Origin: Verrucomicrobiota bacterium
Lineage (GTDB): Bacteria; Verrucomicrobiota; Verrucomicrobiia; Limisphaerales; CANJXF01
Assembly (NCBI GenBank): GCA_038214755.1
Contig: JBBQRQ010000073.1
Coordinates: 1 to 26,351, forward strand
Reading direction: 5' to 3'
Length of the DNA stretch: 26,351 nt
Numbering within the stretch: position 1 is the stretch's first letter; every line of letters starts with the position of its first letter. Below are positions 1 through 26,351 of this stretch, piece by piece. The notes below the pieces were generated by a model. It was not told the DNA's origin. It did no database searches and saw only the letters and a list, made by a program, of their open reading frames with translations. The translations under genes were made by a program, and so were the position numbers.

Positions 1-6
1 CTAATT

Positions 7-32
7 GCGGCGGTCGCAGACGCGCCGCTACA
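7..32. repeat. REP-like GC-rich hairpin
   Basis: gcggcg-gtcgcagacg-cgccgc followed by taca (TGTAGCGGCG.. on the minus strand), downstream of the GT2 gene. Confidence 0.4.
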
Positions 33-112
33 AGACCAAGACTCAGCCACTCGGACGGATTCGCGCAAGCCAAACATTGTTTTCCATTGTCCTAAGTCCC
101 GACCATCACAAA

Positions 113-1123
113 TCATTCCCGCGCCGGTGGCAGCCTCTTCGGAAAAATGGAAACGAAAATTTCGCGAGCAACGAAAAATGGCAGACGCAGTTTGTTGATG
201 AAAAATTTATCTTCGCGAAAAATGGTTTTGATCGTTTTCCAAATCAGTTTCGGGCTGCGCGCCCGAATTCCTGCCAGGCCATTGAGCAAGGCGCGGCACG
301 AACAAAAGAAAATACTGTCCCGAATAATTTTCTCCCGCTCGTTCGCGGGAAAGAGTTCCAACGCCTTCGTTTCTTCCAAAATTTTTCGCGTGATGTAGTA
401 GAAGGCTTCAATTTTCAATCCACTTTGGTGAAGGGAGGCAGTGTGATTGTCCGTCATCAATCGCCACGACGACAAAACTTCGTCGATGTAAAAAAAATCG
501 TACTCGGTGGCGATCTGCATGACTTTTTCGAGATCGCCCGCGAAATCCGCTTTCTCGTCAAACAATCCAAAGCGCTGGAAACATTCCGCGCGCAGCATGA
601 TTCCGCTCGGCACGGTGCAGGGATAATCACGCGTCAAAAAATCCTTCAATACTTCGCGTCTGTCCACCAAGCCGTCGCCCACTTGATAGCGATAGCGATA
701 CCGCATTTTTCGAAAGACATAAAATCGCGGAAAAATTCTTCGATCATTCGCGTCAATAATTTCCATCGGCGCCATCGCCACGCCGGCGGTTGGATTTTTC
801 TCGAGTGCCTCGACCATTTTTTCGAGGCAACGCGGTTTGAGCAAATCGTCGTCCATCAAAAATTTGATGTATTGGCCCTCGGCCAGAGCGGTGGCGCGAT
901 TGGTGTTGCCGCAGGGCCCAAGATTTTTATCGTTTCTAAAATAGCGGATGCGTGGGTCGTTCAAGCGCCGGATAACTTTTTCGGATAGATCATTGGCGCT
1001 GTTGTCCGTGACGACGATTTCAAAATCCTGAAACGTTTGCGCCAGGCAGGAACGAAGCGCGCGCTCCAGAAAATCCGGGCGGTTGTAAGTGGGCGTGCAA
1101 ATGGAAACGAGCGGCGGATTCAT
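113..1123 (-). CDS. Glycosyltransferase family 2 (GT-A)
   Basis: N-terminal VSICTPTYNRPDFLERALRSCLAQTFQDFEIVVTDNS, NLGPCGN, and a DDD motif (FLMDDDLL). ATGA overlap with the upstream gene. Confidence 0.93.
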   Translation of the reverse strand: MNPPLVSICTPTYNRPDFLERALRSCLAQTFQDFEIVVTDNSANDLSEKVIRRLNDPRIRYFRNDKNLGPCGNTNRATALAEGQYIKFLMDDDLLKPRCLEKMVEALEKNPTAGVAMAPMEIIDANDRRIFPRFYVFRKMRYRYRYQVGDGLVDRREVLKDFLTRDYPCTVPSGIMLRAECFQRFGLFDEKADFAGDLEKVMQIATEYDFFYIDEVLSSWRLMTDNHTASLHQSGLKIEAFYYITRKILEETKALELFPANEREKIIRDSIFFCSCRALLNGLAGIRARSPKLIWKTIKTIFREDKFFINKLRLPFFVAREIFVSIFPKRLPPARE

Positions 1124-2151
1124 CGGTCATTCACAATTTGCCGCACGATCAAATCGGCGAAGGCCTCCGCGCTGAATGGATAAATGGCGGGGCCAAAAAC
1201 GAACTCGTGAATGGCTTTGCGATAATTTTCGTATTCGGCTGGTTCCATGTTTCTCAAAAAATTATACAGCTTCTCGTAACTGCCAAAATTCTTTTTGTTT
1301 ACGAAGGCGCTGGATGGAATGGATTTTTCTACTTCGGGGTCGCCGAGATAAACCGGCACGGAGCCGGCGAAGAGCGCGTCGAAAATTTTCTCCGTCAAGT
1401 AGCCCGGAAAGATGGAGTTTTCGTAGCAGAGCGAAAATTTGTATTGCCGCAAAGTCTCGCGCTTGGATTTCACCGGACCGCGATACGACGGAAAAGTTTT
1501 CCAACAAGGAAGCAGTGGGAACTTTCGATAAGCAACGGAAAGGACCGGGTTGACCGTCGGAAGCTGCTTGGAAAAAAACCGGTCCCAACCGATGCCATAC
1601 AAATCGAATTCGTCGGGATGATTTTGCTCGAACCAGCGGATCGCTTTCACGCGTTCGGTGTAAATTTCGTGGGGATGTTTTCCGTATTTGTGGCTGGCAA
1701 TCGTACAGCAAAATTTCTCGGTCTTGGACGGAGCGTAAGCCATTGGCGTCGGCAATTTATTCGGCAAATAAAATCGAAAATATTTTTTCTCGTCCACCCA
1801 CGTCGGATTCCAGGTGAAAACTTTTCGAAATGGCTCGTGATTTTTTTTGTTCCAATTGCCCAGTCGGATCGCGGGGCTTTCGAGGAGGAACAAATAAATT
1901 TTAGGAAACTTCTCGTGAACCAGTTTTCTAAAGTGCGGGTTAAGCATCGTCGGGTAGTCGAGGAAGACGACGGCATCGAATTTCTCCAAATCATCCGTGT
2001 CGATGGTGGCGGCGCGATGGCCCAGCTTCTTCAATTCCTGCGCGAGATAAAAAGTCGGATACCCCAGATCATCACCAATGGGCGAGGCGGGATCGGTGAG
2101 CATCCGATTGCGATTGTAGCTGCGATAAAAATTGTAAAAGCCGAGGTACAT
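1120..2151 (-). CDS. Glycosyltransferase family 10 (alpha-1,3-fucosyltransferase-like)
   Basis: GT10 motif YKFSLCYENSIFPGYLTEKIFDALFAGSVPVYLG. ATG at 2151 preferred over the TTG at 2163. Confidence 0.88.
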   Translation of the reverse strand: MYLGFYNFYRSYNRNRMLTDPASPIGDDLGYPTFYLAQELKKLGHRAATIDTDDLEKFDAVVFLDYPTMLNPHFRKLVHEKFPKIYLFLLESPAIRLGNWNKKNHEPFRKVFTWNPTWVDEKKYFRFYLPNKLPTPMAYAPSKTEKFCCTIASHKYGKHPHEIYTERVKAIRWFEQNHPDEFDLYGIGWDRFFSKQLPTVNPVLSVAYRKFPLLPCWKTFPSYRGPVKSKRETLRQYKFSLCYENSIFPGYLTEKIFDALFAGSVPVYLGDPEVEKSIPSSAFVNKKNFGSYEKLYNFLRNMEPAEYENYRKAIHEFVFGPAIYPFSAEAFADLIVRQIVNDR

Positions 2152-2242
2152 GTCGCCGCGCAAAATAATTCATTCTTCGATGGGTCACAGAAAAATATGT
2201 CCCCTTGAATTGCCTTCTTCGCTCTGATTACGCTCTGCCCCA

Positions 2243-3025
2243 ATGAAAGTTGTCATCCTCTGCGGCGGAAAGGGAACCCGTCTCCGCGAGGAAACCGAGT
2301 ATCGTCCCAAGCCGATGGTCCCGATTGGCGACCGCCCCATTCTCTGGCACATCATGAAAATTTACGCGGCGCACGGCTTCAAAGATTTTGTCCTCTGTCT
2401 CGGTTACAAAGGCGAGATGATTAAAGATTATTTTCGCAATTATCTTTGGATGACCAGCGACGTCTCACTCCAACTCGGGCGCAAACCAGCGGTGCGTTTT
2501 CATAATCATCACGACGAGGAAGATTGGTCAGTCACGCTGGTGGACACGGGACAGGAAACTTTGACCGCCGGTCGGGTCAATCGCATTCGCGGTCACCTCG
2601 GAAATGACTCTGAGTTTTTTCTGACGTACGGCGATGGGGTCGGCAATGTGGAGATAACAGCGGAACTGGATTTTCACAAACAGCATGGAAAAAAAATGAC
2701 TCTGACCGCCGTCCGCCCGCCGGGACGCTTCGGGGAATTAAACATCAATGACGATGGCGGCGTGACTGAGTTCAACGAAAAACCGCAGGTCACGCAGGGC
2801 CGGATCAATGGCGGGTTTTTTGTTGTCTCGACAAAAATTTTTGATGATTTGGAAAACAGCGACAACATTTTGCTCGAACAACAACCGATGCGAAAGCTGG
2901 CCGGCGAAGGCGAATTGAAAGCGTTTGCTCACGACGGATTCTGGCAACCCATGGACACGTTTCAGGAATTTACCCTGCTCAACAAAATGTGGGCGGAAGG
3001 AAATGCGCCGTGGAAAATCTGGTGA
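2243..3025 (+). CDS. rfbF: Glucose-1-phosphate cytidylyltransferase
   Basis: MKVVILCGGKGTRLREETEYRPKPMV, LTYGDG, INGGFFV, HDGFWQPMDT. Confidence 0.97.
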   Translation: MKVVILCGGKGTRLREETEYRPKPMVPIGDRPILWHIMKIYAAHGFKDFVLCLGYKGEMIKDYFRNYLWMTSDVSLQLGRKPAVRFHNHHDEEDWSVTLVDTGQETLTAGRVNRIRGHLGNDSEFFLTYGDGVGNVEITAELDFHKQHGKKMTLTAVRPPGRFGELNINDDGGVTEFNEKPQVTQGRINGGFFVVSTKIFDDLENSDNILLEQQPMRKLAGEGELKAFAHDGFWQPMDTFQEFTLLNKMWAEGNAPWKIW

Positions 3026-3028
3026 GTT

Positions 3029-4144
3029 ATGAGAGAATTTTTCGGCGGCGCATTCACTGGGAAAAGAATTTTTCTGACCGGCCACACCGGCTTCAAAGGA
3101 GCGTGGCTTTCCGAATGGTTGTTGAATCTCGGCGCGAAAGTTATCGGCTACGCTTTGCCGCCGGAGACAAAACCTTCGCTCTTTGAACAACTTGATCTCG
3201 CCTCCCGACTCAAACATATCGAAGGCGACATTCGCGACTCTGCCAAATTGGCAAAAGCAATTCGCGCCGCCAAACCCGATTTCGTTTTTCATCTCGCGGC
3301 GCAAGCCATCGTTCGCGAATCCTATTCCAAACCAGCCGAAACTTTCGCCGTCAACGCCATGGGCACAGCGCATGTGCTCGACGCGCTGCGCGATTACAAA
3401 AAAAATTGCTCGGCTGTTTTCGTCACCACGGACAAATGCTACGAAAATCGCGAATGGGTTCACGGTTATCGCGAAGAAGATCCGCTCGGCGGGCACGATC
3501 CCTACAGCGCGAGCAAAGCGGCGGCGGAAATTATTATTGCCTCGTATCGAAAATCATTTTTCCAAAATCATCCGGTGAAAATTGCCAGCGCCCGCGCCGG
3601 AAATGTCATCGGCGGCGGCGACTGGGCGGCGGATCGAATCGTGCCTGATTGCATTCGCGCGTTGCAAAAAAAGCAGCCGATTCCCGTTCGCAACAAAACC
3701 GCGACACGTCCTTGGCAGCACGTTCTCGAACCGTTGAGTGGTTATCTTTGGCTGGCCGCTGCGCTGGCAAATCCGAAGTTTTCCAAAGCGCCTTCCGAAC
3801 TTGTCGCGTCCGCTTTTAATTTCGGCCCCGGCCATGAGTCAAATCGCACCGTCGCGCAATTGGTCACTGAAGTTTTGAAACATTGGGCGGGAAAATGGGC
3901 GGACATGAGCGATCCAAACGCCGTTCACGAAGCCAGGCTGTTGCAACTCGCCACCGACAAAGCGCACGCCTTGCTCGGCTGGTCGCCGGTGTGGAATTTT
4001 TCCGAGGCGATTCAGCAAACCGTGGAATGGTATCGCGATTCGGCCGACGCAACATCTGCCAAAGAGTTTGAAGTGCAGACTCTGTTTCAAATCAGCCAAT
4101 ACGCCGAAAAAGCGCGCGCAATGAATTTACCGTGGACAAAATGA
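3029..4144 (+). CDS. rfbG: CDP-glucose 4,6-dehydratase
   Basis: TGHTGFKGAWL, HLAAQ, TTDKCYEN, DPYSASK, RAGNVIGGGDW, RPWQHVLEPL. Confidence 0.97.
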   Translation: MREFFGGAFTGKRIFLTGHTGFKGAWLSEWLLNLGAKVIGYALPPETKPSLFEQLDLASRLKHIEGDIRDSAKLAKAIRAAKPDFVFHLAAQAIVRESYSKPAETFAVNAMGTAHVLDALRDYKKNCSAVFVTTDKCYENREWVHGYREEDPLGGHDPYSASKAAAEIIIASYRKSFFQNHPVKIASARAGNVIGGGDWAADRIVPDCIRALQKKQPIPVRNKTATRPWQHVLEPLSGYLWLAAALANPKFSKAPSELVASAFNFGPGHESNRTVAQLVTEVLKHWAGKWADMSDPNAVHEARLLQLATDKAHALLGWSPVWNFSEAIQQTVEWYRDSADATSAKEFEVQTLFQISQYAEKARAMNLPWTK

Positions 4145-5559
4145 AGTCTCCTTCAGAAATCAAAGCAGAAATTTTGCGGCTGACTCGCGAATACTCGGCA
4201 TCTGTTCATCAATCCAACCATCCCGGTTACGAAAAAACTTCGGCCATGCGCAAATTTATTCCCGGTGAAACCGTCGTCCCCTACGCCGGTCGCGTCTTCG
4301 ATGAAAACGAAGTCGAAGCCGCCGTTTCCGCCACGCTCGATTTCTGGCTGACCCTTGGCCCCGAAGGCGAAGCGTTTGAAAAAGAACTGGCGCAATTTCT
4401 TGGCGTAAAAACTTCCATTCTCGTCAACTCCGGCTCATCCGCGAACCTCGTCGCTTTCGCCGCGCTCACCTCCCACAAGCTCAAAGAAAAACAAATCAAA
4501 CGCGGCGATGAAGTCATCACGGTCGCGGGTGGATTTCCGACGACTGTTGCGCCGATTATTCAAAACGGCGCAGTTCCAGTTTTTATCGACAACGATCCCA
4601 TTACTGGAAACGGCGACATTCGTTTTCTCGAAGAAGCGTTCGTCGAAGGCAAAACCAAAGCGGTAATGATGGCGCACACATTGGGAAATCCATTCAACCT
4701 TTCCGCCGTCACCGAATTTTGCAAACGACATAATCTCTGGCTCATCGAAGATAATTGCGACGCGCTCGGCTGTCGCTACGACGGCAGACTCACCGGCACG
4801 TTCGGCGATATTTCCACGCAAAGTTTTTATCCGCCCCATCATCTCACGATGGGCGAAGGCGGCGCGGTGAACGTCATAAAACAACCGCGCCTGAAAGTTT
4901 TGGTGGAAAGTTTTCGCGACTGGGGACGCGACTGCTGGTGCGCCAGCGGCAAGGACAACACCTGCGGAATTCGTTTCGACTGGCAACTCGGCGAATTGCC
5001 GAAAGGTTACGACCACAAATATATTTACTCGCATCTCGGCTACAATTTGAAGCCGCTCGATCCGCAAGCCGCCATCGGCCGCCAGCAATTAAAAAAATTG
5101 CCGCAGTTCATTCAGGCGCGCATCGACAACTGGAATTTTCTGCGAACTGTGCTGGCTGATCTCGAAGAGTTCTTCGACTTCTCGCTGCCCACTCACGCGA
5201 CCGGGTGGTCAAAGCAAAATGGTTTCGCGTGGGACGATTCGAGTCACCGCACCGAATGTTCGTGGTTTGGTTTTATGATGCTGATCAAACCGACCGCGCC
5301 GTTTAAAAAACGCGAATTCGCCCAGATGCTCGACGCCTCCAAAATCGGCAACCGAATGTTGTTCGGCGGAAATCTCGTGCGACAGCCAGCGTTCGTACAA
5401 TTGCGCAAAGAACATCCTGCCGCGCTGCGGACCATCGGTGATTTGAAAGGAGCGGATCGTTTGATGAACGAAGCTATTTTCATCGGTGTTTATCCGGGGC
5501 TGACGAAGACGATGCTGGAATACGTTGCCGAAACGATTCACAAATTCTGCCGCAAATAA
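4141..5559 (+). CDS. rfbH: CDP-4-keto-6-deoxy-D-glucose 3-dehydrase (RfbH/DdhC, E1)
   Basis: NSGSSANL, EDNCDALG, SFYPPHH (His in place of the aminotransferase Lys), RDWGRDCWC..KDNTC cysteines, YDHKY. ATG 4141 overlaps the rfbG stop (ATGA). Confidence 0.95.
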   Translation: MKSPSEIKAEILRLTREYSASVHQSNHPGYEKTSAMRKFIPGETVVPYAGRVFDENEVEAAVSATLDFWLTLGPEGEAFEKELAQFLGVKTSILVNSGSSANLVAFAALTSHKLKEKQIKRGDEVITVAGGFPTTVAPIIQNGAVPVFIDNDPITGNGDIRFLEEAFVEGKTKAVMMAHTLGNPFNLSAVTEFCKRHNLWLIEDNCDALGCRYDGRLTGTFGDISTQSFYPPHHLTMGEGGAVNVIKQPRLKVLVESFRDWGRDCWCASGKDNTCGIRFDWQLGELPKGYDHKYIYSHLGYNLKPLDPQAAIGRQQLKKLPQFIQARIDNWNFLRTVLADLEEFFDFSLPTHATGWSKQNGFAWDDSSHRTECSWFGFMMLIKPTAPFKKREFAQMLDASKIGNRMLFGGNLVRQPAFVQLRKEHPAALRTIGDLKGADRLMNEAIFIGVYPGLTKTMLEYVAETIHKFCRK

Positions 5560-5590
5560 ATCCGCTCACCGGGAATGTTGAAAAGGAAAT

Positions 5591-5639
5591 GGGGAGCGCA
5601 CGCCTCTGGCGTGCAGCGGTCGGCGTCGCGCCGACCGCT
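5591..5639. repeat. REP-like double hairpin between convergent genes; probable bidirectional terminator role
   Basis: gcacgcc-tct-ggcgtgc immediately followed by agcggtcggcg-tcg-cgccgaccgct. Confidence 0.6.
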
Positions 5640-5661
5640 TCGTTCATCTGAACTCTAAATA

Positions 5662-7479
5662 TCAATTTAACTTTGCCAGTTCGATCTGCAGCAACTTCAC
5701 CAGCGGCCTTACCGTCTCCACGCTGAAATCGAATCGGCAGCCCGCGGCGGAGAATAATTCCGGTAACGGACGCGAACCACCGAGAGACAAAGCGTTTTGA
5801 TAATCACGCAACGCTTTGGCTTTTTCCTTTTTTGAATTCGCCCAGACCTGCAACGCGCCAAGTTGAGCGATCCCATATTCGACGTAATAAAACGGGTGCA
5901 GAAAAATGTGGAGTTGCCGATGCCACAGATTGGCCAGCGCGTCTTCGTAGCCGCTCCAATCGACGTCGCCGCCAAAACGTTTCATCAAAACCAGCCATGC
6001 CTCGCGCCGCTCCTCCCGCGTGTGGCCCGGGTGCGAATAAATCCAGTGTTGAAACGCATCGACCGTCGCGATCCACGGGAAAATTTCCACGATGCCTTCG
6101 AGATGTTCGCGGCGCGCGCGTCGGGCTTCCGGCGCGGCGTAAAAGGTTTCGATGAATTCGTTGCCGAGCAATTCCATGCTCATCGAGGCGACTTCGCAAA
6201 ACTCAATCGGCGCGCTGCGATAGGCGTAAAGATTTTCATCACGCGTGGCGAGCGCGTGAAAGGCGTGACCGGCCTCGTGCAACATCGTTTCAACATCGCG
6301 CTGCTGCCCGACCGCGTTCATAAAAATAAAAGGGAGCCTAGATTCTGCGAGCGTCGATTGATAACCGCCCGGCGCTTTCCCTTTGCGATTGTCGAGATCG
6401 AGCAAGCGCAAGTTCTGCATTTGCTGAAAACCTTCGGCCAACTCGCCGTCGAGTTGGTCGAAAATCCGCTGCGTGCCAGAAACCATTTTGTCCACCTGCT
6501 CGAATGGGCGAAGCGGCGGCAGGCTCGTCGGATCCACCGCCAAATCCCACGGGCGCAGCGATAGATGTGCTGCCGAGATTTTCTCGGCAGAATCTTCGAA
6601 CTGCCGAGTGGAACTCGGCGGCACTTTGTCCTCTTCGGCATCAAGGCGGAGCTTCCGTTTTCTATCCGCTTGCAATCTGCGCAGCACCGGCATGATTTCT
6701 TTCTCAATCGCCGTGTGAAATTTCACGCAATCCTCCGGCGTGTAATCGAATCGGCCTTTCGCGCGAAAAGCGTATTGCAAATAATTGGAAAACCCGGCGT
6801 TCGTCGCAATTTTTTCGCGGAGCTTTAAAAGTTCCTCGAACTGCGCCTCGAACTTTTCCTTTTCCTGCAACCGCCGATTGGCGACAAGTTCCCAGGCTTC
6901 CTGGCGCACGGAGCGATCTGTTTCCTCGAGGTAACGTCCCATCTGCACGAGCGTTTTTTCTTCTCCGCGAAATTGCACCGTCAACGACCCGCTCAGTTTT
7001 TGATATTGCTGGCCGAGCCGGGCTTCTTCGGTTTCGAGCGGAACATTTTCTTCGCGATACAGCTCCACGTGCAACGCCGTGTTGCGGTCCAAAACTTCAT
7101 AGCGCGATTTTTTCTCGCCCAATAATTTTTCACGGAGCGGATGCGCCAGATAAATTTGCGCGAGCTTGAATTGGCGCGGCTTGAGTTGCGGCTCGATGTT
7201 TTCGACGAAATGGAGAAAAGCTTTTTCCGCCTCGGCGTTATCGGTGTGGCAAGTCATCGCGATGTAACGCTTGCTCGCCTCTTCATCAATCGCCGCGCTC
7301 AATTCGCCTCCGCTAAGAATCCAATTTTCAAATTCGGAAATGTTTTCGCATTTAGCCGCACGTGTTTCGAGTCGATCGAACAAGGATGCGATTTGGTTCC
7401 AATCGCCTAGATCAATTTTCGGTGGAACAAATTTGCGCGGCGCATGGGCGGGCAAATTTTCAAACGGCAATAAATTCAT
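5662..7479 (-). CDS. pepF: Oligoendopeptidase F, peptidase family M3B
   Basis: HEAGH zinc motif, KGKAPGGY, PIEFCEVASMSME, HIFLHPFYYVEYGIAQLGA. Confidence 0.93.
   Translation of the reverse strand: MNLLPFENLPAHAPRKFVPPKIDLGDWNQIASLFDRLETRAAKCENISEFENWILSGGELSAAIDEEASKRYIAMTCHTDNAEAEKAFLHFVENIEPQLKPRQFKLAQIYLAHPLREKLLGEKKSRYEVLDRNTALHVELYREENVPLETEEARLGQQYQKLSGSLTVQFRGEEKTLVQMGRYLEETDRSVRQEAWELVANRRLQEKEKFEAQFEELLKLREKIATNAGFSNYLQYAFRAKGRFDYTPEDCVKFHTAIEKEIMPVLRRLQADRKRKLRLDAEEDKVPPSSTRQFEDSAEKISAAHLSLRPWDLAVDPTSLPPLRPFEQVDKMVSGTQRIFDQLDGELAEGFQQMQNLRLLDLDNRKGKAPGGYQSTLAESRLPFIFMNAVGQQRDVETMLHEAGHAFHALATRDENLYAYRSAPIEFCEVASMSMELLGNEFIETFYAAPEARRARREHLEGIVEIFPWIATVDAFQHWIYSHPGHTREERREAWLVLMKRFGGDVDWSGYEDALANLWHRQLHIFLHPFYYVEYGIAQLGALQVWANSKKEKAKALRDYQNALSLGGSRPLPELFSAAGCRFDFSVETVRPLVKLLQIELAKLN
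6567..6624. repeat. REP doublet inserted in-frame in pepF
   Basis: GTGCTGCCGAG-ATTTT-CTCGGCAG, 10-nt spacer, CTGCCGAG-TGGAA-CTCGGCGGCAC. It coincides with an apparent ~26-aa insertion between RKLRLD and SLRPWD. Confidence 0.8.
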
Positions 7480-7513
7480 GCGCCAAAGTTAAAAGTAAAA
7501 AGCCGAAACGCAA
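7480..7513 (-). promoter_or_regulatory. Putative sigma-70 promoter of pepF (leaderless)
   Basis: TTGCGT-16 nt-TAACTT-6 nt-ATG on the minus strand, conserved in the copies at 9833-9866 and 11044-11078. Confidence 0.6.
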
Positions 7514-7604
7514 AATTTTTCAAAAGGATCCGCCACTGGCAAAGGCCCAATCCTCTCCCTGTTTTCTCCATGGCCTCTTGTTCCCAACTCAATTGTTCCA
7601 GCCA

Positions 7605-7801
7605 AGCCGTAACCATGCAGTTGAAGTCACACGCGATGCGGCAGGAGCGCGGAATTTATTCCGCTTCAACGCAATCTCTGCCCATAGGTATCGAACACCA
7701 AACGGTGAACCACGTTGAAGCGGAATAAAATCCGCGCTCCTATTCGCAAGAGCAACTTCATTGCGTGCTTGGCGTCATTTCCCAACTGCATGGTTACGGC
7801 T
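7605..7801. mobile_element. MITE-like element with a nested REPIN
   Basis: Perfect 19-bp terminal IR AGCCGTAACCATGCAGTTG (7605-7623 / 7783-7801). Inner 28/29-bp IR at 7643-7671 / 7713-7741. Confidence 0.75.
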
Positions 7802-9191
7802 AAGGAAGCGTCACCCGATAGAAGCGCTGCGTAAAACTCGGGGCGTTTGTATCGTCGAAGCGGAAAGTCCCATCGGTGGCCGCGGTCTGCGTGCCAATGG
7901 ATGTAAACGATTGATTCAAATTTGTAGTGGCGTAGATGGAATACGTTAGGTTCGCCACCCCGCTGACCTCCAAATGTAATGTTTCACCGGAGAGCCTCGT
8001 GATCGAGAGAATGCGCAAGACTGGTGGTGTCGCGACGGCGATGCCGCGGCGGCCATCGGTGAGTTGATAATAGAAGGCGGTTTGGCCCGCGTCGTTAAAA
8101 GCGCTGTTGCCGAACCTCAAGCCATTTACGACGGAGCCAAAAAGGGCGTCGCCATTGCGGATGATTTTGTCTGCCACCAGATCGGGACCGGTGAAGATTC
8201 CCTTGGCTCCCGTGTTCAGGTTCGCCAGGAAGGCCACCTTGCCTGCGGTGTTAATCGAAGGAGAGCTGAAAGTGGCGAAAGGGGACTTGTTCGTGACAAT
8301 GGTCGTAGTCGCGCCGCCGCTGCCGGTGAAAACGCCTTGGCCCACACCTTGGCCCACGCCGCTGAAACTCGTAACGAAAGCCACCGTGCCAGCCGCGTTG
8401 ATCGAAAGCTGGCTGTTGATGAGGTTGTCGAAAGTTCCGCCGCTCACCGCAATGCTCGTGGTTGCGCCTCCGTCGCCGGCGAAGACCCCGGTGTCCCCCG
8501 CGTCCAGGCCGGCACCGAAGGCGACCGTGCCCGAGGTGTTAATCGAAACGACGGCCCCGAAACCGCTGAAGGTAGGATCGCTGTTCAAGTAGAGGCTTGT
8601 TGGCGATCCGCCGCCACTGCCGGCGAAAACGCCTTGGACCCCGGTGTTGAGATTCGCCTCGAAAGCGACCTTGTCCGCCGCGTTAATCGACAGCGGAATC
8701 TGGAGAGGGAAAAGGACGAATGGCGCCACGCCGCCCAGCACGATGGTAGTGGTCGTAACGCCATCGCCGATGAAGATTCCATTGCTGCCAGCGTCCAGAT
8801 TCCCAAGAAAGGCCACCTTGCCTGCCGCGTTAATCGGAGTACCGCCGCTTCCGAAACTGCTGAATGTGGGTTCGCTACTCAGCGCGATCGTCGTCAAAGG
8901 GCCGCCGCTGCCGGTGTAGATGCCGGTGCCCCCAGCGGACAACGTTCCAAGAAAGGCCGCGATGCCTGAAGCGTTGATCGAGGGAGCCGTGCCGAAATCT
9001 GAAAAGCCGCCGGTGCTATCGGCAATCTGGGTGAAGCTGTAAGACGCGGCTTGGCTAATGACCTCGAAAGACCCGATCAGCGCAGCGATCAGGACGCACC
9101 TGCACAGTTCCCGCCACGGCCGACGCAGCGAGCGCAGGATAAAAAAATTCGTCAGAGCCGAAACGGGCCGGACCAAATGATGGAGATTCAT
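7800..9191 (-). CDS. Exported protein with NxxGxxAF tandem repeats and a verrucomicrobial C-terminal FYRV sorting-type domain
   Basis: Hydrophobic signal ending SQA, about seven repeats of (S/P)INAAGKVAF...G(I/V)FxGxG, C-terminus ...TTNL...FDDTNAPSFTQRFYRVTLP. True start uncertain. Confidence 0.8.
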   Translation of the reverse strand: MNLHHLVRPVSALTNFFILRSLRRPWRELCRCVLIAALIGSFEVISQAASYSFTQIADSTGGFSDFGTAPSINASGIAAFLGTLSAGGTGIYTGSGGPLTTIALSSEPTFSSFGSGGTPINAAGKVAFLGNLDAGSNGIFIGDGVTTTTIVLGGVAPFVLFPLQIPLSINAADKVAFEANLNTGVQGVFAGSGGGSPTSLYLNSDPTFSGFGAVVSINTSGTVAFGAGLDAGDTGVFAGDGGATTSIAVSGGTFDNLINSQLSINAAGTVAFVTSFSGVGQGVGQGVFTGSGGATTTIVTNKSPFATFSSPSINTAGKVAFLANLNTGAKGIFTGPDLVADKIIRNGDALFGSVVNGLRFGNSAFNDAGQTAFYYQLTDGRRGIAVATPPVLRILSITRLSGETLHLEVSGVANLTYSIYATTNLNQSFTSIGTQTAATDGTFRFDDTNAPSFTQRFYRVTLP

Positions 9192-9334
9192 AAAAAAAGA
9201 TGACGTGGCTGGAAACTTCTTTTTTTTGACGCTGCGCGCTTCAGGAGAATTGTCTCTGCGTCGAGTTCATTCGCACCCACAATACGGTGGCGCGACTGGG
9301 AGTCAATTCGATCTTGCTCGCTTTCATTCTGGCG

Positions 9335-9866
9335 AGCGACCCGCTCAGTTTTTGATATTGCTGGCCGAGCTTGGCTTCTTCGGTTTCGAGCGGGACATTT
9401 TCTTCGCGATACAACTCGACGTGCAACGCCGTGTTGCGATCCAAGACTTCGTAGCGAGCTTTTTTTTCGCCCAACAATTTTTGGCGAAGCGGATGCGCGA
9501 GATAAATTTGCGAGAGTTTGAATTGTCGAGGCTTGAGTTGCGGCTCGATGTTTTCGACGAAATGAAGAAACGCTTTTTCCGCATCGGCGTTGTCCGTGTG
9601 GCACGTCATCGCGATGTAACGCTTGCTCGACTCCTCGTCGAGCGCGGCGCTCAACTCGCCGCCGTCGAGAATCCCGTTTTTCAACATCGGAAATGGTTTT
9701 GCAGTCCGCCGCACGAGTTTCGAGTTGGTCGAACAAGGGTGCGATTTGGTTCCAATCGCCAAGATCAATTTTCTGTGAAACAAATTTGCGCGGCGCGTGG
9801 ACGGGCCAATTTTCAAACGGCCATAAATTCATAGGCGGAAGTTAAAAGTAAAAATCGGAAGGCAAA
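9335..9866 (-). pseudogene. pepF 5' copy 1 (promoter + codons 1-166, frameshift near 9675)
   Basis: MNLWPFENWPVHAPRKFV... then, in another frame, ILDGGELSAALDEESSKRY...QKLSGSL. Eight aa differences over codons 54-166 versus intact pepF. Confidence 0.93.
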
Positions 9867-9915
9867 AGTTTTCAGCGCCTCGCAGTTTCAAAATGAAACT
9901 CTAAGAAAGGACTTC

Positions 9916-10131
9916 TCAGGCGAGCGCAGGCTTGCGACGGCGGGAAACAACCGTTCCGTTGCCGTTGGCTCGCTGGCGGCGCAGATGCTCGAGGTAACTT
10001 TTGGAAAGCTTCAGGCCGTGCCGGGCCGCGTAAGAACTCGGGCTTGGCCCGCACACGGCAGGAAACTCGTCTTCAATCGCCCAAAGTTCTTCAATCGAGC
10101 GAATGCGACGGCTTTTGCGTTGCAGTTTCAT
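9916..10131 (-). CDS. Small basic hypothetical protein, probable partner of the GNAT gene
   Basis: 71-aa ATG ORF starting 12 nt after the GNAT stop; no family recognised. Confidence 0.5.
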   Translation of the reverse strand: MKLQRKSRRIRSIEELWAIEDEFPAVCGPSPSSYAARHGLKLSKSYLEHLRRQRANGNGTVVSRRRKPALA

Positions 10132-10143
10132 GGTCTGACTATC

Positions 10144-10778
10144 CTACTTTGTCGTGCGATGCGCAAGCATTTGCTCACGCGATTTATGCAACTCACTGCG
10201 ACAATAGCGCAGGACATCCTCCTTGATGAAGAAGTGGTCGAGAATCTGTTTGACGTCCAGTGCGCGTTCGTAAAATGGCGCGGAGAGCGCCGTTGCTTCA
10301 CCCCAAATGCACGGGATTTCTATCTCTTCAGCGAGTCCAACCAACTGGTAGAGAATTCCCGTGCCGACGCCGCGTATCCGCTCCGGTTTTCCGTCAATCA
10401 CGCGGGGATGCACCGAAAGGAAATCAACAATGAGATGATGACACCAACTCCGCCGGAAGTAGGCAAAGCCAAGAATCGGCGTGGGCGACGGCCAGGTGGC
10501 GCGCGCCACGAAAATCATGGCCAGTTCCGATTTCGGATCGCGCCAAATCGAATCGCGCAACTCGGTCAAACTGGTGACGGTCGCGCCGGTGCGGCGATAT
10601 AACGCCACCGTTTGGAAACGAGCCTCGCGTATTCGAGCGCGTCCGCGATGGCCGCATTTTCACCTGGCTCGCTTTGGAAGCGCCAGCGCGTGAGCGAACG
10701 CACGTCGCTGTCGCTGCCCAATCGGAGTTCTGCCTCGCGCGGATGGCCGTCAACTTCGATTTGGAAACGGACGTTCAT
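10144..10778 (-). pseudogene. GNAT-fold acetyltransferase (toxin-like), split by a frameshift near 10598
   Basis: MNVRFQIEVDG...SKRWRY joins YRRTGATV... with a 1-nt shift. Motif A-like RGVGTGIL and ATALSAPFYE. Confidence 0.7.
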
Positions 10779-10932
10779 GGAGCGGTGATGAGTGTTCCAA
10801 AACTTTCACGGCCACGCCACGCTTTTGTGATGGGTGTCTCATTCGCAAAAAATATAACTTCGGGAGAAATTTTCCGCTCGTTCGGCAAATGTTCCAACTT
10901 TTCAAAGTAGGAACAAGGCTATTCCCATCCGC

Positions 10933-11078
10933 AGTTGGTCGAACAACGGCGGGATTTGGTAACAATCGTCGAGATCAATTTTCGCTGGAACAAATTTGCG
11001 CGGCGCGTGGACGGGCAAATTTTTGAAACGGCAATAAATTCATGGGCGAAATTTAAAAGTAAAAATCCGAAAGGCAAA
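10933..11078 (-). pseudogene. pepF 5' copy 2 (promoter + codons ~1-37, early frameshift)
   Basis: ATG at 11043. Aligns to 7369-7513 (atgaatttattgccgtttc...ccgcgcaaatttgttcca..aaaattgatct...ttcgaccaact). Confidence 0.88.
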
Positions 11079-11214
11079 TTCTTCAGCGTCTTGCAAATGT
11101 TGTCAGGGTAAAACCGCCCTGTGCGGGATTAACAGTCAACATTGCGGGAGCCGTTGCGCTCCCGGTTGAAATTTACACTGTCGCGCTATGGAAATTTCTG
11201 AAGCGGTTCGACCT

Positions 11215-11629
11215 TCAGCGTTTTCGATTCGCTAGGATAGTTAAAAACTCGCTGGCGCGGACGATTTGAATGCCTCGGAAATTTTTCAACTCCAGCAAAT
11301 CGGTATCGCCGGTAACAATAAATTCCGCGTTGCCTTCAATCGCACATTCAAGCACGGCATTATCATCGGGATCACGCGGCAAGGCCTTCAACGTCTTCGG
11401 AATGCTTACCACGCGAAGAAAACTCAAATAATCTGCAAGCGTTTCGGTAGTCTGTTCGGGAGAAACCGAGTTTGGATTCCAATTTCTCCGCCAACTCCTC
11501 CATCAACTCAACGCAGGTCACCGCCTGAACATTTCCATCCCGCGCCTGTTCCACCCACTGAAATGGTTTGCCGCGCCAGCCCGCGGCGGAGAAAAGGATG
11601 TTCGTGTCGAATACGACGATGATCGCCAC
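11215..11629 (-). pseudogene. PIN-domain toxin (VapC-like), frameshift near 11460
   Basis: VVFDTNILFSA N-terminus, and RDPDDNAVLECAIEGNAEFIVTGDTDLL in a second frame. Confidence 0.88.
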
Positions 11630-11631
11630 GA

Positions 11632-11870
11632 TTACTCCTCGTGCAACAGGCGGTTTACAAATTCTTCACGTTGATCTTCTGACAAGCGATCCCAGTCCAG
11701 CCCGCGTTCGGCACAAACGCGACGTAATTGCATTTCCCCGAAACGTAACCGCTCATCACGGCGGACTGCGATTCCTGCGCTAAAGCGAGCAGTGCGTCAC
11801 GCTTCCGTGCGGCGGGCAATTGGCGCACGAGAGAAACGACTTGCTCATCGGTCAATTCCAAAACGCTCAT
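11632..11870 (-). pseudogene. Putative antitoxin of the PIN toxin, frameshift near 11763
   Basis: MSVLELTDEQVVSLVRQLP...AQESQ joins, after a 1-nt shift, RRDERLRFGEMQLRRVCAERGLDWDRLSEDQREEFVNRLLHEE*, ending 2 nt before the PIN GTG. Confidence 0.7.
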
Positions 11871-11923
11871 GCGAGAAAAATAACAGCCACCAAGCAAATC
11901 ACAACTTGATTACTACCCGATCA

Positions 11924-12122
11924 TTATCGTTGTGGCACGATGTAACGCTTGCTCGATTCCTCGTCGAGCACCGCGCTCAACGCGCCGCCGTCGAAAATCC
12001 AATTTTCAAAATCGGAAAGGGTTTTACAGTCCGCCGCGCGTATTTCGAGTTGGTCGAACAGAGGCACGATTTGGCTCCAGTCGCTGAGATTTAATTTTCG
12101 CTGGAACAAATTTGCCCGGCCG
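11924..12122 (-). pseudogene. pepF 5' copy 3 (codons ~14-81, no promoter, several indels)
   Basis: KFVPAK..LSDWSQIVPLFDQLEIRAADCKTLSDFENWIFDGGALSAVLDEESSKRYI, with an 8-nt deletion before CH.DN. Confidence 0.88.
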
Positions 12123-12142
12123 CTCCTCGACAACCGCCTTGC

Positions 12143-12387
12143 TCAAATAATTTCTTCTCCGAGGGCCGCTTGGCCGGAAAGCAGGAAAATCTCGATCAAT
12201 TCGCCTTCGCCGCACACCGTCATCTCGGAGAACCGCTTGAACCATGTCCCTTGAGGTACGTCCGGTTCGAGCTCAAGCCATCGAGTAATAATTCCAGTTG
12301 GTCCGTGGAAATCTCCCGCTCCGCAACGCGGTGGGCCAGGTGGCGAAACAGAGGCCGAGGAAGGTTCTCCCGCCGAACTCTAGGGAT
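12143..12387 (-). pseudogene. Small toxin-like hypothetical protein; start codon mutated and frameshifted
   Basis: (ATC)PRVRRENLPRPLFRHLAHRVAEREISTDQLELL joins WLELEPDVPQGTWFKRFSEMTVCGEGELIEIFLLSGQAALGEEII*. It overlaps the upstream stop (CATCCCTAG, inferred original CATGCCTAG). Confidence 0.55.
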
Positions 12388-12490
12388 GAGCGAGATCGCC
12401 GTAGAAACCGCGTTCCAGTTCTGCTTTGAGGCGGGCAACCTCGGCAGGATCGTTCGAGGCCACCATGCGATCGGCAAGCTCGCGCCGCGA
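12380..12490 (-). pseudogene. 3' remnant of an antitoxin-like gene truncated at the IS3 junction
   Basis: ...RRELADRMVASNDPAEVARLKAELERGFYGDLAHP*, with its stop overlapping the next gene's start. Confidence 0.45.
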
Positions 12491-13561
12491 TTGGAAAACG
12501 CGCCTCCCGCCGCAACTGGCCCAACAACCTGCAACCCTCGAAGCGCTGCGGCTGCGCGTGGCCCAACTGGAGCGCGACAACCTCCAGTTGCGCCAGCAAC
12601 GTGACATTTTAAAAAAAACTTTGGGCATTGTCTCGACGACGTAACCGACCGCTACCCACGCATCCAAGCCATGCAAAAGGAATATTCGATGACGCAACTC
12701 TGCGAGACTTTTGCGGTGAGCCGATCGGGCTATTACGCCTGGTGCCAACGCCAGCCCTCGGTCCGTCAACAAACCAATGCCCGACTGTTGAAGGAAATCC
12801 AGGCCCTGCGCCAGGGCCAGGAAGCCTGCTACGGCAGTCCGCGCATGACCGAGGAACTCAAAGGCCGCGGCTACCAATGCAGCGAGAAGCGCATCGCCCG
12901 GCTCATGCACCAACACGGGCTGCGAGCGCAAGCCCGGCCCCGCTTCGTGCCCTGCACCACCGACAGTAACCATGACCTGCCGGTGGCCCCGAACCGGCTG
13001 GCTCAAACGCCCGCGCCGGACGGTCCAACCAGGTCTGGCTGCAAGACATCACCTACGTGCCGACCGCGCAAGGCTGGTTGTATCTGGCGCTGGTGCTGGA
13101 CTTGTGGAGTCGCAAGATCGTCGGCTGGGCGATGGCCGATCATCTCCGCAGCGAACTTGGTGGTCAGCGCGCTGCAAATGGCCTGCACCCAGCGCCGCCC
13201 CGCCAAAGGATTGCTGGTGCACTCCGATCGCGGCGTGCAATACGCCAGCCAGGAAACGCGCGCGTTGCTGGCACGCCACGGCTGGGTGGCCAGCATGAGC
13301 CGCCAAGGCAATCCCTATGACAACGCCTGGATGGAAAGCGCCATCGGAAAGATCAAAAACGAAGTGCTGGGCCGGACCCTGCCCGCCGATCACGCGGCCG
13401 CGCGCCAACAACTCTTTGTCGGCATCGAAGGCTGGTACAACCAACGTCGCCCTCACAGCGCCTTGGGCTATCAATCTCCAGTTGCCTTTGAAACGCAGTT
13501 CATGAAAAACTAACAACCATAAACCACTTCCGCCCCCGTCCACCGTTTCGGGGGAACTTCA
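12488..13561 (+). mobile_element. IS3-family element, left-truncated (orfA C-terminus, orfB with two compensating frameshifts, IRR)
   Basis: orfA end LERDNLQLRQQRDILKKTLG, A8 slippery site 12611-12618, orfB SRSGYY / YGSPRM / GWLYLALVLDLWSRKIVGW / HSDRGVQY / DNAWMES / YNQRRPHSALGYQSP, IRR 13536-13561 ending in CA. Left boundary approximate. Confidence 0.93.
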
Positions 13562-13705
13562 CTTACCGCTGGAGAGCCAGTTCTGGACCGCTTCGCGTTT
13601 GAAGGTTTCATCGAATTGGCGACGGGGTTTGGATTCTGTTTTTTTCATGGGCTTTGCTTTTGATTATTCGCCCAATTCCCCGTCCGTCAATTCGAAGCAA
13701 CCTCA
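13562..13705 (-). mobile_element. Inverted IS3 left end (IRL + first 29 codons of orfA)
   Basis: Minus strand TGAGGTTGCTTCGAATTGACGGACGG (18/26 match to IRR), then ATG 13648 MKKTESKPRRQFDETFKREAVQNWLSSGK, cut exactly at the IRR. Confidence 0.85.
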
Positions 13706-14020
13706 AACTTCATCACAACTTCGCTCCTCCTTCTCCTATACTTTCTGCGCCCGCAACCATCATACCTACCCATTCATCATCCTGCTACCTCGATGATTTG
13801 AAATAAAAGATAGGCACGTCTCTTCATATTTGCTGACTTCAAGTCCTCGAACAGATTAGGTTCAAGAGGGTTTGGGTAATGTCGATGTTTAGAACCGGCG
13901 ACACTCAGTTGGATAACAAAACACTGTCCGGCCTGATTGACTGCGCACGGGAGAATAGTCTTGAGTGTCTCAAAATCCACCTGACATTTTCATTTCTTAA
14001 GGGTATCCCCCTATCTTTGA

Positions 14021-14146
14021 TGTCTAATTGTTTTACATAAATTTTTCAACTCTCATTTCTGCCAGACATTTGTCGCTGCTTAATTCTATGTTAATCAATA
14101 TGTTAAGATATTAAAATAAAAATAGAGAGGCTGGCACTATGTTAGC
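14021..14146 (+). promoter_or_regulatory. Sigma-54 promoter with IHF site and candidate enhancer
   Basis: TGGCACTATGTTAGC at 14132-14146 (GG-N10-GC), AATCAATATGTTA at 14093-14105 (matches WATCAAN4TTR), TGT-N11-ACA at 14021-14037. Confidence 0.7.
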
Positions 14147-14187
14147 TTAGACGGAAAAGTGTCTCAAAAATGGAGTCAATAAAACTT

Positions 14188-14370
14188 ATGAAAAAAATAA
14201 TCGTCAATAGCGCAATTGTATTGGGAGTAATTATGGCATTCAGTCAAACCGCAGCCGCGCTCCCCCCACCGCCGAACGTGCCGGATGCAGGAAGTACCGC
14301 GTTGCTTCTCACGGGTTCACTTGCCGGAATTGAACTGGCTCGTCGAGCGTTAGGAAGAAAAAAGAAGTAA
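14188..14370 (+). CDS. Minimal VPDSG-CTERM (PEP-CTERM-class) protein
   Basis: Signal peptide MKKIIVNSAIVLGVIMAFSQTAAA + LPPPPN + VPDAGST + hydrophobic helix + RRALGRKKK. Alternative ATG at 14170. Confidence 0.8.
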   Translation: MKKIIVNSAIVLGVIMAFSQTAAALPPPPNVPDAGSTALLLTGSLAGIELARRALGRKKK

Positions 14371-14667
14371 GCGGTTCCTCGCATAAGCAGGTAGGTAGGA
14401 CCGAACCTTTCAGAAGGTTCCCATTGTTGAGCCTCGAAGCCTTGAAGTTATTTGTCGCGCCAGGCTGACGTTCCGCAGTGAAGCCAAGTGACCTGCAATG
14501 TTTGCCGTTGCACCATTTTTTCGCGGCAGAATTGGTCACGAAGTGACTAGTGCGAAGAAGGGTGCTTGCGTCACGAAGGGTTGAAAGAAACCTCACGGAA
14601 AACCATTGAGCATTACCAAACCATCAAATTGAAAAGAAAGACAAATAAAAAGACGGATTCGATAATT

Positions 14668-17600
14668 ATGAAGACTATCTCACTCGGTCGTATCTCCAAG
14701 GTTTTGCTGCTCACGGTCATTGGTGCTCTACTGGGATTTGAGGCATTCGCGCAAGCGCCTCAAGCAGGTTGTTGCCTGGTTCTGCCTGTCTATCCTAGCA
14801 ATAAAGTTTCGCTGGAGCTAACGGCCTACTACGGCTATCCCAATAATAGTAGTCTTCTTACCGCGAAAGTCTTGACCGGGCCGGTTCCCTCTTCACCTCC
14901 TCTCTATGCTGCATGGTGTGTCGATGCGAACGCTAACCTGGATGTCCAGCAGCACGGTACCTTTACGCCCTTTGACGGACTTCTTTTCTCCAGTTGCGAT
15001 CCCAATCTCAACGATAAGCTTGGTCAGACCAACCCCGGGGTTTACCATTCTCCAACTTCCTATGTATCTCCTGCAGTCTGGAAACAAGTGAATTATATTC
15101 TTAACCATCGCGACTTTACCCAGCCGCCTTATAGCGGCCCGGTGGATGGTTACAGCTATGCCTACTATTGGGATGTGCAAGAATCCATCAACGTATTGGT
15201 TGGCGGTTCGTTGACTGTCCATTATGACGCTGTTCATTCGGGAGTTACTAACGCCCTTCTTAGCGCCGCCGCCACGTATGCCCCCGCGTGGCAACCTGCC
15301 TGTGGCGACAAGATGGCTGCCATTGCCTATCTTGATGCTACACTCTGGTATGATCCGTTTGACGACCCGCAACTTATCATCATTGAAGTTCCCTGCGTAT
15401 GTCCTCCTGTTTGCGACGTGATTGGGAGTACCAATATCTGCGCGGGACAATCGCAAAATTTCTCCGTGACAGTCAGCGGCGGGACACCGCCCTATACGAT
15501 AGCCTGGACCGGGCCTGGTGGATTCAATTCTACCAATGCGACTATCACCGTCAGTATAGCAGGGACTTACACCGTGACCATCACGGACTCAACGGTGCCC
15601 TATCCGCAGAGCACCTCTTGTTCGGGATTCTTAAAGGTGACCACCACTCCGCCAATGTTCGATAATTGTCCTACCAACTTGAATTTAGGCTGCAACCCAA
15701 ATACGAATAGCATCCCCAGTTGCAACAATCCCGTAATAGTAACCGCTCACGATAATTACGGAAGTGTGACGGTTAATTGTACCGGCATGACGGATCAAGA
15801 CAATGGTTGTGTCAAGACGCGCACGCTCACCTACACGGCGAATAACGTCTGCGGCAATGCCACCTGCGTGCAAAAAGTCACTTGGACGGTGGATACGAAC
15901 AAGCCTGCTATCACTTTCGTCCCACCGGGTGGTGACCTTGGTTGTAATCCTACCAATCTGCCGACAGACCTGAACGTAAAAGCATTGGTAACGGCAACCG
16001 ATGATTGTGGCGCGACGACAAACGATGTTTCCCATGTGGACACGACCAATGGTTGCGGAATGAGGCGCACCTTCACGGTCTTTGTCACCGACGGATGCGG
16101 TAACGTTTCAGATTCAAAGACCATTGTTTATACGTGGACGACAGACAACGCTAAACCGACGGTCATGGTGAGCGGCGGCGGCAACCTCGGCTGCAACCCC
16201 GCCAATGTTCCGAATGACTCGACTGTTAGAACCATGGTCACGGCCACTGATAATTGCAGCGTCCTCTCCACCAATGTCACCCACGTTGACACCTCAAATG
16301 GGTGTTCTATCACTCGAACCTTTACCATCACCGCTACGGATGGTTGTGGGAATATCTCAGATGCGAAGATGGTTGTTTATAACTGGACAGCGGACACCAC
16401 CAAACCCAGCATCACCTGTCCCGCGCCTCTGAGTGTCCAGTGTATCGGCGACATCCCCGCTCCAGACCTTAGCGCAGTCGCAGCCTCCGATGGATGTAGC
16501 ACGCCTAGGAAAAGTTTTGTTGGCGACAGCTACCTGACCAATGGCTGTGTCATCATCGTTACCCGCATTTATAAAGCGACCGACGCCTGCGGCAATTCCA
16601 ACACCTGCACCCAGACTATTACAGTTAGTGATACAACCAAACCGGTCATTACCACCGTTCCGACTGGCGGGGATCTAGGTTGCACACCTGCTTCCCTTCC
16701 TACCGACGCAAGTGTGAAAGCATTGGTAGCGGCCATGGATAACTGCGGAATGCCAACCATCAATGTCTCGCACATTCTCGGAGGCAATGCCTGTTCATCA
16801 AATCTAACATTTACGATTACGGCCATTGATGGTTGCCGTAACGTTTCCGATGCGCGAACAGTAGTTTATACCTTCGGTTGTCCTCCGTGCGTGCCGAGCA
16901 CTTTTAACTTCCAGGGTAGTAGCGCTCTTTCGGGCACCAACGGAAATACCCGCACCTTTTCGACCAACGGTGTCTCGATCAAAGTAACCGCGTTCAGTCG
17001 CACCAAACCGGGCGGAAGTTGGGCCACGGCTTACCTCGGCAGCTATGGTGGAGGTTTAGGAGTCACGGATTCCAGCGAGGGCGATGGTAGTAATAACCGG
17101 CATACCGTGGACAATATTGATCGAGACAACTACGTCCTGTTCGAGTTCTCCGAGCCGGTTGTTTTAAGCCGGGCGACGTTGGGTTATGTGGTTTCCGACA
17201 GCGATCTGACTTTGTGGATAGGAACCTTCGCCGATCCGTATAATAATCACTTAACGCTGAGTGATGCAGTCCTCGGCAGCTTCGGTTATACGGAAGACAA
17301 TTTGACGGGTAGCACCACCGCGCGGACAGCAGATTTAAATGCCACGGGAGTCATGGGCAATGCAATAGTAATCGCCGCCTGGCCGGGAGATGCAACCCCG
17401 GAAGATCAATTCAAGATCGCTCTATTCGACATTTGCAAACCTTCTTGCGCGCCCGCGCCTTGCACCGGCAGCATCTGCGGCTCAGTAGTGCGCGACTGTG
17501 ATGCGAGCGGAAATCTAAGCGGTGATACGGGCATTCCAAATGTTACTGTAACTCTCAAGAAGAACGGCACCAATGTCACGTCCACCGTGACTGGCACCAA

Positions 17601-19305
17601 TGGCGATTATTGTTTCGGCAATTTGGTTGCCGCGACCTACACCGTAGTGGTGACGCCGCCGACAAGCTACTCTCTGACCACACCATCTGGTTGTAATCAT
17701 CAACAGACCGTTACGTTGACCGCCTGCCAGAGCAAGACTGGAATCACGTTCGGCTATACTGGAACCGCGCCCGGCATTTATTTCAAGAAGACCGGGCCGG
17801 CTACCGCTGTTTGCGGACAGACTATCACCTATACCTTTGCGGTAACAAATACGGGTAACACCTGTTTCTACGGAGGCATGCACGTGGATGATCCTATGTT
17901 GGGTGGCAGAATCTTTTACCAGACTCCCGTATCTCCGGGACAAGGGTTCACCTTTACTTCCAATTATGTCGTGAAGGCCACAGACCCGACGAACCTCGTA
18001 AATACGGCGACTGCCACCGGCCATCCGCCTACTGGCAATGCGGTTTCCGCGCAATCTTCCTGGACGGTGAAGGTTACGCCTTGCACTCCATGCACGGGCA
18101 GCATCTGTGGCGCGGTGTTGCGCGATTGCGACGCGAACGCAAACGTCAGTGGCGAAGCAGGTATTGCTGGAGTGACGGTCCAACTTAAGAATAGCAGTGG
18201 AACTGTAGTGGCCACCAACATGACGGACGCGAACGGCAATTACTGTTTCAATAATCGAACTGCCGGAACTTATACGGTCGTTGTTACCCCGCCCGCCAAT
18301 TATACGCTGACGACACCCGCCAGTTGCAATCATCAGCAAACGGTGACTCTGGCCGCCTGTCAGAATAAGGCCAGTATTAACTTCGGCTATACAGGAACAG
18401 CTCCCGGCATCTCTTTCAGGAAGACTGGTCCTGCCAATGCAGTGGTTGGCCAGACGATTACTTATACCTTTTCCGTAACCAATACTGGCAACACCTGTTT
18501 CTACGGAGGGTTGCACGTGGATGATCCTATGTTGGGTGGCAGAATCTTCTACCAGACTCCCGTCTCTCCGGGACAAGGGTTCTCATTTACTTCTAACTAT
18601 GTAGTAAAAGCTTCAGACCCGGCCAATCTCGTGAATACAGCGACAGCTACGGGTCATCCTCCGACGGGGAACGCGGTTTCGGCGCAGTCGTCATGGACGG
18701 TAAAAGTAACTTCACCCACCAACCCGCTACCCAGTCCGTGGGTTGCCAGGGACATTGGTAATGTCGCTGCAACTGGAAGCGCCAGTTATTCCGCCGGCAA
18801 GTTCTCTGTGAATGGTTCCGGCGCTGACATATGGGACACCGCCGATGCGTTTCGTTATGTCTATCGCTCGGTTACCGGCAATTTTACCATAGTAACTCGC
18901 GTCGCGACTGTCCAGAATACGAATCCTTGGGCGAAGGCGGGAGTTATGGTTCGCGAAAGCCTTGATGCAGGTTCAAAGAATGGCGGGTTATTCGTCACTC
19001 CAGGCAATGGTGTGGTAGGTCAGAGTCGGAATACTACCGGCGGCATCACTTACAGTGGGACCTTGGCGAGCTCAACGGCTCCTTATTGGATAAAGATTGT
19101 CCGCAGTGGAAACAGCTTCACTGGCTACTATTCGGCAAATGGGACTACCTGGAGCGCAACGGGGTCGCAAACGTTGACGACCGTGCCCACTGTGTATATC
19201 GGTCTAGCGGTTACCAGCCACAACGACGGGACTTCATGCACTGCCACGTTTGACAACGTCGCCGTGACACTTTCTACCAGTTCTCATACACAATCGGAAC
19301 AATGA
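14668..19305 (+). CDS. Large secreted Cys-rich repeat surface protein / adhesin (1545 aa)
   Basis: Signal peptide ending AFA-Q, N-terminal thioester-domain-like region, five HYR-like repeats (ATDNC...RTFTITATDGCGN), two SdrD-B-like + DUF11-like units, C-terminal ConA/DUF1349-like domain (GSGADIW..DAF, WAKAGVMVRE, YIGLAVTSHN). Confidence 0.88.
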   Translation: MKTISLGRISKVLLLTVIGALLGFEAFAQAPQAGCCLVLPVYPSNKVSLELTAYYGYPNNSSLLTAKVLTGPVPSSPPLYAAWCVDANANLDVQQHGTFTPFDGLLFSSCDPNLNDKLGQTNPGVYHSPTSYVSPAVWKQVNYILNHRDFTQPPYSGPVDGYSYAYYWDVQESINVLVGGSLTVHYDAVHSGVTNALLSAAATYAPAWQPACGDKMAAIAYLDATLWYDPFDDPQLIIIEVPCVCPPVCDVIGSTNICAGQSQNFSVTVSGGTPPYTIAWTGPGGFNSTNATITVSIAGTYTVTITDSTVPYPQSTSCSGFLKVTTTPPMFDNCPTNLNLGCNPNTNSIPSCNNPVIVTAHDNYGSVTVNCTGMTDQDNGCVKTRTLTYTANNVCGNATCVQKVTWTVDTNKPAITFVPPGGDLGCNPTNLPTDLNVKALVTATDDCGATTNDVSHVDTTNGCGMRRTFTVFVTDGCGNVSDSKTIVYTWTTDNAKPTVMVSGGGNLGCNPANVPNDSTVRTMVTATDNCSVLSTNVTHVDTSNGCSITRTFTITATDGCGNISDAKMVVYNWTADTTKPSITCPAPLSVQCIGDIPAPDLSAVAASDGCSTPRKSFVGDSYLTNGCVIIVTRIYKATDACGNSNTCTQTITVSDTTKPVITTVPTGGDLGCTPASLPTDASVKALVAAMDNCGMPTINVSHILGGNACSSNLTFTITAIDGCRNVSDARTVVYTFGCPPCVPSTFNFQGSSALSGTNGNTRTFSTNGVSIKVTAFSRTKPGGSWATAYLGSYGGGLGVTDSSEGDGSNNRHTVDNIDRDNYVLFEFSEPVVLSRATLGYVVSDSDLTLWIGTFADPYNNHLTLSDAVLGSFGYTEDNLTGSTTARTADLNATGVMGNAIVIAAWPGDATPEDQFKIALFDICKPSCAPAPCTGSICGSVVRDCDASGNLSGDTGIPNVTVTLKKNGTNVTSTVTGTNGDYCFGNLVAATYTVVVTPPTSYSLTTPSGCNHQQTVTLTACQSKTGITFGYTGTAPGIYFKKTGPATAVCGQTITYTFAVTNTGNTCFYGGMHVDDPMLGGRIFYQTPVSPGQGFTFTSNYVVKATDPTNLVNTATATGHPPTGNAVSAQSSWTVKVTPCTPCTGSICGAVLRDCDANANVSGEAGIAGVTVQLKNSSGTVVATNMTDANGNYCFNNRTAGTYTVVVTPPANYTLTTPASCNHQQTVTLAACQNKASINFGYTGTAPGISFRKTGPANAVVGQTITYTFSVTNTGNTCFYGGLHVDDPMLGGRIFYQTPVSPGQGFSFTSNYVVKASDPANLVNTATATGHPPTGNAVSAQSSWTVKVTSPTNPLPSPWVARDIGNVAATGSASYSAGKFSVNGSGADIWDTADAFRYVYRSVTGNFTIVTRVATVQNTNPWAKAGVMVRESLDAGSKNGGLFVTPGNGVVGQSRNTTGGITYSGTLASSTAPYWIKIVRSGNSFTGYYSANGTTWSATGSQTLTTVPTVYIGLAVTSHNDGTSCTATFDNVAVTLSTSSHTQSEQ
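17461..18710 (+). repeat. Intragenic tandem duplication, 630-bp period
   Basis: CTGSICG..RDCDA...SAQSSWTVKVT occurs at 17461 and at 18091. Confidence 0.9.
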
Positions 19306-19306
19306 G

Positions 19307-19561
19307 TCAGGGCGTAACGTGGGCTTGAGCGTGGAGCCAGTGGTGAATGAGCGAGACGACTTTGGCGGGAGTTTCCCAGAACGGACGCAGGACCCCGGTC
19401 AGCGTGGCTTCCAATTCGTCCAGATCGGCGTGCCGCTGGATAACGACACTTTTTTCCTCACTTTTGCCGAGAATTGAAGAAGACGTGCTTTGAGCCAATG
19501 AGTTCAAAGTTACTCCTGAAAAAAAGAGGAAAATATAGAGATTAGATGCAAATAATTTCAT
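19307..19561 (-). pseudogene. Chimeric remnant: AT-rich signal-peptide N-terminus fused to an IS630-like transposase C-terminus
   Basis: MKLFASNLYIFLFFSGVTLNSLAQ..., then a GC-richer part ADLDELEATLTGVLRPFWETPAKVVSLIHHWL. IS630 resemblance is from recognition only. Confidence 0.4.
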
Positions 19562-19643
19562 GGTTAAGATTTTGTGCTATGAGCAAAACTCTGGCAGTTT
19601 CAAGCGGCGAAACACAATAGAAAGTTTTCGCGTTAGTCCGTTC

Positions 19644-19922
19644 TCACGCTGTTGAACAGTCACGCCACCCAGAGTTGAGCTTTTGAAGAACCTCATTCTT
19701 CACGGATAGATTGCTGTTAAGCACTTCGAGCGGGGCGTGTTGCCAATCCAATTCAATTTCCACAAAACCACGATTGAGTTTGAGTGCAGCGACCGCCCTC
19801 GTGCCGCCGCCCATAAACGGGTCGAGAACGCAATCGCCTGCCCGCGTCGAGGCCAGCAGACAGCGTTCAATCAGCGCGACAGGCTTTTGCGTCGGGTGTC
19901 GCCGAAATTCCCAATCATTCAC
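19644..19922 (-). pseudogene. C-terminal fragment of an N4/N6 site-specific DNA methyltransferase
   Basis: HPTQKPVALIERCLLAST..GDCVLDPFMGGGT..AALKLNRGFVEIEL; no catalytic DPPY part in the window. Confidence 0.85.
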
Positions 19923-20083
19923 TCTATAAATCTACGTCTCACACCGCACGATGTGCGTTGTCTCGCACATGGTTTTCTTCGGCCCGGGTTCTCATGCTTC
20001 GTGAATGCTGATGTCCCCGGTCGTATGCACCACGCTCGCTTCGCTCACTTGCGCGCAGGAAAGAAACACGAACTTCGTCTCGT

Positions 20084-20232
20084 GAGCCTGTGTGAAAACT
20101 CAAATCTGGTCATTTTGCAAAACGAAAAAGTGGTTCAAATCACTCTCGCCAAAAATAAAAACGCGTCAGAACGAAAATGTGAGCGACGATTTTTTCATGC
20201 GGCTTGCTCGTGGTGAGTTTTCACACAGGCTC
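20084..20232. mobile_element. 149-bp MITE / internally deleted IS
   Basis: Perfect 19-bp terminal IR GAGCCTGTGTGAAAACTCA / TGAGTTTTCACACAGGCTC; no ORF and no clear TSD. Confidence 0.8.
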
Positions 20233-20354
20233 TCGGGAAAGATTCGCTCGGTTTGAGTGGCCGGTTTGTCGGACATCGCGTGATCCATTGCTCGTACCGG
20301 AAAACAGATCAAGGTCATTTGCTTTTCTAAAAATGGGTTCAATGCGAGATCGGC

Positions 20355-20449
20355 GGCAGGGACGACTTCCACCTCGTCCCTAACTTTTGTGCGGATGATA
20401 TAGAAGCCCGTCGGGATTAGTCGGGGGCGCGCTGGAACGCATCCCTACC
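20355..20449. repeat. Degenerate REP doublet (GGYAGGGAC...TCCCTACC) just after the yebC stop
   Basis: ggcagggacga-cttccacc-tcgtccct ... ggggcgcg-ctggaa-cgcatccctacc. Confidence 0.6.
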
Positions 20450-20452
20450 TTT

Positions 20453-21175
20453 CTACTTCATCGCTGCGTAAACGCGATGCACAGCATCATGGTCGTCGAG
20501 CGCGTTAAGGAATTCGGTGACTTGTTTGCGGAAATTTTCGCTCAACTCAGGAAACGTTTTGGCGACGTAACGAATTTCTGAAGCAATAATATTCCAGCCA
20601 GCCGCTTTCAAGGCTTTGCCCACGTGATCGAGATCTTTTATTTCGGTGAGAAACCGCGCCCCTTTTTCGCCGACGGGAATTTCTTCGGCTTCGAGCGCTT
20701 CAATTTCCTGCGCCCCGGCTTCGATGGCGTCGGCTTCCGCGTCGCGATTCGTATCGGTGTGAGTCGCTTCGACGACACCGAGATGGTTGAAGAAAAACGC
20801 GACGCTCCCGGGACTGCCGAGCGAACCGGCTTTGAACAAATTGCGGATCTCCGGCGCGGTGCGGTTTCGATTTTCGGTCAGGCACTCCACCACGACCGGA
20901 ACTTTGTGCGGCGCGAATCCTTCATAAGTAATTTGCTCAAACACAACTTTTTCATCGGTTTGGCCCGAACCTTTTTTGATCGCGCGCTCAATCGTCTCGC
21001 GCGTCACGGAACTTTTTCGCGCTTTCTCCACCGCGACGGCCAACCGCGCATTCAAGTCTGGATCAGGGCCGCCCAGTTTGGCCGCGATCATGATTTCACG
21101 CGTGAGTTTGGCGACCATCTGTCCCTTTTTTTGGGCGTTGGCTTCGCGACCCGCCTGTTTCCATTGTGCTCCCAT
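20453..21175 (-). CDS. yebC: YebC/PmpR family protein
   Basis: MGAQWK, GGPDPDLNARL, IERAIKKG, YEGFAP, ECLTENRNRT, GSVAFFF, LDDHDAVHRVY. Real start at ATG 21175. Confidence 0.95.
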   Translation of the reverse strand: MGAQWKQAGREANAQKKGQMVAKLTREIMIAAKLGGPDPDLNARLAVAVEKARKSSVTRETIERAIKKGSGQTDEKVVFEQITYEGFAPHKVPVVVECLTENRNRTAPEIRNLFKAGSLGSPGSVAFFFNHLGVVEATHTDTNRDAEADAIEAGAQEIEALEAEEIPVGEKGARFLTEIKDLDHVGKALKAAGWNIIASEIRYVAKTFPELSENFRKQVTEFLNALDDHDAVHRVYAAMK

Positions 21176-21264
21176 ACATTGATAGTTTGCATAATCGATC
21201 CGTGGCGATTCAATCCAAATCGCTTTGGCGCGAGGCGAGGCCGCAACCAAGCGGGAGTGGAATC

Positions 21265-21346
21265 TTAAACGCAGAGGACGGTCAGTTTTTCGCAAAGAAA
21301 CGCGAAGGAAATTCCTTCTTTGCGTCCTCGGCACCCTTCGCGTTAA
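21265..21346. repeat. Degenerate imperfect palindromic repeat (AACGCAGAGGAC...GCGTCCTC..CGCGTTAA)
   Basis: Partial inverted symmetry in the intergenic DNA. Confidence 0.45.
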
Positions 21347-21347
21347 A

Positions 21348-21515
21348 CCGAAATCCGAATCCCCGAAATCCGAAAGAAGACCGAAATCCGAACACCGAAA
21401 AAAGACTTCCGGTCAGTACCCGGAAAAAGCCCTTTTCCACCGGCGCAGTTCTGCCGCACCATCGGCCATCGGACTTCGGATTTCTTTCGGCTCTCTGATT
21501 TCGGATTTCGGATTT
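21348..21515. repeat. Inverted arrays of CCGAAAT / ATTTCGG heptamers
   Basis: ccgaaatccgaatccccgaaatccgaaagaagaccgaaatccgaa ... tcggacttcggatttctttcggctctctgatttcggatttcggattt; the end overlaps the hpnI stop. Confidence 0.75.
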
Positions 21516-22644
21516 AACATTTCTCCAACTTGCCGCCGCGAAGCACGCGAAAAGTTTCACCGCGCCATTGGATTTTATTTCCGACAAAAGCGAAAATCCA
21601 AATGGCAACGTTCAACAAGTCTTTGATTGGGATGAACCACCAATAAAAATAATGGCGTCTCAATCGTGTCAGCCGTGTTTGCAGAGAAAGCGCGATCACG
21701 ATCCGAATCGCGACAAAAAACAAAGTGAGCACGGCCATTGGATTTGTGATGAACCAAATCAGAGACCAGAGCGTCGTGTTGCTTAGAATGCTGAAAAAAA
21801 ACGGGACGGGCTGGCAAACGCGGATCGTTCGCGCCCAGCGCAGTTGATGCGTCCAAACTTTTATCCAGGTTGGCGGAGGTTCCCGGCATTCGACGACCAC
21901 GGGTGAAAGGATAATTTGTTTTCCAGCGCGGGCGATTTTATTTCCGAGTTGATAATCGTCCGCCAAAAAATCGACGAGCGATTCGAACCCGCCAATTTGT
22001 TGGAGTTGTTCGCAACGCGTGGCCATGACCGCGCCGAGCGCAAAATCGAGCGGCTTTAAAGTTTGCGATTGCAAAACCTGGCTCCAGAAATCGGCGTTGA
22101 CGGCGATGGCTTCCCAATGCATCGCGACGTTGGATGGGTTGGCGAGAGTATAAAAACAATTGACCAAACCGACTTCGGGATTTTCCAGAGGCGCGACGAT
22201 GTTCGCCAGAAAATCTTTCGGGACGAAAACATCGGCGTCGCTGATGATGAGGATCTCGTTTCGCGCGTGACGCTGGAGTTGGATGAGAGTGGAGACTTTT
22301 GCGTTCGGTCCCAGTGCCTCGTGGCAGACAACAAGCGTCGCGTCACTTTGCGGATTTTGCGAAATGAATTCCTGGACAATCGGGCAAGCCGGATCGTTGG
22401 CCGAAGCGACCCCGAACAAAATCTGGACTGGCCCGGAATAATCCTGGAGGAACCAACTGAGCAGACATTCTTTAGTTTCGCCGTCGCAACCTTTAAGCGG
22501 TTTCAGAATGGTGATGGCAGGAGAAAAATTTTTATTTGCGACGCGCTGATGGAGAGGGAAACGTCGCGCGACCAGCCATTGCCAAAGTGTCAGGCCGCAA
22601 CTCAAAATGGCCAGACCAGCCGCGACCCAATTCAAAAAAAACAC
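21514..22644 (-). CDS. hpnI: Hopanoid biosynthesis glycosyltransferase HpnI (ceramide glucosyltransferase-like)
   Basis: ILKPLKG, QDYSG, GPNAKVSTL, ISDAD, FALGAVMA, LADDYQLG, HQLRWART. Confidence 0.85.
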   Translation of the reverse strand: MFFLNWVAAGLAILSCGLTLWQWLVARRFPLHQRVANKNFSPAITILKPLKGCDGETKECLLSWFLQDYSGPVQILFGVASANDPACPIVQEFISQNPQSDATLVVCHEALGPNAKVSTLIQLQRHARNEILIISDADVFVPKDFLANIVAPLENPEVGLVNCFYTLANPSNVAMHWEAIAVNADFWSQVLQSQTLKPLDFALGAVMATRCEQLQQIGGFESLVDFLADDYQLGNKIARAGKQIILSPVVVECREPPPTWIKVWTHQLRWARTIRVCQPVPFFFSILSNTTLWSLIWFITNPMAVLTLFFVAIRIVIALSLQTRLTRLRRHYFYWWFIPIKDLLNVAIWIFAFVGNKIQWRGETFRVLRGGKLEKC

Positions 22645-22733
22645 GCGGCGAGATTATAGGGAGTGAGAAAACAAAAAAGTTTTTTGCACGGAGAAAAGAA
22701 ACGTCGCCCTGCGAGTTTGGAAATTTGTTGCGT

Positions 22734-22811
22734 GGCAGGGCGCGTCACTCCGTGCGCGCCGAGGTTTTGGAAAGACATCCGACGGCGCGCACGGGAGTGA
22801 CGCGCCCTACC
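22734..22811. repeat. REPIN (inverted REP pair)
   Basis: ggcagggcgcgtcactccgtgcgcgccg ... cggcgcgcacgggagtgacgcgccctacc. Confidence 0.8.
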
Positions 22812-22834
22812 TTTCTGAGTTGGGATCACCGGCG

Positions 22835-23350
22835 TTAATGCCGATGATGGTGATGATAGTAGCGCGGGCCGACATAAAACCGGAACGAAGGCCCATAATA
22901 AAACGGGTCGCCATAATAAACCGGCGGGCCGTAGTAAACTCGCGGCGGATAAGCGTAGCCGGGCGCATAAGTCGGCTGAGGTTGACTCATATCGAAGTAA
23001 ATCCGATGTGGGATTTTGTCTTCCGGCCCGAACATTTGTCCGGTGCCAAACCAGCGCGTTTGGACGAACTGATTCGTCCCCACCGGCATCGCGCGAACTT
23101 CATAAGATGCAGAACCGAAATCGTGAAACGTTCCATCCCGGTCTCCGAAAATTTTTAGATGCAACGGCGCGTTTCCGATCGGCTCGCCGTTCGCCTCGAT
23201 GCGCGCGCCCGGCGGCGAACTCTCGATCAACACATCGTAAGCCATCGTTCCGTTCGGCCCGGGTTCAGCGCCGGGAGGAAGCGGAGTTGCGCACCCGGCC
23301 ATAAAAATCGCGCCGAGCGCGCTTCCAAAAAAAACAAATTTTTTAAACAT
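22835..23350 (-). CDS. PEGA-domain lipoprotein with a Tyr/Pro/His-rich tail
   Basis: MFKKFVFFGSALGAIFMAG-C lipobox, IESSPPGARIEANGEPIGNAPL, tail ...YYHHHHRH. Confidence 0.8.
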   Translation of the reverse strand: MFKKFVFFGSALGAIFMAGCATPLPPGAEPGPNGTMAYDVLIESSPPGARIEANGEPIGNAPLHLKIFGDRDGTFHDFGSASYEVRAMPVGTNQFVQTRWFGTGQMFGPEDKIPHRIYFDMSQPQPTYAPGYAYPPRVYYGPPVYYGDPFYYGPSFRFYVGPRYYHHHHRH

Positions 23351-23413
23351 GAAAACAAAATGGCTCGGAGAAAAAATTTTGCAACTTGTCGCGCCCATTC
23401 CGGGTGTGCCCAC

Positions 23414-23643
23414 AAAGTAGCGCAGTGCGTCTCGCCTGCGCCGGGAAAAAATAACGCGGTGCGCAGGCGGGGCGCATCTCAATTTCTTGCAAAATAACGG
23501 AACGCCGATCTCCTGATCGGCTCGCGGAAAATGTGGCCGTTCCGCTGCCGATCAGGAGATCGGCGTTCCGCCTCTTTCCGAATCTTTGCCATCTACAATT
23601 TAGTGAGATGCGCCCGCGCAGGCGAGACGCGCTGCGTTACTTT
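23414..23643. mobile_element. Three-layer nest: REPIN > MITE with 9-bp TSD > REPIN
   Basis: Outer arms AAAGTAGCGCAGTGCGTCTCGCCTGCGC / GCGCAGGCGAGACGCGCTGCGTTACTTT. MITE 23470-23615 with TIR GGGCGCATCTCA, flanked by direct GCGCAGGCG. Inner perfect IR 23499-23521 / 23547-23569. Confidence 0.85.
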
Positions 23644-23688
23644 AGCCGTCTCGCTCTCTCTCGCTGTAACCGGTCCTCTCCCAAACTT

Positions 23689-24651
23689 TCACGCGCGCGG
23701 GTGAGCCTCATCGTAGGCGCGCTTTAAACGTTCCATCGTCAAGTGCGTGTAAATCTGGGTCGTGGCGAGATGGGCGTGGCCGAGCAATTCCTGCACGCTG
23801 CGCAAATCCGCGCCCGCATTGAGGAGGTGCGTGGCGTAACTGTGTCGCAATTTGTGCGGCGTGAGTTTGGGGTCGAGTCCGGCCAGCGCGAGATATTTTT
23901 TTAATCGCAATTGAAGAATGCGCGGCGCAACCGGCCGAAACTTTTTTGCGCTCGCAAGAAAAGCCGACGCGTTGCCAGTGGGCGGATGCGGCAAAAGTTG
24001 CCAGTAATTTTCAATCGCCTTTAAGGCCGGTGCTCCAATGGGAACGAGCCGTTCCTTTTTTCCTTTGCCGAGAACGCGAACGAGTTGTTGGCTGAAATCA
24101 ATGTCGCCCGCAGTCAAACCGCAAAGTTCGCTGATGCGCAGCCCACAGGAATAGATCGTTTCCAAAATTGCCACGTCGCGATTGGCCACGCTCGATTCGA
24201 CACGCCGGCCCCGTTTCTTTTTCTGGTTGGTTGGCTGCAATTGTAAAGGCGCTTCCAGCAAATCGTTCATCTGTTCCGCGGTCAAAAATTTCGGCAGCCG
24301 ATTTCCGACTTTCGGCATGGAGATGTTTTTGATCGGCATCGTTTCGACTTGCCCTCGTCGAATGAGAAATTTGTAAAAGCTCCGCAGCGCGCAGAAGCGA
24401 AGTTGAATGGCCGCGCGACTCAATTTCCCCCGTCCGAGAAAACGAAGGTATGAACGGAAATCATCTCGTAGCAACGACGGCCAAATGGGCGGCTGTTGTC
24501 GCTCCGTCCTGAACCAATTGAAAAATTCCAGCAACGCCTGGCGATAATTTCGTTGGGTATAAATGGAAGCACCACGATCCGACGCCAGATGTTGGAGAAA
24601 ACCTTTAATCCATTCATCGGGTGTTTCTGAATCACTATTTTCAGATTTCAT
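23689..24651 (-). CDS. xerC: Tyrosine recombinase XerC
   Basis: RGASIYTQRNY, LPKFLT, YSCGLRISEL, GKGKKER, TPHKLRHSYATHLLNAGADLRSVQELLGH..LATTQIYTH, C-terminal AHPRA. Confidence 0.9.
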   Translation of the reverse strand: MKSENSDSETPDEWIKGFLQHLASDRGASIYTQRNYRQALLEFFNWFRTERQQPPIWPSLLRDDFRSYLRFLGRGKLSRAAIQLRFCALRSFYKFLIRRGQVETMPIKNISMPKVGNRLPKFLTAEQMNDLLEAPLQLQPTNQKKKRGRRVESSVANRDVAILETIYSCGLRISELCGLTAGDIDFSQQLVRVLGKGKKERLVPIGAPALKAIENYWQLLPHPPTGNASAFLASAKKFRPVAPRILQLRLKKYLALAGLDPKLTPHKLRHSYATHLLNAGADLRSVQELLGHAHLATTQIYTHLTMERLKRAYDEAHPRA

Positions 24652-24670
24652 CTGAAATGCTGCGATAATT

Positions 24671-24946
24671 TCAACCCTTGTAAATTGCGTGCGTCCCGAT
24701 GTCGATGGACACGACGCAATCTTTTTCAATGTAAAATGTCGACCGTAAGTCGCCTTCAATATCCACTGCGTAAATGGTGCAGCCATGCAAGGCGGATAGC
24801 TTGTGAATTTTGTGCGCGCGAAGGCGGGGATCAAACGGATTCTCTTTGAAAACTTTCCAGGCGCGTCGAGCGGACTCCTTCTGCGCTGCGTTCAACCGAT
24901 AGAAGTGAGTCCAAAACGGTTCAACGGCTCGGAAGCGATAATTCAT
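24671..24946 (-). CDS. RelE/ParE-superfamily toxin (probable)
   Basis: 91 aa, basic, FKENPFDPRLRAHKI, DLRSTF, IDIGTHAIY. Confidence 0.7.
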   Translation of the reverse strand: MNYRFRAVEPFWTHFYRLNAAQKESARRAWKVFKENPFDPRLRAHKIHKLSALHGCTIYAVDIEGDLRSTFYIEKDCVVSIDIGTHAIYKG

Positions 24947-25140
24947 CGCAAATGAGGCGGCGGGGTTTCAAACAGGGCGGTTTCCATATCCACGAACCGG
25001 CCTTCCGCTGCGGCTTTCATTCCTTCTTTGAAAGAGGCGGGAACCCACGAATCGTCTTCCTCCATGACAAACTTGGTGACTTGCGCCCGTTCTTCGTTGG
25101 GCAGGATTTTGATTTGTTCGATGATTTCTTGTGCGCTCAT
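24943..25140 (-). CDS. Cognate antitoxin (probable)
   Basis: 65-aa acidic ORF MSAQEIIEQIKILPNEERAQV...AAEGRFVDM, with ATGA overlap with the toxin. Confidence 0.7.
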   Translation of the reverse strand: MSAQEIIEQIKILPNEERAQVTKFVMEEDDSWVPASFKEGMKAAAEGRFVDMETALFETPPPHLR

Positions 25141-25210
25141 GCTGTTAATTATTCACGGATTTTCCTCGCGGGCAAGTCTTCGCACAAGAGCGACCGGAGA
25201 TTGGTTCAAT

Positions 25211-26351
25211 TCATTCCGCTTCGCGCGGGGGAAAATCAAAGGTCACTTTTCCTTTGTCGTCCATCACGAGATACGCGAGAAAAGGTTTGCCGGCTTTGGA
25301 AATAAAATCTTTCAGCAAATCCGTTTTGTGGTCCGTGAGAAGTTTTTTCGCCTGCGTCGCATCAATCGGCTGCTGCAAAATTTCTCTGCCGATCTTAAAT
25401 CTGCACGGCTTCAAATCGTTTTGAGATTTTTCGCAGACGTAATCCGTCGCCGTTTCAAAAACTTTCCCAACGCACTTTGGACATTTGCCAATGGGCGTCT
25501 GGCTGGAGAAATCGATTTTCTCAAGGGGCTCTTTTGGTTTGGCGGATTTTCCTGCGCCTGATTTTGATTTGCCTTCGCCGCGCGCCTCAAATTCAAACGC
25601 GGTTTTTCCTTCTTTGCCCACGACGAGATACGCCTTGAACGCGCGTCCCGTCCGTTTGGAAATAAATTTCGTGAGCAAATCCGTTTTCCCGGTGGAAAGC
25701 AGCTTGACGATTTGTTCCTTCGCAATCGGCTGCTGCAAAATGATCGCGCCGCTGCGGAAATCGCAGGTCTTGTTCGGACCGACCGATTTTTCGCAAACAT
25801 AATTCATCCCGTTTTCAAAAACGCGCGCGCCACACTTCGGACATTTCCCGAGCGATTCTTTGCCGGTGAAATCGACTTCCGCCACCGTGCCGTCTTCATT
25901 TTCCTTCGGGCCGAAATCAAATTCCGGTTTGAATTCCGGCGTGAGTTTTATGACGGCGGCAAAGGGAAATCCTTGCTTGCTGCGAAAACCCTGGAGCGGG
26001 CCGACCTGTTTCTTCGTGAGCAGTTCTTCGATTTCTGGAATTTCAAATTGCCGTCCCGCCACGATTTTCCAGAGCGAAAAATCGCAAGCCTGACACTGAA
26101 ACTTTTTGTAGTTCTCGTGAATCTCGCCGCCGCATTTCGGACACGCCACATTGAGCTTGCCGAAATCGCCGGGCACCGTGTCGCTCTCGTATTGCTTCGC
26201 TTTTTCCACAATGTGCCGAGTCATTTCCTCGATTTGCCGCATGAAGTCGGCGCGTTTCAACTGGCCACGCTCCATTTGACGAAGTTGAAATTCCCAATCG
26301 CCAGTTAATTCCGGCGAGGAAAGTTCAGGAACGCCAAGACCCCGCAACAGC
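25211..26351 (-). CDS. topB: DNA topoisomerase III (type IA), C-terminal part; 5' end lies beyond the window
   Basis: SPELTGDWEFQLRQMERG, three CPKC zinc-ribbon-like / C-terminal repeats (LQGFRSKQGFPFAA, TDLLTKFISKRTGRAFKAYL). Confidence 0.85.
   Translation of the reverse strand, partial: LLRGLGVPELSSPELTGDWEFQLRQMERGQLKRADFMRQIEEMTRHIVEKAKQYESDTVPGDFGKLNVACPKCGGEIHENYKKFQCQACDFSLWKIVAGRQFEIPEIEELLTKKQVGPLQGFRSKQGFPFAAVIKLTPEFKPEFDFGPKENEDGTVAEVDFTGKESLGKCPKCGARVFENGMNYVCEKSVGPNKTCDFRSGAIILQQPIAKEQIVKLLSTGKTDLLTKFISKRTGRAFKAYLVVGKEGKTAFEFEARGEGKSKSGAGKSAKPKEPLEKIDFSSQTPIGKCPKCVGKVFETATDYVCEKSQNDLKPCRFKIGREILQQPIDATQAKKLLTDHKTDLLKDFISKAGKPFLAYLVMDDKGKVTFDFPPREAE

Follow-up and report, generated by a model that had tools for sequence, protein, structure and literature searches.

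Displaced starts of an M3 oligoendopeptidase gene alternate with small cargo genes in a Verrucomicrobiota genome

Insertion with long target duplication, reportedly described by Nobusato et al. in 2000, has had no settled mechanism. The footprint seen at the locus studied here is in print under that name (Furuta, Abe and Kobayashi 2010, PMC2853133), with repeats of 24–423 bp in Table 3a of that paper, whose relevant passages hypothesise release and re-invasion of the inserts without evidence. Among Escherichia coli recombinants obtained with one-sided homology, 56 of 60 were duplications, spanning 109–950 bp in the 14 sequenced, and they were read as products of recircularisation followed by a single crossover (PMC3240628). 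Orphan arrays of polymorphic toxin loci have already been likened to integrons (PMC5361080), and, although they code for no mobility enzyme, chromosomal toxin–antitoxin (TA) modules are thought to be horizontally acquired (PMC2654758).

The window analysed here is a stretch of 26,351 nt from a Verrucomicrobiota bacterium (GCA_038214755.1, contig JBBQRQ010000073.1, positions 1–26,351, forward strand). Comparison of the start of an M3 family oligoendopeptidase gene with the whole genome by BLASTN and TBLASTN returned three partial 5′ copies (E-values of 1e-36 or lower), all on the minus strand and all within the window; the same searches found no 5′ fragment of this gene elsewhere in the genome. 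These stubs, comprising 495, 110 and approximately 205 nt of the gene, are interleaved with cargo upstream of the intact copy, and the outer stubs and cargo are more decayed than the inner ones. The array is real: the coordinates confirmed the alternation of displaced 5′ ends and cargo on the minus strand that a preliminary description had reported. From the anchor gene outward, its features are as follows.

5662..7479, minus strand: intact M3 family oligoendopeptidase gene, the anchor (605 aa; profile match to TIGR02289, M3_not_pepF)
7480..7522, minus strand: conserved upstream block common to copies 1 and 2, a putative leaderless promoter (by conservation)
7601..7799, no strand assigned: dispersed palindromic repeat, arms 7643–7671 and 7713–7741 (further copies on other contigs)
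7800..9191, minus strand: cargo 1, gene for an NxxGxxAF-repeat (DUF7453) protein, intact (463 aa, GC 0.60; TIGR05002)
9337..9874, minus strand: stub 1, promoter (15-nt spacer) and nt 1–495 of the M3 gene, codons 1–165 (BLASTN)
9916..10131, minus strand: cargo 2b, 71-aa ORF without family match (ORF list, profile search)
10144..10778, minus strand: cargo 2a, frameshift-split GNAT-like gene (ESM Atlas)
10933..11085, minus strand: stub 2, promoter and nt 1–110 of the M3 gene, codons 1–37 (BLASTN)
11215..11629, minus strand: cargo 3b, frameshift-split PIN-domain toxin gene (PF13470/TIGR00305)
11632..11870, minus strand: cargo 3a, small frameshifted antitoxin-like gene (position before PIN and a similar pair at C88)
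11924..12120, minus strand: stub 3, nt 39–242 of the M3 gene, codons 14–81 (BLASTN)
12143..12485, minus strand: two-gene remnant, decayed, from a small family that is multi-copy in the genome (genome homologues)
12486..13513, plus strand: IS3-family remnant beyond the units, truncating the array distally (profile match)

The anchor had been taken for pepF, an assignment that the profile scores overturn (TIGR00181 PepF, 82 bits against a cut-off of 491; TIGR02289, 522 bits against 442). The promoter pattern TTGCNT-16-TANNTT-6-ATG is also present in eight of eight genus relatives; a consensus promoter scan did not list the block. The palindromic repeat is probably an independent insertion. Stub 1 is 88% identical to the intact gene with one +1 frameshift (dS 0.40, dN 0.063) and terminates at the cargo joint in a 34-nt perfect match. 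Stub 2 (86% identical) also carries one frameshift, and stub 3 (77% identical, two indels) lacks the promoter and the initial 12 codons, of which no separate copy was found on another contig, taking one best match per contig strand, or by a motif search of 7–15 kb. As first described, the 3′ breakpoints differ (nt 110, 242 and 495), which indicates no fixed site, and profile matches placed no integrase inside the array. The direct repeats (538, 153 and 197 nt) exceed 30 bp, vary in length and are low-copy, and the inserts are shorter than 20 kb and free of mobility genes. At the three joints, the repeat search detected no common hairpin and no repeats. For the units of the window itself, searches turned up neither a donor nor an empty site nor a conspecific strain, and no donor sequence past their joints.

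Among the cargo, PIN, GNAT-like and NxxGxxAF genes were identified; the GNAT-like, antitoxin-like and PIN genes are frameshifted, and the NxxGxxAF gene alone is intact. Cargo 2a had an ESM Atlas score of 0.96 to a 219-aa GNAT cluster, and a homologue sits within another gene-end scar (C8:23946-24353). The antitoxin-like ORF and the distal pair gave no family match in profile searches; their putative TA labels derive from position and from homologues elsewhere in the genome. No fourth stub bounds the outer side of the distal remnant, which adjoins an IS3 remnant that runs outward from about position 12490. Homologues of the window's cargo occur at nine other genomic sites, two of them between duplicated gene ends.

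Genome-wide, approximately 50 gene-end scars were detected at about 48 genes, often with TA cargo and in several cases stacked, up to three deep; the footprint is thus not specific to the M3 gene. TA-type families were carried by 17 of the 38 short cargoes. Stubs lay on the expected side in 65 cases, on the reverse side in 16 and on the other strand in two. The uniform orientation claimed for the units holds in the window, where all are on the minus strand, but not genome-wide, where cargo was co-oriented in just 14 of 21. Homology at scars mostly stops near the stop codon or promoter, places at which the flanks of donor and resident would differ. Base counts over 52 joints revealed no motif. 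Many stubs are short (35–75 nt) and 10–20% diverged; no minimum length, which would speak for crossover within the repeat, emerged, with stubs down to ~35 nt and detection itself failing below ~25–30 nt. Of 52 scars, one had a high-copy repeat 100 nt or less from its joint, as against 25–28% of background windows, and an association of joints with repeats or RAYT elements was rejected as depleted rather than enriched. Loss of mismatch repair was also rejected, since mutS and mutL are present with open frames. The genome encodes ComEC, two DprA, Ku and a LigD_N-domain protein; ComEC and DprA are common among genomes (above the cut-off in 10 of 14 controls) and point only weakly to DNA uptake. 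ComEC and Ku are present also in genomes G001 and G005, of which 400 kb and 302 kb, respectively, were free of scars; the rate of scarring is therefore not explained by these two genes.

Pooled over 52 curated scars, the dN/dS of the stubs was 0.17 (bootstrap 0.13–0.21); it was 0.18 in the 25 scars with frameshifts or stops and 0.15 in inner halves, where duplication followed by decay predicts at least 0.5. Without hand curation, the 5′ class gave 0.36 (21 rows). In the window, the ratio was 0.16 for copy 1 and 0.44 and 0.30 for stubs 2 and 3, both with few codons, and pN climbs outward across the stubs (0.06, 0.11 and 0.15). Since the differences are mostly silent, the stubs would be alleles of related species rather than simple duplicates; these ratios show divergence under purifying selection, as of formerly working alleles. 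Across codons 14–81, the four alleles differ from one another at silent sites by 0.21–0.39, less than the 0.55–0.58 that separate G004 and G005 from the intact gene. The longest identical runs (31.6 nt versus 25.4 nt under permutation) did not separate the models.

No 5′ stub of the M3 gene was present at the loci of 21 relatives or in nine other genomes of the family. Among 160 further related loci (109 with at least 2 kb upstream; the set may overlap the earlier ones), a lone displaced 5′ stub accompanied different cargo in two, and none had a stack. The expectation that relatives would carry varied cargo bounded by 5′ fragments was thus borne out for single stubs in these two loci but not for stacks, and a gene-specific hotspot common to relatives was rejected on the same counts. 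At both stub-bearing loci, the cargo forms an in-frame fusion with the promoter and start codon of the stub. Relatives have a single copy of the gene start with different neighbours, and in this genome the M3 gene occupies a non-syntenic position.

Evidence for spread came from the 3′ end of the M3 gene, in a clade other than that of the window's host. There, seven distinct hosts carry a 3′ stub that begins 117–122 nt before the stop codon and stands behind related hairpin-flanked DUF559 cargo or its remnants. The gene bodies of these hosts are 70–90% alike. Of the 28 tips in the clade, 20 are scar-free, and the hosts are dispersed among these, a patchiness judged by eye from the tree. In two of the stubs, the inner 57 nt favour the alleles of other hosts over the host's own (53 versus 44 and 51 versus 44); in two others, the outer part is best matched by the host itself. 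In three of the seven, the host's own tail ranks 1–2 among the matches of the inner stub, a result that gene conversion would give likewise. These comparisons suggest that the repeat travels with its cargo and re-targets it through ordinary recombination.

We consider it probable that the array records three recombinations by which cargo, promoter and gene start from close relatives entered the resident gene start, using host homologous recombination. The donor fragment would break within the gene and past the cargo, and its ends would be joined either ahead of a single crossover or following it, creating a new breakpoint; after each event one whole gene would remain, with the earlier start displaced outward. 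Once a unit of stub, cargo and gene start exists, both of its arms would match one gene end, and it could reach other species by plain recombination with no further illegitimate step; a new unit landing at an occupied locus would produce a stack. The repeated capture of cargo with promoter and 5′ end that was initially proposed is upheld, with stub 1 diverged as a working allele would be and pN rising outward. Repeats of 35–75 nt that are 10–20% diverged are poor substrates for RecA, and short, diverged stubs in a genome with MutS and MutL count against an explanation by homologous recombination. The array is likely a decaying record of gene gain and not a regulated system of cassettes. The view, taken from the preliminary description, of a special, integron-like system residing at pepF is not supported, given the scars throughout the genome, the stacks at other genes, the three frameshifted cargo genes, the variable cargo orientation genome-wide and the prior description of the footprint; 'integron-like' is an overstatement for an array with no fixed site, no integrase and mostly broken cargo. 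We advance more tentatively, as possible but short of probable, that a gene end, once duplicated around any cargo, acts as a homing arm of its own making, allowing enzyme-free spread across species through host recombination alone, with arms refreshed in each new host, units stacking into chronological arrays and displaced promoters and start codons expressing the cargo.

Two mechanisms had been offered at the outset, of which integration of a circle or two-arm unit by crossover is favoured and classical homology-facilitated illegitimate recombination (HFIR; features as given in the relevant parts of PMC3240628 and PMC2884548) is disfavoured. Under HFIR, a long anchor inside the gene would be paired with an illegitimate joint in the resident 5′ end, leaving purely resident stubs. 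This accounts for very short diverged stubs (35–55 nt), variable breakpoints and motif-less joints, it fits the encoded ComEC and DprA, and it has been proposed for T6SS and Rhs arrays (PMC5361080). Its usual product, however, is insertion with deletion (PMC3240628), whereas the array shows duplication, and it cannot yield one breakpoint in seven hosts or foreign inner stubs, which therefore favour circle or two-arm integration. HFIR is an unlikely explanation of the array as a whole and may be the first origin of some units.

Excision of circles of cargo and gene end by HUH enzymes (RAYT/IS200-type or DUF559-associated), followed by integration through host recombination, is improbable. Y1_Tnp matches number 17 in this genome, 7 in scar-rich G003 and 0 in scar-free G001, and hairpins bound the 3′ cassette in other hosts, but G005 has nine matches and no scar in its 302 kb, and high-copy repeats are depleted near joints and lacking at those of the window. 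We give still less credence to true target or tandem duplication of resident DNA with subsequent decay and allele exchange or gene conversion. At least 25 identical nt at the joint in 7 of 48 scars, including stub 1, against 2.6 expected (P ~0.01, one among seven statistics tried), speak for it, as do an outward, ladder-like increase of distances in codons 14–37 and the patchy likeness of stub 1 to the intact gene (86/93, then 86/110). It is largely refuted by the low dN/dS, overall and in inner halves; moreover, no overall identity gradient runs along the stubs, and in codons 38–81 stub 3, rather than the intact gene, is the nearer of the two to stub 1. Site-specific integration, whether of integron cassettes or by a trans-acting phage or ICE integrase combined with a replacement 5′ end, is very improbable: the stack is polarised and the genome has five tyrosine recombinase matches, but the three breakpoints differ, some 48 genes are targeted and joints are motif-less, and no integron integrase lies beside the array, the nearest recombinase, 11 kb away, scoring best as XerC-like (115 against an integron-integrase cut-off of 265). 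Strain-chimeric misassembly is scarcely credible even for a metagenome bin checked with contigs from one run (possibly the source run, hence not independent) in which no single piece spans the whole array, because the stubs are 77–88% identical and frameshifted, pieces 7645-9366 and 9535-13336 match the window without differences at an even depth of 25–26 (flanks 20–28), stubs 2 and 3 share one 3.8-kb piece, no listed assembly joint bypasses a unit and similar scars occur in other assemblies.

Compared with known systems, the array is a good example and not a new one. It shares with insertion with long target duplication an insert free of mobility genes between long, variable, low-copy direct repeats that often reach across a start or a stop codon, with the target gene kept whole (PMC2853133). 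The inserts described there carry restriction-modification genes, of which profile searches found none in the array inserts, whereas the cargo here comprises TA-type and other small genes; the repeats there are mostly more than 90% alike, whereas here they are stacked, diverged working alleles (median 86–88%). Integration of recircularised DNA in E. coli likewise flanks foreign DNA with duplications and was tenfold commoner than HFIR, but the recombinants described came from laboratory conjugation with a vector-borne lacZ end, with neither a diverged foreign allele nor stacking (PMC3240628). T6SS effector–immunity, Rhs and CDI orphan arrays show the same integrase-free sequential displacement and chronological order at toxin loci whose immunity genes are selected, in contrast to a housekeeping anchor with mostly decaying cargo (PMC5361080). 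Neisseria minimal mobile elements also exchange mobility-gene-free cargo by recombination in conserved flanks, but two different flanking genes supply the arms and new cargo takes the place of old, whereas here both arms match one gene end and cargo is added and stacks (PMC3787668). We found no paper on stacked gene-start stubs or same-breakpoint spread, in a search with limited coverage of subscription journals. The low dN/dS of the stubs says that the repeats are two alleles and not a copied target, and the TA families among short scar cargoes offer a concrete route of arrival for chromosomal TA modules. If the homing-arm reading is true, it would be a general enzyme-free route for TA modules and small genes to colonise chromosomes. 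New here are the related cassettes with the same breakpoint in seven hosts, patchy on the tree, and the two stubs that match foreign alleles; the shared breakpoint suggests re-invasion, the step for which Furuta et al. had no evidence.

The anchor of the array is an M3-family oligoendopeptidase gene assigned to TIGR02289, the 'M3_not_pepF' subfamily, correcting the pepF label of the preliminary description. Its contig, covered whole by the window, belongs to a genome bin of 5.1 Mb, and its protein clusters with Verrucomicrobiota and Limisphaerales records. Upstream, displaced 5' ends of the gene alternate with cargo, as had been described.

Features of the array
5662-7479, minus strand: intact anchor gene, M3 oligoendopeptidase (by family assignment)
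9337-9874, upstream of the anchor: stub 1, partial 5' end of the M3 gene, 88% identical
10933-11085, upstream of the anchor: stub 2, partial 5' end of the M3 gene, 86% identical
11924-12120, upstream of the anchor: stub 3, partial 5' end of the M3 gene, 77% identical
Between the gene-start copies: cargo, NxxGxxAF-repeat gene, intact
Between the gene-start copies: cargo, GNAT-like gene, frameshifted, with a 71-aa ORF
Between the gene-start copies: cargo, antitoxin-like/PIN pair, frameshifted
Distal end of the array: decayed gene pair, then an IS3 remnant

A whole-genome search with the gene start returned these three stubs and no further M3 5'-end copy, the genome-wide scatter that had been weighed against the array being absent. 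In stubs 1 and 2 the copied sequence reaches 43 nt upstream of the gene, a part conserved in eight of eight genus relatives and, by its shape, a putative leaderless promoter. Through a frameshift in stub 1, a frame of 214 codons (9188-9832, minus strand) runs from the displaced start to an ATGA overlap with the cargo start, which could reflect translational coupling or chance. An in-frame insert of ~26 codons in the intact copy (6565-6637, minus strand) matches, with 25 BLAST rows, a dispersed palindromic repeat; orthologues of the same genus have ~579 aa, and longer N-terminal matches in several metagenome orthologues suggest other in-frame inserts. In the related genomes G001, G003 and G004, the M3 gene has conserved neighbours on both sides, a cluster upstream and a single gene downstream; here it is non-syntenic, because those neighbours sit on other contigs (C10 and C61). 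Elsewhere in the window, the genes at 23689-26347 (minus strand), one for a XerC-like recombinase and the other a terminal part of a topoisomerase III gene, look like housekeeping genes unconnected with the array, and a 1,579-aa protein of secreted type, bearing SdrD_B and DUF7507 repeats, follows a small VPDSG-CTERM ORF (14566-19305, plus strand).

Gene-end scarring, in which a displaced gene-end fragment and cargo lie at the intact gene, is a genome-wide habit in this genome. Self-BLAST of 3,279 long ORFs, retaining low-copy end fragments of at least 60 nt within 10 kb, gave same-strand 3' fragments downstream of the gene in 44 cases and 5' fragments upstream of it in 21; a further 16 fragments lay on the reverse side, and 2 were in the opposite strand. 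Curation added stub 1 and removed two rows whose frames were mis-called; overlaps, mirror images and repeats of whole units made up 12 more rows, taken out manually. This left 52 events at 48 ORFs, one of these ORFs being itself a long stub. Scars per 400 kb numbered 5-9 here and 5 in G003 (from 6 rows, after discounting a mirror image); none was found in 400 kb of G001, 302 kb of G005, 200 kb of G038 or 200 kb of G039. At least two matches were present at 12 of the 48 ORFs, and by eye ~7 loci besides the M3 gene are true stacks, with three layers at two of these loci. Homology ended mostly near the stop codon or promoter; no motif was shared over the 52 curated joints, and dispersed repeats had no link with them (1 of 52 scars). 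Pooled dN/dS over the 52 events was 0.17 (0.13-0.21); the uncurated rows had given 0.19 at 3' ends and 0.36 at 5' ends. Identical runs of at least 25 nt starting at the joint (7 of 48 scars, post hoc) would fit either a recently acquired donor unit or a duplication that is genuine in part.

No recombinase or site for the array is evident, and its breakpoints vary. A new unit could form from donor DNA with a break inside the gene, through end-joining and a single crossover. ComEC, DprA, Ku and a LigD_N-domain protein are encoded in the genome; ComEC and Ku are present in scar-poor relatives as well. Homology-facilitated illegitimate recombination is alive as a rival origin of the stubs, as short diverged stubs, together with intact mutS and mutL frames, make ready crossover within the repeat less likely. 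That process yields an insertion plus a deletion, whereas one-sided homology in E. coli gave duplications of the kind considered here in 56 of 60 clones (PMC3240628). As a separate observation, mutS on contig C121 contains an in-frame insert of ~200 aa in MutS domain III (L256:2172-2777, minus strand), for which a PBECR1 nuclease-like model scores weakly (27 bits, under the cut-off of 27.6); the open frame is 1,176 aa here versus 864-944 aa in relatives over the cut-off, and a 3' scar lies at this same gene.

Outside the window, a unit with foreign inner sequence recurs at a single breakpoint in other hosts. A 3' stub starting 117-122 nt before the M3 stop codon was found in seven distinct hosts (loci L316, with the same numbers as L078, L317, L322, L323, L324, L325 and L085), preceded by related hairpin-flanked DUF559 cargo, with only remnants in two. 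Their gene bodies are 70-90% identical, and the hosts are scattered over a clade of 28 tips, of which 20 are scar-free; 19 of these 20 have at least 2 kb downstream. Between four of the 3' stubs and the tails of their own hosts there are only 0-4 amino-acid-changing differences, so these stubs are not ancient neutral relics. Over the inner 57 nt, other hosts matched better than the own host for the stubs of L323 (53 versus 44; rank 51 of 150) and L085 (51 versus 44; rank 61); for L317 and L322 the own host was the best match in the outer part only, and for L316, L324 and L325 it stood at rank 1-2 in the inner part. These matches are most simply read as joint movement of stub and cargo between species, with partial refreshment on arrival. 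An old insertion with gene conversion and numerous losses accounts for part of the pattern but leaves the foreign inner halves unexplained. Joint movement of stub and cargo could proceed by two-arm recombination of existing units, which is possible because both arms match one gene end.

At the 5' end, no stub was present at the M3 loci of 21 relatives. Among 160 further loci (80 metagenome and 80 genome, which may overlap; 109 with at least 2 kb upstream), two had a single 5' stub and none a stack. In both of these, the cargo continues in frame from the displaced M3 promoter and start codon; it is a 556-aa PMT_2 glycosyltransferase-like ORF in one (L284:6237-7904) and a 271-aa Peptidase_C39 ORF in the other (L096:1356-2168), which supports, in those hosts, the idea that gene starts serve cargo as promoters.

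Substitution patterns show the stubs to be diverged and, judging by their codons, formerly working alleles. Stub 1 differs from the intact gene by dS 0.40 and dN 0.063 (ratio 0.16); genus orthologues have dN/dS of 0.04-0.13 at dS near 1, and stubs 2 and 3 gave 0.44 on 36 codons and 0.30 on 64 codons. The three stubs and the intact gene are nearer each other than to sampled species, whose M3 genes are ~76% identical overall, so the donors would be closer, unsampled relatives. Likeness of stub 1 to the intact gene is patchy along its length, as recombined alleles would be. Amino-acid-changing differences rise outward from stub 1 to stub 3 (0.06, 0.11, 0.15), consistent with an age order, and new arrivals would stack beside the intact gene. 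Resident duplication followed by decay is disfavoured for stub 1 by the ratio of 0.16 versus at least 0.5 expected, we infer, with one branch neutral and one selected. A strain-chimeric misassembly is opposed by contigs of one run, possibly the source run, that tile the array region without differences at even depth, none spanning it whole.

Cargo was scanned in 149 of 158 ORFs from 38 cargoes of at most 2.1 kb. Named toxin-antitoxin families occurred in 11 of the 38, one below the cut-off, and 6 further cargoes contain DUFs that we take to be toxin-antitoxin-linked. A ~70-aa protein family without Pfam match, alike by eye, is the sole cargo in several scars of this genome and G003 (L211, L214, L242 and L246; L191:2937-3161). 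That duplicated gene ends form self-homing cassettes, a general route for toxin-antitoxin spread, is a tentative proposal that we rate somewhat short of even.

A literature search, with most subscription journals outside reach, found neither stacked gene-start stubs nor same-breakpoint spread across species described. From the preliminary interpretation, capture from other working alleles at variable breakpoints is supported; the integron-like part falls, as scars occur genome-wide at 48 ORFs and the array is not an integron. In repeat, size and lack of mobility genes, the array resembles insertions with long target duplication, whose repeats often span start or stop codons; their cargo, unlike that of the array, is restriction-modification genes (PMC2853133). 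The arms of minimal mobile elements are two different flanking genes (PMC3787668). T6SS and Rhs arrays, as described in PMC5361080, likewise display stacked displacement without an integrase.
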